Source: an uncultured Nitrososphaerales archaeon
GTDB taxonomy: Archaea; Thermoproteota; Nitrososphaeria; Nitrososphaerales; Nitrososphaeraceae
Length of the DNA stretch: 64,000 nucleotides
NCBI GenBank assembly: GCA_963709405.1
Contig: CAVPXM010000030.1
Location: forward strand, 32,001-96,000
Reading direction: 5' to 3'
The position numbers were made by a program, and so were the translations under genes. Below, piece after piece: positions 1-64,000 of the stretch. The notes beneath the pieces were generated by a model that saw only the letters and a program-made list of their open reading frames with translations, was not told the origin of the DNA and made no database searches. How positions within the stretch are numbered: position 1 is the stretch's first letter; each line of letters starts with the position of its first letter.

Positions 1-328
1 TACTCATACAGGAGAGAAGCAGACTATTCAATGTTCTATCCTCTATATATTTATTGGCGCAGTTCCCCATACTGATGCCCTTGCTGATCTAATAGAGCGG
101 GATGCAAATGGCTTTATTTTAACCGGTCAGGATTTGATCCAAAATGGGCGTAAACGTCTTAAAGGCTGGACGCTGGATCGTCAACCACTTTTACTCGAGA
201 CAAATGTGCCTGGGATATTCGCTGCTGGAGACGTGCGTCATGGTTCTACGAAAAGAGTTGCTACGGGGGTAGGAGAAGGGTCTCTGGTTGTCCAGCTAAT
301 ACACCAATATTTAAAGAGTGTTAAATAA
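1..328 (+). CDS. Thioredoxin reductase-like FAD-dependent oxidoreductase, C-terminal part (runs off window start)
   Basis: LYIFIGA.P...GFILTG and ETNVPGIFAAGDVRHGSTKRVATGVGEG are C-terminal TrxB motifs. Confidence 0.85.
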   Translation, partial: THTGEKQTIQCSILYIFIGAVPHTDALADLIERDANGFILTGQDLIQNGRKRLKGWTLDRQPLLLETNVPGIFAAGDVRHGSTKRVATGVGEGSLVVQLIHQYLKSVK

Positions 329-402
329 ATGACAGTTATCTTTGCTAGCCGTACAAATAAAAATACTAATAACCAAGAAGTTAATAATAAGAATGAAATA
401 AC

Positions 403-1953
403 ATGACGATTAGCTCAAAGAGTGGCAATATCACTCATGATCAAGAGGCTCTTTTTCATCAAATACGGTTGTTTTCAGGGCTCTCTGATAAGGAGTTAAA
501 TTCGTTGGAAAAAGGAAAAGAGGAATGGTTTGAAAGAGGAGACAAAATAATTGCTGAAGGTGAAACTGACGCTTTTTATGTATTACTACAGGGGAAGGTG
601 CAGATCATATTAAAAGATGGACCCCAAGAAGCGGTACTCTCTACATATGATTCAGGTGACCATTTTGGAGAGCTTTTGATTATTCTTGGCGAACATCTCT
701 CAGATCATAAATGTGCTGCTATTGCTGCTGAGAGAAGCCATCTACTAAAATGGGATAAAGATGCATTCTGGCGAATGGTGTACAGTTCTCCTTCTTTGAC
801 TAGGCAAATTCTGCATTCAATGGCGCGCCTTCTTAAATCGTTGGAGACAGTATTAGAGCGCAATCAAAAACTCATAGCGCTAGGTAGCTTGGCTGCAGGT
901 CTTGCTCATGAGTTGAATAATCCTGCCGCAGCTGCCAATAGATCTGTCACACAATTGTCTGACTCTTTTTTAGAGTGGAGGTCTCTATTGCAGAGGTTAA
1001 ATAGTGAGGAAGGTATAACATCTGCACAATGGTCATATATTTCTAAATTGAGGGATGATATTCTTACGAACTCCACTAGATATCCTCTTAAGGGAGCTTC
1101 TGTTACTGGCGATCTTGGTACAAACGATCCTATAGCACAAAGCGAACAGGAGGAGCAGATCATAGACTGGCTTGAATCTCATGGTATTAGGGATGGATGG
1201 AAGCTGGCATCTGAATTGGTCAATGTAGGTGTCACTATAGATACCATAAGGGATATCGCTGGTACCATAAGGCCGCCGAAATCAATTACCGATAACAAAG
1301 GATCAGAACAAAACCTTAAGGATATTTTGGGTTGGCTTACTACTACTATAAGGGTAGATCATTTGCTTTATGAAATTAAGAGCAGCATTACGCGTATTAG
1401 CGATTTAGTCTCTGCGGTAAAATCATATTCATATGTGGATAAAACTCCTCTTCAGGATGTCGATATCCATAAAGGGATAGAGAGTGCATTGATTATTCTT
1501 CAGCATAAACTAAAGAAAGCAGATATAACTATATCTCGAGAATATGATTCTAATTTGCCGCATCTTAATGCTTATGGAAATGAGCTGATTCAAGTATGGA
1601 CTAATCTAATAGATAATGCTATTGATGGGATAGGCGAACACGGAGCTATTTCAATTCGTACCAAGAATGAGGCTAATGACCATATAGTTGTAGAAATAGC
1701 AGACAATGGAAGTAAAGGCATTCCGGAAGACATACAATCACGTATTTTTGAACCATTCTTTACAACTAAAGATCCAGGGAAAGGAACTGGTCTTGGATTG
1801 AGTATAAGTCACCGGATCATCACTGAAACGCACCGAGGAGACGTACGGGTATATTCTAGACCAGGAGAGACTCGTTTTCAGATTCGTCTACCTATTATTT
1901 ACAACGAAGGGGTCGAGAAAAGGTACTGGTCTTGGATTAAGCCATCGGATTAG
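403..1953 (+). CDS. Cyclic-nucleotide-binding domain sensor histidine kinase
   Basis: N-terminal cNMP domain (FYVLLQGKV...GDHFGE); H-box LAHELNNP; N-box NLIDNAID; F/G boxes [17 protein letters not shown]. Confidence 0.9.
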
Positions 1954-3245
1954 CAAGGAAAATCATAGAGGAATAGCTGCAGGCAGGACAATTTGAATGC
2001 CATATCTGATCCACAACCTGTATGGCCTAGTGTTATTCCTTCAATATATTTTGGCATGATTGATCAAATATATCCATTATTAGTAATCTAAACAATGGCA
2101 ACAGGTATGCTAGGGATTGTCATTGTCATCAGTTCTAGAGTAACAAGCATTTACTTGCATGATAATCATGAAATAACGAAGAGTAGTTTAGCATAGAGGA
2201 TATATTACTCAGCACCGACCCACCCACGACTCTAAATCAATATAGGGTCATGAGCTTTGATGTGATCTGCAAGAAGTAAGTATGGGCCTTCTGTGGGGGA
2301 TCTGAATACAGGCAACCCAGACACCAAACGCATGTATTTTTCATAGAAGGCTACCATCAGGGACTTTAGTATAATAGAGAACTGAACCTTCTATATCGAA
2401 AGCAGAAATATACAAGAAATCAAGAGACTTGAGATGAGTTTGGCTAGTGATAGGACCAGATCGCCTACCATCTCGTGAATCAGCACTTTATGTTGCAAAG
2501 ATGAATTATTACCCACATCATACATTTTACAACGCAACAGATAATGTGAAAAAAATTCGCCAATAAATTCTTTCCAATTCATGCAAGTTACGAAAATATG
2601 GATGTCTCCAATTTAATTTTATAAAAGCTTGGGGTTCTATTAACCCTAAAGATGTAATCCGTGATCACCAGAAATCTGCAGAAATAGAAAACCTGTTAAA
2701 TAAACTAAACAAGCACGATACTATCAACCTTGTTTAAAAATCTAAACTTGCTATAACGTTTGTAAGTATATCGCTAGTGTAGGAAAAGTTTTACGTATGT
2801 AAAACAGAGTGGGGCGACCAAGGTAAATCATTGGTTGGTTGGTCGTCCTACGAAGCATCTTGCCACAGCCTCTCTGTTGTCAATACTTTATAGTACATAT
2901 TAGCATAAAAGGTATGTATCAGTGATACTTGTGATAGATTCTAGCGATTTAATCGAAAAGCAAATTTCACAATTTCACATGAAGAGGACTGAAAGCGTCG
3001 ATTATTCTATGATAATTGACAGACTATAAGGTTGTACTCTAATTACATTTGAGATATTTCACTATTTGACGTTGGCTATATGTAACATCTAGGCCAGACC
3101 TAAATTTGAGAAGCAAACTTGAGATGTGATCTTCTAAATACTAATCAAATACCATACTTCACAACGGGAGAAGAATAGATAACACAACGGTCATGATATA
3201 TCTCTCAGAGATCAAATTATATAATGATGATAATTAACAAAAGTT

Positions 3246-3677
3246 GTGTTAGTAACCCCTCTAAGACCCCCTACAATTGAAGAAGTTAAGAAATTAGGCA
3301 CAACTGATAATGCTATAATGACCGCAGCGTCTTACTCTCTTAGAGCTAAAATGAGAAAATATATACAGATTGATCCGTATACTGTATCTGATCCATTTGG
3401 GGATAAAGATGATTTCGACTATTTTGTCGTCATAGATGGGGAAGTTCCCTCTAGGATAATTGCAATGAACATAAAGATCAAGGATCCAGCTTCTGAAATC
3501 CCTTGGAAGGAAATATTGAACGATCGGCTAGCTGTGCTTCAAATGTCTAAACCTGATGCTCTGCTACTAAAACGAGAGCTAATGCCGAAGGATACAAATA
3601 ATTTCTACCCATATAGGCGCTCCGGCAAGATTGTAGGATTCCTTATGTTCGCCTTTCAGATTTGCGGCCATAATTAA
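3246..3677 (+). CDS. Hypothetical protein
   Basis: 143-aa ORF with normal composition and a TATA-like TTATATAA about 25 nt upstream. Confidence 0.6.
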   Translation: MLVTPLRPPTIEEVKKLGTTDNAIMTAASYSLRAKMRKYIQIDPYTVSDPFGDKDDFDYFVVIDGEVPSRIIAMNIKIKDPASEIPWKEILNDRLAVLQMSKPDALLLKRELMPKDTNNFYPYRRSGKIVGFLMFAFQICGHN

Positions 3678-3732
3678 TATCATTTTTGTGGTTATTATTG
3701 ATCCGATACGATTGTACCGTAAAAAGATAGTG

Positions 3733-4413
3733 TTACATTATTGGCTCTTCAATTATTTTCAAGTTTCCATCAGATAGTATCTCAATCCTCATAATATTTA
3801 ATATCTTTTTGGCCATGTATTTTTCTTCTCTACTCATAATGGCTTTAGCAATTTTTAGCCTATACGCCGGAGCCCATTGTTGACCAATTTTATACTTGCC
3901 ACGGATTTCGTTTGGAAATATCTTGATCACAGCTACTTCACGTACCGTTTGCATTAAGGGAGTAAGTTCTTGATATTTCTCTCTATTTTGATATTTTTGC
4001 ATTAACATATTCAATGCTAGGGCCTTCTCTTCCCAGTCTTCGATTATATCGGCTTTGCCCTTTATAACTACACTGATATAAAGAGTATCTGCTTGTGAGG
4101 CATCATGAGGATGAAAATAATAAGAGGGCAAAAAACATATGTGCTGATCAACCTCAAATCCGACCTTGGGGTTTATTCTAATGTTATCCAGTTTTTCCCC
4201 GGTTCGATGAGAGTGCATATACACGGCATCCCCACTTATTATTTTGTTTGGATTAGTTGTTGGATCGTCAGCTTGTATATATACAAAATTCATAGGTATA
4301 ATTTGGGGATAGCCATTTCTATCGATTGAGGCTACTCTGCCAACAGGCTGCTTGTTGAGAAATTCAATGATTTTCTCCCGGGATTTTATTTCTAGCTTTT
4401 TTACAAGCTGCAT
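3733..4413 (-). CDS. Pyridoxamine 5'-phosphate oxidase-like (NimA family) flavin-binding protein
   Basis: VGRVASID..GYPQIIPMNF, H...GEKLDNIRINPKVGFEV, Y.SVVIKGKA motifs. Confidence 0.85.
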   Translation of the reverse strand: MQLVKKLEIKSREKIIEFLNKQPVGRVASIDRNGYPQIIPMNFVYIQADDPTTNPNKIISGDAVYMHSHRTGEKLDNIRINPKVGFEVDQHICFLPSYYFHPHDASQADTLYISVVIKGKADIIEDWEEKALALNMLMQKYQNREKYQELTPLMQTVREVAVIKIFPNEIRGKYKIGQQWAPAYRLKIAKAIMSREEKYMAKKILNIMRIEILSDGNLKIIEEPIM

Positions 4414-4980
4414 ACGTTGAAACTTTCATGAAGCGTAAATAAAGTTATTGTGAACATAAGGATATACTAAAATTATACTAAATCTGTCAAATAATCGGGA
4501 AATTAATCAGATAGTGGTATGGTAATTATTCCTTCTTAATTGTGACCACTATATTCACATTTGGTATCAACATATGTGATAATGGGGGTATCAATATAGT
4601 ATATGAACTAACGAAGCAAGTGACAAAGATTCATAATTAGAGTTAAAACCAACGAATTGTGATTTCAAATCTGACGTAGCATCACTACTTGCTTTAGGCT
4701 TGAGTTGCATGTGAGAGATTGTGTAGTTACAGACAATTCTAGTTTATTATTAATTATCGTTATAGTGAATTTACATAGGGATAATGCAATTAATATGAAA
4801 TATCAATTCAGCTGACTCTCATCTATTAAAGGGATTCTGATGATGCGCATAGCAGTTAGTTTACCCTAAGACGATGGAAGTGCAAAATCTAAATACAAAT
4901 TCGAATTCATTGAGTAATCATGGGAATTAAAGCCTCTAAAAACGTCTTCAAAAAAAGGGATTTAGGCCTTTAGAAGGTTC

Positions 4981-5274
4981 TTAACCCTCTTCCCAGCCCT
5001 TGACAAATACTGCATTCTTCTTCAATGGAATTGGCTGTCCTGGTGTATAGTCCATTGGCCTCATCCAAAATATTGCCTTTGTTGGACACACTCCGATGCA
5101 GGCACCATCAGATATACACCTCTCTGGATAAAACACAAAGGCTTTACCTCTCTTCCATCCTTCGACAGGTTTTACTCTAAGAACATCTGGACCAAGAGCG
5201 GTGCAAATCTCTACGCAGAGAGCACAGCCTATACAGTGTTGTTCGCTAATATCTGGAATTATTGCGACTGGCAT
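4981..5274 (-). CDS. 4Fe-4S dicluster-type ferredoxin
   Basis: CIGCALCVEIC and CISDGACIGVCP motifs; TATA (TTTAAATA) upstream and a T-run downstream. Confidence 0.9.
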   Translation of the reverse strand: MPVAIIPDISEQHCIGCALCVEICTALGPDVLRVKPVEGWKRGKAFVFYPERCISDGACIGVCPTKAIFWMRPMDYTPGQPIPLKKNAVFVKGWEEG

Positions 5275-5602
5275 CTTTTTTCACTTAATGTCGTTTCATA
5301 TCGAAAGTATTTAAACCCTATGCCATTTGTATAACACTGATATAATGGTAACTATTGCATTTTAATTTCTGCCTTTGACAGCGATAATCGGATTGTTGAA
5401 CACATGAGACATCTAATTTTGGTACGCGAAATTCACTTTATAGGCTCGTATAAAAGTCCTAGCCGAAAATGTAGATAAAAATAGGCAAGTGATTACGGTT
5501 GCCGTATGATAAGATTCAAAGTACCATGAGTGAATGACGAAGGTAAGAGGACTGACCGAATATAAAATCTAGACGAAATCCTGACAAGCTTTAATAGAAT
5601 CC

Positions 5603-6890
5603 GTGACAAGCAAATCTATGCGGAATTATTCCAATTTATCTACAATGAATTTTGAAATCTCAAGGAAACAAGAACATTTCTTAAAAAAAGTTGATGATAT
5701 TTGTAAATTAATTCGTCCATACGAAGAAGAATGTTACTTGAAAGAAAGGTTTAACAAGAGAATAATTTCCGAATTCAGTAAAATTGGAATGCTGGGATGT
5801 CCTATATCTAAAAAATATGGTGGGCTCGGATATGATATTCTAACTTATGCCCTCGCAATAGAAAGATTAGGCGAGGAAGGCAATTCATTGAGGACTTTTT
5901 TTTCAGCGCATATCTCGATTGGTCAAATGGTTCTTGAAGGATGGGGGAATCAAGAACAGCAAAAGAGATATCTGCCTTACACTTCTACAGGCAAAAGCAT
6001 TATGGCATTTGCACTGACAGAGCCTACTGCAGGAAGTGACCCATCTTCTCTTGCTACCACATATGAAGATAGGGGAGACCATTTTGTCATAAATGGAAAG
6101 AAACACTGGATTGGGAATGGCACTATCGCCGACCTCATGACTACTTATGCAAAGGAAAGTGGAAGTATTAACAGTAACAAGAATATATCAGCATTCATCA
6201 TTGATACTGATTCTCAGGGTATATACATAAAGGAAATGAAAAACAAGATTGGCATGTTAACCGTGAAAAATGCGGAAATCTCTTTTCATAATTGCATTGT
6301 CCCAAAAAAGAATTTACTTGGCCAAAAAGGCCAGGGTCTGAATATTGCATACAGTGCACTTATCGATGGACGGCTTAGCGTCGCAGCTGGTGCAATAGGT
6401 GTCATGGTAGACTGTTTACATGAGTCCACCTCCCATGCCAAATCTCGAGTTCAACATGGTTCATTTTTGGCAAAAAAGCAATTAATCCAACGACATATCG
6501 CGAAAATAATATTGAACATAGAAAGTTCTCGGTGGTTGGTATATCGTGCTCGCATTTATCAGGCAAAAACTTCACAATTACGTAGAGGAGCTGAAGACGA
6601 AAGATGACCATTGGCAACTCAAATTGACTAGAAATAATAAAGAATATTCAGTATTGAGGGCTGAAGCTGATAATCTGTCGGCAATAGCAAAATTTTCTGC
6701 AAGTAACGCTGCTTTTGATACATCAAACATAGCTGTTCAAATATTCGGATCCTTCGCTTATAGAAAAACAAACAGAGTAGCACGACATTTCTTGGACTCA
6801 AGAGCAATTACAGTGTATGAAGGTGCAAATGAGGTTCTAGAGCTTAAAATAGCCTCTCACGTTTTGGGAGAAAGATACCGAGCATATTAG
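5603..6890 (+). CDS. Acyl-CoA dehydrogenase, split by a +1 frameshift near 6551 (probably a sequencing error)
   Basis: FALTEPTAGSD, NGKKHWIGNG and GRLSVAAGAIG in ORF 5603-6607; AKFSAS...VYEGANEV in ORF 6546-6890. Confidence 0.88.
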
Positions 6891-7143
6891 CCCCGGTTTC
6901 TGGGCCTTAACCATAGTTATCGGACAGGTCTTTGTTACCAATCAGATCCAGAATCGAATTATGAATCTACGCGGATAAAAATCATCCTTAATGTTCATTT
7001 ACAGTCGTCTCTGACTTAAGGTTTATCAGCACTCCCTTTCACTATCTATTATATCGAATGGTCTACAAGTCTACATGAAAGAATAAATTTCTCTGTGATA
7101 ACGAGAACAAGGGAGACAAGATTCTAGGTTTAGAAATTCTGAT

Positions 7144-7165
7144 TTTTGTGCCAGTTTTGTGCCAG
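7144..7165. repeat. 11-bp tandem direct repeat TTTTGTGCCAG x2
   Basis: Read directly in intergenic sequence. Confidence 0.8.
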
Positions 7166-7712
7166 CTCCCAACTAATAGTTATCATAGCCAGTGATCACA
7201 TACTGGGCACTTTTTATTCCAAACTATTCTTATCCTGTCTTGAAAACTCCAAAATAGTACTCCCTCGTGAATTAATTCGAATATTGCGAACGAATTACAA
7301 CTAATATGATGGATATATCAGATTGCCTAACTAGATGGAACCTCTTCAGACTAAAATTTTTGCAGTCAGCTATTATTCCTATTACCAAGTCTTGCATTCC
7401 GCCTCCATTTGATACGTTGAAGCTTTGAATTGTATTTGAATCAGGTTGACTTTCCATTTCTGCACAAATTTCAATGATCCTTCATCGTGTTCTCCAAAAT
7501 CTATACAATAATAATATTAGTTTTCTGATAATTATCGTAAAATTGCTCACCTACTTTGAATTTGACCATTTGAGAATGCAGACATCTTGAGGTATAGTTT
7601 TAGCGCTAAGAGGAGAGGTTACAAGGATAACCCAGAATACTTGATGGGTAAGAGAAAATGCACTAGTATTTATTATTGTATTGAGCTTAATAAGATGATA
7701 ACAAATCTCGAC

Positions 7713-7991
7713 ATGAGGTATCGAACAAGGACTGAAATTATTGCAAGGATATTGGAGGTTGCTAACGAGGGTACAGTACTTAAAACCAAGATAATGTATG
7801 GTGCATTTTTATCTCATCAACAGCTTAAAGAATATCTCTCTCTTCTATTGGAAAGAGAACTGATACAATATTCCAAAATTGGGCAAACTTATAGAACAAC
7901 AGATAAGGGAGTGCACTTTCTACAAATATATACCACTTTGAATAATATGATCGACAAGAAGAAAAAATCAAATAATAAGAATATTACTTGA
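7713..7991 (+). CDS. Winged helix-turn-helix transcription regulator (ArnR1-like/HTH_45 family)
   Basis: MRYRTRTEII..ILE...KTKIMYGAFLS..QLKEYL...YRTTDKG; likely start is the ATG at 7713 inside ORF 7587-7991. Confidence 0.85.
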   Translation: MRYRTRTEIIARILEVANEGTVLKTKIMYGAFLSHQQLKEYLSLLLERELIQYSKIGQTYRTTDKGVHFLQIYTTLNNMIDKKKKSNNKNIT

Positions 7992-8749
7992 TTACAGTGG
8001 CTTGGCTATCCATTTGAATTTGTATTAATCTACAATGTTGTCTAGAAGCAAAGGCGGGTACTCGGCAAGAAATAAGCCATTCAATTTTGATAGAATTTCT
8101 TCACAAGGGTGATCAACTTATGGATATCTTTTCAAACCACAATGCAATTCCTACGAGAATAATTGAGGGTTCATCATCTTGTGCATTATAATGATCACCG
8201 GTCTATGCAGGGTGTATAACAGGCTTTACTTATTCCAGTAACGCATTTACTTGATAATCTACTATATATTATTTGTTCTTGTGTTCTCATATAACATACC
8301 TATTAACTTTTTATCCATAGACGTCAGTAATTAATACATTGTTGCAGATTATTGTTACCATTTATGAGGTAGCAAATTTTGCACTCGTTTTAGTGCTTGG
8401 CCAAATTAGTATTTTTCGGTAAAAAAATGACAGTCTTAAACGAGCTCGTTAATGATTGATGCAATTGCTTAATGATACCAATATCCGTAGTAGTTATCGA
8501 ACGCAGAATTAACGGATTTGCTGCTGGCATTGTGGTCTATCTATATAGGAATATACTATTCATATTACTAGATCATCTATCTGTTTTTAATATACTATTA
8601 GTTTACTAATAAACGTATTAAAACTTATTATACAAAATTATCAAATTTCGAGTATATATTAATTAGCATAACCGAAATCGTCTACAGAATAATCAATTAC
8701 TTGATTTATTTATTGAATAATACGTCGAGGTTTAATTTTCTGCTAGACT

Positions 8750-8770
8750 CCCTTGACAACCTGTCAAGGG
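8750..8770. promoter_or_regulatory. Perfect inverted repeat CCCTTGACA-ACC-TGTCAAGGG, candidate operator
   Basis: 9-bp arms with a 3-nt spacer, in AT-rich intergenic DNA about 120 bp upstream of a Cys-rich ORF. Confidence 0.45.
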
Positions 8771-8892
8771 TTGTTAATTCAATCTATTACTCTAAAATAA
8801 GCTCGATTCTATATTATAGAAGCAATTAATTCGCGAAATGCATAGAATTTAGCTTCGAAATATGGATATATGAACGGCTAATATTAAATGAT

Positions 8893-9123
8893 GTGTTAAT
8901 AGAAAAGAATTTAGAATCATGTAGGTGTACAGAGTGCTGGAACAAAGACCAGGATGAGTATGGTCGATTCTCATGTCCAAAATGTTGTTCCGAATGCCTA
9001 AGTGTTGAAAGGTATCGAATTGACAATAATCGAGCAATTCAGATTGTCGTATGCCATGGCTGCAATTTTAAATGGAAAGATGTTTGGGGTATACCAGTGC
9101 CGTGTATAGCATTAAAACCATAA
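8893..9123 (+). CDS. Small Cys-rich (multi-CxxC, zinc-ribbon-like) protein
   Basis: CTEC, CPKC, CSEC and CHGC motifs in 76 aa. Confidence 0.6.
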   Translation: MLIEKNLESCRCTECWNKDQDEYGRFSCPKCCSECLSVERYRIDNNRAIQIVVCHGCNFKWKDVWGIPVPCIALKP

Positions 9124-9599
9124 GAGTCTGTGAGTTTTATCTGTTCAAATCCTCTCATTCTTGATTGACCAACAGTGTTATCCATCGAAACCACTTTTAC
9201 TATAAAAACGAGCTACGGGGAGAGATGTGGACAGGACGTTAAGTGGATTATGGCTCTGCCTGGTTATTTTAACCCCACATTATTTCATCTTCACAAAATT
9301 TGGTAACAAGAAAAAATAGATCCGATTTTTAAATCAGGTGGCCAAAGCATCTATTAAGGAATTGGGAATAGTACCTGCAGAGTAATCATCCAGGGGGACT
9401 CTGAATTGTAAATATTCAGTTCCTTGTCTCAGCAATAATTCAAATATAGTATGAAGATGACCTGTTAGGCTTTTACTAATGTCATTGCTAGTCTACATAA
9501 GGTTACAGGTAACGACGTGTATCTCAATACATTTCTCAATTGAAGTTGATACGGATTCTAGATCTCCAGTTCTGGGGCTTTGTTCTGTAATGAAAGCCC

Positions 9600-9785
9600 C
9601 TAAACTCCTGTCTTTTTCTTCCTTTCCCCTCTTCCAGAATGAGCCTTCTTAGAATGTATTTTGAATCTCTCCTTATTTTCAAATTGCATGCCACATTGCT
9701 TGCATTTGACAGGTTTACCTTTAAGTTCAGTTTCTTGATCGTTATGTTCGTGTTTATCATCTTGTTTACGGTTAAATAGACGCAT
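9600..9785 (-). CDS. Small C2H2 zinc-finger protein
   Basis: CKQCGMQF......KIHSKKAH. Confidence 0.75.
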   Translation of the reverse strand: MRLFNRKQDDKHEHNDQETELKGKPVKCKQCGMQFENKERFKIHSKKAHSGRGERKKKTGV

Positions 9786-10014
9786 GATTGTTAATCTGTC
9801 TATATGAAAGCTTATTAATGCTACGTTAATTTTTTTCGGTGGCTAAAGACTTTAAGGAGTTATTATATCAATGATGAGAAGTTTTTATTTTCAGCTATCT
9901 TCCACAGTTTCGTAGTTAAAACCCGATTTGTACTATTGTATATAATATAATCGTACTAGTGACTCGAGTTGCTGACTTTGTGTGAATTCCTGCTGTTCGC
10001 TCTCCTAGAATCAG

Positions 10015-10848
10015 TTAATGTTCATGACTTTGGTTCAACCCCCATTTTTCTCTTACTCTGTCCTCCAACTTAGAAAATACGACTCTGTCAAATATTAACC
10101 CGATAGCAAATATCGTAATCATCGAAGCAATTATTTGGTCCATTAGCTGAAATTCTCGGCCAACTAGAAGTATGTGGCCTAAACCTACGACTGCTCCTAT
10201 AAGTATTTCAGCTCCTATTAATGCGTGCCACGCGAAAGACCAAGCTTGTTTTATACCGATGAGCAAAGAAGGTGTAGCTGCCGGTATCATGAGATATCGG
10301 AAAAGTGAAAATCCCTTTGCCCCCATATTCCTTGCAGCACGAATGTAAATAGGCGGTATATTACGTACTCCACTATAGGTTGACATCATTACGGAAAAGA
10401 CTGAACTCATTATAACAACAAATAATATGCCGAAGTCATTTAAGCCGATTAATAGGATTGCAAATGGTACCCATGCTACACTCGGAAACGATTGCAGCCC
10501 TACTGCAAAGGAACTCATAGTTTTTCCAAAGCCTGAGAATTTTACCATGGCCAATCCAATTCCTATGCCAAAGATTATTGATATGGAAAACCCAATGCTA
10601 AGCCTATACATGGTAACTGCAATGCTGCTTATCAGAGTCATATCTTGAATTAGCTCTTCAAACGAGCCTGAAACCATAGCTGGAGACGGTAATGCCACCC
10701 GTGGCCACACGTTCAGTAAGAATACTATCTGCCATATTCCAAGGAATGTAGCTATAAACAGAGTAACATTAGCTACATTATCCAAATCTATGTTTCTTAA
10801 TGCCCTTCTTTGAGAGGCATTTTTTCCTAGTCCTGTTTCCATATACAT
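10015..10848 (-). CDS. ABC transporter permease, NitT/TauT (SsuC-like) family
   Basis: LPSP, QSFPSVAWVP, EAA-like loop IRAARNMGA, and LIGAE...GLG motifs. Confidence 0.9.
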   Translation of the reverse strand: MYMETGLGKNASQRRALRNIDLDNVANVTLFIATFLGIWQIVFLLNVWPRVALPSPAMVSGSFEELIQDMTLISSIAVTMYRLSIGFSISIIFGIGIGLAMVKFSGFGKTMSSFAVGLQSFPSVAWVPFAILLIGLNDFGILFVVIMSSVFSVMMSTYSGVRNIPPIYIRAARNMGAKGFSLFRYLMIPAATPSLLIGIKQAWSFAWHALIGAEILIGAVVGLGHILLVGREFQLMDQIIASMITIFAIGLIFDRVVFSKLEDRVREKWGLNQSHEH

Positions 10849-11367
10849 CAGGTACCAGAATCAGAGTACATTTTAGATTCAATAAGAAATCTTTTTTTCT
10901 GTATCTTACTAAGTGACAATTGTCTCTTCCTCACTGGATGCAGCACGTATGCCATGCTGCAGACCTACTCATACTGTTTGTGTTATTCATGCGCATCACT
11001 TCTGTAAAACGCTTAATCTCAGCTATATCCTAGATGAATATTACTGCTTAGGTATGTGCAAAAATGCACAGGTTAACGCAAAATATTCACATATCGTAAT
11101 CATCACCAATTATTCTGCATCTTTTCTCAAATATAGATAAGAAGAATAGATATAACAATGCGTAATAATGGTCAGGCAATATTTTTCCAAGCCTATTATA
11201 GTGTTTCCGATAAACAATCCACAATAAATTCTAAATTTGCTCACGAAAATGCACGTGTATTCTAAAGACCTGCCTGTCGTGTTTTGTATTTAGCCATCCA
11301 TTATTTACCTTATAAGGATTATTCGAGATTGCGTGGATCGTTTCTACGTTAAATTACACTATGCCAT

Positions 11368-11400
11368 ATCCAAGGCGGGTTTCCCGTGTTCCGCCTAGTC
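11368..11400. repeat. Free-standing GC-rich hairpin AGGCGGG-TTTCCCGTGT-TCCGCCT(AGTC), related to CRISPR spacers 2 and 3
   Basis: Reverse complement GACTAGGCGGAACACGGGAAACCCGCCTTGGAT aligns with spacer 3 GACTAGGCGGTGCACGCCAATCCCCGCCTAGAT. Confidence 0.65.
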
Positions 11401-11856
11401 TATATCAACATATCTGTTTGGAATTTGAGTTCAAACCTAGCATAAATCTAATCATTTGCTATTTTATAAAAGACGATTCTGGGAATAATGCAGATAAAAA
11501 GTAATTGTAAATACACTTCGGCTTAGTCTCAGTCCTCATGAGAGAATCAATCATCGTGTTACGCACAAAAACAAGATCAATAAAGATGGATGTCAACTCT
11601 AAATGAAAAACTATAATGACCTAAAATTCTATGATAGAGATTGATCTATGAATAGGCTAAATTACCTATCAGGATCTTTCAATTTGGTTCTGCATTTATA
11701 TGGGTTTGAAGCGCAAGGCGATATTTATGCTATTCCAAGACGATGACCTGTTTGAAAGATGATAATAACAATAAAACAATAATTTGTTATCGGATATTGT
11801 TATTTAGAGAAGTAGCATATGTATTTTTAAGATGGTATTAAGTAAGTAAGTAAAGC

Positions 11857-12063
11857 ATGGTAGACTTAACGAAGCTAAAATACAAAGTCAATTATAATCA
11901 TTATACATATAATTTTAAAACGAAGAGATATGAGAGTAAAGAAGCAAGCTACTCAAGTTATGAGCAGGCTAGAGCAAATCAATGGAAATGCGAAAAATGT
12001 TGCAAACTATTCGCAACTCTCAAGCAACTTAGACTCCATAAACTGGAATATCATTCCTACTAG
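11857..12063 (+). CDS. Small C2H2 zinc-finger protein
   Basis: CEKCCKLFATLKQLRLHKLEYH. Confidence 0.75.
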   Translation: MVDLTKLKYKVNYNHYTYNFKTKRYESKEASYSSYEQARANQWKCEKCCKLFATLKQLRLHKLEYHSY

Positions 12064-12558
12064 TACATTTAGACGATGAACGCGTCAGTTCTGATTAGTG
12101 TACATTTTGATGTATTAGGTAAATGTTAGTTATTGCTTTTACTGATTGAGATTCTGATAAGTGGATCCAAAGATCAGTTGGTGAGGCTAATGCTAGACGA
12201 ACTGTTCGTGACTTGGCATGTTCGGCTCCGTATTGTCTAGTTACGTAGCCGCTTTACCTCCCTCCCATCGTAAGTTTGAATAATCTCTCATCGAGAGTTT
12301 ATTCAATTGAATACTGCCCAGAAATCTTTTATTCGACAGACCATGTATTACGAACCGAATTTATATCATGAGGTTGAGTATCTAAGCGTTAGTTTTTAAT
12401 GTTCTAATACCAACTACTCAATGTTGAGAACAATACAAGTAACGTAAAAAGGATATAAATCTTATCTAATAAAGATATGTAAGACAGAAATTTAAACGAA
12501 GCTAGGTAGTTATGTTAGCATATCATAAATACTTATTTTTTAACTTATAGTTGGCCAC

Positions 12559-12819
12559 TTGAAATATAGGAGCAGAACTGATATAATTGCAATGATTTTG
12601 GAGAGCGCAAATAGAGAAGGTGGGTCAACAAAGACTAAGATAATGTATAAAGCATTTTTGTCCTTCACTCAACTCAAGGAATATCTGATGGTTTTATCAC
12701 AAAACGATTTGCTACAATATGAGGAAATAAATCAGGTCTATAAAACTACAAGCAAAGGAATTCAATATTTAGATCTCTATAATAATATTGACGAACTGAG
12801 CAGTGCCAGCGTAGACTAA
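12559..12819 (+). CDS. Winged helix-turn-helix transcription regulator (ArnR1-like/HTH_45 family), paralog of 7713-7991
   Basis: KYRSRTDIIAMILE...KTKIMYKAFLSFTQLKEYL...YKTTSKG. Confidence 0.88.
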   Translation: MKYRSRTDIIAMILESANREGGSTKTKIMYKAFLSFTQLKEYLMVLSQNDLLQYEEINQVYKTTSKGIQYLDLYNNIDELSSASVD

Positions 12820-13390
12820 TGGCTCTAAGTATCTGATTATCAACTGTTTGAGACTAGTGTGATTCTGCTTTGTTGCATAACTAAGCAAACCTCAACTACT
12901 TGACGATAAGCCGATAACATTGTATTAATTAATATCATATATTTATCTCAAAAATGACTTTCTATACCATAAGAGACGAGGATGAGTCATGCAACAAAGC
13001 AGTGTGATTCTATTAAATTACACGTTAATCACGACGAGTTTGATAAAAAAAGAATCATAGATTGTAAATTTCATAAACATATGCGATTGATCTTTTCTGA
13101 TTTGAACGTGAACGAGAGTTGAATAATTTACATTTCTAAACTTTGATTTACGCCGTGGAAGTCATTTATTTGTTGAAATACAGGGATAATTTCTTTATGG
13201 AGGCGTGTATTAGTTGTCTTAATTCTGGAGTAACCGCTAGTCGGTTGACCATTCGACAAAATTCAATGTTTAGCAAATCATAATCAAAACCTTGATTTGT
13301 TACCATGACAATGCACTATAATACATTTACAATCAAAAAAAGAAATTGGATATTTCTGAATTACACTCGGTTGACAGCGATGTCGTCATT

Positions 13391-13954
13391 TTACGGTATG
13401 GATCTGCTGTATAATTTACCTTCGAGAGCTAGCTTGTACATCTCGGCTACATATGGATTCCTGGCTGGTGTTTCTGCTCCTAACTCCACTAAACGTGCAT
13501 ATACTCTTACTACATAAGCAAGAGCACCCATGAAAGCAACTACTACTCCCATGTTGAACATCCAATGGTTGGGGACTGAAAATATTTCTTCGACGAACCA
13601 GAAGTGCCACAATTCATTTATGCCTATTGTAAACATTGTAGCTAGATAACCGATGATAGTTATCTTCAGGCCAGTATTCATAGAGTTATTCGGTCCTCTT
13701 AGGATAGGCACTCTTCTATCGTACATTGCCACAAATCCCCATCCTAATGGAAGAGCAATGAAGTGGCTGTACAACCACCAGTGAGCTGGTGTAAATGCAC
13801 TATCTCTAATAGCTGTCTGATGTAGTGAGCCGTCGACGAAGTTATCTACTTCTACTGATGCAGCGATTGAACCAAGCATAATGACCATTATGTATATCTT
13901 TTTTAGTCTCTGTATTTCTACTTCTTTGGGAATCAGTGCTGGCATTTGTGCCAT
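13391..13954 (-). CDS. amoC: Archaeal ammonia monooxygenase subunit C
   Basis: MAQMPALIPKEVEIQRLKK, EVDNFVDGSLHQT.IRDSAFTPAHWWLYSHF and NELWHFWFVEE are hallmark AOA AmoC sequences. Confidence 0.97.
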   Translation of the reverse strand: MAQMPALIPKEVEIQRLKKIYIMVIMLGSIAASVEVDNFVDGSLHQTAIRDSAFTPAHWWLYSHFIALPLGWGFVAMYDRRVPILRGPNNSMNTGLKITIIGYLATMFTIGINELWHFWFVEEIFSVPNHWMFNMGVVVAFMGALAYVVRVYARLVELGAETPARNPYVAEMYKLALEGKLYSRSIP

Positions 13955-13984
13955 GTTAGTTCATAATTCATCATGTCTTTGCAT

Positions 13985-13992
13985 TACTTAAA
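13985..13992 (-). promoter_or_regulatory. TATA box of amoC (TTTAAGTA on the minus strand)
   Basis: About 31 nt upstream of the amoC ATG, a typical archaeal spacing. Confidence 0.55.
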
Positions 13993-14281
13993 GCTTATGT
14001 TAACAAAATTTCATTCGGAATTACACAACATTGAATCATTAAAGTATAATTGTAAATATATTGATATTCAAATCTAATAATTCAATAAAATTAATATCGT
14101 CAATGAGATTATCGATATTGATAATCATATATGCTAGACAAATGACTCACTATTATTCAAGGTTTTATAGAACGGTAGATCCTTCTCGACCCAGAATGGG
14201 CGATCTGAATTTGTAAGATGAATCCAAGATTCAACAGACATGGGTATATGGATAATATGAACAATCCGTAAAATCCTGTAT

Positions 14282-14776
14282 TTATTCATCGGGAACTTTT
14301 TTAAGTATGTCTTTGGATTGCCAAAAAGTCAGAAGTTCCCTAGCTTGTTCATATTCAAGCCAAACATAATCGACATGTTCTTGGGAAATTATTACTTGAT
14401 AATCATAAGTACTAACATGATAGAATTTGACCACCTTTTCGATCTCTACGCCCATCTTTAAGAAGATGTAGTTTACGTCACCAAGATAGTCTAATACCAC
14501 GAATTTGCTAATTCCAGTCTCTTCACGAATTTCTCTTCTAAGCGTGTCATAGTCTGTTTCGCCTTTCTCCCTACGACCTTTGACAAAGTTCCAGTCTCCT
14601 CTCGGACTTTTCATTAGTAAGAATTGTCTCGTTTTGGAATTGAGTCTTTTAGATCGTGAAGGCCCAAACGTCGATTGGTACGGAGTATATGAAATGACTG
14701 CACCCACAGATTCTTCATAACCTCGTTTCTTTATTTGCACTTCCATCATTCTATCCAATGAATCAGAACAAACCAA
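14282..14776 (-). CDS. NUDIX hydrolase (Ap4A hydrolase-like)
   Basis: Nudix box KGRREKGETDYDTLRREIREETGI; SQEHVDYVWL. Confidence 0.85.
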   Translation of the reverse strand: MVCSDSLDRMMEVQIKKRGYEESVGAVISYTPYQSTFGPSRSKRLNSKTRQFLLMKSPRGDWNFVKGRREKGETDYDTLRREIREETGISKFVVLDYLGDVNYIFLKMGVEIEKVVKFYHVSTYDYQVIISQEHVDYVWLEYEQARELLTFWQSKDILKKVPDE

Positions 14777-14838
14777 CTGTACCTTGAGATCAATTTTGCC
14801 AAATATCTTATGGAATGTGTTATATCAACAACAAATTT

Positions 14839-15583
14839 TTAAGTGCATCTAAATGAATCAGCCGAGAACCCGTCGCTTTTATCATCTTTTGACATGTGAT
14901 TAGCATCTAATACCGCATCGATATCGCATTTTGAAATAGATGTTGATTCGTCGTTTAGTGTAGGAGACATTAAGTCACCATTGAAATTTGCATGGCCTAA
15001 ACCAAGTGCATGTCCCAGCTCATGTTTTGCAATTTGTTCAGTCGTACCAAAGTCTAATTTGTCACCAAAAATAGATTTCGATATCGTTGTTACTGCATCA
15101 GTAATCATGCCATTTTGAAGGTTATAATTAATTCGTGTTGCTCCGGGCGCTATAGCCTTCAAACTAATTCCTTTATTAGCTGAGCTTCATATGCCCCACA
15201 CTACCATCTTGGGAAAATTTTGAATTAAACTTCAACGTTATATCTGCGTTAGTGTCAGAAGAGTCTAGTTCATTGAACCTTAGACCCTCAATGTTCCTGG
15301 TCCAATCATCTATAGCACTGTGCACTGCTTGTTCCGTCATAGCATTTCCGCCTATGATCCTATATGTTACGCCTTCACCGCTAATCTTATTAGCTCCCCA
15401 ACCACAACAAATTTGGATCGACTGTTCGTTATTTGATAGATCGTTATTGCCATGACCAAACGAACGTACTGATTTAGATTTTTTTGCTTCTACTTGATGG
15501 TTATAATTGTGCACATCAATAGCCGGTAATGCGATAAATACAGACATTACAATAATGATAAATAGCGAGATCTTGAAGAACAA
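14839..15583 (-). CDS. Secreted matrixin-like (M10) zinc metalloprotease, split by a frameshift near 15180
   Basis: Signal peptide and ADITLKF in ORF 15176-15583; HELGHALGLGH plus Met-turn (DLMSP) in ORF 14839-15162. Confidence 0.8.
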
Positions 15584-16007
15584 TATAACTCTCTTGACGT
15601 CCAGCTCTTTAAACTTACTGTTTTTATTAGGTTTCGTTTCCCTGTGTTAGTTGTACCATGGTCTATAACTTCTGAAGTAATCATTCACGAAATATTATTT
15701 GTAAGGGTTGTGTTCAATAATCTTTATCCGGTATCTTTGAATCATTACTCCTGTTACATCTACGTATTCCAAGAACGAGTCGGCTCAATATACTGGATGA
15801 TAAATAATTGTATTATGGTAGACATAATGAGAGGCTAAGTAATGATAGTATTCGTTGCTTGTTGAGTTAATTATGGACAACACTTCAATTCAGATCGAAC
15901 GAGGATCTAGTTCGATACCAGGGCTAAAATTGAGACGACCACTTTCTACTAGAACCAATAGCATCCCATTGTGATCTCTTATTAAAAATGTCCTTCCTTA
16001 TCTAAAG

Positions 16008-19000
16008 CTATTGATCATCAGTCCCACTTTTATTGATTTCAGTATTGTCTATCCTTGTTAGTTGATATACGCTCTTTTTTAAGTCAATTATGCTTCTCGT
16101 ATAAAATACCGCACTAAATATAATACCAGCAGCAACAGCTGGCCCGATAATATCAGCATAGCGGAAACCCAATTGAGGAATCCCATTGTTTTTATTAATT
16201 AAATTCCTATTATCAGTGCTAATGGATGAAGATACCTGACTTGAGCTTGAACTCGCTTGTAATGTACCTGTGACAGCATTTACTGTGCCAAGTGAATTAC
16301 CTCTTTGTTCTGCAAACCATATATTTCCATTAGAGTCTGCAGTTAACCATTGAGTGAAGGGGTTTTTTGCTGGAAGATCAATATCTTTATGTTCTCCGGT
16401 TGTAGTATCAATAATCGATATTTTATTTATGACATGTTCTGCAATCCACAGATTATGGTAACCATCTAGTGCCATTCCAAATGGCAGGCCTTTAGGATTT
16501 AGTCCTGCGTATCGTTTGAACGTCTTTAATACAGGATCAAAAACACTCACTGCATGACCGTCGTGTTCTGAGATATATATATTGCCAGTATCTGGATCGA
16601 TAAGCAAAGCCGTAGGACTCTTCAATGAGCCATTAGTATTAATATTTTCATTCGTTACCGGATATTCTGCTATCTTATATCCATTGTTAGTATCTATGCT
16701 TCCAATCTTTCCGGAACCACCTTCGGCAAACCAAATCAAACCCTCGTTATCAGCAGCGATGCCTAGCGGGCCGGCATTCGACGTCGGTAAGAGATACTTA
16801 GTAAAAATTTTTGATTGCGCATTGAACCTTAATATCTCATTATCAGCGGGTAATGTTATCCAGATATTGGTGTCTGTACTATTATTGCCGGTATTGGCGA
16901 CCGTAATACCAGATGGTGGCCCTTGACTTTGTATTCGATAGAGAGTATTTCTATTGGTATTAGGATCATAGTTTCCTAGATTCCTGTTCAATGGATCAAT
17001 GTACCAAATATCGTTATTATGATTTGAATTAAGAGCAATACCTGTAACAATACTTGTTGCATTAAGTTTATGAGAATAATATTTACCACTACTCAGATTG
17101 AATGCCAACAGTCTTCCACTACCTATGGCAGTATCGCCAACCCAGATTACATTTCTATTTCTGTCATAAACCGGATAAAGCGGTTGGCTCACTGTACCAT
17201 TAGTGTTCAAATCTGAGGGAATACGAAATTCTTTAACATTGAATTTCGTCTGATCAAGAGACGGTTTGACTAACAAGTCATAAGTACCCACAACATTTGG
17301 TTCATTTTTTTTATTCGGCGTGCCCTCAATCTGAATTTCCCATTTTCCAGGCAATCCAAAAGATGCACTAGCTGAAAATACACCTTTGGAAGAAGAGACT
17401 CGTTTGGTATCGACTTCAATCGGCCCGATACCCTTATCAGTTTGCGTAAATCTCATCTTCGCTGAACTAATGTCTACTGGATTCCATGTTGAATTCAAAA
17501 ACTTTATTTGGAAATTGTTACTGCCGGGTGCGAAAGGATCTACGGAAAGAGTAATGATATCTCCGTCTTCAGTAAAAGTAGTTGAAGTAAATGGTTTGTT
17601 GCTTGATTGTACAGGGATGAATTGACTATTCTCATACTGTTGCTTCTGTTGTTGTATGAGATTCTGAAACTCACTTGCCGGCAATCCACTATTGACCATT
17701 ACTGCTACAGCTAGAAGTAGTGCAATCCCGATTAAGGCTTCTATCTTTGTAGTCTTATCGAATTTTGATATCGCTGTCGGGGCCAGTGATGGAGAGCTGA
17801 AATTTTCGCCATTACTTCTCTTATTCTCGCTAACGTCTGGGTGAGTTAATTTCTCTTGTGAAGACGTGTCTGTGCCAAAGTATCGCCTAAATGTTCTTTT
17901 ATTCTTGCTGATTCTTTTTTTTCCTTCCAGAGTCGCTTTAATCGCGATAATTGTCGATTCCTTCAAGGCTTGAGGATAAATTCTAGCCTGATTATATCCT
18001 CCAATAGATATCATCACTGCCGCAAGGGATAGTTTAATAATCAAAACTTTTCCATAGAAAGAAGCTAAGGTCAATGCCAGATTGTTTTCCAATATATACA
18101 ACAAAAATGGTCCGGTAATTACAATCACCCCTAGTACCGTTACTGGTATCGTGGAAAACCTGGGAATTATTACTGATAAAATCGAAGCTTTTATACGTTC
18201 ATCTAGGTTTCCTCGTTTTATGCTAGGTACTACTACAAAAGCAAGATATATCAATCCACCAATCCAAAAAGAAGCCGCCAAATTGTGAATAAAATCTATA
18301 ATAATTGATGTAAACGCATTTCCTGATACAGCTGCACCGTGGCTAATTAGACTTGTGGTAAACAGCGTGAGAACACCAATTATCAAGAAGCTAGTGACCA
18401 CTTTCGTAGAAAGTCTAATTGAGGAATAGTTTGACTCGAGTTTCTTACTATTCTTTCCAAAGTTTTTTATGGTTGCAAATCTCAATATTCCTTGCCTATA
18501 ACAAAATAGCATGGACATACTAACTAATATAAACGAAAGAACCGTTCTAATGATCCAGACGCTTCCAAATTTGGTAGCTATAGCATCACCAATTGTTGCG
18601 TTTATGGAAGACGCTTGAACAGATATCATGGCAATATCTGAGAAAATCAGAATTAATGAGCCAACGAGCATCAAAACATAGAAATTGCGATCAATTCGAT
18701 ATTTCGTTACTGTGAAAGAAGTATTTAGCCAGTCAATCCTAGTTAAAGGCTTCCATATCCACAGAGCTAGGAACGCCCCACCTACTACGATCACCTGACC
18801 TACTAGGGTAGGAAATCTTGCAATCGCATCAGGAATCGAAAGCTGCGAAGACGGTGTAGCACTGGATCCAGATGCTCCCATAGTACTGGGAATCGTAGCC
18901 TTACCAACCCCAAAAACGAATGCATTATCAGTAACATGACCGTCCACCTCTGACAACATTTTTGTAGATACTGTGTAGATTCCATCACCAATACCTGCTG

Positions 19001-19400
19001 GCAAGGTTAGGCTCAGTGAAGTATGGTCGCCATTAACATAATGTAGGTCTTTTTTATCTACTTCCTTTCCATTTGAATCGACAACTGAAACCTTGCTATA
19101 ACGTACATCTACTGGTTCACTTAACGATACTTGAACCTTCGAGGGCGGTGTTTTTAATGTTTGTGATGGCGACGGATCGCTATTTATTACAAATGCGTGT
19201 CCATATGAATTCTGAAGCAAAAATGGTGTAAACATTAGAACAAAAATTGAAAAAGACATAGCCACGATTACGATCAAGACAAAAAGATTATTCCTATCTT
19301 TACCTGACTGGATATTGATTCCATCAGTCATACACAGTACACCTCCAATTATGTAGGGATCATTAGAATTTATAGTATTTGAGAATTTTATTCCTGACAT
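16008..19400 (-). CDS. Copper resistance/uptake CopC-CopD fusion with a YtkA-like domain and a C-terminal Vgb-like beta-propeller
   Basis: GHAFVINSDPSP...LSEVDGHVT (CopC); SHGAA, IHNLAASFWIGGL and YGKVLIIKL (CopD); FGLPGKWEIQI; repeated P.GIA.D..G.IWFAE blades. Confidence 0.88.
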   Translation of the reverse strand: MSGIKFSNTINSNDPYIIGGVLCMTDGINIQSGKDRNNLFVLIVIVAMSFSIFVLMFTPFLLQNSYGHAFVINSDPSPSQTLKTPPSKVQVSLSEPVDVRYSKVSVVDSNGKEVDKKDLHYVNGDHTSLSLTLPAGIGDGIYTVSTKMLSEVDGHVTDNAFVFGVGKATIPSTMGASGSSATPSSQLSIPDAIARFPTLVGQVIVVGGAFLALWIWKPLTRIDWLNTSFTVTKYRIDRNFYVLMLVGSLILIFSDIAMISVQASSINATIGDAIATKFGSVWIIRTVLSFILVSMSMLFCYRQGILRFATIKNFGKNSKKLESNYSSIRLSTKVVTSFLIIGVLTLFTTSLISHGAAVSGNAFTSIIIDFIHNLAASFWIGGLIYLAFVVVPSIKRGNLDERIKASILSVIIPRFSTIPVTVLGVIVITGPFLLYILENNLALTLASFYGKVLIIKLSLAAVMISIGGYNQARIYPQALKESTIIAIKATLEGKKRISKNKRTFRRYFGTDTSSQEKLTHPDVSENKRSNGENFSSPSLAPTAISKFDKTTKIEALIGIALLLAVAVMVNSGLPASEFQNLIQQQKQQYENSQFIPVQSSNKPFTSTTFTEDGDIITLSVDPFAPGSNNFQIKFLNSTWNPVDISSAKMRFTQTDKGIGPIEVDTKRVSSSKGVFSASASFGLPGKWEIQIEGTPNKKNEPNVVGTYDLLVKPSLDQTKFNVKEFRIPSDLNTNGTVSQPLYPVYDRNRNVIWVGDTAIGSGRLLAFNLSSGKYYSHKLNATSIVTGIALNSNHNNDIWYIDPLNRNLGNYDPNTNRNTLYRIQSQGPPSGITVANTGNNSTDTNIWITLPADNEILRFNAQSKIFTKYLLPTSNAGPLGIAADNEGLIWFAEGGSGKIGSIDTNNGYKIAEYPVTNENINTNGSLKSPTALLIDPDTGNIYISEHDGHAVSVFDPVLKTFKRYAGLNPKGLPFGMALDGYHNLWIAEHVINKISIIDTTTGEHKDIDLPAKNPFTQWLTADSNGNIWFAEQRGNSLGTVNAVTGTLQASSSSSQVSSSISTDNRNLINKNNGIPQLGFRYADIIGPAVAAGIIFSAVFYTRSIIDLKKSVYQLTRIDNTEINKSGTDDQ

Positions 19401-19407
19401 TCGACGA

Positions 19408-20244
19408 ATGAACCAACAAATTTATAGGAATATGACTCCGTTAGTAGTGGAGGTCATAACCATCAATTTTTGTGACACAGCGAACAAATATGCCAACTCC
19501 TTCTCTTTGTTTGCAGCCCTTATCAGTATTCTAATAGTCTCTGCGTTCAGTGGGCATTACCTTTTTAACTTATCAGGCGCACCTGCTTATGCACACATAA
19601 CGAAGCAGATTGGAAATATCAAAGTCGAAGTTGGCTGGTCTGATGAACCACCATTAACTGGACAAGTTAACAACATTATAGTCGCTGTCAACAAAACATC
19701 AGCTGGTGGACGGGAATCAGCGATAATAAATGCATTGGCTGATCTTGACATAAAGGAAAGATACGGCAGTATTACAAAATCGGTAGATTTTATACCATCC
19801 GAACAGGCCGAAGGTGTATACGAATCAAAAATAATACCTACTAGGGTTGGCTCCTACAGTCTTGTTATGAATGGTACCATTCAAGGAGAGAAGTTGTCAA
19901 ATGTAGAAATACCGTTAGATCTTGTAGAGGGCACACAAAAAATCTCATTCCCCAACACTTCAGGTTCTAATACTGTAACTTCAGGTGTGCAAGCAGCAAG
20001 TAACAATATCGGGCCTAAATTACAGACAATCATTAGTGGTATCTCAAATGATGTCGGCTCATCTAAATCCGATATCCAATTATTGGCTAAGAATATGGCT
20101 AATATTCAGAAATCGGCTTTAGATATGAAAAACTCTGTCGATCGGTTATACATGATCGCAATGCTAGGTATCGGCGCAGGAATTGCAGGCATTATAATAG
20201 CAGCTGCGTCCCTCTCACGTAAGCAAGTCTTTGGTCTTCACTAG
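19408..20244 (+). CDS. Secreted or membrane-anchored hypothetical protein with a predicted mature N-terminal His
   Basis: Hydrophobic leader ending AYA|H, an Ig-like region (VEVGWSDEPP...IIPTRVGSY), a coiled coil and a C-terminal TM helix. Confidence 0.7.
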   Translation: MNQQIYRNMTPLVVEVITINFCDTANKYANSFSLFAALISILIVSAFSGHYLFNLSGAPAYAHITKQIGNIKVEVGWSDEPPLTGQVNNIIVAVNKTSAGGRESAIINALADLDIKERYGSITKSVDFIPSEQAEGVYESKIIPTRVGSYSLVMNGTIQGEKLSNVEIPLDLVEGTQKISFPNTSGSNTVTSGVQAASNNIGPKLQTIISGISNDVGSSKSDIQLLAKNMANIQKSALDMKNSVDRLYMIAMLGIGAGIAGIIIAAASLSRKQVFGLH

Positions 20245-20395
20245 ACTCGGATCTTGTAGTTTGGAAGACTAAACTGCATCTTTTCAATACTTGACAGCAT
20301 AAACCTGCGATTTCGTAAGAGTAGTTGACCTAGTTAGATTCCGAAATTTAATGTTGCAAAAGTTAATATGTCGCTAGAGATATTACTAGTGATAT

Positions 20396-20935
20396 ATGAA
20401 AGAACTTGTCTCGAAATGGTTAGGCAAGGTGGGGAGTTCCATCCCAAGGGGATTTTCGCGATATTATATTTTGAATTTATTGAAAGAGCAACCCATGTCC
20501 GGAAAAGAAATCATTAACAGGGCCAGTTTACAAAGTAGTGGTAAATGGAAGCCTTCGCCTGGCTTGATCTATCCGATACTGGGAAGACTACTTCAGGAAG
20601 GACTAATAAAAGAAGAAGGCGATGGTAGATACAAGATTACATCCAAGGGAGTAGAGATGGCTGCAGACATCGAGTCAATAGGAAATATTGTAAAGAAACA
20701 GCTGGATGTGATGCTTAAAGTAGGTGATACTGGCAAGTTTATGGCGCAGGACTTGATCGATAGAGCTTATACTATCGGATCGGCAATAAGTTCCAATTTG
20801 GACAAGATGACTACAGAAGAGCGAATCAGGTACAAACAGGTCCTGGCAGATGAATTGCATAAGGTAGAGGCAGGGACTACCGAAGTTGATGAAACTAATC
20901 AGGGGCTAAATGGAAAATCAATAGATGTAGAATAG
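20396..20935 (+). CDS. PadR-family transcriptional regulator
   Basis: RYYILNLLKEQPMSGKEI...WKPSPGLIYPILGRL..EGLI...YKITSKG. Confidence 0.9.
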   Translation: MKELVSKWLGKVGSSIPRGFSRYYILNLLKEQPMSGKEIINRASLQSSGKWKPSPGLIYPILGRLLQEGLIKEEGDGRYKITSKGVEMAADIESIGNIVKKQLDVMLKVGDTGKFMAQDLIDRAYTIGSAISSNLDKMTTEERIRYKQVLADELHKVEAGTTEVDETNQGLNGKSIDVE

Positions 20936-21632
20936 ATGGCTTGAAATTGTTTCAAGCGACTTGAAAGGCATTCCATATGATTCTGCGGACTCAGTAGTTA
21001 TGTTTCCCTCGTCCGGCTCACTATTTTAGCTAATATATTAGGCATAACTATCGACTATCACCGTTAACCTTTGATTCGGGACAATTAGTGGGGTAATTTG
21101 AAATAATATGAGCTTGTCTGCTCATAGCATAAATATATACTTCAATTGTGTTTTATCATAGATCCACGATTCACAAACGATTCGTATCTCCGTACCACTC
21201 TATTTTATTAATTAACTAATTTACCAATCCAATTCTAGATATTACGCGAGTGTTTTGTAATATGCTTATTTTCTTCTATTACCATGAATACCCATTGATG
21301 CCTGTACTTTAATTCGCTAAGAACTTTTGAATGTGCTACGTGAAAACTCAGTTTAATTATCATTATATATCTACTTTTCACTATATCCAATGTTATTACA
21401 TTTCTACAGAAATGTCGATTATATTAGGATGCCAAAATGTCAAATAGGTCAGTTAATCCTCAGTTTACTAATCGACATTGGTGTTCATACACGCACGATT
21501 AACCATAATTCTAAATGGCAAAATAGAAATTAACAAATATTGCTTATAGAATGCTTATTCTCAGAGATGCAGAGAGCATTGGTTTCTAATCATCTATGTG
21601 TATTATCAGAGTTTCGTGTAAAAATCGCCTAA

Positions 21633-22649
21633 TCACAGCATATAAAACATCTTCTTGATATCTGCAAACCTCTTTCTGAGGGTTACCATGCTGGTGCCAG
21701 CAGCTATAGCCATTTGTTCTTGCGTTATTCTTTCACCCTCTCTTATACATGCAGCATATAGTACAGCAACAGCTAATGCATTTGGATGCTTTCCTATAGC
21801 CATATGATCTTCATTTACTCTAGCTAACATCTCTAGCGCCCTCCTGTATGTCCTCTCACTCACTTCGGCTTTGCTAGCTATCTTTGACAGGTAGCTACTT
21901 GTGAGTACCACCGGAAGGGATTGAAGTTTGAGATGTCTTACGAGTAAACGATAACACTTGCTCACAAATGTTAGATCGCTATTTATGACTGTGGAAATTT
22001 CATCAAGCGTTCTTGGAACACTTAGTTCTCTGCATGCAACATAGACAGAAGCAACGACCATTCCCTCGATTGATCTGCCTTTAATCAGATTCTTGTCGAG
22101 GGCTTTACGGTAATAATATGCAGCCTTTTCTGTTACTGGATCTGTTAAAGAAAGTTTGTCTTTAATTCGTGACATAATTTCGAAAGCATTATTTAGATTC
22201 CTCGCTGACTTATTATTATTATAGGTAGAAATCCTATTCCAACGACGCATTGCTCTTACTTTGTTAATTTGCTCTTGACTAAGCGCAGTCCCGTTCGCGT
22301 CCACGTTCGAATAGGATATGAATGTTGATAAACCCATATCATGAATAGCAAGTGAAGTAGGCATTCCAGTTCTCTCTTTCAGTTTAATATCTTCAAATTT
22401 ATGGATTCTCCATTCTGCTTCTAAAGATTGCATATTATCATATATTACCATACCACAATTGCTACAAACAACCTCGCCAGTCTCGGCGTCAAATATAGTA
22501 AGGCTACTACTGCAAAGGGAACAAATAGTGCTCAAATCAGAAGAGATATTGCCATGGACTAAAATATCTTCATCATTTAGATTAAGTTGTTTTGCAGATC
22601 CCTGGAAACCATCTGAACTTCCTTCACATAAAGATGATCTGTTATACAT
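21633..22649 (-). CDS. tfb: Transcription initiation factor IIB paralog
   Basis: Zn ribbon CSLC...GEVVCSNCG, EWR, HDMGLST, and cyclin repeats (KGRSIEGMVVASVYVACR). Confidence 0.93.
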   Translation of the reverse strand: MYNRSSLCEGSSDGFQGSAKQLNLNDEDILVHGNISSDLSTICSLCSSSLTIFDAETGEVVCSNCGMVIYDNMQSLEAEWRIHKFEDIKLKERTGMPTSLAIHDMGLSTFISYSNVDANGTALSQEQINKVRAMRRWNRISTYNNNKSARNLNNAFEIMSRIKDKLSLTDPVTEKAAYYYRKALDKNLIKGRSIEGMVVASVYVACRELSVPRTLDEISTVINSDLTFVSKCYRLLVRHLKLQSLPVVLTSSYLSKIASKAEVSERTYRRALEMLARVNEDHMAIGKHPNALAVAVLYAACIREGERITQEQMAIAAGTSMVTLRKRFADIKKMFYML

Positions 22650-23468
22650 GAATCTATATGCCTATCACTATAATGAAAATGTTTGCCTTGATTTTTTCAT
22701 GCCACAGATCTAATTTCCATCCTAAAGGAAAATATTTCATGTCATCGATACTTTAGTTTGTATGCATATCATTATAGGGATTACAATAGTAAAATATGGT
22801 CGTGCAATAACAAAAGGTCTATTTGTGAGATGTTTCAAATGATCGATTTGGTCAAGCCTGATCGTATGCCAATTTGATTAAGTCTAAACTAAGCATATCT
22901 TGAATGAGATACTTCAACAAACGCGATTTTAATCTTGATTATCGAATTACATTCTTATAGTATTCTAGATTATCTGCTATTAAACGATGATAATAATGAT
23001 GGAGATTTAATGCTGTTTTACTGAACGAATGCTAAGGCTGGAATGGAGGGATTGGTATGGTTGGCGAGTATTGCTATCGCCCAATAGTTTCAAGACCAAG
23101 TAACAGTATTACCAGAAATTTCTGATGAAGTTTAGTATTTCGGCCGGACCTGTCCCTAGTATTCAATTGCCTCGATAGGATGAGTACTACGATATTGCAT
23201 ACAAATGACTATGTCGTCTACTGACCTTCGATGCTCTTATCGTTAATAAATCTTGTCTAATCCATAGTCGATTTACCTTTTGGAGGATTTCCTTACTAAG
23301 AAAAATCAATTATGTACAATCCTTTATCACTCGAATCCTAAAGTCTAGAATTAATTAGAATATAGATTACATTCGTTACTACCCCTTGTGCATGACACGT
23401 TACGGCTATGAATAATGATTTTTCTAATACCCTAAAATACTAATACTAACACGAGAAATTAAATTCAT

Positions 23469-24891
23469 ATGAATCTAGAGCAAAAGTTTTGCCAATTTAC
23501 CATTAAAGATTTATCAAAAAAAATAGAATCTTTAGAAATATTGCCAACAGAACTAATAGAATGTTATCTTACTAGAATTAAAAAATTAGATCGATTATTC
23601 AATACATTCATCACAGTATCTAACGAAAATGAAATTTATGAAGATGCCAAAAATGCGGAGAGGGAAATTAAACAGGGATACTATAGAGGGCCTCTTCACG
23701 GCATTCCTTTTTCTGTTAAAGATAATATCTTCACAAAAAATCTTAGATGCACTGCAGGCTCTAGGATACTATCCACCCACATACCGGAATACGATGCTAC
23801 TGTAGTCAAGAGGATGAAGAAATCAGGCGCAATTCTAATTGGCAAAAACAACTTAAATGAATTCGCATCTGGAATCACTGGTGTGAATCCATTTTATGGC
23901 AACACCAGAAACCCTTGGGATATATTGAGGATATCTGGTGGCTCGAGCGGAGGCTCAGCCTCAGCCGTATCAAGCGGAATGATTCCCATCTCATTAGGAA
24001 CAGACACTGGTGGTTCTATAAGAGTCCCATCTTCTTTGTGTGGGGTGGTTGGTTTAAAGCCTACATATGGTCTTGTGAGTAGACACGGTGTGATACCTCT
24101 TTCACCATCACTAGATCACGTTGGATTTATTTCTAAAAGTGCTTGGGATGTAGGCAGCGGCATTGGAATGCACTGCAGGGTGGGATCCTCTAGATCCGAC
24201 GACTTCCAAACATAAGAAAGAAGGTTACACGAAGATTATCGAAAAATCAACAGTCGAACAGATATCAGTTGGAATTCCAAGTAGCTATTTCATGAGCTAC
24301 TTTGATTTAGATGTCGAAAAATGCTTTTATGATTTTCTGGATTGATTGAGACCTATAGTGTCAAAAATATATGATATAAAATTGTCAAACACTGAAAGAT
24401 ATTTCGAAACTTGGAAAAAGATTAGGCTTGCAGAGGCATCAGAAATACATTTGCTTAGGTGGAATACACGATTGCAAGACTACAGTAGAGAGGTTAGAAA
24501 GATGCTAATTCAGGGTACAAGAGTAATGGCCTATGATTATCTAAATTCAAAAAAAATAATAGAAGAAATAAGAAAAGAATTTATGCGAACATTATCTTCG
24601 GAATGTTCTACCATTATCATAGTCCCTACCACTATAATTACTGCTCCATTATACTCTGAATTGATAACAATAAATGTCAATAACAAACTCTTCCAAACCA
24701 GAGAAGCTTTACTTAGAAACACAATTGTATTTAATAGTATAGGTTTGCCAGTCATTAGCATCCCTATTGGACTAACAAGTAAGAATTTACCTGTGGGGGC
24801 TCAAATGGTAGGCGCACAATTCAAAGAGGACAGTATCCTATCACTTGCTTATTCTTACGAAAAAGAGAATAATGATAAGTTGATGTTGTAG
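23469..24891 (+). pseudogene. Amidase-signature family enzyme (GatA-like) with a frameshift near 24153 and an in-frame TGA at 24343-24345
   Basis: GPLHGIPFSVKDN, GGSSGGS, LGTDTGGSIRVP and GLP.ISIP.G....LPVGAQ spread across three ORF pieces. Confidence 0.75.
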
Positions 24892-24892
24892 C

Positions 24893-25094
24893 GATAGAAG
24901 AGCAGCGTAAACGTGTAGCTGAATTATTAAGACGTGGAGATATGACAGAGACTCAAATTGCTGCCCTTCTAGGCTATGACTTGAGTACGATTTCAAAAGA
25001 TATCAAGTTCCTGAAAACTCAGGCCCAAAAATATATTTTTGATCTTGCACGTTTAGATTTAGCTTATTTCTATGTTTCAACAATTCAAGATTTA
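24893..25094 (+). pseudogene. HTH DNA-binding protein fragment, cut by an IS5 insertion
   Basis: IEEQRKRVAELLRRGDMTETQIAALLGYDLSTISKDIKFL; ends at the IS target duplication. Confidence 0.6.
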
Positions 25095-25988
25095 GAACCC
25101 ATCCCAAAAATAGAGACATATAGCTTGAGAGCGTTTTGTTCATAGGTGTGGCTTACAGTAGAGTCAAATGCCTTCCAACTGTCAAAAGAATCCCAGATGA
25201 GTTATGGGATGAGATAAGGTTTATACTTCCATCAGAAAAACCAGCGAATACCATAGGACGTCCGGCAGTATCATTTAGGAAGGTACTGGATTGCATTCTA
25301 TATGTCTTAAGAACTGGATGTCAATGGAAGATGTTGCCAAAGGAGTATGGGTCTGGTTCGACATGTCATAGACGATTCCAACAATGGTCCATATCTAAGA
25401 TATTTCAAAGATTGTGGACTAGACTGCTAAAAGTGTATGATGGTATAGTAGGCATTAGTTGGAGATGGCAATCACTTGATAGTATATCTGTAAAGGCACC
25501 TTTAGGGGGGAGATGACTGGGCCTAATCCTACAGCCAGAGGAAAGTTAGGAACAAAACGTCATGTATTAACTGATAGACAAGGTATTCCATTATCTGTTA
25601 TTATAACTGCGGCTAATACGCATGATATGAAGGCTGCTTTAAACACACTGGATAATATCGTAGTTCAAAGACCGTCTTCTAAGAAGTATAAAGAGAAACA
25701 GAACCTTTGTCTTGATAAGGGATATGACTTTCGGGAGATTGAAAACGAAGTTATCAAGAAAGGATACCTGACCAAATATTCGACATAGAGGAGAACAATC
25801 AGTAATAAAGGGTAGTAATCATCATCGTCATGCTAAAAGAAGATGGGTTGTAGAAAGAACCAACTCCTGGCATAACAAGTTCAGGAAATTTTTGGTTAGA
25901 TACGAAAAGAAGCTAGAAAGCTATTTTGCGTTAGTATGTTTAGGCTGTTGTATTGTTATCTACAGGAGGATAATTTTTGGATAGGCTC
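25095..25988 (+). mobile_element. IS5-family insertion sequence (894 bp) with intact ends and a damaged transposase
   Basis: Terminal IRs GAACCCATCCCAAAAA and TTTTTGGATAGGCTC; TTA target duplication at 25092-25094 and 25989-25991; ORFs with LRTGCQWKMLP..YGSGSTCHRRFQQW, LCLDKGYD and RWVVERTNSW; extra frameshift near 25770. Confidence 0.93.
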
Positions 25989-26286
25989 TTAATCCATAAC
26001 CATTCCGATAATCCGTGACGCTTAATAGTCTGTTCACTTAGGGTATCAATTAACAAAATAAAGAATGTACGTTAACTCATTTCGTTACGATCTAAGATCA
26101 CATGGTAGTTCATTAAAAAATCAATAAATGATATCAAAAATCCGGTTTTCTAACTCTATTAATGATCTAGAAAACTTGCCAAAATTATGGGATCGATTAA
26201 TGCATGCCCTACTGACTATGAATTTAATTTGTGTATCTCTTCAGTACCGAAGGTTACTGTATTTGAAACAAATATAATTGGATATA

Positions 26287-26820
26287 CTAAATAAGAAAAT
26301 ACGAACTAATTGTTACTACTATTAGTGCAACGTTCGTGGCAAAATGTAACATGTATGCGTGATTAATACTATATTTATCATAGATGTATTTGTAAAAGAA
26401 TCCGAGCGGTAGCAATATGAGTACTACGCTAAGTGATACTCCCATGAGTATATGCAAAAACCCCCATATCACTACACGCTTCGAGTTCGTTCTGAAATAA
26501 TACTCTTCAAAGTAATTTACATGAATCAACATGTATAAAAGTAGCGGTAGGAATGGAATTACGCCAATAACGCCATGTTGCGCCAAGGGACCTACAGCTA
26601 TATTGTAGCCAAGCCACGAGAGACTTAGTATCGGGATACGGGATATGAAAGGCATCACGAAGAATACGTAGCTTAATAATACTGACACAGTTATAGGTAG
26701 TAACACAAGTATTCTAATTCCAGAACGCAAATTCGAAATTCTCATTCTTGTTTCCTTGACGACTAACAATGAAGGTATCACAAGAGCTACGTAAATTATT
26801 ATTATGTAAATGTCTTGCAA
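26287..26820 (-). CDS. Membrane protein, CPBP/Abi intramembrane protease-like
   Basis: Multiple TM helices with EE...R (FEEYYFR), WGFLH and H...N (LHFATN) motifs. Confidence 0.6.
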   Translation of the reverse strand: MQDIYIIIIYVALVIPSLLVVKETRMRISNLRSGIRILVLLPITVSVLLSYVFFVMPFISRIPILSLSWLGYNIAVGPLAQHGVIGVIPFLPLLLYMLIHVNYFEEYYFRTNSKRVVIWGFLHILMGVSLSVVLILLPLGFFYKYIYDKYSINHAYMLHFATNVALIVVTISSYFLI

Positions 26821-27090
26821 TTAATAGCCTTGATCATTGTCCCTAGTTGACCATATTAATTTAAGCCAATATATAGCGAAATTATCTAATTTATGAGCAA
26901 GCTTTTTGTAGATGTGAAGTATTCACCTGCTTGGCCAACATCGAGACTTGTTTTTAAGTCTAACGACTGGTATGTGCAACAAGATTTGTGAGCTAGATAG
27001 TATGTCAATCCCATAAAATGAAAAAGATCGTTCGAACATAAGGCGTAACTAGGAATGAATCGATTATTCGTTTCCTGTGGTTATTGCAAC

Positions 27091-27504
27091 CTAAAAAATA
27101 TAATGCATTCGTTGATGTATCATCATTTGTTCATGACTTTGAAATGGCGTTCCACAATGAGCACACATAAATATACCAATCTCTTCAATATCCCCAGATT
27201 TTAAGATTGCAATTTCGCTCTCGTCCATCGTATTTTCTACAACAATATACTCCTCTATGCGACTCTTTGAGAGGATGCCGACTAAAATCTTGATTATTTT
27301 TTCTCTATCCTCCTGAGGTAACATTAAACAAACAAGATCGTCATTCTTATCATAATGGTTATCCCTGGGGAGCGAAGCAAATTCTTGATTGTTCAAGATA
27401 ATGGACCTTAGGGTAACAGGAAGATGTGATATATCGATCTTGATAACCACGTCTCTCCATCCTCCTGATAACTGATTTAAACTTATCATATATAGAATCC
27501 TCAT
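27091..27504 (-). CDS. Hypothetical protein with a C-terminal C2H2 zinc finger
   Basis: CAHCGTPFQSHEQMMIHQRMH. Confidence 0.75.
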   Translation of the reverse strand: MRILYMISLNQLSGGWRDVVIKIDISHLPVTLRSIILNNQEFASLPRDNHYDKNDDLVCLMLPQEDREKIIKILVGILSKSRIEEYIVVENTMDESEIAILKSGDIEEIGIFMCAHCGTPFQSHEQMMIHQRMHYIF

Positions 27505-27827
27505 AACAACAACTGTGTCTAAGACAACTATGACGTATTATTAGCAGGATAAATTGTTAAATCCCTCTGTCCCAGAATTATACATGCAATTCGTTCAAAT
27601 CAGATTCACAGTGAAAAGGAAAAGACGGTCCGGACGTGATTTTATTTAACTAACCAGGTACTCTTTCATATGAAATAACACTAAAAGATCGCTTGGGCTC
27701 ATTCTACGCAACAAGTCAAGGTATAGGTGTGTTGCAAACCAAATCAATATAACATTATTCCTTCAAAGCAAGGGCTAAGTATGGTTTTAAATGGCATTTA
27801 TACCCAATTAATGGCATAGTTTATATT

Positions 27828-28415
27828 ATGGATAACAAGACTAAAAGTATGTCATCAAAGAAAGAAGAGAGAAAGGAAGTGCCTTCAAGATCGTTTTCGG
27901 AGGTCCCTGAATTGACAACTGCGGAAGAACATTTTGCAGAATACCGTGATAACATTAACAAAGCATTAGACGAAACCAAGGCTAATATTAAAAAATCAAT
28001 AGATGAAACAAGAACTCAAATCCCTCGTTATACTAATGCAATTAATGAATATCAGGAACAGGTCTTTCAAACAGCTAAGGAAATAGCAGATAACTATGTG
28101 GATTCTCAACGGGAAATCATCGTCTCGTCAGAGTCGACCTTGAGTCCATATATCGAAGGTGCTCAAAGAATCGCCAATTATTGGACACCATCACCTAGGG
28201 CATTGGCTGGGGCATATGTAGGGGCAGTGAGTAACTATGCTGATAATATCATTACTACGACAAGACTCGTCAACAACATGATGTTTGCGAATGTAGAGGC
28301 CTGTAAAACAACTTTACAGCAAGCAGCTGACAATTCGAAGGAATTATTAAAAGTGGGTATCAATACCGCAAGGACTGTTTTTGTTGCTTCGATGCTATTT
28401 CAAATACAAGAATAA
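27828..28415 (+). CDS. All-helical hypothetical protein (possibly phasin-like)
   Basis: 195-aa amphipathic-helix ORF (NKALDETKANIKKSIDETRTQIPRY...). Confidence 0.6.
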   Translation: MDNKTKSMSSKKEERKEVPSRSFSEVPELTTAEEHFAEYRDNINKALDETKANIKKSIDETRTQIPRYTNAINEYQEQVFQTAKEIADNYVDSQREIIVSSESTLSPYIEGAQRIANYWTPSPRALAGAYVGAVSNYADNIITTTRLVNNMMFANVEACKTTLQQAADNSKELLKVGINTARTVFVASMLFQIQE

Positions 28416-28614
28416 TTCTATTAACCTGGATACGTGGTCTGATTCCAAAGATGATAATGGTTTGGATTTAAAAATTTCAAGTATCACAAGTATGAATTGC
28501 CAGAAATTGCTGAAGATATTTCACAATAAAGGAAAATCTAATGCTTTGTATCATAAGAGTCATTTTTGCTTTAAGTAATATTCATGAATATTATCTCATA
28601 ATTGCTTCTCAGTA

Positions 28615-29350
28615 TCATGAAACGCACCTTTGATCGATATTGGACCAATATCTTGAAACGGTAATATCTGAGATATTTGCGCTCTCCGACCTAGTCTCAC
28701 AAATATCTGCAAGTTCACATTGATTGTCCTCAGGATATGCACACATATGGGAGTCTCCATATATCCCATCAAACTCCGGATTAGTCACTATTTCGACGAT
28801 CTCATGGGTGCAAGTCAAGGTTATTTGGCTTAGTTGATTAAAATTAATGACATAGCCAAATGGTACTCTAACCGTAATTTGAGCATCGCCACTACGTAAT
28901 TTACACTTGAAAAAATCATGTCCACCATCGACGAATTCTGGAATTTCACCTTTCAGTGTCATATCTTCTGCAGGTATTAAGATATAAGCAGTATCATGCT
29001 CGTAAGATAGCGTTCCATCTAGTATTAGATCCATTATTGCTTCATGCATATGGCGATCTGTAAACAAACGCGGAGCTTTGGATACAGTATTAGTCACTGC
29101 TTTGAGCAAAAACGGACTATGGATGTTTCTATATTGATTAAGTTTTTCAAAATAATCGCTATCAAATATTTTGCGAAGTGCATCTTTTATTTGTCTCCTA
29201 AAGATCCCTCTAGTAGGGCTAGTATCCCACTTGGTTCCCCAAAAATGATTTGTATCCTTGAATTTTCCAACACCCTGCCTCGATGATCCCTAACATAATG
29301 CTTTAGATGGGACTTGAAGATCAATAGGTTATCAGATTTGAGATTATGGG
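28615..29350 (-). pseudogene. Hypothetical protein with HE..E..TNP / E.AD.C motifs (Phi-1/EXORDIUM-like), frameshifted near 29238
   Basis: Upstream frame GRVLENSRIQIIF(W)G joins ORF 28615-29109 (THEIVEIVTNPEFDG...ELADICE) across a homopolymer. Confidence 0.45.
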
Positions 29351-29484
29351 CTTTATGGTAATAAAGCTAATTATCTTATATAATCAAGGATAGGACTGAA
29401 ATCATGTTTCTAATTCAACCCGTAACCATAGATCTTAACTACCCTTCTTTGCCAATAAATTTGGCATATTTGAAATGCTAGAGT

Positions 29485-30384
29485 CTACATTAGGTAGTTA
29501 GAAATTAATAGTTCTGTATGCCCCATACGCCTTAATGCATTCGAATTAATAGCTCTTAAAGTATTAACTTTTTTTATATTTTCAAAGTCATAATATAATT
29601 CTTTGACCAATGAGGTGTAGGAATTGCTAAGAAGGACCATACATTTTCTATCGTCGAGTTTCTTAAACAATCGTGCAAGCTCATATTGATCTTCATCCGT
29701 AAAACCGTTATCCGTATATCTCGTAAAGTTAGCAGTTCTGCTCATGGGGTCATATGGCGGATCTAGATAAATAAAGTCGCCCTCTCTTGCATTTTCGAGC
29801 AGTATTCGTTTATAATCGCCCAGTTCTATATGAATCTGTGATCCTTGAAGAACTTTACTAATGTTTCGAAGGTTCCCTTGATCGCATATACATGGATTTT
29901 TGTATCTACCCATAGGAACATTGAATTTACCCTGTCTGTTTACTCGATAGAGACCGTTGTAACATGTTTTGTTAAGTGTGATAAATCTTGCAGCCCTTTC
30001 GATGACATTCCTCTTGAGTGGAATAGCATCATCACGTAGAGAATAATAAAACTTAGCAGGAGATTTCTTATAGTCCTCTTCGTAGATGATTAAAATCTCA
30101 ATTAACCTCTCAACATTTGACTTCACGACGATATACGCATTAATTAGTTCTTCATTTAAATCTGATAGGAATGCGTCAAAATGAATATTATTTTTATTGA
30201 TCGTATGCAAGAATACGGCGCCGCCACCCAGAAAAGGTTCGAAGTATCTTCTGAAGTATGTTGGAATGAAGGTATCTATTCTAGATAGTAGTTGCGACTT
30301 TCCTCCAGCCCATTTTACGAATGGATACATTTTGTTGAAGTTTATAGGTAAAGCCTCAATTGATTGATCCATATTTTGGCCCAC
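29485..30384 (-). CDS. Dam/D12-class DNA adenine methyltransferase
   Basis: PFVKWAGGK, EPFLGGGAVF, LNKTCYNGLYRVN..GKFNVPMG and YLDPPY. Confidence 0.93.
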   Translation of the reverse strand: MGQNMDQSIEALPINFNKMYPFVKWAGGKSQLLSRIDTFIPTYFRRYFEPFLGGGAVFLHTINKNNIHFDAFLSDLNEELINAYIVVKSNVERLIEILIIYEEDYKKSPAKFYYSLRDDAIPLKRNVIERAARFITLNKTCYNGLYRVNRQGKFNVPMGRYKNPCICDQGNLRNISKVLQGSQIHIELGDYKRILLENAREGDFIYLDPPYDPMSRTANFTRYTDNGFTDEDQYELARLFKKLDDRKCMVLLSNSYTSLVKELYYDFENIKKVNTLRAINSNALRRMGHTELLISNYLM

Positions 30385-30817
30385 TATCTAACCCATTCAC
30401 CCTATTTTAGGTTTTTATTTATTTTTTATACTGACTTGTAGTTCAATGAAGTAACCTATAACTCGTGACATTCGCTCATTCGCCTCTACTGGAGAAAAAC
30501 AAAACATTCATTAGCCAGATTCTATCGAAACTGCTTCTTCCATGTCTGAACCCTTGCTGCTACGGAGGCTACTTATCTAAAAGCAGTTTTAAAATGTTTC
30601 AATCAGTAGACGTGTACGGTGTTGATACCGCCTACAATTAGCTGGTCTTCGGAAGTATTGCTAACTTAGTAAAACAAGTGGATAGTAATCGAAGGATATG
30701 TGTTTGTATATCAAACCAATCCTCAGATCACTATTCGCTTCATGGTGCTTCGAGAACCACCAAAGGATGTCTTTAAGCTTGTGTTAGATACGTGGGTGCC
30801 GTGGAATGGTTCTACGC

Positions 30818-31171
30818 TCACTTTGATAATAATCTTCTAGCCGTATCTATTAATTTTGAATGATCTGCCTGGACTTCGGTAGTGATATATAGAATGTGAT
30901 CGTCGCCCAAGGGCATAGTAATTCGCTTAATCTTTTCATATTCTGCCAAAACATATCTTCCTTTTCCAATCTTTGGTGCGAGTGCGCTTCGTGTTTTCCA
31001 AGAATTTACGGCTAATTCAAGTGATTTTTTACTCTCTTCTGGTGTAAGTAGATTCTTGACACCTTCACGATGGCTAGAATACATTATATTTCCATTTTGG
31101 TCACATACTGTTACTAGTCTTATATGAGGATCGCTCTTCATGAGTTCTTCATAAATATGTTTATAATCCAT
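30818..31171 (-). CDS. Small roadblock/profilin-like hypothetical protein of a Nitrososphaerota-expanded family
   Basis: DPHIRLVTVCDQNG...REGVKNLL...KIGKGRYVLAEYEKIKRITMP. Confidence 0.7.
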   Translation of the reverse strand: MDYKHIYEELMKSDPHIRLVTVCDQNGNIMYSSHREGVKNLLTPEESKKSLELAVNSWKTRSALAPKIGKGRYVLAEYEKIKRITMPLGDDHILYITTEVQADHSKLIDTARRLLSK

Positions 31172-31184
31172 TACTCACTAATAA

Positions 31185-31661
31185 CTAACCGTCATATAAT
31201 AATATATTGCGACTTACTGGCTCATCATTGCTGGAACTAAGCAATGTTATATCTGGAATCGTCATTAATAATTTAGCGATCTCATCTTCTTTAGCAAGCA
31301 GCAGTATCTTCTTAGATACTGTACTAACTTCATCATTCAACGATCTAATAACACGAAGGCAGCCATTAATTCTATAATCATCATGTCCTTCCAGTTTATC
31401 CATATCTCTTTTGGTAAATGTACTGGTACGATCGACATCGGAGGCATCTATACCCTTCATAAGCGTAATGCTATGTACCTTATTCTTTAGTTTAGTTCTC
31501 ATTCTTACAAGTGCGGCTCTATGCCTAACAATGTCTCGTAGTTCCATTATTCTCTTGTTTGGAACATAGCATTAAGCTATGTATCCTCCTCTCAGTAGAT
31601 CAGCTAGTTTAACCGCATCAAGTTTGTCAGTCTTTATTTTAGCTGAGGCAATACTCTTGTC
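31185..31661 (-). mobile_element. IS110-family transposase remnant
   Basis: KIKTDKLDAVKLADLLRGG, ELRDIVRHRAALVRMRTKLKNKVH and LLMTIP; internal stop, truncated at both ends. Confidence 0.85.
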
Positions 31662-31664
31662 TTA

Positions 31665-31679
31665 GAACCTATCCGAAAA
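31665..31679 (+). mobile_element. Solo IS5-type terminal inverted repeat (GAACCTATCCGAAAA) preceded by TTA
   Basis: 14/15 identical to the IS end at 31973-31987 and similar to the ends of the IS at 25095-25988. Confidence 0.7.
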
Positions 31680-31688
31680 GTAGTGGAG

Positions 31689-31972
31689 GTTGTAATTTGA
31701 CTGATATAGGATTGAAACACTCTTCATCTCAGATTGTAGGTGTGTATGTTATTGCGTTGTAATTTGAGTAATATAGGATTGAAACAACGACTAGGCGGTG
31801 TTCAAGCGTTCCCGCCTAGATGGTTGTAATTTGAGTAATATAGGATTGAAACAACGACTAGGCGGTGCACGCCAATCCCCGCCTAGATGGTTGTAATTTG
31901 AGTAATATAGGATTGAAACTTAATACATGCATACTAGGTATAGGTATGGATAAACAGTTGTAATTTGACTAA
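31689..31972 (+). CRISPR. Orphan CRISPR mini-array: 4 full 30-bp repeats, 1 truncated repeat and 4 spacers of 37 nt
   Basis: Repeat GTTGTAATTTGAGTAATATAGGATTGAAAC at 31689 (variant), 31756, 31823 and 31890, partial at 31957-31972; typical ATTGAAAC 3' end; no cas genes in the window. Confidence 0.95.
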
Positions 31973-32610
31973 GAACGTATCCGAAAATTCCAACTCTTCT
32001 GTAAGTGATCCAAGCACAAGCAAAATGTAACATCGCAATATGGTTCTCTACCTTTATCTCCCATCTAATTAACAAGCGTCTAAACCGGTTCATCCAAGAA
32101 TCAGTCCTTTCAACGACCCATCGTCTAGCTCTATATCTAGGTAATTTTGCTCTTTTTATGTTGCTTCTTTCTTCTGCTCTTAATCGGATGTGAATTGTAT
32201 AACCTTACTCTTCTTCAAGTAATTCGTATACTTCAGGAGAGTTATAACCCTTGTCAAGGCACATGTGCTGCTTTGATCTGATTGTTGGTTCAGGTCTATA
32301 GATTACTACTATACTCTGAAGTGGTGCTTTACTCAGTTTCATATCATGTCTGTTAGCACCATCTACGGATACACCAATAGGAACTCCTTTACCATCTACC
32401 AAGATACTACGGTTTGTACCTGATTTACTTCTGTCTGTGTGAGGGATTTGGTCCTGTACTTTTTTCCCTCAAGAGGTGTTTTTGTAATAACACCGCCATC
32501 CATAGCCTGCCATTTCCAATCTATTCTATTATTTTAATCATATACCGACAATCCATCGATCCACATGCGTTTGAATACACCTTCTTTCCTCCACTCTTGG
32601 AATCTATCTT
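31973..32610 (-). mobile_element. IS5-family remnant inserted in the fifth CRISPR repeat; its other end is missing
   Basis: TIR GAACGTATCCGAAAA after TAA; broken frames RFQEWRKEGVF, WKWQAMDG, VDGKGVPIG..ANRHD, MCLDKGY and RRWVVERTDSWMNRFRRL. Confidence 0.88.
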
Positions 32611-32723
32611 CATATCGACTAATATGTTTCTATCTATGAATATCATCAATTTGTAGATTCGACAGACAGATATGTTTATGAGTTCATCCCAAGTCCTGAA
32701 TGCTTTACTATCCATAGAATCAG

Positions 32724-33053
32724 CTAGTCATGAGTAAGTTTGAGGAATTTTAATAACTCTGATTTATGTATCTCGGGATCTTCGTACTTCATGTGATGCT
32801 CTATCGATTCCAGATGGACGTTCTTTACGTCTGGATGTAATCTACAGTAAAAGTATCCCTGCTCTATGGCAATTACAGGATAACATGGGCTTTGGTCTAA
32901 ATTATGTTCCTGGGATGCAGTATATGATATATTTGGATCATCATAAAAGAAACCGTTTATTGAGCTGAGACTAGTAGTATCTTCTATACGTATAGCTGAA
33001 TCCGTTAATAACGGGGAACATGAGCAGATGCGCTCCTTCAGCATCCCCGTCAT
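32724..33053 (-). CDS. Hypothetical protein or fragment with a CxxH...HH metal-binding motif
   Basis: YFYCRLHPDVKNVHLESIEHHMKYEDPEIHK; a degenerate second copy lies at about 34150-34280. Confidence 0.5.
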   Translation of the reverse strand: MTGMLKERICSCSPLLTDSAIRIEDTTSLSSINGFFYDDPNISYTASQEHNLDQSPCYPVIAIEQGYFYCRLHPDVKNVHLESIEHHMKYEDPEIHKSELLKFLKLTHD

Positions 33054-33512
33054 CTTTCCAGTTTTGTATCGCTAGCGATTTGAGAGCACGTGCCCATGAT
33101 CGAGAATATACACATGTAGTTATATCATCAATCTCAATGTACATCGAACCTTCAGTCTATACTTACAATGTCTCATTTTAGAGAATGTTTATACTCTGGC
33201 ATGCTGCATATCGTTATTAGAACAGTTTTTTCCGATATAACTAAGCCAGATTTTACAAGAATCCAATACTGTCTGACATGCTGAAAATTACTACATCTAG
33301 AATGATCAGGGAATTGTATCATGTTTTTGTCGGCGTTACTAATCATCCTGGCTGCCATTATCTATAGAACTCATCGTAAATATTTTCAATATCGATCGCT
33401 TGAATTCTTCGATTTGCGACAAGTAACTACTTTACAATATAAACCGTTATTCTGATTAATCATAGATAGTTTTTACTGAGGTTAATTAACAGCATTTAGA
33501 CATTAAGTAATA

Positions 33513-33698
33513 ATGATTGAAAACATCCTGTATGTAGTTATCGGATTTGTTGTTACCTATCTGTCACTGGAATTAGCGTGGCACTTTACAGCCTGCAGAA
33601 TCAAGGACAAGAAACTAAGACCTTGCATGTTCAAAGAAATTAAAACAGTCTTGATGGTATCTCAAACTAGTCGTCGTCATAGGAAGGATGGTGTATAG
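33513..33698 (+). CDS. Small membrane protein
   Basis: N-terminal TM helix; 6 nt upstream of the next ORF. Confidence 0.5.
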   Translation: MIENILYVVIGFVVTYLSLELAWHFTACRIKDKKLRPCMFKEIKTVLMVSQTSRRHRKDGV

Positions 33699-33704
33699 TA
33701 ATAA

Positions 33705-34100
33705 ATGATGATAACTACAGAATTGCAAGAAATAAGAAATGTCTTCAGAGGACTAGAAACACTATATCAAACATACCTTCCAAAAGTCGATCCTACGCTG
33801 ATTCGTGAACTTCTAGTACGCGAACAAGATAAGACTGAACGTGCACCTTTTTACATGGTTGAAGTATTTACCAAGAAGGGTACTGATTCGCAATGGTGCA
33901 AGGCTCATATATTGAATACTACTGGGTTTGTTCCTGCAATATACGATAATGGTACTCACTATGTAACTAATATGAGATTAACATACGACATTCTCAAAAG
34001 ATTAAATGACTTTGACTTTGTGAATGAAGTTTCAGGTGATTATACTGGCACATTAACAGGTAGAGGAGCATCACACGAACGTAGAGGCCACACAGACTAG
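33705..34100 (+). CDS. Hypothetical protein
   Basis: 131-aa ORF with normal composition (PFYMVEVFTKKG...PAIYDNGTHYV). Confidence 0.65.
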   Translation: MMITTELQEIRNVFRGLETLYQTYLPKVDPTLIRELLVREQDKTERAPFYMVEVFTKKGTDSQWCKAHILNTTGFVPAIYDNGTHYVTNMRLTYDILKRLNDFDFVNEVSGDYTGTLTGRGASHERRGHTD

Positions 34101-34330
34101 TAGGAAAACAGCTCTAGAGATCCAAGCCCGTTTTGGCAATATCTAATAATTTCAGTAACTCCAATCTGTGCTTCTGAGGATCTTGGTACTTGATGTGATG
34201 CTCTGTCGTTCTTTATGTCAGGATGTAATCTGCAGTAAAAGTAGTTTTATTTTTCGCGATTATTGTATAACACGATAACGAGGCGTGTATGTCGTTAACT
34301 TTGGCCGGATCAGCGTCGGTCACCTCAGAT

Positions 34331-34753
34331 TTAATTTATCAAATTATGGTAATTTCTTACCAAGATCATCTGTCTTCCGTTGTATGAGCCTATCCATTTG
34401 TGAGTAGGATCTTCTGATGGAGGACTCTTTAGGCTATTTAGATAGCTAAGTATATCTTGCTTTGTCATTTGTCGAAAAGACTTGGCCAAGTAATTTGATA
34501 GCCATATCAACATTTTTATTTTCCCTTCTTTGGTCGACTCTTTGATATTGATTTCCGCCTGTTCGGCTAAAATGTAATCACAAACGACATTAGCATTTTC
34601 CGTGTTGACTGCGGCGAGTCTCTTCAAAGCCTGTCTAAAATAAGGCTTTGAGTTGTATTGTGTGATAGAGTCTATCTTTGTTTCCAGTTCATTGCATATA
34701 GCTTTTAGATGTATCTCTTGAAGCGCCAATATTGTTGTAAGAAATAGGCACAT
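34331..34753 (-). pseudogene. Tyrosine recombinase/integrase N-terminal (SAM-like) fragment
   Basis: ENANVVCDYILAEQAEINIKESTKEGKIK...MTKQDILSYLNSL...DPTHKWIGSYN resembles Nitrososphaera integrase N-termini; no catalytic domain; starts just past a tRNA 3' end. Confidence 0.7.
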
Positions 34754-34792
34754 ATCATAGTTAATGAGTTTACGTTAAGAATCCAAGTAAAG

Positions 34793-34876
34793 CGCGGGGA
34801 GTGGGATTCGAACCCACGGGTTCTTTCGAACATGGGATTAGCAATCCCACGCCCTACCAGGCTAGGCGACCCCCGC
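34793..34876 (-). tRNA. tRNA-Ser(GCT)
   Basis: Cloverleaf GCGGGGG...TGGGA-TTGCTAA-TCCCA, long variable arm GTTC-GAAA-GAAC, T arm GGTTCGAATCC, discriminator G. Confidence 0.95.
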
Positions 34877-35212
34877 TATAACAAAAAAATACCATGAGCA
34901 TTATATTAATTGTAGGTAATGTTCAATTTTGTATTGATTTATCTATGATATTGTATATTCATTAGGCTCTATAAACCACATTAATACAAAGGCCTTAGAG
35001 CTGTTTAAAGTATGATTTTCTCTTCAAAATCAAGATGTGATAGACTAGTACAGACAATGTTAAACGGGATAAAAAACACTACACACTCGATATGATATTT
35101 CGTCCCATAAATGCCACAAACAAATTCAGGTTTGGCGGTCTATGAACAATTAGTTAGGCGCCCTAATCAAATACAAAATTAATGGCCCGTATTTGGAAGG
35201 TTAGAAGCTCCT

Positions 35213-35788
35213 GTGCAAACGTTCCCACAGTTGTCATATAACAGATTTGATATTCTTCAGAATCTTACAGAAAGAATCAATTCTATTGTATTTGAAATGA
35301 CCTTGGACTACTCGGTTAAAAGGATTATAATATGGACCAGACTGATTATACTATCTTTGAACCTTAAAGAGTCAAATGAAATCTTTCGAAAGGCAATCAT
35401 TAAGACATACTTTGAACCCGAATTACTGAAAATGGACTTTCGTAAATCTTTTGCAAAACATCCTACAATTAAGGATGAGGGTTTAACAGTAGATGATGCA
35501 TTGCATTTATATTTTGACCTGAATACTGGGGATGACTATCCTGATGGTGATGAGTGGTTTACAATCGAATATCTAATACCATATAGTGTAAAATTACCCG
35601 ATAATCTTAAAGGACCAGATTATTTTACAACTATCTCAGTTTCAGAAGGTAAGCATTTTTGGAGACATCGGGAATTAATTCGATATAAATATGGCAAATC
35701 CAAGAAATTATCTGAATCTTTGGAATTTATAAATAGAAAATACCGTGAATTGATCGAGATTTTGCAGGATTCCTCGGTTATTAATTAA
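35213..35788 (+). CDS. Hypothetical protein (true start probably downstream)
   Basis: Long ORF; DYPDGDEWFTIEY...GPDYFTT...FWRHRELIRYKYG. Confidence 0.6.
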   Translation: MQTFPQLSYNRFDILQNLTERINSIVFEMTLDYSVKRIIIWTRLIILSLNLKESNEIFRKAIIKTYFEPELLKMDFRKSFAKHPTIKDEGLTVDDALHLYFDLNTGDDYPDGDEWFTIEYLIPYSVKLPDNLKGPDYFTTISVSEGKHFWRHRELIRYKYGKSKKLSESLEFINRKYRELIEILQDSSVIN

Positions 35789-35838
35789 CTAGGATAAATA
35801 TCTAAAACGTTATCGCTTCTCTCAATAACGACCTTCGA

Positions 35839-36348
35839 TCACTCGCTGCTCTCATGACCAGGCCCTGCAACAGAAGGATACCATCTATGGTTGTTCTCGT
35901 TGTATAAATATACTATCTCATTTAAATGAGTAGGGAAGGATTTTAGCTGGATTTCGACAATATCGACCATGTATTCGATCTTTTCAATAGCCATTTCAAA
36001 TTGCCTAGTATTTTTACTCTTTAGTATGAATGTGACACTCGCAAGGCTATTGTAAGAGGTTCTGCAAAAATGAAAGACTATCTTAATATTCCTTTTACCT
36101 CTTCTTTTTGCCATTTCTTTTAGCACCTCTTTAATTTTGAACCATCTCTCCACAGAAAACCATCTAAAGAAAGACTCGCCATATGAAACTGGGAATCCAA
36201 TTTCAACCATACTCACAAAATTTGTATCATTAGGTGTGAGTTGTTCTTCTTGTAATTCGAATGATTCTCTTAAAATATCATATATGATTTCGATTTCGAA
36301 TGGAGAAATGCCATAATATCTAAAGTTAGCACTGGTTTCATTGCCCAA
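35839..36348 (-). CDS. Hypothetical protein
   Basis: 169-aa ORF with normal composition. Confidence 0.6.
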   Translation of the reverse strand: MGNETSANFRYYGISPFEIEIIYDILRESFELQEEQLTPNDTNFVSMVEIGFPVSYGESFFRWFSVERWFKIKEVLKEMAKRRGKRNIKIVFHFCRTSYNSLASVTFILKSKNTRQFEMAIEKIEYMVDIVEIQLKSFPTHLNEIVYLYNENNHRWYPSVAGPGHESSE

Positions 36349-36822
36349 TATAATAACTCAGACAAATTCCCAAACTAAAGAGTTACTGCGCCATATTAGG
36401 TTGCCTGTCGAGATCGGTCATAAGTAAAATGTGCACTTTAACCTTCTCATTTTGATTGGATCAGTTCAGAATTTGGAAATATTTTAGATTTTTTTAGGTA
36501 AATTATATCATCTAACGATATCTCATCTTTTTTGCCTTTGCCATAAAATAAATTTCATGCTACTCCAGGACATACGCCCTCACAACATATCGTTAATCAA
36601 GTTATCGATATTCTTAATACCGCTAGATCTATCCCTCAACCTTATAATGATTTCATGCTTTGTACATTAACACATATGGGGTAAGAACTAGCCATCAACC
36701 CTAGCAAGACCTAATTGGCTTGCAATAGAAAAATTATGCAGGATAAGTTGTTAATCGGCCCTTGGCTCGGCAAGAATTTATGAAATCATATCAATTTATG
36801 CGGATAAGTATTTAATGCATGT

Positions 36823-37857
36823 TTGAACACTACAACTAATATATTGAGTATTTCGATGCAAACAAATCCACTTGATGTATTGGACAAGCAATTGCTAAAT
36901 GATATCCAATGGACATTCCCCTTTGCTGATAGGCCGTTTCTTGAAATTTCTGGGCGTTATGGTGTTTCTGAAACAGAAATTATTCAGAGGATATCAAAAT
37001 TGAAAACGATGGGTCTAATCCGACAGATAAATGCAATTTTTGATACTAGGAAGCTTGGCTATAAGAGTGCCCTCGTAGCATTCTCGGTTAAATCGGATAA
37101 GATTGAATTCATCGCTAATGAGATAAATAAGCACCCCGGCGTTAGTCACAATTACGAGAGAAATCATGAGTTCAATATCTGGTTCACTCTTGCAGTCGCT
37201 CCAGGTGATGATATGAAGATTGCACTCGATAAGATGTCGTCGCTGGACGGAGTCCTGAAATATAGATTGATGCCTACGCTTAAACTATACAAAATTGGCG
37301 TGAGGTTAGATATGATCAACGGAGATCCAGTTACTCCATCGCCTTCGGATAAAGTTAAAGATCCTGTTACGAAAGGGTTCGAGATCACAGAGCGTGATAA
37401 GGATTTTGTAAGAGAACTACAGAAAGATTTGAAAATTATTCCTGAACCTTTTAAAATTAATGCTGATAATCTTGGCATAACTACTGTGGAACTCTTTGAG
37501 AAAGCTAGAGAATATGAGAAAATCGGTGTCATGCGAAGGTTTGCGGCAATCTTGCGTCATCGTGAAGCTGGATTTACTGCCAACGGTATGATAGTTTGGA
37601 ATGTGCCCGCTGACAATATCGATGAAATTGGCAATAGACTTGCTACGTTTCCAGAGGTAAGTCATTGCTATCGCAGACCAGTCTATCCTGACTGGCGATT
37701 TAATTTGTTTAGCATGATACATGCACGCTCATTGGAAGGGGCAGAGAAAATTGCATTCGAAATATCAAAAATCATTGGAATTAGTGATTATCAAATCCTG
37801 TTTAGCACACGGGAATTTAAGAAAGAACGAGTTAGGTACTTTGAAGAAAGTACTTAA
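36823..37857 (+). CDS. Siroheme decarboxylase AhbA-AhbB fusion (Lrp/AsnC-like, NirDL/GH family)
   Basis: Two tandem units: HPGVSHNYER..FNIWFTL and VSHCYRRP..PDWRFNLFSMIH...REFKKERV. Confidence 0.88.
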   Translation: MNTTTNILSISMQTNPLDVLDKQLLNDIQWTFPFADRPFLEISGRYGVSETEIIQRISKLKTMGLIRQINAIFDTRKLGYKSALVAFSVKSDKIEFIANEINKHPGVSHNYERNHEFNIWFTLAVAPGDDMKIALDKMSSLDGVLKYRLMPTLKLYKIGVRLDMINGDPVTPSPSDKVKDPVTKGFEITERDKDFVRELQKDLKIIPEPFKINADNLGITTVELFEKAREYEKIGVMRRFAAILRHREAGFTANGMIVWNVPADNIDEIGNRLATFPEVSHCYRRPVYPDWRFNLFSMIHARSLEGAEKIAFEISKIIGISDYQILFSTREFKKERVRYFEEST

Positions 37858-37947
37858 CTGCTAATTTTATTTATGAATAACAAGGTAGATGATGGGTTTA
37901 GAATCTGATTTTGCTCCGGTCTCCGTCTCACATTGGCTTGCGAAGCT

Positions 37948-38952
37948 TTATTCAGAATTTGCAATCGATGAGGATTGTATATAAAAATTATTATTGTATA
38001 ACTCTGATATCTGAAACATTTCCTTTTCGCCGAGATACTTACCGTCAGACATTTCAGCAATTGCCTCAAGTTCTGGGATGTCTAGGACAGTAGGTAGGAC
38101 AACTGAAATCTCTCTTTGAGAGAGTATGAATTTAAATGCTAACTCGGTAATATTAAACCCTCTTGACTCTGCAATATGTCTCATCTTTTCAACTTTCTGT
38201 AACGCCTCAAGGATCCATTCCCTTTTTCTGCTTCCTCTGTGATCATTCTTATCGAATGTAGTGTCAGCTTTAACCTTGCCAGTCAATATTCCTGAGGCGT
38301 CAGGAACCCGTACTATGATTCCTACATCATTTTGGCGAGCCACATCAAAGAAGGCCCTTCCAGGATCCTGTTCTAGAATATTGTAGACAGTTTGCAAGCA
38401 CGTAATATTTCTTGTTCTTGTAGCCAGCAATCCTTCTTCCATCCATCCAATAGCTGGACCCAGTGCTACACCATAACTCTTAATTTTTCCATCTAATGCT
38501 AAAGAATCGAGAGAATCAAATATGGTGTCATTTTGTATTGCATCGATTTTCGGATTATGAAGACTGTATACATCAATATAATCAGATTGTAAACGATCCA
38601 TACTCCTTTGTAGCGCATAATGCAAAAACTCACTATTGTGCTTCTGTGGTATCTCATTATGCCCAACTTGTTTGCTATTATATATGTCATACCCCCATTT
38701 TGTAGAGTAGACTAACTCTTCTCTGTTCATACCTTTAAAGGCTTGTGATATTAGTCTTTCACTCTTGCCATTTCCGTAAATATCCGCAGTCTCGTAGAAA
38801 TTGATTCCAAGATCATATGCACGTTTGAGCATTTTTATTGCATCGTCATCATCTACCCTCTTACCGCCCCACCAATCAAGCGCAATAGCCCAAGCTCCAA
38901 AACCGACCTCGCTTACTTTTATATTGCTTTTACCTAATTTTCTATATTTCAT
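37948..38952 (-). CDS. Aldo/keto reductase
   Basis: MKYRKLGKSNIKVSEVGFGAW, GINFYETADIYGNGKSE and SMDRLQSDYIDVYSLH. Confidence 0.92.
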   Translation of the reverse strand: MKYRKLGKSNIKVSEVGFGAWAIALDWWGGKRVDDDDAIKMLKRAYDLGINFYETADIYGNGKSERLISQAFKGMNREELVYSTKWGYDIYNSKQVGHNEIPQKHNSEFLHYALQRSMDRLQSDYIDVYSLHNPKIDAIQNDTIFDSLDSLALDGKIKSYGVALGPAIGWMEEGLLATRTRNITCLQTVYNILEQDPGRAFFDVARQNDVGIIVRVPDASGILTGKVKADTTFDKNDHRGSRKREWILEALQKVEKMRHIAESRGFNITELAFKFILSQREISVVLPTVLDIPELEAIAEMSDGKYLGEKEMFQISELYNNNFYIQSSSIANSE

Positions 38953-38953
38953 A

Positions 38954-39541
38954 TTACTTATTCAGCGTCTCCAAAATTCTGGTCCTGATCTGTTGAAATT
39001 TCTCATCATCGAAAACAGGTCGACCGTGATCTTCTAGCATCTCAGCTTCATTGCCAGATATTTCAATCGATATCCAAGATTTACAGCCAGACCATTCTGG
39101 TTTTATGTAAACAGGTATAGTGTGATTCATCTTGTAAACTCGTAATATTATCATATTCATAGATTTCTTGGGGTTATAATTCATTCTCATTTCTAAGTAG
39201 CTCTTGTTCCATATATGATATTTTTCGAGCTTTGACAGAATGTATTTGTCGTTGATCTGTCTAATATCTGAAACCTCTGCGTATGCGGCTATATTTCTTT
39301 TTTCATCAGTGTTGTCCTTCAATATCGTTTCAAGCTTGTGCGCATAATCCACTTGGAGAGCCTTACTTGATTGATGTTCCATAGTTGGGAACAAAAGAAA
39401 TCTATCGTTAACAAGCTTAAATCCATCTTTATATTCCAGAATCCCACCCTTTCGCAGTAACACCACCTGCCTTCCCTCTTCTAGCGCCTTGCAGATTATT
39501 GCCCATTCTTTAAGGGCAGAAATGGGAACCTCCGAGGTCAT
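38954..39541 (-). CDS. DUF1802-family protein
   Basis: ALKEWA.ICKALEEGRQVVLLRKGGI.E, LFPTMEHQ and GCKSWI. Confidence 0.85.
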   Translation of the reverse strand: MTSEVPISALKEWAIICKALEEGRQVVLLRKGGILEYKDGFKLVNDRFLLFPTMEHQSSKALQVDYAHKLETILKDNTDEKRNIAAYAEVSDIRQINDKYILSKLEKYHIWNKSYLEMRMNYNPKKSMNMIILRVYKMNHTIPVYIKPEWSGCKSWISIEISGNEAEMLEDHGRPVFDDEKFQQIRTRILETLNK

Positions 39542-40260
39542 CCCAGACTCCTGATAATGATATCAATTGGTTTATACACACATACTATCATCGGTGTATC
39601 TTTCACCACGTAGCGGCTCACTCGCGTCTCTCGTAATTGGATTATCAAATCCTGAAAAACCATCAGATCATCTGTCTCAAAGGCAAGCGTAAAATCTTGA
39701 TCGTGAATACCGAAGGAATAGGAAGTATTGATTCGTATTTGTGGAAACTTTTTTCCAACAGTTATGTGTTCTTCCATCATTTTTTTCCGGTCATCTAGGG
39801 GTAGCAAATACCATTCCCTTGATTTAATGAACGGATATACAATGAGATATTTCATTGGTTGCTCATCAAGCATAAAACCAGGCTGGATTTTATTATTCGA
39901 ATAAATTGACGGTCTATAGGCAGATAAGTAAACCAGCGAAGGGTCTATATATTTACCTACAATGGTGGTATAAACCTTCGAAGCAAGAACCTGAAATTTT
40001 TCAATCGAGTCGGAGATCATCCATAGCATAAAGTCCATATCATGTCGAAGTCCTAGACTTGAATATGTTCTAACTTTCATCTTTGTATTTGCTACCTCTA
40101 TTAACGTTGAAAACTCTTTAGACGCTTCTTCCTTCCCAATATCATTTAACCATCTCCACTTTTGATCGATTTTAAAAAATGAAAAATTGAGATATAGTGC
40201 TGACGAACGCGTCTTTTGCTCGCCCTCATTATCACCGGACAAATTCATAATTAAAATCAA
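39538..40260 (-). CDS. Chlorite dismutase-family protein, likely coproheme decarboxylase (ChdC/HemQ)
   Basis: YPFIKSREWYLLPLDDRKKMMEEHI.VG and YSFGIHDQDF.LAFETDD. Confidence 0.85.
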   Translation of the reverse strand: MILIMNLSGDNEGEQKTRSSALYLNFSFFKIDQKWRWLNDIGKEEASKEFSTLIEVANTKMKVRTYSSLGLRHDMDFMLWMISDSIEKFQVLASKVYTTIVGKYIDPSLVYLSAYRPSIYSNNKIQPGFMLDEQPMKYLIVYPFIKSREWYLLPLDDRKKMMEEHITVGKKFPQIRINTSYSFGIHDQDFTLAFETDDLMVFQDLIIQLRETRVSRYVVKDTPMIVCVYKPIDIIIRSLG

Positions 40261-40342
40261 GAGTCCTTTATCATATTTAAATTACATAATACCTGAAGAA
40301 ACAATAAAGTCTAACTACGCCCAAGAAATATCATTCATTTTC

Positions 40343-41119
40343 CTATTTATCCTCCAATCCTAACCATCCGTACCCTCGAGTTTCAAGTTCTTCAGATAAT
40401 CCCTTGTCCCCTGATTTTATTATTTTTCCATTTGTCATTATGTGAACGTGATCCAGTTTCTTGAGATATCTTAGAATTCTAGCGTAGTGTGTGATTACCA
40501 TTATCCCAGCGCCAGTGTCAATCAAATCATTAATTGCCCCTGCAACTGATCGTACTGCATCGATATCCAAACCCGAGTCTGGTTCGTCCAAGATGGCAAC
40601 GTTCGGTTTTAAGACTAGCATTTGCATCACCTCTGATCTTTTTTTCTCTCCCCCAGAAAATCCTTCGTTAAGATATCTACTGAGAAACGAAGGGTCAAGG
40701 CCAACAGAGTCTAAATTGCTTTTTACATATTCATGAAATTCTTTCACAGTCAAAAAAACTTCTCTATTCTTTTGCTCTTGACCCAAAGATTTGCTCAATG
40801 CGTTATAAGCATTTCTTAAAAAATGACTATACCCAACGCCAGAAATTTCAGTTGGATACTGGAAACCTAGGAATAATCCCTTATTTGCTCTTTCATCAGT
40901 CCTAAGGCCTAAAATGCTTTTTCCATCCACAAGGATATCGCCTGATTTAACTGCATATCTTGGATGTCCCAATAGTACATTTGCAAAGGTGCTCTTTCCA
41001 GAGCCATTTGGCCCCATTATTGCATGGACTTCACCTTTATCGACAGTTAAGGTAAGGCCTGAGAGAATTTCCTTTTCGTCGATACTAGCATGCAAATCTT
41101 TAACTTCTAGAAACGGCAT
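40343..41119 (-). CDS. sufC: Fe-S cluster assembly ATPase SufC
   Basis: GEVHAIMGPNGSGKST, FQYPTEISGV, NEGFSGGEKKR and LDEPDSGLDID; likely start is MPFLEV at 41119. Confidence 0.93.
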   Translation of the reverse strand: MPFLEVKDLHASIDEKEILSGLTLTVDKGEVHAIMGPNGSGKSTFANVLLGHPRYAVKSGDILVDGKSILGLRTDERANKGLFLGFQYPTEISGVGYSHFLRNAYNALSKSLGQEQKNREVFLTVKEFHEYVKSNLDSVGLDPSFLSRYLNEGFSGGEKKRSEVMQMLVLKPNVAILDEPDSGLDIDAVRSVAGAINDLIDTGAGIMVITHYARILRYLKKLDHVHIMTNGKIIKSGDKGLSEELETRGYGWLGLEDK

Positions 41120-41406
41120 ACAAGTACAATATATTCCCCGATATATAATATATGAGCGTAATAAAAAGCCAAGATATCTACTTGACAAAAAATTGTGTAA
41201 AATATAAAATTAAAATGATTCTGTCGTTAAAGATTATTAGATTCGGGTTTCAAGAATCACCGTGAACAGTAATGTTTCTGGACTCATGCTTTAATTCATA
41301 GTTCAATATTGCTTCTATCTATTCGGATAACATATCTCAAAGGTTAAGCCTAGCGTACTAGATAGTCGGCATCGAAATGCTTGAATGCAAGAAACAGTCA
41401 AAGACC

Positions 41407-41946
41407 TTAAGCTACTTTTAATATTCCCGTCATGTAAGGATGTACAGTGCAGTGAAATGGATATTGTTGTCCAGATGATAACTTTGAAGTATCGACTTTG
41501 GCTGATTCACCTGCGTTAATTATACTTGTATCAAATAACTTGCCAGCGTTTGCATCATCAGGTCCCTTCCCATTTGTAACAGTATGAGGTACAGAATCTT
41601 TATTTACTACTTGCACAACATTGCCCTTTTTGACACTAATTGGACTGGGGTTATAAGCTGGGTTTCCTTGTATTGAAGCGCCTTGCATAACAGTAAGCGT
41701 TGCACCAACAGGTCCACTAACGTTAGTAGCGGCTACTTTATTGGTTATACTCCCATTAGCTGTTCCTCCAGAAGATAAACCTGACTGCGTAGAATTTACT
41801 TTAGGAAGATCTTTGCGGTCCAAATCATCAATTACTCCAGGGGTTGGAGCTACCAGAGCAAATAGATAAAAACATAAGATACCAGTGATAGCTCCTAATA
41901 CGATAAGTGCAACAAATGCTACTATACCAGCAGAATGCATCTCCAT
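41407..41946 (-). CDS. Membrane-anchored blue copper protein (plastocyanin/cupredoxin)
   Basis: N-terminal TM helix; N.DSVPHTVT and C.VHP.M type-1 copper ligands. Confidence 0.9.
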   Translation of the reverse strand: MEMHSAGIVAFVALIVLGAITGILCFYLFALVAPTPGVIDDLDRKDLPKVNSTQSGLSSGGTANGSITNKVAATNVSGPVGATLTVMQGASIQGNPAYNPSPISVKKGNVVQVVNKDSVPHTVTNGKGPDDANAGKLFDTSIINAGESAKVDTSKLSSGQQYPFHCTVHPYMTGILKVA

Positions 41947-42460
41947 ATGAATATCAGTTCCTATATTAAATTCTTAACTGAATCCTAATATACTTGAATT
42001 GTAATCGTCAACATATAACGAACTGACTTTTTGATTAACCGTTAGCGTTGAATGATTCTGATGCTAGATATCCGCTAAACCACTTCTTATTGCGTTACTT
42101 AATTTTAAGAAAATATCAAAATCTCCTGAAAACATACCAATGTTGTACTCGACGACTCCAAATTAATAACTTGTTGAGTTGAGCAGCGTAATTCGTAACC
42201 TAGCTCGTCTTTCAGCTAATTATAGGATATCTTCAGTGGTTGCAACTTTATTTGCTACTGATTTCCAAATCTAGACGTGTTTTAGCCCAAAATTAGAATC
42301 AGGAAGATATACATTCCGCGCATCTCAGAATGAACTTGACTTCTTTTCTTCAGTAGTTCAAATATAATTTACGTGAATTGCATATAATCTGATAACGTTT
42401 ATTAATTCTTAGATAAGGCTTTAGTCACAAATATAAGATGGTATCGGAAACTGGACTTTT

Positions 42461-42955
42461 ATGAGCCGAGATATTGAGCGAGAGCAAGCTACCATGGACC
42501 AGAAAATGAACGAATTGATACAGCAATCTAGAGTTCTAGAGGCTTATATGAATGATATCATAGCTCGAGAGACCACTATTACAAGAATGATTCAAGAGGC
42601 CCGGTTGGCGTCCGATGCTCTTCACAATATGCTTAATGAAACCGACCATGAATCTTTAACACCTATCGGTATTGGTATTTATATGAAGGCATTAATTCCT
42701 CCGGTAAAAAAGCTATTAGTAAATATTGGAGCAGGAGTTACAATCGAAAAAACTAGGGATGATACTATAAATTACGTGGAGAGTAGATTGAATGAATTCG
42801 AAGTGGGATTGAGAGAGCTTAACAAGCAGAGACAACAAATTTCATTAAATATGGAACAAATCCAGGTACAAATCAATCAATTGCTTCGTCAAGCAAGGAA
42901 TGCTCAAACCACAAAACGGCAACATATTGCTAATGATGGCACGTCTAAACAGTAA
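42461..42955 (+). CDS. pfdA: Prefoldin subunit alpha
   Basis: Coiled coils flanking LTPIGIGIYMKA...LLVNIGAGVTIEK; directly upstream of ftsY. Confidence 0.88.
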   Translation: MSRDIEREQATMDQKMNELIQQSRVLEAYMNDIIARETTITRMIQEARLASDALHNMLNETDHESLTPIGIGIYMKALIPPVKKLLVNIGAGVTIEKTRDDTINYVESRLNEFEVGLRELNKQRQQISLNMEQIQVQINQLLRQARNAQTTKRQHIANDGTSKQ

Positions 42956-42967
42956 GGCCGATAGAGT

Positions 42968-44482
42968 ATGTTTGAACAACTCAAGAAAGCATTCTCATCC
43001 GCAACCAGGAGCATTTCGCAAAAGGAGATTACCTCGAAGGATTTGGAAAAGACCTTATTTGAGATTGAGCTTGATTTGCTGGAATGTGATGTTGCTCAAG
43101 AAGCTATAGATGATATTTTTGCTAAGCTAAAGGATGAATTGGTAGGGCTTAAGCTCGAAAAGGATCAGAGTTCGGAGGAATTGATCAGTTCAAGACTAGA
43201 GTATAGTCTTGCTCAAATGTTTGTCAACAGCGGGAGTATAGATCTTTTACAAAAGATTCGACTTAAGAGCGAATCGAAGTCTGGCCCATTTGTAATTGTA
43301 TTTGTCGGAATAAATGGTACCGGTAAAACTACAACAGTCGCAAAAGTTGGCAACTTACTGCAAATTAACGGATTATCAGCTGTTATGGCAGCTGCGGATA
43401 CTCATCGTTCCGGAGCTATTGAGCAGCTTTGTGCACACGGTGAGAAATTGTCATTAAGAGTGATAGCTCAGCGATATGGAGCCGATCCATCAGCAGTCGC
43501 AAGAGATGCTGTAGAATACGCTAAAAAACACCACATAGATGCAGTTCTAATTGATACGGCAGGAAGGATGCAAACCTCCAAAAATCTGATGGATGAAATT
43601 AGTAAGGTCGTCAGAGTTGTGAAACCAGATGTTAAAGTGTTTGTGGGTGACTCATTAGCTGGCAATGACACGATAAACCAAGCACGAGAATTTTTTCAAT
43701 ACACCAATTTTGATGCTGCTATTTTAACGAAAGCTGACGCTGATTCGAAAGGTGGCGCAGCAATATCTATAGTGCATATTACTTCAAAGCCTATCCTGTA
43801 TTTTGGTATCGGACAAGGATATGGTGATATTTTGCCATTCCACTATGATAAATTCTTGGGATCTATTTTTAGCAATTACCAACTGATCGATGGACAGGAT
43901 CGTTCTACCCAGGGATTCAAGAACCAAAATCAAGAGAAATCTACAAACGAGCAGGATTATCACAAACAGGAGATACGTCCAGAAACGTGTCTGGCGGTTG
44001 AGGATTCATTTAGCTCTCGGAAGGTGAATATACAGGATATGGAACAAAAGTCGTTTTCCTCGCCGCCAGCAGAAATTAATACATCATCAGAGATGTCAAA
44101 AGTCGATCCTGGCTCAGTTCCGTCTTTAACAGGATCTCAAGTCTCAAAGGAGGATGACAAATCTACATCGGGAGATCTAGATAGCCATGGCTTAGCAAGA
44201 TCAAACTCAGAAGATCCATTTCCTATGAAAAATGATGATACTATTTCAATAACTGGAAAGAAAAGGGGGCTTTTTGGGAATCTCTTCACACGTAAGAAAA
44301 AAGTTAAGAAAGAGAATGATGATGTGAAGAATAAAGACTCTGAATCAGAAAGACGATCAACTGACGCGTCGTCTGCAAATGATTTGAATGATAATAAAGG
44401 AAACAGGCGAGATACTGGAGAGACTAAAGACCACGAACCGATTTATCTTTCAGATGAGGACATTGAGGATCTCATTAAATAA
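42968..44482 (+). CDS. ftsY: Signal recognition particle receptor FtsY with a long C-terminal extension
   Basis: GINGTGKTTT, DTAGRM, TKADADSKGGAA and GIGQGY motifs. Confidence 0.93.
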   Translation: MFEQLKKAFSSATRSISQKEITSKDLEKTLFEIELDLLECDVAQEAIDDIFAKLKDELVGLKLEKDQSSEELISSRLEYSLAQMFVNSGSIDLLQKIRLKSESKSGPFVIVFVGINGTGKTTTVAKVGNLLQINGLSAVMAAADTHRSGAIEQLCAHGEKLSLRVIAQRYGADPSAVARDAVEYAKKHHIDAVLIDTAGRMQTSKNLMDEISKVVRVVKPDVKVFVGDSLAGNDTINQAREFFQYTNFDAAILTKADADSKGGAAISIVHITSKPILYFGIGQGYGDILPFHYDKFLGSIFSNYQLIDGQDRSTQGFKNQNQEKSTNEQDYHKQEIRPETCLAVEDSFSSRKVNIQDMEQKSFSSPPAEINTSSEMSKVDPGSVPSLTGSQVSKEDDKSTSGDLDSHGLARSNSEDPFPMKNDDTISITGKKRGLFGNLFTRKKKVKKENDDVKNKDSESERRSTDASSANDLNDNKGNRRDTGETKDHEPIYLSDEDIEDLIK

Positions 44483-45406
44483 TAAAAATATCCTAAGCTT
44501 AAGAGATCTTACGTCAAGTGAAATACTTTCTATTTTGAAATTAGCTGGGATATTCAAGAAGGAATTCCAAGCGAGAAAGTCTCGTCCATTACTGCGGGGG
44601 TGTATTTTGGGGATGATCTTCGAGAAACCATCTACTAGAACTAGGGTTAGTTTTGAAACAGGAATCTTCCAACTAGGAGGAAATCCTATCTACTTGGGTA
44701 TCAACGATATTCAGTTATCCAGAGGAGAATCTATAGAGGATACTGCTCGAACACTAGGTCTATATGTTGATTGCATTGTCGCGAGAATTTATGACCACTG
44801 TAATTTAGAAAGACTAGCTCGCTTTCTTCTCATGTGCCTGTAATTAACGGACTTTCTAATTCTTTTCATCCTTGTCAAATACTTGCTGACTTATTAACGA
44901 TTCATGAACATAAAAAGAAATTAAGAGGATTAAAACTAGCATGGATTGGAGATGGCAACAATGTCTGCAACGATATGCTTTTGGGCTGCGCAAAAATTGG
45001 TATAAACATAGTAGTAGCTTGTCCCAAGGGCTATGAGCCATTACAGTACGTAATAGAATTAGCAAAACAAGAGGGAACGCACACAAAGGTAGAAGTTACT
45101 ATAACCGATGATCCTGTATTCGCTGCTGAGAATGCTGACGTTATAGTAACAGATACATTCGTCTCGATGGGCAAAGATGAAGAAAAGATGGCTAGAGATA
45201 CAGCTTTCCTTCCAAAGTATCAAGTTAATTCAAATCTATTTAGCTTGGCAAAAAAAGACTGCATCTTTATGCACTGTCTTCCTGCTACACGTGGCAAAGA
45301 AGTAACCTCTGATATTATCGATGGCGATGCCTCAGTCGTATGGGATGAAGCAGAAAACAGGTTGCATGTTCAAAAAGCGTTGATGTACTTTTTACTAAAC
45401 AATTAG
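44454..45406 (+). CDS. argF: Ornithine carbamoyltransferase, split by a frameshift near 44820-44830
   Basis: FEKPSTRTRVSF, HPCQILAD, FMHCLPA and EAENRLH. Confidence 0.9.
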
Positions 45407-45678
45407 TCTTATTTTGTAAGTAATTGGCAATTTCTAGCACTAACGGTCCATGTTGGGTAGTGTATAATCCTAAGAATTCAGTAGAGGATGATTTTACCCC
45501 TGATATATGTGGAAACAATCTGAATAAAAAGTACAGCCAAGAACAGTGCTGCGGTAAGGAGGTTTCTATTCGGCAATATTTGCTTTTGAAATTGACTGTA
45601 AATATGTTTATAATGGTTGTTACTGGCTTACGAATTGTAAAGGGTTTAATATCCCTAAAACTGTATTGACGATATAGT

Positions 45679-46038
45679 TTGGAGCAAAAGATGTCTTCCG
45701 TAGAACAAATAATTGATGCTCTGTCAGCCCTCGAAAATGACCTGGATAGCCTTAACTTAAGGGTCATTGAAATGAAAAAACGAATTATAGCCTATTCCAC
45801 TACAGAAATCGAGAAGCAAAAAGAGAGAGTTATTGCCATCGCCAACGAGGATGCTAAGAAAATTATTGAAACTGCAAGAAAAGAAGCTGAAAATGAATCT
45901 TCAGTCATTATGGCCGAGACAGAGAAGAGTGTTGCAGCAACAAAAAAGAATATCGATAACTCATTTTCTCAAGCAGTAGACTTTGTAGTAAAGACGATTT
46001 CTGGCCAGACCAATCATTTTCATGCCAAAAATACTTAG
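45679..46038 (+). CDS. Coiled-coil protein resembling A/V-type ATPase peripheral stalk subunit H/G
   Basis: ANEDAKKIIETARKEAENES repeat pattern; AVDFVVKTI C-terminus. Confidence 0.55.
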   Translation: MEQKMSSVEQIIDALSALENDLDSLNLRVIEMKKRIIAYSTTEIEKQKERVIAIANEDAKKIIETARKEAENESSVIMAETEKSVAATKKNIDNSFSQAVDFVVKTISGQTNHFHAKNT

Positions 46039-46217
46039 AAATGCAGCAGGAGGATTCGAAGCTGAGAAGAATAATTAAGTGCCATTTCGAACCAATTAAT
46101 TGTGCCTATCATGACCCCTTAATAAATTCTTGATATTACTTAAATTGTGGGAAAGTAACATGATATTATGATCAAATGAATATAATAGGTATTCATAAAG
46201 TTTAATAATAATTTGAT

Positions 46218-46883
46218 TTGAGATTGACTTTAGATGGAGCGCCCCTAGATAGACAAGAGTCCAGATATACAGTTACTGTTGCCACTGTTTATGGCCGGTC
46301 ATATTATAATATTGTTAACGCATTGAAATTGATGGATTTAACATACGAATCCTTATCACCAGAGCAGGTAGACTCATCAGACACAAGACTGGTGATTACC
46401 ACGAAAGATGAATCTGGAATTATACACAAAAAAAATATTCTCCTAGATACCGAACTAGATAGATACCCTATTCTTTCAAAAGCCAAAATATTGTATACAA
46501 TTATGGGATACTCCAAGGACGATGACCTACTTATTGGAGTTGATCCAGGGGACAGGATAGGAATATCTGTCAATTATTTTCATAACGAAATCGAAAGCTT
46601 CGTAGAGCGTTCACCAGAATCTGCCATCAAAATTATATCTGTGATTCTATCCGGAATTAGATCAGGAAAGAAGGTAGTAAAGATCGGTGACGGTAATATT
46701 ATTATGTGTAAGTATATTGCGGAGGCCATAAAAATGAGATTCAAGGATTCAGTAGATATTGAGATTGTTGATGAATATGGTACATCTTTACGGCGTAATG
46801 TATATGCAAACAGACGCGGAATTAGGGATCGCTCATCTGCAAAAGTGATCGCATTTAGGAGAGGCAGGCATTTTAACTCATAA
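46218..46883 (+). CDS. Hypothetical protein with an RNase H-like (YqgF-type) domain
   Basis: LIGVDPGDRIGI, VKIGDG and IVDEYGTS. Confidence 0.65.
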   Translation: MRLTLDGAPLDRQESRYTVTVATVYGRSYYNIVNALKLMDLTYESLSPEQVDSSDTRLVITTKDESGIIHKKNILLDTELDRYPILSKAKILYTIMGYSKDDDLLIGVDPGDRIGISVNYFHNEIESFVERSPESAIKIISVILSGIRSGKKVVKIGDGNIIMCKYIAEAIKMRFKDSVDIEIVDEYGTSLRRNVYANRRGIRDRSSAKVIAFRRGRHFNS

Positions 46884-47171
46884 TCTTATACACCTAGTAC
46901 GATCTGTTAGACGGCGACAGCCAGGGTACAAATCGGCGATGGATCACGACAACCCGCTATGGCATACATGTTTGTAGATGATATTATTGCTCTCTCAAAT
47001 TAATATTTCGTGAATCACCATAAACTTGATAATATTTCCAATCTCGATCATCTCTGATATTAAATTTTTTAATTAAAAATAAATTACCTTAATAAAATAC
47101 TCATATAAATTTAAATAGTGTATATCAGAATATAAAAGTAGGTAAAAATATTTTACCCTGGATATGTTAGA

Positions 47172-47426
47172 ATGACTTGTAAGGATATCTGCCTACATCA
47201 CAAGGCTCAAAAACCAGTTGGTTCTGGTCGGTATGCTATTGGACAAAAACGTTGTCAGATATGTGAAATATTTCTCAAATGGGATGGGCTATGGTGTCCT
47301 TGTTGTGGCTATAGATTAAGAACTAAGCCACGAAACCTGAAGTACAAGGCTAAACTTAGAGCAAGAAAAAAGGCTCAAACACAAATTATAAGACCGGCAT
47401 TTATTCGTGTTGAAAAGAATGTATAA
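47172..47426 (+). CDS. Small basic zinc-ribbon protein
   Basis: CKDIC, CQICEIF and CPCCGYRLRTKPR. Confidence 0.75.
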   Translation: MTCKDICLHHKAQKPVGSGRYAIGQKRCQICEIFLKWDGLWCPCCGYRLRTKPRNLKYKAKLRARKKAQTQIIRPAFIRVEKNV

Positions 47427-47560
47427 TAATATGTAGTGAATACTACCAATTATGCCAGCAGCAGAATCACTGTCCAAGAATTTTTCTTACGGCTTATTAG
47501 GTTTTGATTGTGATACTCTGTAAATAATTACTTATCATCCGGAGAGGTATAATACATATA

Positions 47561-49037
47561 ATGAGAAGCCTGCGCAAACCGGCCCGGTTTAACTACGACC
47601 TGCGCGGCTTTCTCAATCTACTAGAGAAGAATAACGATCTTGTCACGATACAGAAAGCAGTCAGTTCAAAATTTGAGATCTCGGCGATAGTTAGCAAATT
47701 TGAGAGAAAACAGGCAGTAATGTTTGAAAGGGTAAGGGGCAGTAAGATCAAGGTCGCATGTAATATTCTGGGAACCAGAAAGAGATTCTCAATGGCGGTT
47801 GGAACAAGTGACGAAAGTCTAATTCATTCACACATTATTAAATCACTCTCCTCAAGTTGTGAACCACGTAGGCTGCTAGGCCGTGCACCGTTCGATCAAA
47901 ACTCATCACGTAATTTGTTAGTCCTTCCTATAGTTACCCATTTTGAAAAAGATGCAGGACCGTATATCACTTCATCAATTGTTTTTGTGAAGGACCACGA
48001 AAGTGGTAACCAAAATTCATCTACTCATCGATTATTGAGATTAGATGACAGGCATATGGTAATTAGGATGGTTGAAGGTAGACATTTGCACAAATGCTTT
48101 ACATATGCAAAAGATCATGGGGAAGATTTGAAAATCGCGATTGCAATTGGTGTCCATCCTTCGGTAAGTATTGGCAGCGGCATATCAGGCTGCATATGGT
48201 GTTGATGAGATGCTAATCGCAAATTCTTTGCTAGAAAATCAGCTGACTCTGAGCAAGCTGGATTATTCGCAATTGTTTGTTCCAACCCATGCTGAAATAG
48301 TTCTGGAAGGTCGAATTCTGAGGGACAAAACTCAAGAGGAGTGGATGGTAGAGATGTTGAAAACATATGATTTGAAGCGTCAACAACCCATGTTTGAACT
48401 TGAAAGAATAAGATTCAGAGAAAATGCAATATTTCATGATATTTTACCGGGCTTCGCAGAACATCGATTGCTAATGGGTATGCCAGTAGAAGCAAAACTC
48501 TTGGGGGACGTTAGAAACGCTGTGACGAATACCAAAGCTGTCTATTTGACTGAAGGCGGTAGCAGTTGGTTAACTGCTGTCATTCAGATCAAAAAGAGAC
48601 TTGAAGGTGAACCAAAAAATGTTATAATCGCAGCACTAGCCTCGCATCGCTCGCTGAAAATAGTTATTGTGGTAGATGAGGATATCGATCCCACGAACCC
48701 TATTGCTGTTGAATATGCTCTATCTACCAGATGCCAAGCAGATAGAGATCTTGTTATAATTCCGAATGCCAAAGGATCTAGTCTTGATCCTTCTAGTGAT
48801 CAGCACAATTTACTCACCGCGAAGCTAGGTATAGATGCGACTGCAACCCTTCTAAAAGCCAAGGACGGGTTTGAGATTGCAAAAATTCCAGGGGAGGAGA
48901 ATTTAAAAGTTTCAGACTATGTTTCCTACAAACACAGAAAAGAGAAATCGGTAATGACTGATTCTTCACAACAATTGCATGACCTATTGGACGAATCAAG
49001 CAACAGCTTGAAATACCGTTCCCAGAATGATGTTTAG
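47561..49037 (+). CDS. UbiD-family (prFMN-dependent) decarboxylase, possibly anhydromevalonate phosphate decarboxylase; frameshift near 48173
   Basis: DLRGFL..LE, DAGPYITS, AEIVLEG, VVDEDID, KGSSLDPS and KLGIDAT across two ORFs. Confidence 0.85.
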
Positions 49038-49284
49038 TTTCCGATTTGTTTTTTTGTGAATCTGCTTAGGTATCGCCACGTCAGTTTGATACTACCCATT
49101 CTGGTATTGCATCGGAGGTAATTATGAAGGTAAACAATTTGAATTGAATGACCTGCTTCTGAAACATAGTGGGATGTATGTCATAACAATGGTTCTACGA
49201 TTGGTAAATACCAGCTGGACAGTGAATTCGCTATTAGGAACATATAAATGCAAATAATAGCGATCTGATGTAGGGGCCTGCTCA

Positions 49285-49863
49285 TTGAAAGATCGGTTTA
49301 TCCATGGGAATCTCATCATTCTTTACGCCATCGATAGATCCGCGTCGGTAATAGAGGGACTGCCTGACCATATACTTAAGAGAGCAAGATTGTGTCTCGA
49401 TACATTTGGAACTATAATGCGATCAAAACCAGACAAAAATAAAACCACGATCTTTGTCGTGGCAAATCCGAATTCCATTAAATATCTTAAGCAGGAGCTA
49501 ACGAAAGGAGGAATTGACGAGGACAAAATCGTATTCGATACTATCTCCAACAATGTGCGACAAACTTGTGATAGTGTTATTAAATATGTCCAGAATAGGG
49601 TTAATCCTCCAAAGATTTATTTTATCGGATCGGCGTGGCTAAGAGAATCCTTTGATTCAATTGTCCTATCAAAGCTTAAAGAATACAACGTACAATTCGA
49701 AGGTGCCCTAGACAGTAGATCGGTTGCAGAAACTGATAACGAAAAAGCAGCGGATAGTCCGAAGAAGGGAATACAGTTTTACAAGAAACAAGCGAAAGAT
49801 AAGGCCGCAAATATGCTCCTCAACTTACTTTTCCCGGCTAAGAAAGAAGTTTCAAAACGTTAA
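49285..49863 (+). CDS. Hypothetical protein
   Basis: 192-aa ORF, Rossmann-like pattern. Confidence 0.55.
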   Translation: MKDRFIHGNLIILYAIDRSASVIEGLPDHILKRARLCLDTFGTIMRSKPDKNKTTIFVVANPNSIKYLKQELTKGGIDEDKIVFDTISNNVRQTCDSVIKYVQNRVNPPKIYFIGSAWLRESFDSIVLSKLKEYNVQFEGALDSRSVAETDNEKAADSPKKGIQFYKKQAKDKAANMLLNLLFPAKKEVSKR

Positions 49864-49901
49864 GATTTAATACCTATTTTATTACTGGAGAATACTAGAG
49901 T

Positions 49902-50029
49902 GCGGTCATCGTCTAGTTTGGTTAGGACACTGGCCTTCCAGGTGTTTTGATTGACACGGGGTTAGCCCGTAACCCGGGACTTTGTTTTATTAACGATACA
50001 AAGCGGGAATTCAAATCCCGGTGGCCGCA
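49902..50029 (+). tRNA. tRNA-Gly(TCC) with two introns (49941-49963 at 37/38; 49979-50009 at 53/54)
   Basis: Removing both inserts gives GCGGTCATCGTCTAGTTTGGTTAGGACACTGGCCTTCCAAGCCCGTAACCCGGGTTCAAATCCCGGTGGCCGCA; both inserts form BHB-type structures. Confidence 0.88.
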
Positions 50030-50274
50030 TTCATGCAATTAATACTATATATTACATCTATCGCAAGCTCACGTAATCATAACCCCGTTTCAGAAACGAT
50101 AGGCTAATTATCAGAATTTTGTGTCTTCTATATAAGATATAAAAACAAATGGAGCAAGAAGGAACTCCTATTGAAATTTTCAGCTCGCTATCCTGTAGGG
50201 GATAAAGGTTGATATTGCATATAAAGTCAGATAATTTGTGTGATCAAAGGCATAAAGGTTATACGTGATGACTA

Positions 50275-50823
50275 ATGGAGGTCGCGACCTTGAGAATTGG
50301 CCATAGACTGGTTCGTGACGATCGTGTAACTACACACTCTGCATTGGTAGCGAGAGCATTTGGTTGCAATAAAATTTACATGTCAGACGTGGATGACTCT
50401 ATAATCCACACCGTCGAAAAAGTCGCAAAAAATTGGGGTCAGTCTGATTTTTTGATTGAGATATATCGTGATTGGAAGGAGGTGGTACAAACATGGAAGA
50501 AGGATGGCGGAAAGATCATTCACTTGACTATGTATGGGATCAATGTAGATGACATTATCGAGACCGTTAGAGTTGAAACCAAAATCCTTGTTATTATTGG
50601 TGCAAGAAAGGTTCCAAGAGAACTGTATGATATTGCGGATATGAATATTGCTGTAGGAAATCAACCACATTCTGAAATCGCTGCCTTGGCAATATTTTTG
50701 GATAGAATTTTTAATGGAAACGAGCTAAAGAAGCAATTCAGTAAAGCAAGCTATAAAATAATCCCTGCCGCAAGAGGCAAGAATGTGCAGCGTCGATCAG
50801 TGAATGATCGGTTTAATATTTAG
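50275..50823 (+). CDS. trm56: tRNA (cytidine(56)-2'-O)-methyltransferase
   Basis: LRIGHRLVRDDRVTTH..LVARAFG, HLTMYG and GNQPHSEIAALAIFLDR. Confidence 0.93.
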   Translation: MEVATLRIGHRLVRDDRVTTHSALVARAFGCNKIYMSDVDDSIIHTVEKVAKNWGQSDFLIEIYRDWKEVVQTWKKDGGKIIHLTMYGINVDDIIETVRVETKILVIIGARKVPRELYDIADMNIAVGNQPHSEIAALAIFLDRIFNGNELKKQFSKASYKIIPAARGKNVQRRSVNDRFNI

Positions 50824-50931
50824 GATCTCTTAGTGTAAAATGCCAGTGATAGTACATATACGATGAACCAAGTATAATCAATCGGATAGGCCATACTGGG
50901 GTTTCATGATACACTCCTGTCAATATATTGG

Positions 50932-53712
50932 ATGGTTAGAGAAAGCCTTAAAGTAATGTATTTGATCAAGAGGAATGGTACAAAGGGGATGGCGGGAATT
51001 ACTGAGATTAATGACTCTAAAGAGAATGCTATCTTGCGTATAAGAAAAAGAGATGGAAGAGTGGTCAGTTTTGTGCAATCGAAGATATCGAATGCAATTT
51101 ACAAGGCCTTGGTCGCAACAGGTAGGGCTGATTATGCAGTAGCGGATAGATTAGCTGGCGACGTAGTCCAGAAGATGCTCCAACATGGCTATAGATCTAG
51201 CGAGAAAACATCACTTCCAAGCGTTGAGGATGTTCAGGATATGGTAGAATCTATACTCATTGAAGAGGGATTCTCTGAGACGGCGAAGGCTTATATATTA
51301 TACCGACACGAAAGGCGAAAAATTCGTGACGAAAAGATGAAGATTCTAAATAAGAGAGATCTTGATGAAGTGGATAAAGTATTTGATGTGAATTCACTTA
51401 GGGTTTTAGCAGCAAGATATCTGCTAAGAGATAGTTATGGTAATATTATAGAAGGCCCTAAACAGATGTTTGAACGAGTTGCGATTCTGGTAACAATTCC
51501 AGATATCATACATGATTCTTTACTGTTTGATTTAAATGGCATTCACAGGCAGAATATTGACGAGGCAGCTGTCTATTATTCAAAGACGGAAGATTTTCAT
51601 TTAAAGCTAAAAATCGGAGATTTCCTGTTAAATAAATACCATTTTGAATCGCTGATTCGAGTTTATATCGATCTTTCAAAGCAAGGACACATGAAACTTA
51701 GTTTCAAACAGATGCTTAGATTAATCGCTGAAGGTAAACTATCGGCGTACGAGCAGAGAATTAAAGAATACTATGAACTGATGACATCCAGAGATTTTCT
51801 TCCAAATACTCCTACGTTAATGAATGCAGGTACGAGGCTGGGACAACTATCTGCATGCTTTGTTTTGGAGATGCCTGATGATATGTACGGCATTATGAAA
51901 TCGTCAACCGACGCGGCAATGATCTTTAAATCTGGAGGAGGCGTCGGAATCAATTATTCCGATCTGCGTCCAGAAGGTGATATCGTTGCATCCACATCAG
52001 GAGTCGCATCTGGACCCACATCATTCATGAGGATTATCGATACCGTTACTGACGTTGTAAAACAGGGAGGAAAGAGACGCGGAGCAAACATGGGTATATT
52101 GGAAGCATGGCACCCTGACATTGAAAAATTTGTCACCGCAAAAACCAAACCCGGCGTATTCGAGAATTTTAACGTTAGTGTAGGAATGTTGGAAGATTTC
52201 TGGAATGCGCTTATGAATAAGGACAATCCCAAATATGCACTGCGAAATCCACGAACTAAAGAAGTTATAAGACAAATAGATCCTCATCAATTGATGGATT
52301 TAATTGCTTTTAGCGCATGGAAGAGTGCTGAACCCGGCGTAATTTTCTTTGATAATATTAACAAATATAATCCATGTATGAAGGCGAAGGGTGGTCCTTT
52401 AAGAGCAACTAATCCATGTGGCGAACAATCGCTATATCCGTACGAATCATGCAACCTTGGTTCGATAAACCTAGCAAACTTTGTAAAGCGAAAAGCTGAC
52501 GGAATGTACGAATTTGACTGGCAGAGATATGAACAAGCTATTAGATTATCTTCCAGATTTCTAGACAACATAATTGATATGAACAAATATCCTGTCCAAG
52601 AAATCGAAGATAATACCAAGCTCACAAGACGGATTGGTCTTGGAATAATGGGTATTGCAGATCTTTTGTTCTTGCTTGGAATTCCATACAATTCAAAAGA
52701 TGGGTATGATCATATGAACAAACTCGCTGAAGCAATCTCCTATTACAGCATGGAAGAAAGCGTAGCTATAGCAAAATCAAGGGGCTCATTCCCGCTCTTC
52801 AAGGAGACGGAATATGTCAATGGCAAAATACCCATTGCAGGATACTATGATCTGCCTAAAGAATCACATTCATATGATTGGAATTCGTTAATTGTAAAGA
52901 TCAAAAAACACGGTATAAGGAATTCATGGACAACTACGATTGCGCCAACAGGAACACTGTCCATGATCGCCGATACTTCTAATGGTATAGAACCCATCTT
53001 TGCAGTTGTCTTCGAGAAACGTGTAACAGTTGGAAGATTCTTTTATACTAATAGAATTTTCGAAAATATGTTGAAGCTGAACAGATTGTATGATGATGAT
53101 ATTCTTACTAAGATAGCAAATAATTATGGATCAATCAGCGGTCTTTCTGAAATACCAGAGTCAATACAGAATATCTTTGTAACTGCAATTGATATTCATT
53201 GGACAGATCACCTGATGGCACAAGCAATATGGCAAAAATGGATTTCTAATGCTATTGCAAAAACAATCAATATGCCCGGCGATGTAACTGTCGATGATGT
53301 GAAACGTGCATATCTTTTATCTCACGAACTAGGCTTGAAAGGTGTTACCGTATATCGAGACGGTTCAAGACATGAACAAGTATTGCATATCACTGGCGAG
53401 AATAGACTTGAGAAGAGAGGCGCTACGAAACCAAGTGAATTCGTGCAAGATTATATATTTACCAACATAATGGAGCCCTATGTTAAGCAACAATTGGAAC
53501 CAGTGTTTAGGGAACCAGCGATTCAGGAAGATACCAGTCAAGGTATGGATTTTGATAAAAGTCCGACACTGTCTCCAGAATCGATATCGACATCACATTT
53601 ATTTGAAATACCCGCAGGGGAAATCTGTCCATGCTGCAATTCAAGGTTAATAATCACAGAAGGCTGTAGCATGTGTATTGAGTGCGGATTTAGTAACTGC
53701 GCGTCAGGATGA
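50932..53712 (+). CDS. nrdJ: Adenosylcobalamin-dependent (class II) ribonucleotide reductase with an ATP-cone
   Basis: IRKRDGRVVSF ATP-cone, PNTPTLMNAG, LSACFV, TNPCGEQ, TIAPTGT and a C-terminal Cys cluster; no intein seen. Confidence 0.95.
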   Translation: MVRESLKVMYLIKRNGTKGMAGITEINDSKENAILRIRKRDGRVVSFVQSKISNAIYKALVATGRADYAVADRLAGDVVQKMLQHGYRSSEKTSLPSVEDVQDMVESILIEEGFSETAKAYILYRHERRKIRDEKMKILNKRDLDEVDKVFDVNSLRVLAARYLLRDSYGNIIEGPKQMFERVAILVTIPDIIHDSLLFDLNGIHRQNIDEAAVYYSKTEDFHLKLKIGDFLLNKYHFESLIRVYIDLSKQGHMKLSFKQMLRLIAEGKLSAYEQRIKEYYELMTSRDFLPNTPTLMNAGTRLGQLSACFVLEMPDDMYGIMKSSTDAAMIFKSGGGVGINYSDLRPEGDIVASTSGVASGPTSFMRIIDTVTDVVKQGGKRRGANMGILEAWHPDIEKFVTAKTKPGVFENFNVSVGMLEDFWNALMNKDNPKYALRNPRTKEVIRQIDPHQLMDLIAFSAWKSAEPGVIFFDNINKYNPCMKAKGGPLRATNPCGEQSLYPYESCNLGSINLANFVKRKADGMYEFDWQRYEQAIRLSSRFLDNIIDMNKYPVQEIEDNTKLTRRIGLGIMGIADLLFLLGIPYNSKDGYDHMNKLAEAISYYSMEESVAIAKSRGSFPLFKETEYVNGKIPIAGYYDLPKESHSYDWNSLIVKIKKHGIRNSWTTTIAPTGTLSMIADTSNGIEPIFAVVFEKRVTVGRFFYTNRIFENMLKLNRLYDDDILTKIANNYGSISGLSEIPESIQNIFVTAIDIHWTDHLMAQAIWQKWISNAIAKTINMPGDVTVDDVKRAYLLSHELGLKGVTVYRDGSRHEQVLHITGENRLEKRGATKPSEFVQDYIFTNIMEPYVKQQLEPVFREPAIQEDTSQGMDFDKSPTLSPESISTSHLFEIPAGEICPCCNSRLIITEGCSMCIECGFSNCASG

Positions 53713-53797
53713 GTGTCAAACTGGAATGTTTCTATAGCCAGGCGTTAACTGAAATAAGTTGATGTTGATTAGTCACATCAGGGCTAGATGTGAGAAT

Positions 53798-54619
53798 TCA
53801 ACAAAATTCTATCTTATACGACCCCAATACCTTAAAAAAGTTGGTTTTCTTTTCAATCAAGCATAATGCCTCATGAATGGTTCTATTACTTGAATGACCC
53901 TCAATGTCCACATAAAAATTGTATTCCCATGGCGTGTCTTTAGTCGGACGTGATTCTATTCGTGTAAGGTTAATGCGTCTTGTAGCAAATTCGCTCAAGA
54001 TATTAAATAATGCACCCGGTAGATGATTTATAGAAAAGATGATAGAAGTAGCATCATGGCCAGTAGGCTCAGTCTTGATCTGCGTTCTTGATAGCACAAA
54101 GAATCTTGTATAATTGTTTTTCTCATCTTCAATCCCATGATCAGCAATTTTCATACCGTATAATTTGGCTGCTCTTTCACTAGCTATAGCCGCTGCGTTC
54201 ACGATCTTGTTATCTTTAATTAACTTCACAGCTCCAGCCGTGTCGTATGTGGGGATGGACTCCAACCCCCTCCGTTGGATATATTTCCTACACTGTGCAA
54301 GGGCTTGAGGATGTGAGTATACCGATGTAATAGCCGAATCTGAATTCTGATTGACGATAAGACAATGGATTATCCGCTGGTGTATTTCTCCAAATACAAA
54401 AGCATTTGATCGTAACAATAAGTCGTACGCTTCATTTACACTCCCCTCTATGGAATTTTCGATAGGAATTATTGCGAAATCTATTTTGCCAGATTCGATA
54501 TTCCAAAATATGTCCTGAAACGTTTTCGTTGGTATCAGCTCTGCATCAGGAAAGTACTTCATTGTAGCAATTTCGCTATATGCGCCTTTCTCTCCTTGAA
54601 ACGCGACTTTTTGTTTCAT
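53798..54619 (-). CDS. pheA: Prephenate dehydratase
   Basis: VAFQGEKGAYSE, PIENSIEGSV, SHPQALAQC, NYTRF and ACT domain LTRIESRP. Confidence 0.95.
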   Translation of the reverse strand: MKQKVAFQGEKGAYSEIATMKYFPDAELIPTKTFQDIFWNIESGKIDFAIIPIENSIEGSVNEAYDLLLRSNAFVFGEIHQRIIHCLIVNQNSDSAITSVYSHPQALAQCRKYIQRRGLESIPTYDTAGAVKLIKDNKIVNAAAIASERAAKLYGMKIADHGIEDEKNNYTRFFVLSRTQIKTEPTGHDATSIIFSINHLPGALFNILSEFATRRINLTRIESRPTKDTPWEYNFYVDIEGHSSNRTIHEALCLIEKKTNFFKVLGSYKIEFC

Positions 54620-54625
54620 CTGAGC

Positions 54626-55237
54626 TTACTTTGCGCTTCTTTTGTGAATTAATCGAATCGTTTCCTTACCGTAATCGTTAGTTAATTTACGCTCTTCTTG
54701 TGCTCCACATTCGATGCATTTTATGGCATTATTTATCCGAACAGTATCTCCGCCACAGTTAAAACACAATGTGTATATAACCCCATACTCTTTTTCGTCG
54801 ATTGTAATATGAATAGTTGAATTAAGCAAACTAATAACTCGTCCTCTTATAATATCACCAACCCTGAAAATGACCCTACTCTTTCGTTCTCCACGGCTCC
54901 ATCCGCTACCACTCAAAGCAACCCTTGTGGATGCGATCGCGGAGAATCCCGAAATTGATTTCTTTTCATTTAAATAAAGAATTCTTACCGACATCATACT
55001 ACCAAAAAGCATCTCTATATAACCAACCACTGTATCTCCAATCTTAGCCAACATCGGAGAATTTTTTTGTTTAATTTTGACTATGTGCCTTTTGAGATCA
55101 TACATAGGTAACCCGACGGTCGCGGATCTAATATTTCCATCAAGAACATAAGTATTCTTTCCTCCTTCAAATTCTTCGATCAATGCAACATATTCGCCAG
55201 GAACAATAACAGTCGTAGGTTCATTTCCTTTGCCCAT
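54626..55237 (-). CDS. csl4: Exosome complex RNA-binding protein Csl4
   Basis: VPGE....EEF..G.NTY, S1 domain FRVGDIIRGRV and a C-terminal Zn ribbon C..C...C..C..EERK. Confidence 0.9.
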   Translation of the reverse strand: MGKGNEPTTVIVPGEYVALIEEFEGGKNTYVLDGNIRSATVGLPMYDLKRHIVKIKQKNSPMLAKIGDTVVGYIEMLFGSMMSVRILYLNEKKSISGFSAIASTRVALSGSGWSRGERKSRVIFRVGDIIRGRVISLLNSTIHITIDEKEYGVIYTLCFNCGGDTVRINNAIKCIECGAQEERKLTNDYGKETIRLIHKRSAK

Positions 55238-55655
55238 ATATAGAAGTTAATTTGCATGAAAGTTATAATTGTTACACCATCTTCAAGCTTAGTTTCTTAA
55301 CGGTTTCATGTAGTCATAATTTATTTTGAACATGAAGACAAAAGTGTCTAACCACACTAGATGAAGATGAAGAATTGTATTGACACTAATGTGCAAGTCA
55401 TCTTGTTCAACTAGTTACTATTAATCTTACGGCATAATCATGCTAATGTTTGATTTAACATAATTATCAGATCTGATCCATACCAAACTTATGGTAACAC
55501 TGGTTGCATTTGAATTTTTCTCTACCCGCGATACCTGAAACCACCTCAAGCTGACTCTTAGTTCTGCAATTTGGACATTTTCCATATATCGTTCTCCTAG
55601 CCAATAATATGTATTCAGCATATAACCTATTAATAACTTACATGCATTTTTAGAT

Positions 55656-56387
55656 ATGAAATTCGTAGACTGGTTTCCGTACTATCAGGATATTAGAAAA
55701 CAGTTTGGATATAGCACTGAGATGGATCAACATGCAGCCGACCTGTTGTCTAGATTAATCAGAAGAAAGGCTCTGGATACTAAAATACTGCGTAGGAAAA
55801 TTGAGGGAAAACGAATCTTAGTCATAGGAGCAGGGAAGAGTCTAGAGACTAACACGACCTTTTTAAAAAAAAATAAGAATTCAGTGAAGATTGTTGCCGA
55901 CGGCGCGGTTCAAGCCCTGATAGAGAGAAAAATCAAACCAGATATAGTGGTTACTGATTTGGATGGGAATCTATCATTTTTATTCAAGGCGGAGCGTATA
56001 GGAGCAATCATGGTGGTACACGCACATAGTGATAACGTCGATAAACTAAAGAAGATTATTCCAAAATTTAAACACGTTGTAGGTACGACTCAAGTCATGC
56101 CAGTCAAAAATGTCTATAATTTTGGAGGCTTTACTGATGGTGATCGGTGTGCATTCCTAGCAGAAGAATTTGGAGCAAAGGAGATTATCCTAGTGGGTAT
56201 GGATTTTGGTAAAGAGATCGGCATATATTCAAAAGGTTTCATAAAAGATCCCAAATTGAAAATGGAAAAAATGAGAGTTGCTAGAAGGCTACTCGAAATG
56301 TTATCGAAGAGATCCAGTTCAAAATTATTCGATACATCAAAGCGGCCCATCAAGGGTTATGCGCCTTTTATGGCCGAAGGCATTTGA
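55656..56387 (+). CDS. mptE: 6-hydroxymethyl-7,8-dihydropterin pyrophosphokinase (MptE-like)
   Basis: VIGAG, VADGA, PDIVVTDLDG, VHAHSDN and NFGGFTDGDR. Confidence 0.85.
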   Translation: MKFVDWFPYYQDIRKQFGYSTEMDQHAADLLSRLIRRKALDTKILRRKIEGKRILVIGAGKSLETNTTFLKKNKNSVKIVADGAVQALIERKIKPDIVVTDLDGNLSFLFKAERIGAIMVVHAHSDNVDKLKKIIPKFKHVVGTTQVMPVKNVYNFGGFTDGDRCAFLAEEFGAKEIILVGMDFGKEIGIYSKGFIKDPKLKMEKMRVARRLLEMLSKRSSSKLFDTSKRPIKGYAPFMAEGI

Positions 56388-56571
56388 TGTCCAAATTACT
56401 GCTAATTACTTAACAATATCAAGCATTCATTTTGAATGAATCTTACATCAATTAGAGAACCTCATTCCAAACTAGAAAATAAAGGTATGTAAAAGTAAGT
56501 TGTCATACATCTGACGATGAATTTCTATATGAAAAGCTATTATACCTTTTTATGTCACAGGTATTTATCAC

Positions 56572-57253
56572 ATGACTAACTACTCAGACGATGATATCAG
56601 ACAAGCGGCCGAAATTCGGGAATGGCTTGTAAAACAGCTAGCTGATAAACAGGAAGAAATTGAAAGATTACGTACTACACTTTTACTTATTGATAGTTTG
56701 TTGAAACAAGGTAGCTTTAAATCGAGCTTCTAACCTTGACACTTCAATTACATTACCCGCTTCAGCCAGCCAAGTAGGTCTTGCGCGACAGGATACGGCC
56801 ATACCGTTTAAGAACAGTGGAACGACGGATGATGCTAATTTCATCAGTAATTCCCCGAAAGTTACGGAGCGTATCAATAAAAAAGATACAGAAGCAAAAG
56901 AGATAAAACCCCTTATACGGTTCAAAGACAATCTGTTATTAGCAAATGCAGAAATATATCCAAGCTCAGTCGAAATTGTTCCTACAAGAGGAATTATTCT
57001 TAATGTCAATACTCCTCCCTTTAAATCGTTCTTTTTGAATAGGATTTTGGAAGGAATGAAAATGAAAGATGCAGAAAAAGCAAGCCAAGGGCAGATCAAA
57101 GAGTCTGAATTATTAAATTACGAGATCGATGAAGATGGTGAAGGTCTGATAAAAAGGATTAAAATAAGTAATTATCGAGAGAAAGAGAGATTGAACGAGA
57201 TATTTAACACATCAAGCTGGGTTTTTACTAGGATGATAGAAAAAAGTGGCTGA
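56572..57253 (+). CDS. Hypothetical protein split by a +1 frameshift near 56724 (only partly shown in the ORF track)
   Basis: MTNYSDDDIRQAAEIREWL... continues in the next frame, which is open through ORF 57035-57253; overlaps the guaA start. Confidence 0.65.
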
Positions 57254-58793
57254 TACCAATATCGATAAGATTGTAGTACTTGATTTTGGATCGCAGTACA
57301 GTCATCTTATATGCAGACGTATCCGTGAAGCAAATGTATATTGCGAGTTGTTACCCTACAATACGTCTGCTAAAATAGTTCATGAAATTAATCCAAAAGG
57401 TATAATTCTTTCTGGAGGGCCAGCGAGTATTTATGCAAAGGATTCTCCAATTCCAGATAAACAGATTTTTGAAATGGGAGTTCCAATTCTGGGCATATGT
57501 TATGGTCATCAACTAATAATAGATAAATTTGGAGGCAAAGTCAAGAGATCAGAATATAGAGAATACGGAAGCGCTGAATTGATTATCGATGATGCCTGTG
57601 ATCTGTTTGATGGCGTAGGTAATAAGATTAGGTGTTGGATGAGTCACGCTGATGCTGCTGAAGTGCTCCCAGATGGTTTTAAAGTCCTTGCACACACACA
57701 AAATTCGTCATCTGCTGCAGTTGTAAGTAAAGAGAAAAAAATCTATGGAATTCAATTTCACCCAGAGGTAGTTCATACTGAGAAAGGAATAGAAATCCTC
57801 AAGAACTTTTCCCATAAGATTAGTAGAGCTAGATCGGATTGGAGTATGGAAAATTTTATAGAAAGAACTATTCACGATATCAGAACTAAAGTTAGAAATG
57901 AAAAAGTGTTATGCGCTGTAAGCGGTGGAATAGACTCTACTACTGTAGCGGTATTGCTGCACAAAGCGTTAGGAAGCAATCTTCGATGTGTCTTTGTTAA
58001 CCACGGTTTATTGAGGGAAGATGAGCAAAATCAAGTTCCTAAGCTATTTAAAGACCATTTTGGAATAGAGATAATTTACGTTGATGCAGAACAAGAATTT
58101 TTGACAGAGTTGAAAGGAATTTCTGATCCAGAACAGAAACGTAAAATTATTGGTAAGGAATTCGCAAATTCATTCCTTCAGATTGCGTTAAGAGAAGGAC
58201 CATTTCAATGGCTTGCGCAAGGAACTTTATACCCAGACATAATTGAGAGCGGAATATCCAAGGGACCAGCTTCCTTAATAAAAACTCATCACAATGTTGG
58301 AGGTCTTCCGAAGGACCTTAAGTTTAAGATAATAGAGCCATTAAGTAGTCTCTACAAAGATGAGGTCAGAAGAGTCGCCAAATTGATTGGTGTACCTGAA
58401 ATATTGTTACATCGACATCCTTTCCCGGGGCCCGGTCTGGCTGTTAGGATAATTGGAGAGGTTACCTCCGAAAAGGTTAGGATAGCAAAACACGCTAGTA
58501 AAATAGTTGAAGACGAGTTAATGTCTGCTGGTTTCTATGATAAAGTGTGGCAAGCCTATGCTGCGGTAGGAGATGATATGGCAGTTGGAGTACTGGGGGA
58601 TGAGCGCATGTATGGCCATATTGTAATAGTCAGGGTTGTAGAATCAGCTGATGCAATGACAGCAAATTGGACCAGATTACCCTACGATCTGATTGGTAAC
58701 ATTAGCAATAGAATTACGAATGAGGTTGATGGCATCACATGGGTTACCTATGCAATATCATCCAAACCTCCGGCAACCATAGAACCACAATGA
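57246..58793 (+). CDS. guaA: GMP synthase (glutamine-hydrolysing)
   Basis: LDFGSQY, PILGICYGHQ, QFHPEV, SGGIDS, IKTHHNVGGLP and KPPATIE. Confidence 0.96.
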   Translation: MADTNIDKIVVLDFGSQYSHLICRRIREANVYCELLPYNTSAKIVHEINPKGIILSGGPASIYAKDSPIPDKQIFEMGVPILGICYGHQLIIDKFGGKVKRSEYREYGSAELIIDDACDLFDGVGNKIRCWMSHADAAEVLPDGFKVLAHTQNSSSAAVVSKEKKIYGIQFHPEVVHTEKGIEILKNFSHKISRARSDWSMENFIERTIHDIRTKVRNEKVLCAVSGGIDSTTVAVLLHKALGSNLRCVFVNHGLLREDEQNQVPKLFKDHFGIEIIYVDAEQEFLTELKGISDPEQKRKIIGKEFANSFLQIALREGPFQWLAQGTLYPDIIESGISKGPASLIKTHHNVGGLPKDLKFKIIEPLSSLYKDEVRRVAKLIGVPEILLHRHPFPGPGLAVRIIGEVTSEKVRIAKHASKIVEDELMSAGFYDKVWQAYAAVGDDMAVGVLGDERMYGHIVIVRVVESADAMTANWTRLPYDLIGNISNRITNEVDGITWVTYAISSKPPATIEPQ

Positions 58794-59057
58794 GAATTAT
58801 TGTGGTTCAAAAGTAAAAGGTTGCATACTGCTTGACGTTCAGAATGGATCGCCAGAAACACTGCTCAATTGTAGATATATGAAACATTCTAGTCACTGCT
58901 ATTCTTTTGCACACGTGAACCATAGGAATAACTATCCGAAATGATCCGTGATTATTATCTTCTATTAACAGATTCTTTGTTAAGGCATCTATCTTCGATA
59001 AAACACTCACATTTGATATCGTAAAATTTATGATGTGCAAGGGTTATCTTATATAAT

Positions 59058-59267
59058 ATGGGCATCAATCTTATATTAATGAGCAACGAAAAACGAGAGG
59101 ATTTCCATGAAAATAATCTTCTAACACTCTCAAACATTAAATCCATAATAGAAGGATTAGACACATTGTTACTTACTGACCTCGATGGTGAGAAACGTGT
59201 GAGAGTGATAAAGCTCAGGGACGAATTAGTTTCATATATAAGTAGTATATTTAATGACTACTCTTGA
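59058..59267 (+). CDS. Small hypothetical protein
   Basis: 69-aa helical ORF. Confidence 0.4.
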   Translation: MGINLILMSNEKREDFHENNLLTLSNIKSIIEGLDTLLLTDLDGEKRVRVIKLRDELVSYISSIFNDYS

Positions 59268-59555
59268 AATTTCGTTAGCGCGAAATCTAGAGGGGAATAA
59301 CTTGATCGATCACCTGCCTAAATTATCATTCTCAATTTGTGATCGGACTCTTTTGACAGTAACACCAATATTATTTGTATCGATCAATAATTAGCATATT
59401 CTTGTATATACTCACAAAAATATGTCACAAATATAGATTGAATTTCAACAGAACATATGTTCCATACAGATCTTGATTTCTTTGAGTTATGCGCTTGTTG
59501 TTAATTCTTGAAAGCTTAATTATGAGTACAAATCTCCTATCATAAGATATCGAAG

Positions 59556-61022
59556 TTGCCATATAGAGTCGATAACGGTAAGATAGAACGATTAAGTTTC
59601 ACTTCGGCAGAGGTAATGCAGAAGCTTAAAGACGATAAAATCAAGTTTTTGGACTTGCAGTTCACGGGACTTACTGGTAGATTCCACCATACTACCATGG
59701 CAGCTAACATGTTCCAACAAGAAGACTTCGAATTTGGACTCCCGAAACTTGACGGCTCATCGATCCGAGGATTTACCGAAATTCATGAATCCGATCTAAT
59801 TATCAAACCAGATCCATCAACATATGCCGTGATTCCATGGATCGAAAAAGATTATACCGCAAGGTTGATCTGTGATATCTTAAGTGGGGGATCCGAAAGG
59901 CTCGCATTTAGCCGAGATCCAAGATCAATCGCTATGCGTGCAGAAAAATACGTCAGTGGCCAAGGTTATCACTCTTCAAATTGGGGACCAGAAATAGAAT
60001 TTTTTGTCTTTGATAAGCTAGAAGTGAATACTATGACTCCGTATCATAGTCAGAGTTATAATATAGTTTCGAGAGAAGCACCATGGTCTACTGAAGGTGG
60101 AGGGTATGCATTAAGGCTGAAGGAAGGATATCTTCCAAGTGCTCCAGGTGATACTTTGATGGAATATCGCAATGAGTGCGTTGATATTTTAAGTAACAAT
60201 TTCGGGATTATCTGTGACGCGCATCATCATGAAGTTGCAACAGCGGGGCAGTGCGAAATCGATATTAGATATGACACACTTACTAATGCTGCGGATGCAG
60301 TACAGAGCTATAAATATATCGTGAAAAATATCGCTAAGAAGCATAATATGATAGCTACCATGATGCCGAAGCCAATCGCACTTGACAATGGCTCAGGAAT
60401 GCATGTCAATGTAAGCCTATGGAATAATGGAACAAACCTCTTTTTTGATGCAGATGATGGGTATGCGGAAATGTCTGAAACAGCACATTATTTTGGAGGC
60501 GGAATACTTGATCATGCCTATGCTCTTGCAGCCATAGTTGCTCCGACTACAAATTCTTATAGAAGACTTGTTCCAGGATACGAGGCTCCAGTGTACATAG
60601 CATGGAGTACTGGTAATAGATCTGCGATAATTAGGATCCCAGCACACTTCAAGGGTGAAAAGTTTTCTAAGATGAAACGAATTGAATTCAGAGCTCCGGA
60701 TCCATCATGCAACCCGTATTTGGCGTTCTCTGCAATAGTTGCGGCCGGATTAGATGGTATTCGGAAGAAGACTTCGATAGGCTCACCAGTGGATGAAGAT
60801 ATCTTCAAGATGACCCCGAAAAAGAGAAGAGAATTTGGAATCAAGCAACTACCTGCGAGTCTGAGAGATGCCTATGAAGAATTAGAAAACGACAGAACGT
60901 TCCTGAAGCCTATCTTTGGCGATGATACGATCGATATGTTAATCGAGAATGAAGTTAAAGATCATAATGAAGTGGCTGTTAGACCACATCCACATGAATT
61001 TTCTATGTATGCCGACGTTTAG
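59556..61022 (+). CDS. glnA: Glutamine synthetase type I
   Basis: DGSSIRGF, HHHEVATAGQCEI, MPKP...NGSGMH, NSYRRLVPGYEAP and RIEFRAPDPSCNPYL. Confidence 0.96.
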   Translation: MPYRVDNGKIERLSFTSAEVMQKLKDDKIKFLDLQFTGLTGRFHHTTMAANMFQQEDFEFGLPKLDGSSIRGFTEIHESDLIIKPDPSTYAVIPWIEKDYTARLICDILSGGSERLAFSRDPRSIAMRAEKYVSGQGYHSSNWGPEIEFFVFDKLEVNTMTPYHSQSYNIVSREAPWSTEGGGYALRLKEGYLPSAPGDTLMEYRNECVDILSNNFGIICDAHHHEVATAGQCEIDIRYDTLTNAADAVQSYKYIVKNIAKKHNMIATMMPKPIALDNGSGMHVNVSLWNNGTNLFFDADDGYAEMSETAHYFGGGILDHAYALAAIVAPTTNSYRRLVPGYEAPVYIAWSTGNRSAIIRIPAHFKGEKFSKMKRIEFRAPDPSCNPYLAFSAIVAAGLDGIRKKTSIGSPVDEDIFKMTPKKRREFGIKQLPASLRDAYEELENDRTFLKPIFGDDTIDMLIENEVKDHNEVAVRPHPHEFSMYADV

Positions 61023-61552
61023 TGCGGGGTTCTCGGGTCTGGTGACCCTTCCATTTGCTCGACCACTTTTCAGAGTATTTGAAAATTTGTTTATTGGTTA
61101 GAGTCCTTTCAGTATATCCCACTCTACTCGTAATGACATGAACGTATTGTAGCTAAGTATATCCTAGAAAAAGAAATCGCGTACATAAATGTGGTAATGT
61201 CGATTCCCGAATGTCTGCTATACGTGCGACGTTTGTGGGACTGCATTTTACAGTAGTGCACTGACGCATACAGTGCTATGATGGGTCATTGAAGTTGTGA
61301 GAAAAGGATAGCTAAAGACGTGAGTAAATATTATGTATGTAGGACTTGTAAAGGCGCATTTTTTTGAACTATAACTCGTTAATGAGCATAGAACTACGAC
61401 CGCTTATCCAGAATTTGAAAGGCAAAGTCATTAATAGAAACAGACACGGCCTAACGAAAGTGTATTCAAAGTAACCACGTAGCAGGACAAGAGATCGAAG
61501 CCATGAAAAAGAAATTGTGAGAATCGTATAATGAGTCTATCATACTACAATA

Positions 61553-61588
61553 CTAAAATACCTAGCTAAAATACCTAGCTAAAATACC
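61553..61588. repeat. 13-bp tandem repeat CTAAAATACCTAG, about 2.8 copies
   Basis: Read directly. Confidence 0.8.
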
Positions 61589-61702
61589 CAGGATAGAATA
61601 GGGGATTAATATAGATAGTAGGTCTTACAGATAACACTCGCGCTTACAGTAAGGTACAGGTAAACCCCAATGCTTAAATAAAAATATCGATTCTCGCTTG
61701 TC

Positions 61703-62119
61703 ATGAATAAACAAGTTTCAAATCAGCGAAACGACTATTTCAGAGATGCGTGTAAAGCTGATGAAGTACCTGAGGGTAGTATGAAACATGTAGAAGTTGA
61801 CGGAAGGGAAATCTTGATTGCCAAGGTTGACGGGAAATTCTACGCTATCGCTGATAGGTGTGGGCATATGAACGCTTTACTTTCAATGGGCTACTTGGAC
61901 GCTGCTAAAAACAAGGTCACATGCGGATTTCATGGGGCTCAGTTTGATATAACAACTGGGCAAAAATTGAAGGAACCCAGATTGACGCCTCCGGAAGGGA
62001 TGGATCCACTCCCAGAGAAATTGTCTGAGTTTGTGTACAAAATGATGAACCCTATCAGAACCTACGATCAAGAGAGGTATGAGGTAAAAGTTGAGGACAA
62101 TATGGTCAAGGTAAAGTGA
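61703..62119 (+). CDS. Rieske [2Fe-2S] ferredoxin
   Basis: CGH...CGFHGAQFDITTG Rieske ligands. Confidence 0.9.
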   Translation: MNKQVSNQRNDYFRDACKADEVPEGSMKHVEVDGREILIAKVDGKFYAIADRCGHMNALLSMGYLDAAKNKVTCGFHGAQFDITTGQKLKEPRLTPPEGMDPLPEKLSEFVYKMMNPIRTYDQERYEVKVEDNMVKVK

Positions 62120-62127
62120 AAGTGTAT

Positions 62128-62226
62128 ATGTCTTCGGATATAACACAAGAAGCTCATTGATTTCAAAGAAGCTCGTAGTCGCTGACTTTTGGGCTCCATG
62201 GTGTCCGTATTGTATGAGATTGAAAT
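62128..62226 (+). pseudogene. Truncated thioredoxin
   Basis: VVADFWAPWCPYC, after which similarity stops abruptly. Confidence 0.7.
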
Positions 62227-62258
62227 TACAGTTTTACTGTAATAAAATATTAACCGTT

Positions 62259-62520
62259 ATGCCAAGACTAGGGGCTATCGAAAAAGAAGAGGTGAAAAGC
62301 ACTATTCTTGTTTGCAGGGCAAGGGGTTATAATTATAAACAAATTCTGTCTGTGGTAAATGATAGCTTAAGAAAGTATAACAACAGTGTCTCAGAAAAAA
62401 GCCATATTCAATATTCTGGCAAAGACAAAGAAAGATGCTCAGGAATGGCTGAAAAATCTTTCAGTAGGTAAAGATGATTACATCGATGAATATAGACACA
62501 GGATAATGGAGTTAAACTTC
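62259..62520 (+). pseudogene. HTH-like protein fragment (mobile-element type), frameshifted at an A-run near 62400
   Basis: MPRLGAIEKEEVKSTILVCRARGYNYKQI... then AIFNILAKTKKDAQEWLKNL...YIDEYRHRI in the next frame. Confidence 0.45.
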
Positions 62521-62670
62521 TGTTGATATCTTTGTCTATTCATAAACTTGTACAACTCTCGTCTAGTGAGCATGTACCATATTACAACTAGGATTTCCTT
62601 TGCTGTAGCGACAATAGCTTTAGGATGTCCTTTTCTAATCTTTAGTCTTTCATAGAATGTTCTGACTAAA
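62520..62670 (-). mobile_element. IS110-family transposase C-terminal remnant
   Basis: RTFYERLKIRKGHPKAIVATAKEILVVIWYML. Confidence 0.7.
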
Positions 62671-62777
62671 GTTAGAAGTTAGTTATTAGTTATTAGAATC
62701 GGAACATCTCGAAGGCTATCAGAATAAACCAGAAATACTAATACCCTCATCCACACATGGATGATCATACGTTTTTG

Positions 62778-62978
62778 CTATTCTTTTTTTCTCGACTTGC
62801 CAAAATAAATCATTAACCCCAAACAAATAAAGCCAATGAACTCTGGGATTATAAACAACTTAAATCTATCGTAAGGCGAGGCACCATAATCCACTAAACT
62901 AGCGATAGGACCACCAACTAGCCCACCAAATAATCCTACCATTATTGCGATAGTTATTATTCGCTCTTTTTTCTCCAT
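62778..62978 (-). CDS. Small two-TM membrane protein
   Basis: Two hydrophobic segments and a basic C-terminal tail. Confidence 0.5.
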   Translation of the reverse strand: MEKKERIITIAIMVGLFGGLVGGPIASLVDYGASPYDRFKLFIIPEFIGFICLGLMIYFGKSRKKE

Positions 62979-63164
62979 AGGTTCTTGTAATTAAGAAGCT
63001 TATTACGCAAGTATACTTTTGCCTTTACGATTGTACTGAGTTACACTTTTCTGTTCTTTGAATAATAGTTAAGTTAGTAACAATTAATGAGGTTAACGGG
63101 ATCGGCTTACGACTCCATTCGAAGGTAAACAGGTACACAGCCATATCCACAGGAGTATGAGTAC

Positions 63165-63217
63165 CAAAATATACTACATGCAAAATATACTACATGCAAA
63201 ATATACTACATGCAAAA
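63165..63217. repeat. 16-bp tandem repeat CAAAATATACTACATG, 3.3 copies
   Basis: Perfect copies at 63165, 63181 and 63197. Confidence 0.9.
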
Positions 63218-63240
63218 CAATATTCAGTCCGCAGTGATTC

Positions 63241-63630
63241 TCATTGGGTAATAAACGAATAGCTATTAGTAAGGCTATCTCTACATTCCAAAGTTCCATC
63301 GTTAAGGATGATGCAATTTTCAGGCACTACTCTCATACTTGTGGGATTGCCCTTCATAAATTGCATAGCTTGTGATTGATTCATAACACCCATGTTCTTC
63401 ATTCCCATCACTGAAATCTGCATTCGTGCCATATTCATTTGTTCCAACGCTGCGCTGGCATTACCTGCTGACATAGCCTTATCTGCAGCCTTTAAATGCA
63501 TTCTCACAGATTGCATCATAACTGATGACATATTCGTATTTGCATTCTTCGAGCCATTCGACTGAGCTATCACTGGTGTCATTATTGCAGGCAAAATGCT
63601 AGCCCCAAGAAGAAACTGGACCGGACCCAT
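63241..63630 (-). CDS. Secreted Met-rich hypothetical protein
   Basis: Leader ending PVIAQ; many Met residues; C-terminal CIILNDGTLEC. Confidence 0.55.
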   Translation of the reverse strand: MGPVQFLLGASILPAIMTPVIAQSNGSKNANTNMSSVMMQSVRMHLKAADKAMSAGNASAALEQMNMARMQISVMGMKNMGVMNQSQAMQFMKGNPTSMRVVPENCIILNDGTLECRDSLTNSYSFITQ

Positions 63631-64000
63631 CCAGAGCAGATACTACTTCATTTAAGCCTTTACCGGAACTTCTCAATACCAGAAGTACTTGATGTTTGTC
63701 TCCTCCAGCTGTTGAACCTCCACCACGCAGACTTGTGAATGAATATTGGTTGTCAATTCCAAAAGCCTGGATTCTTTAATTCAGAAATAGCTTTGCCAAG
63801 TTGATTTGCTGGGACCATAAGTGTGGTGATGGTATCTGCATTTTTGGTTGTTACGGCAGCTGATAGCGTTGATGATGATGAGGATGTTTTAGCAGTAGTA
63901 CCATTAAAAGGAGTGCTCAGTGGCTGTGACACCTTGAAGATACCATTATGTACATTCATTTTTTGTTCCGCCGCATAAGGGAACGGAGATAGAAAACTGC

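Follow-up and report, generated by a model that had tools for sequence, protein, structure and literature searches.

An intergenic hairpin in a soil ammonia-oxidising archaeon is probably a decayed fragment of an IS5-associated, CRISPR-like mini-array

Why would a hairpin standing by itself in intergenic DNA look like the spacers of a CRISPR-like array on the same contig? The question is raised by positions 11368-11400 of the whole 64,000-nt stretch of DNA analysed here (hereafter, the window), where the initial annotation saw a chromosomal relative of the array's hairpin spacers. It assigned the hairpin to a dispersed element family that exists outside the array, and suggested that the spacers might sample or target this resident family, or partly self-target it for regulation. 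The window carries genes for AmoC, a CopC/CopD fusion and archaeal wHTH proteins, and its source organism is a soil ammonia-oxidising archaeon with a 4.83-Mb, 37% GC assembly (G000) that consists of 100 contigs and is 91% complete. The metagenomes that hold the stretch around the site come from soil and peat, in 14 studies.

Read on the minus strand, 11368-11400 consists of GACTAGGCGG, AACACGGGAAAC, CCGCCTTG and GAT, letter for letter as first reported. The parts of the site are:

11368..11400, minus strand: putative hairpin relic, from the sequence read, the alignment and the sister-strain differences
11391-11400, minus strand: 5' arm of the site, GACTAGGCGG
11379-11390, minus strand: loop of the site, 12 nt
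11371-11378, minus strand: 3' arm of the site, CCGCCTTG

Seven of the eight stem pairs are formed. Local alignment of the site with the repeat-spacer 3-repeat unit of the window's array gives 23 matches over 29 aligned columns and one gap, which bears out the earlier estimate of about 23 of 30, and the alignment extends into TGTAATTT, which belongs to the downstream repeat. The alignment scores 28, whereas 2000 random genome windows average 14.8 (sd 4.1), and the single random window that reaches this score is a true array. The site is also, as described, a GC-rich spot in AT-rich intergenic DNA: GC is 0.64 at 11371-11398 (64%) versus 0.36 across 10001-12000 (36%), and no ORF of at least 50 aa lies over it. 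The statement that no CRISPR repeats surround it holds for intact repeats but not for a degenerate, terminal-repeat-like stretch at 11330-11360, to which we return below. An inverted-repeat search around the site recovered only the hairpin itself, and on neither strand is the stem followed by the T-run of an intrinsic terminator.

The sequence was reproduced in two independent soil or peat assemblies. A DNA contig from run X1 covers 10000-12819 with 7 differences, none of them within the hairpin and the closest at 11366, and a contig from X10 covers 11246-11449 with 1 difference. Because these contigs come from different studies and carry the same sequence, the site is no assembly artefact.

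The array with which the site was compared belongs to an IS5-associated mini-array family with 15 dispersed loci. Its features in the window are:

31665..31688, plus strand: IS5-type inverted repeat that follows a TTA and adjoins the mini-array's first repeat
31689..31987, plus strand: mini-array of four 30-nt repeats and an IS-truncated terminal repeat, with modules A, H, H and C
31786-31822 and 31853-31889: hairpin modules of the window mini-array
31968..32613, minus strand: truncated and degenerate element of the IS5 family, comprising the 3' portion of the transposase gene and starting in the terminal repeat after TAA

Allowing up to 6 substitutions, the 30-nt repeat is present in 37 copies at 15 loci on 10 contigs, with 1 to 4 repeats at each. 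The 37 inter-repeat segments are not unique spacers; they are a few modules common to the loci, with 6 copies of A, 12 of H (at 11 loci), 5 of C, 5 of E, 3 of F, 2 of G and 2 of D, plus a third copy of D in the locus listing at C63:192k. As read from that listing, module order is constant: A, then H, then D, G or F, then E or C. All 12 well-preserved copies of the hairpin lie between CRISPR-like repeats, at 11 of the 15 mini-array loci. Searched against the rest of the genome at E<=0.05, the modules gave no match, and hence no protospacer was found. The mini-arrays would be expected to yield crRNA-like RNAs of about 67 nt with an 8-nt 5' handle, ATTGAAAC.

The ends of these loci tie them to an insertion sequence. 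Eleven of the 15 begin directly after a 24-nt IS5 inverted repeat preceded by TAA or TTA (ten clear cases and one diverged, at C63:86.5k), and eight end in the first 13 nt of the repeat followed by TAA and an IS5 end, with the IS itself traced in 5. In the window, the inverted repeat at 31665..31688 matches the far end of the array-associated IS subfamily, and the element at 31968..32613 has more than 15 copies in the genome. At full length the IS measures about 950 bp, with terminal inverted repeats of about 20 nt and a TNA duplication; its ends with TTA/TAA flanks are present in 8 copies, and other copies match Pfam DUF4096 (1.4e-24) and DDE_Tnp_1 (1.3e-8). A DDE transposase with the IS4/5 N-terminal domain, inverted repeats and the TNA duplication place this partner in the IS5 family. 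Copies of a young IS subfamily are 97-99.7% identical and lack arrays; copies of an older one are mostly broken and lie beside arrays. Two other insertion-related observations were made in the window. At 31185-31663 there is a broken remnant of an IS110-type transposase (a weak Pfam match, E=0.0024), which is cut by the IS5 end preceding the mini-array and has copies on C54, C5 and C44. In run X1, a contig departs from the window right after the TAA at 12817-12819 and continues in letters that resemble the IS5 inverted repeat; an IS5 insertion at 12817-12863 thus appears to be polymorphic in the population.

A type I-B effector locus is present at C46:1-7570, in the order cas6 fragment (split or truncated), 5-repeat array, cas8b, cas7, a 187-aa ORF without a Pfam match, and cas3. 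Its repeat has about 22 of 30 positions in common with the mini-array repeat, including all but one of the last 14. No match to Cas1 or RAMP was found in the 91%-complete assembly.

Beyond this genome the family is scarce. With at most 3 mismatches, the repeat occurs 36 times in G000; of 120 other family genomes, 1 has it, a single time, and a reversed-pattern control gave 0 matches. A search for the module in 30 relatives at E<=0.01 (150 candidates scored per genome) gave one marginal match, in G012, and no other. The one other genome with the repeat has a single repeat-spacer-repeat unit with a different spacer (G006:C190:2928-3025). No IS5 end was seen in the 701 nt around that unit, and we discarded the idea that its spacer is a hairpin, as 68 of 500 shuffled sequences fold as well.

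Does the site descend from the hairpin module of these arrays, or does it merely look like it? A covariance-model scan, as proposed with the initial annotation, did not tell the site apart from background. We built a covariance model (CM) from the 12 in-array hairpin modules. On the 64-kb window it scores the site at 10.9 bits (E=0.6), and an unrelated match at 61730 scores higher. Genome-wide, 17 matches have E<=10, namely the 12 modules, four reverse-strand reads and a locus at C63:86046 (E=0.007). The site is missing from this list, for which 150 of 1271 candidates were scored. An nhmmer profile of the repeat-module-repeat unit, also run genome-wide, ranks the site 31 of 102 (E=0.44). Likewise, the site matches 15 of the 20 invariant module columns, as do 35 genome positions, and 4 unrelated-looking positions reach 16 of 20. 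The site is therefore not significant against models made from the 12 in-array copies, and such general models, over-fitted to 12 closely related copies, cannot establish its membership. Further copies of the family do exist, so the outcome that had been named as fatal to the earlier reading, no further copies together with no significance, is not what was found.

A chance origin, in which an unrelated GC-rich hairpin happens to share a 10-mer with the module, is favoured by these CM and nhmmer E-values near 0.5. The 10-mer itself occurs 4 times outside arrays, versus roughly 2 expected from base composition, and similar hairpins are common in other organisms. In addition, a 14-nt exact match to the 5' half of the module falls in a putative dehydrogenase-type coding sequence, which means that short exact matches do arise by chance here. 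More targeted comparisons separate the site from background better than the general models do. Outside arrays, 3 hairpins have the form TAGGCGG...CCGCCT. For 210 stems of the same composition the average is 0.43, or about 0.3 if the real stem is left out, and a count of at least 3 is seen for 8 of them. The fit to the module's own features is ambiguous. Of the 14 positions in the module's 5' block AAYGACTAGGCGGT, 11 are kept at the site; GACTAGGCGG is complete, and the invariant T that follows the arm has been lost. The module has an 8-bp stem, CTAGGCGG/CCGCCTAG, and a loop of 13-14 nt, compared with 7 of 8 pairs and a 12-nt loop at the site, and damage similar to that of the site's stem and loop is seen in an in-array module, at C55:151425. 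The loop letters CACG/AA at the site belong to the loop lineage of the in-array module at C63:258380-258416, a lineage that includes the window's spacer 3.

Two results settle the question, and the first is a second version of the locus. Contigs from X19 and X20, two oligo-dT RNA libraries of one study that were assembled to contigs, can be aligned to 11069-11990; over 930 nt there are 53 substitutions and 14 gaps, so that the contigs come from the same locus in a strain about 93% identical; the sister-strain evidence is from contigs of this one study. Five of the differences listed fall within the hairpin (11375, 11384, 11388, 11389 and 11390), and 104 further sister-strain differences lie beyond those listed. 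With the changes applied, the loop is identical at 11 of 12 positions to that of the in-array module C63:258380-258416, the longest exact run shared with this module grows from 10 nt in G000 to 20 nt in the sister strain, and the identities increase from 25/37 to 29/37. The T after the arm and the next 9 loop bases match a module in the sister strain. Thus, common descent of the site and the in-array module is seen in an orthologous, less-diverged copy with a 20-nt exact run. The decay of the G000 site comprises 4 loop changes and that of the sister strain a change in the 3' arm, CCGCC to CCGTC; one stem mismatch is common to both. The site predates the split of the two strains and is decaying differently in each.

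A second line of evidence lies next to the hairpin, beginning 10 nt downstream of it:

11330..11360, minus strand: degenerate terminal unit, consisting of the first 13 nt of the repeat and an IS5 inverted-repeat-like part, from a PWM and local alignment

The PWM score of this remnant is 8.16 bits, which is reached or exceeded at 159 of 9,656,972 genome positions, true copies included (P=6.6e-4 per 40-start window). Scored separately, the repeat-start part has 8.2 bits (genome fraction 2.4e-4) and the inverted-repeat part, in fixed register, -0.05 bits (fraction 2.7e-3, the top 0.27%), whereas the continuation of a standard repeat is a far poorer fit at -24.5 bits. A 24-nt local alignment also supports the remnant. 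Downstream of the hairpin, therefore, the flank holds a degenerate terminal repeat and an IS5 end, and the order at the site is hairpin module, IS-truncated terminal repeat, IS5 end. Upstream there is nothing comparable: no convincing repeat or other module was found within 10850-11900, and blastn-short of that interval against all array loci gave only matches of 13 nt or less.

The site is homologous to the in-array hairpin module and has a terminal-repeat/IS5-end remnant beside it. Because the 20-nt exact run of the sister strain and the adjacent terminal-unit remnant are both present, the resemblance to the array hairpin reflects homology and not chance, and we regard the chance reading as highly improbable.

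Two other places in the genome gave weak matches outside arrays. One, C63:86031-86078, keeps the upstream repeat end, with a mini-array on the opposite strand about 450 nt away; the other, C60:88583-88631, has both repeat stubs and a shortened loop. The nhmmer scores form a graded series, from the 12 intact units (E<=3.5e-26) through C63:86046 (0.0018) and C60:88583 (0.27) to the site (0.44). We read C63:86046 and, at E=0.27 only, C60:88583 as candidate decayed hairpin units. Among the 3 same-stem hairpins outside arrays, C63:86046 has a repeat remnant and C25:16413 lacks the upstream GAC.

These remnants bear on the direction of descent. An independent hairpin element, that is, a resident mobile or recombination-site family that was sampled or targeted by CRISPR, could explain why the hairpin spacers share their arms in one register and differ in their loops, as expected from sampling paralogous copies, and two or three hairpins do occur outside arrays. 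Yet the better-scoring outside copies carry repeat remnants, and the site itself has the terminal-repeat/IS5 remnant. Because the well-preserved hairpin copies sit between repeats, the better-scoring outside copies keep repeat remnants, and the site has a degenerate terminal repeat and an IS5 end, descent runs from array to site and not from site to array. The wider searches also speak against an independent element. The arm pattern matched at least 110 stretches of genome contigs and at least 120 of metagenome contigs. In 190 loci taken from the matches listed, 26 matches stood out by low GC or by fragments of the motif, and beside no locus were there module flanks or anything array-like, although scans of this kind do not speak to absence. 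Among viral contigs there were 0 matches to the strict two-arm pattern, and 47 contigs matched a loose one, none with module flanks. Cas1, as noted, was not found in the 91%-complete assembly. Finally, the suggested check for HUH/TnpA, tyrosine-recombinase or IS110 genes beside the hairpin was negative: none is present within about 2.5 kb of the site, and the partner element is of the IS5 type. With only 3 same-stem hairpins outside arrays and no cognate enzyme nearby, the site does not behave like a free-standing REP/MITE-like, HUH-linked or IS110-linked element. We therefore consider an independent element very unlikely. The earlier claim of a dispersed family outside the array survives insofar as the hairpins are dispersed and homologous, but not as to independence, since all 12 good copies lie between repeats; the claim that the spacers sample or target a resident family is not supported, with no protospacers found and repeat remnants kept by the outside copies.

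As a side result of these searches, ten IMG/VR contigs of 33-37% GC were found to share one conserved hairpin that has the same 10-nt arm and an unrelated loop and flanks (L288, L289, L295, L303, L304, L306, L312, L313, L319 and L324). This hairpin is also present in two metagenome contigs, one with a TARA-prefixed name, and is unrelated to the module.

If the site came from an array, has it since acquired a local role? The site lies upstream of an ABC-permease gene, about 520 nt from the gene start at 10848, in the following segment:

11110..11506, no strand assigned: intergenic segment with the site, about 395 nt, with no alignable counterpart in G004 and G005; boundaries approximate

The segment is single-copy in G000. 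Two same-genus genomes (G004 and G005) have about 68-80 nt in its place and keep both flanks, and the alignment shows a replacement of about 395 nt versus about 68 nt, without clean ends or a duplication; a bounded insertion at the site was rejected on this alignment. The ORFs nearby encode the ABC permease, wHTH proteins, AmoC and a NUDIX protein, or have no match, and blastn of 10800-12100 against the genome returned the region itself and one 32-nt match (11032-11063), nothing else. This 32-nt match is the core of a separate feature, a conserved block of about 60-80 nt at 11018-11096, upstream of the ABC-permease gene, that is about 80% identical in five same-genus genomes and has no match in Rfam. 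The core has a second locus in G000 (C26) and is also present in G004, G005 and G006; the contigs of all four mapped runs diverge at 11032 and 11063. In G006, the contig with the repeat unit mentioned above also carries a second copy of the 11032-11094 block, at a distance of about 2.1 kb from that unit.

An array-derived hairpin that is now kept locally, as a protein-binding palindrome or an RNA or DNA structure upstream of the ABC-permease gene, would fit this position, and also the pattern of conservation: 17 of the 18 arm positions are kept, whereas the flanking repeat remnants are about 65-70% identical. The preservation of the arms is a biased measure, though, because the site was noticed through its arms, and one base of the 3' arm is substituted in the sister strain, with the stem mismatch shared by both strains and no compensatory changes. 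Nor do the 121 nt around the site fold better than shuffled sequences (z = -0.2 and -1.6), and the segment is absent from the same-genus genomes in which the flanking genes are kept. Contigs from the RNA libraries do cover the region, but the X19 contigs fall in every one of the 30 bins of the 3 kb, at similar depth, and such even coverage is no evidence for a specific transcript at the site. Taken together, local exaptation of the hairpin is unlikely.

Could the site instead be a partial self-target for regulation, as was also proposed? CreA and CreR are crRNA-like regulators, and a crRNA from the hairpin module might in their manner guide the type I-B complex to the site without cleavage. 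The effector set on C46 (cas6 fragment, cas8b, cas7 and cas3), with its related repeat, and a 10-nt contiguous match near the 5' end of the spacer are consistent with this idea. Type I seeds are not known to tolerate either mismatches or indels, however, and here spacer positions 2-3 are mismatched and a 1-nt indel is needed, so that an uninterrupted seed and a gap-free match are both lacking. The cas locus lies on a different contig, so the site is at no cas promoter; the mini-array and cas-linked repeats differ at about 8 of 30 positions, and common descent already accounts for the match. We thus give regulatory self-targeting very little credence.

The in-array copies have one further property that the site touches on. 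In pairwise comparison, the loops of the 12 in-array modules differ from one another by a mean of 0.43. The corresponding values are 0.03-0.07 for the arms with their fixed flanks, 0.07-0.09 for the repeats next to them, and 0.01-0.10 for modules A, C, D, E and F. The loops form about five lineages. At the fossil locus, 4 of 12 loop positions, three of them adjacent, differ between two strains whose overall divergence is about 7%. We considered the loops as guides and rejected this, as the loop strings have no meaningful genome matches: outside arrays there is no exact match for 10 of the 11 distinct strings, and the eleventh has 2, which is at chance level. Either the loop lineages are old paralogues in which all else has been homogenised, or the loops mutate faster. 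A bolder proposal is that the hairpin module is an actively diversified cassette, with constant arms and a hypervariable 12-14-nt loop, carried on IS5-mobilised crRNA-like arrays in a genome with type I-B effector genes and no detectable Cas1; we hold this to be improbable. If true, the loop would set specificity or serve as a decoy, or it would be acted on by a loop-directed mutational process; the relic would then record loop diversification outside an array.

How do the arrays and the site compare with known systems? Integron attC sites and REP/BIME elements have constant arms, a variable centre and mosaic modular arrays. The hairpin modules are like them in their constant arms, their variable centre and the mosaic, modular make-up of their arrays, but there is no integrase or REP-associated transposase near the site, it is the sequence of the arms and not the structure that is constant, and the copies are confined to CRISPR-like repeat frames. 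A closer parallel is with stand-alone arrays on mobile elements. Four thaumarchaeal iMGE are described as carrying CRISPR arrays, two of them without cas genes (PMC6563490), and archaeal viruses, for example the Saccharolobus portogloboviruses, as carrying cas-less mini-arrays (PMC11656645, PMC6858448). The mini-arrays of G000 are likewise short and cas-less, with repeats related to those of the host type I-B system; unlike those arrays, they are carried by an IS5-family element of about 950 bp, are multi-copy within one chromosome, and have as "spacers" a small set of modules that recurs from locus to locus and for which no target was detected. The site differs again in being only a decayed fragment. 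An IS-borne, multi-copy mini-array with fixed modules is therefore a variant of the cas-less mobile arrays already known. We found no literature description of such IS-borne mini-arrays, supplementary files aside, and the terms "insertion sequence" and "IS element" have 0 occurrences in the review PMC11656645.

The same review describes Racr as a single-repeat-unit RNA anti-CRISPR (PMC11656645). Like Racr, CreA and CreR, the modules are repeat-flanked, non-immune "spacers" away from adaptation genes; unlike the case of CreA and CreR, neither a cas promoter nor a toxin gene was found to hold a partial match, and any function of this kind would belong to the intact arrays and not to the relic. 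With respect to the carrier, IS5 expansion has been described in a soil ammonia-oxidising archaeon, with 43 copies reported for Ca. Nitrosocosmicus oleophilus (PMC6563490). The G000 elements resemble decayed IS5 or MITE-like insertions in their TNA duplication, inverted repeats of about 20 nt, many broken copies and leftover ends, and are unlike them in that what is left over includes CRISPR-derived passenger DNA, namely the hairpin module and a repeat stub.

In our judgement, the site is quite probably a non-functional fossil, the last recognisable piece of a CRISPR-like mini-array unit once inserted here. We propose that IS5 ends captured part of a native type I-B array between them, and that the captured array was then amplified by transposition and trimmed by recombination from repeat to repeat. 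A fragment would have arrived at this locus by IS5-mediated transposition of a composite of inverted repeat, array and IS; repeat-by-repeat recombination may have removed the other units, and the remainder of the insertion would have been deleted and mutated away, leaving a relic presumably without present function.

The site itself is thus of low interest, and its worth is as evidence about the mini-array family. As a relic, it shows that mini-arrays were inserted and decayed at chromosomal sites, and that the hairpin module predates the split of two soil strains. On this reading the "spacers" are the inherited cargo of an IS5 derivative, not immune memories or guides against a resident element, and the self-targeting story is removed. 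What it leaves for the intact arrays is a question: why, in a module whose arms are kept, the loop should change 4 to 30 times faster than all its surroundings.

What the first reader, a model, noticed from the sequence alone, without database searches (positions are those of the whole stretch)
31786..31889. Two adjacent CRISPR spacers are one hairpin scaffold with a swapped 10-nt loop
Seen: spacer 2 (31786-31822) is AACGACTAGGCGGTG-TTCAAGCGTT-CCCGCCTAGATG and spacer 3 (31853-31889) is AACGACTAGGCGGTG-CACGCCAATC-CCCGCCTAGATG. The first 15 nt and last 12 nt are identical, and the central 10 nt are unrelated. The constant parts form a perfect 8-bp stem (CTAGGCGG/CCGCCTAG). It can extend into the flanking repeats (ACAAC pairing with GTTGT, with one mismatch and a bulged A), leaving the variable decamer in the loop. 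Known: CRISPR spacers are normally unrelated to each other, and a plain duplication would be identical or carry scattered substitutions. Inference, three options. (a) Both spacers were acquired in the same register from a multi-copy stem-loop family with constant stems and variable loops, such as REP/PATE-like, attC-like or guide-array units of a mobile element. (b) The array was repurposed so that repeat processing releases structured small RNAs that display a variable 10-nt guide. (c) One spacer was duplicated and its loop then replaced.
Basis: partly seen in the sequence, partly recalled or inferred. Interest (0 to 1): 0.88.

Follow-up and report, generated by a model that had tools for sequence, protein, structure and literature searches.

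The report
Hairpin spacer family in transposon-borne CRISPR
The two look-alike spacers are copies of one hairpin-shaped spacer that travels with a small CRISPR array inside a jumping gene found at about fifteen places in this archaeal genome, and only its loop differs between copies, for reasons still unknown.

Summary
The same 30-nt repeat forms 15 small arrays in this genome. Eleven start 9 nt inside an IS5-family transposon end. Six end in a repeat cut at TAA by an inverted, decayed copy of that IS. This is a composite transposon that captured a leaderless CRISPR mini-array.

The arrays share seven spacer modules in a fixed order. The hairpin spacer is module B, with 12 copies at 11 loci. 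The stem is intact in 11 of 12. Loop diversity is 0.43, against 0.06 for the rest and 2-6% for the linked IS pseudogene.

Each of the window's two copies has a closer relative at another locus than its neighbour, so this is no fresh duplication with a swapped loop. I found no free hairpin family, no protospacer and no loop-flank match. The genome holds type I-B interference genes with a related repeat, but no cas1 was found.

Best reading: old paralogues of one spacer in a passenger array. Why only the loop differs is unresolved. First readers had already noted the IS5 link on this genome.

The parts
31662..31664 (+). TTA next to the outer transposon end (target-site type of this IS family)
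   Evidence: TTA or TAA (TAG in the one decayed copy) directly precedes the outer end in the 11 arrays that have it. One search shows a 3-bp TTA/TAA duplication at both ends of 6 autonomous IS copies.
31665..31688 (+). Outer IS5-family end (GAACCTATCCGAAAA plus 9 nt), read inward. It takes the place of a CRISPR leader.
   Evidence: The 24 nt equal the transposase-proximal end of the IS subfamily found next to the arrays, with 1-2 mismatches. It is present in 11 of 15 arrays.
31689..31718 (+). Repeat 1 (2 mismatches to the window consensus)
31719..31755 (+). Spacer module A (shared with 5 other arrays)
31756..31785 (+). Repeat 2
31786..31822 (+). Spacer module B, copy 1 (hairpin; loop TGTTCAAGCGTTC at 31799-31811)
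   Evidence: Its nearest relatives are the B copies on C63c, C50 and C97.
31823..31852 (+). Repeat 3
31853..31889 (+). Spacer module B, copy 2 (hairpin; loop TGCACGCCAATCC at 31866-31878)
   Evidence: Its nearest relative is the B copy on C63d. Contigs of runs X1 and X7 carry it.
31890..31919 (+). Repeat 4
31920..31956 (+). Spacer module E (shared with 4 other arrays)
31957..31972 (+). Repeat 5, cut after 13 nt at its TAA by an IS insertion
   Evidence: The same junction occurs in 6 arrays.
31973..32608 (-). Inverted IS5-family element of the array-linked subfamily. Its transposase is a pseudogene, and the element is truncated near 32608-32613.
   Evidence: Homologues carry Pfam PF01609 and PF13586.
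11368..11400 (-). Lone hairpin GACTAGGCGG-N12-CCGCCTTG. It may be a relic of a module B unit.
   Evidence: The stem match is strong, but the flank alignment is no better than shuffles. No Rfam match and not conserved in 30 relatives.

Best explanation
The two spacers are paralogous copies of one spacer module (B) of a small, leaderless CRISPR array that was captured by an IS5-family insertion sequence. One IS copy landed in a repeat at its TAA. An extra IS end lies 9 nt before the first repeat and faces the other way. The two outermost ends are therefore inverted, and the transposase can move array plus IS as one unit of about 1.3 kb. That unit has spread to at least 11-15 sites (shown). The copies then lost different spacers by recombination between repeats, which left subsets of a fixed order A-B-(C/D/G)-(E/F) (inferred from the layouts). 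The window keeps two B units, each with a closer relative at another locus than its neighbour. The pair is therefore either a remnant of a longer run of B units in the master array or the product of exchange between copies. It is not a fresh duplication (inferred). The loop differences are older than the present burst of copies. The arms and repeats look alike through recent common descent, through homogenisation together with the repeats, or because the B units came from variants of one structured protospacer with a constrained stem and a free loop (inferred, unresolved). Today the arrays look like passengers. They have no leader, no cas1 was found in the assembly, and the non-loop array sequence drifts at the pseudogene rate. 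The host type I-B Cas6 and Cascade might still process them, because 13 of the last 14 repeat bases match the host repeat (inferred).
For: There are 15 loci with this repeat, all in different flanks. Eleven begin with the same IS end plus 9 nt, and 6 end with the same cut repeat followed by TAA and an inverted IS. One copy (C55b) has TAA on both outer sides. The autonomous IS is 948 bp, has 7 copies at 96.8-100% identity (C58 and six others), and shows a 3-bp TTA/TAA duplication in 6 of 6 copies read at both ends. Transposase homologues carry PF01609 and PF13586. Only seven spacer modules occur, and always in the same order. Module B occurs 12 times at 11 loci, and every exact hairpin in the genome sits in a spacer slot. 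Loop diversity is 0.43 against 0.061 for the other columns. The linked IS pseudogene differs by 1.9-6.4% over 15 pairs. The other modules differ by roughly 1-9% once a frame-shifted and a truncated copy are set aside. The window's B copies differ by 7, but B1 is 2-3 from C63c/C50/C97 and B2 is 2 from C63d. A decayed repeat-B unit on C63 near 86049 (alignment score 64 against a shuffle maximum of 40) has a loop 4 changes from C21b and C59. The C54 hairpin, read on the other strand, has a loop 10/13 identical to C63d although its stems have diverged. This suggests the loop types are old. Contigs of run X2, from another study, carry the C49-type loop letters, the C55b-type differences and a single-B form equal to the C50 type, so these loops are stable across samples. 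The repeat belongs to a genuine CRISPR family. The host array with type I-B cas6-cas8b-cas7-cas5-cas3 lies on C46 (23/30 identical repeat, 13 of the last 14), and true arrays with unique spacers occur in relatives G017 and G027 (26/30). Cas1 was not found although the control rang in 7 of 14 genomes.
Against: No array with more than two B units was seen, so the run of B units in a master array is a postulate. If the B units were acquired separately, one protospacer would have supplied most spacers of the old array, which is unusual. If they are old tandem duplicates, nothing shown here explains why arms and repeats stayed identical while the loops diverged by about 40%. The polymorphic third base of B (C or T) follows the element lineage rather than the loop type, which fits loop exchange or homogenisation of the arms better than simple paralogy. 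Two of the three relics have flank alignments at shuffle level, and relics were found by searching for the stem, which biases them. The outer 5-bp stem stays pairable in 60 of 60 cells through G-U wobbles only. That is a weak hint of RNA-level constraint and would not be expected of a pure passenger. The assembly is 91% complete, so cas1 and longer arrays may be missing. Only one copy shows the target duplication at both ends.
Confidence: 0.5

Rival explanations
1. The hairpin unit is a working RNA. Host Cas6 cuts the transposon-borne array into units in which a fixed stem displays a 10-13-nt loop as a guide, decoy or kissing-loop partner. The loops have diversified under selection, and the arms are kept by selection.
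For: Variation is confined to the unpaired loop with sharp borders. The hairpin is strong (z -4.15 and -2.93), whereas the other spacer units do not fold. All three variable sites of the outer stem keep RNA pairing through G-U, with 0 of 60 cells broken. The arms look unchanged in relics with old loops. The repeat's last 14 bases match the host type I-B repeat in 13. An RNA-library run holds contigs over the array, which does not show transcription.
Against: The loops match nothing in their own 6-kb surroundings beyond chance 7-9-mers, and no 13-mer occurs elsewhere in the genome apart from one chance pair. There is no compensatory change in the stems. The rest of the array drifts like the pseudogene. 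One B copy has a broken stem. The wobble pattern rests on three transition events and is not significant.
Confidence: 0.15
2. The array is a neutral passenger, and the loop is a mutation hot spot. The GC-rich stem folds in single-stranded DNA or RNA-DNA intermediates, so the exposed loop bases mutate about ten times faster.
For: The variable stretch coincides exactly with the unpaired loop. Loop distances form a continuum from 0 to 8 rather than two classes. Ten of the 11 loci have a loop of their own. Loop length also varies between 13 and 14 (12 in one doubtful relic).
Against: The relic on C54 keeps a loop 10/13 identical to a living copy although its stems have diverged by about 25%. The C63 relic's loop is no more diverged than its flanks. 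The same loops occur in a run from another study. Changes are of all types, with no deamination-like bias seen by eye. An 8-bp stem with a 13-nt loop is a poor cruciform (established knowledge).
Confidence: 0.15
3. The B units were acquired independently after the transposon had spread. Each came from a different member of a hairpin family of a virus or plasmid, in the same register.
For: Each locus has its own loop. B is the first spacer in 6 of the 11 arrays that hold it.
Against: In the other 5 arrays B lies behind the shared module A. The arrays have an IS end instead of a leader. No cas1 was found. No other locus-specific spacers exist. No protospacer was found in the genome, 60 relatives, IMG/VR, one genome per species, JGI metagenomes, phage records or plasmid records.
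Confidence: 0.05
4. At the level of the whole array, the transposon carries it to exploit the host system. It may act as a repeat decoy (like RNA anti-CRISPRs) or as a mini-array aimed at rival elements. On this reading the hairpin spacer is incidental.
For: The repeat mimics the host repeat (22-23/30, and 13 of the last 14). The host has interference genes. Mobile elements are known to carry mini-arrays and single repeats (passages of PMC11656645; abstract of PMC10651486 in the listing).
Against: No spacer has a target in any collection searched. The arrays decay and lose repeats at the pseudogene rate. All linked IS copies are pseudogenes.
Confidence: 0.1
5. The tandem of two B units is an assembly artefact that strings together two strain alleles of a single slot.
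For: The 57 nt between the two loops are identical to other array parts, so short k-mers cannot phase them.
Against: A B-repeat-B junction must exist in some molecule for any k above 31 (reasoning from the sequence). Both loop types are independently present in the genome family. B2 is in contigs of two other runs.
Confidence: 0.05

Closest known systems
CRISPR mini-arrays and stand-alone arrays carried by mobile elements (virus mini-arrays; arrays on integrative-conjugative elements of Thaumarchaeota)
   Same: A short array without cas genes, carried by a mobile element, with repeats related to those of a host type I-B system (passages of PMC11656645; passages of PMC6563490).
   Different: The carrier is a 1.3-kb IS5-family composite rather than a virus or conjugative element. 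There are about 15 copies per genome. The repeat is only 22-23/30 identical to the host repeat. The spacers are shared between copies and have no found targets. One spacer is a hairpin with a variable loop.
RNA anti-CRISPRs (solitary repeat units of phages and plasmids)
   Same: Repeat mimics on a mobile element that could bind Cas proteins (abstract of PMC10651486 seen in the listing; passage of PMC11656645).
   Different: Here there are 2-5 repeats with spacers. No test of inhibition is possible with these tools, and the carrier is an insertion sequence.
Degenerate mini-CRISPRs that make regulatory crRNA-like RNAs (CreA, CreR)
   Same: Small repeat-spacer-repeat units outside normal arrays, in type I-B hosts (abstracts in the listing).
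   Different: Those sit in cas loci, and their spacer partly matches a nearby promoter. Here the units are dispersed on a transposon, and only chance matches of 14-18 nt were found.
IS5-family insertion sequences and composite transposons
   Same: A DDE transposase (PF01609/PF13586), 15-16-bp terminal inverted repeats, a 3-bp TTA/TAA target duplication, many copies, and mobilisation of DNA lying between two ends.
   Different: The cargo is a CRISPR array, and one flank is a bare 24-nt end rather than a second full IS.
Guide loops of IS110-family bridge RNAs (recalled, not from a call)
   Same: A transposon-linked structured RNA whose loops carry variable recognition sequences.
   Different: Bridge RNA loops match the target and donor DNA of their own element. 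Here the loops match neither flanks nor element. The transposase is a DDE IS5 type. The IS110 remnant upstream is merely the insertion site.

Membership tests
Canonical adaptive CRISPR array | Regularly spaced direct repeats of 23-50 nt | tested here: met
   Four full 30-nt repeats and one cut repeat at a 67-nt period.
Canonical adaptive CRISPR array | Repeat belongs to a family found next to cas genes | tested here: met
   The host array with type I-B genes on C46 has a 23/30 identical repeat. G017 and G027 arrays are 26/30 identical. The Rfam CRISPR-DR9 match is only 16.8 bits against a cut-off of 45.
Canonical adaptive CRISPR array | Spacers unique and of foreign origin | tested here: not met
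   The same seven modules recur in 15 arrays, and no protospacer was found anywhere searched.
Canonical adaptive CRISPR array | AT-rich leader next to the first repeat | tested here: not met
   A 15-nt IS end plus 9 nt abuts repeat 1 in 11 of 15 arrays.
Canonical adaptive CRISPR array | Adaptation genes cas1/cas2 available | tested here: not met
   PF01867 gave 0 hits in the 91%-complete assembly, while the control rang in 7 of 14 genomes. cas2 and cas4 were not searched.
IS5-family composite transposon | DDE transposase of the IS5 type | tested here: met
   The window ORF hits PF01609 weakly. Homologues of 91-97% identity carry PF01609 and PF13586. All array-linked copies are pseudogenes.
IS5-family composite transposon | Inverted terminal repeats at the two outer ends | tested here: met
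   GAACCTATCCGAAAA lies on the left and its reverse complement at the far end of full-length copies (C55b, C97). The window's own right end is truncated.
IS5-family composite transposon | Target-site duplication flanking the whole unit | tested here: inconclusive
   TAA lies on both sides in 1 copy (C55b). The other copies lack one end.
IS5-family composite transposon | Same unit in different genomic contexts | tested here: met
   Eleven arrays have the outer end in unrelated flanks.
Free-standing hairpin repeat family (REP/PATE/attC-like) | Many copies outside arrays, in intergenic DNA or on an element | tested here: not met
   All 11 exact hits are spacers. A loose search gave 43 hits against 49 in the reversed-genome control, and only 3 were credible.
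Transposon guide RNA (bridge-RNA-like) | Variable loop complementary to target or donor flanks | tested here: not met
   Only 7-9-mers at scattered places within 3 kb on either side of each of 12 units.
Virus-type mini-array | Spacers target related mobile elements | tested here: not met
   No match in phage records, plasmid records (window array only), IMG/VR (repeat, modules A, B and E) or the own genome. Modules C, D, F and G were searched only in the own genome.
RNA anti-CRISPR | Repeat mimic that blocks the host Cas complex | not testable with these tools
   Only the similarity is shown: 22-23/30, and 13 of the last 14.

The most novel reading that the evidence does not exclude
A CRISPR array captured by an insertion sequence has been turned into a dispersed set of structured small RNAs. 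Host Cas6 releases units in which a fixed 8-13-bp stem presents a 10-13-nt loop. The loops diversify under selection as guides or decoys, so that arm plus repeat plus arm acts as a 57-nt repeat and the loop as a 10-nt spacer.
Probability: 0.12. Interest if true: 0.85.

Novelty: new variant of a known kind. Interest (0 to 1): 0.55.

Why it matters
Stand-alone CRISPR arrays are known on viruses, plasmids and conjugative elements. I found none described on a plain insertion sequence in searches or in the passages read. If an IS can pick up part of an array and scatter it through a genome, many orphan mini-arrays in archaeal genomes may be transposon cargo rather than decayed immune loci. Repeats would also become hot targets and recombination sites. 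The hairpin spacer adds a sharp puzzle. A 13-nt stretch is about seven times more diverse than everything around it in copies that otherwise differ by a few per cent. Each explanation on offer is testable with reads from the many soil samples that hold this element. The options are serial capture of one protospacer from escaping variants, a loop-limited mutation process, and a selected guide loop.

Tried and rejected
Loops as guides to their own insertion site: only chance 7-9-mers within 3 kb on each side of the 12 units.

Loops matching elsewhere in the genome: each 13-mer occurs only in B units. The C55b loop is the exception, and its two extra hits lie in a duplicated coding stretch.

Protospacers for any module in the own genome: only 14-18-nt hits with E of 0.09-0.65.

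Arms in public collections. IMG/VR gave 0. One genome per species gave 1 hit inside a transporter gene of a Planctomycetota MAG. JGI metagenomes gave 1 unrelated terminator-like hairpin. Records of this genome or near kin may be left out of those scans.

The window array against phage and plasmid records: no match. The repeat and modules A and E in IMG/VR: 0 each. Modules C, D, F and G were not scanned there.

Rfam: nothing at the lone hairpin. At the array there were only two sub-threshold hits.

Conservation of the lone hairpin region in 30 relatives: none.

Family-wide DNA search: 32 of 151 genomes match, own genome included, but only through IS ends or related CRISPR repeats.

CreA-like partial promoter match, K-turn, C/D-box RNA, coding repeat (the 67-nt period is not a multiple of three, and no ORF spans the array), loop inversion (no loop is the reverse complement of another, except that the C54 relic reads better on the other strand) and a diversity-generating retroelement were all considered. 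They were dropped on inspection, without a formal test for the last.

Sequencing runs. Spacer 2's loop was not covered in any of the 4 runs laid, and in X1 a contig joins the tail of module A to repeat 3. Both can come from the k=31 graph, which cannot resolve the 30-nt repeat, and from bubble removal. They say nothing either way. The RNA-library run X17 holds read-length contigs over module A, a repeat and module E, and over the C49-type flank. This does not show transcription.

More arrays from near kin could therefore not be read.

Supplementary files of papers were not opened. Table S1 of PMC6563490 lists IS elements and may bear on whether IS-borne arrays were seen before.

Full report
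**The observation.** The window holds four full 30-nt repeats at a 67-nt period and a fifth cut after 13 nt. Spacers 2 (31786-31822) and 3 (31853-31889) share their first 15 and last 12 bases and agree at 2 of the 10 middle positions. The pattern CTAGGCGG-N13-CCGCCTAG occurs twice in the window and in none of 100 shuffles. Folded as crRNA-like 67-mers, the two units give -21.5 and -19.8 kcal/mol (z -4.15 and -2.93), with the outer ACAAC/GUUGU pairing into the repeats. The units with spacers 1 and 4 and the repeat alone do not fold better than shuffles.

**The array is one of many.** With the genome laid, the repeat occurs 37 times within 5 mismatches; with 6 allowed these fall into 15 loci on 10 contigs, each with 1-4 repeats. 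Their spacers are not unique. Seven modules recur, always in the order A, B, then C, D or G, then E or F. The window reads A-B-B-E, and C50 and C97 read A-B-E. C63d reads A-B-C, C40 reads B-C-F and C21b reads B-D-F. Module B is the hairpin spacer, with 12 copies at 11 loci. All 11 exact hairpins in the genome lie in spacer slots.

**The carrier is a transposon.** In 11 of the 15 arrays, the first repeat is preceded by TTA or TAA (TAG in one decayed copy), then GAACCTATCCGAAAA, then 9 nt. Those 24 nt are the transposase-proximal end of an IS5-family element, read inward. In 6 arrays the last repeat stops after GTTGTAATTTGAC. It is followed by TAA and an inverted copy of that IS. The two outermost ends are thus inverted relative to each other, as a transposase needs. 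The C55b copy has TAA outside both ends.

The related autonomous IS is 948 bp long. It has 7 copies at 96.8-100% identity (C58 and six others) and a 3-bp TTA/TAA duplication in 6 of 6 copies read at both ends. Homologues of its transposase carry PF01609 and PF13586. All array-linked IS copies are pseudogenes. The window's copy is truncated near 32608-32613. In C59 and C63a an IS of the other subfamily sits at the same TAA in the other orientation, so this repeat site attracts the IS. The window's unit has landed in an IS110-family remnant.

**It is true CRISPR by descent.** Contig C46 carries a cas6 fragment, an array of five repeats, and cas8b, cas7, cas5 and cas3 of type I-B. The host repeat and the transposon-borne repeat agree at 22-23 of 30 positions and at 13 of the last 14. 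Relatives G017 and G027 have ordinary arrays with unique spacers and repeats 26/30 identical. Same-genus G006 has one tiny orphan array with this repeat. Cas1 and RAMP profiles found nothing in this 91%-complete assembly.

**The loop.** In an alignment of the 12 repeat-B-repeat units, variation is confined to the loop. Pairwise diversity is 0.43 over the loop columns against 0.061 elsewhere, and the best 14-column windows all overlap the loop columns. The inner stem is intact in 11 of 12 units. The IS pseudogene linked to the arrays differs by 1.9-6.4% over 15 pairs, while the loops of the same copies differ at up to 8 of 12 positions. The other modules differ by roughly 1-9% once one frame-shifted and one truncated copy are set aside. 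So the array drifts like the pseudogene, and the loop alone stands out.

The loops are nonetheless related to each other. Distances peak at 4-6 of 13, against about 8 for random 13-mers, and run continuously from 0 to 8. The window's B1 is 2-3 changes from C63c, C50 and C97. B2 is 2 changes from C63d, and B1 and B2 differ by 7. This excludes a recent in-place duplication with a replaced loop.

**What the loops are not.** They do not match the 3 kb on either side of their copy or any other place in the genome. No module has a protospacer in the genome. The arms are absent from 60 relatives and from IMG/VR. They were met only as two chance hairpins in one genome per species and in JGI metagenomes. 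Phage and plasmid records and further IMG/VR scans gave nothing.

**Relics.** A decayed repeat-B unit lies on C63 near 86049 (score 64 against a shuffle maximum of 40). Its loop is 4 changes from the C21b and C59 loops. A lone hairpin on C54, read on the other strand, keeps part of the repeat end and a loop 10/13 identical to C63d, although its stems have diverged. The lone hairpin in this window at 11368-11400 shares the stem, but its flanks align no better than shuffles. It has no Rfam match and is not conserved in relatives. These relics suggest that the loop types are older than the present copies. They were found through the stem, however, which biases them.

**Other samples.** Rows of 11 studies hold part of the stretch, and I laid contigs of four runs. 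Run X2, from another study, carries the C49-type loop letters, the C55b-type differences and a single-B form identical to the C50 type. X1 and X7 carry B2. So these loops are stable across samples. These contigs come from a k=31 graph and cannot phase the repeats.

**Reading.** What is shown: the pair belongs to a 12-member spacer family carried by a mobile IS5 composite. Its arms are constant, its loops are far more diverged than anything linked to them, and each of the window's two copies has a nearer relative elsewhere.

What is inferred: the two are old paralogues. They are either remnants of a run of B units in the master array or were brought together by exchange between copies. The arrays are now passengers.

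What remains open is why only the loop differs. Serial capture of one structured protospacer from variants would explain constant arms, but it requires one site to dominate the old array. A loop-limited mutation process fits the sharp borders but not the relics or the stability across samples. A selected guide or decoy loop fits the conserved arms and the wobble-only changes of the outer stem (0 of 60 cells broken), but it has no target and no support from the rest of the array.

**Literature.** I found no IS-borne CRISPR mini-array and no hairpin spacer family in searches (listings and abstracts only). Neither appeared in the passages read from PMC6563490 or PMC11656645. The first describes stand-alone arrays on thaumarchaeal conjugative elements and an IS5 expansion in one soil species. 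The second reviews CRISPR parts on mobile elements. Supplements were not opened.

**Earlier notes.** First readers of other windows of this genome had already noted mini-arrays inside IS5 ends and a hairpin first spacer. I saw those notes after and confirmed them independently.

Noticed in passing
window 30818-31663 (minus strand): Remnant of an IS110-family transposase gene (weak PF01548 hit). It is one of several copies (C54 at 94%, also C5 and C44). The homology stops exactly where the array-carrying transposon begins, and the other half is not within 4 kb.
   Followed up: partly
G000:C58:12584-13531 and 6 further copies (C25 twice, C51, C41, C18, C86): A 948-bp IS5-family element at 96.8-99.2% identity between copies, with a 3-bp TTA/TAA duplication and a transposase read in two frames. 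It is probably active and could move the decayed array-linked copies in trans.
   Followed up: partly
G000:C59:11023-11100 and G000:C63:38255-39270: An IS of the other subfamily sits in the same TAA of the terminal repeat but in the opposite orientation. The repeat is therefore a repeated target of this IS family.
   Followed up: partly
G000:C46:1-950 (L041): The first 950 bases or so of the contig that carries the type I-B genes are GC-rich and read like a bacterial ABC-transporter fragment. They abut a cas6 that lacks its first 86 profile positions. This may be a chimeric contig or contamination.
   Followed up: no
window 31820-31834 and 31887-31901: Each junction of module B with the next repeat reads ATG GTT GTA ATT TGA, a four-codon reading frame. 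No ribosome-binding signal was looked for.
   Followed up: no
L011 1500-1590 (G006:C190): A same-genus genome has one orphan unit with this repeat (1 mismatch), a different 38-nt spacer, and a second repeat that breaks off after about 26 nt.
   Followed up: partly
window 29485-30384 (minus strand): A D12-class N6-adenine DNA methyltransferase gene (PF02086, 206 bits) lies 1.3 kb from the array. No partner restriction gene was looked for.
   Followed up: no
window 32609-34274: The DNA to the right of the truncated IS is a patchwork of many-copy families at 70-93% identity to dozens of loci, including a 61-nt and a 37-nt direct repeat pair 1.4 kb apart (32746-32855 and 34148-34243).
   Followed up: no
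G000:C63:192394-192430: One repeat of the C63c array carries a 7-nt palindromic insertion (it reads ...ACTAATATCCGATATCGGATTGAAAC).
   Followed up: no
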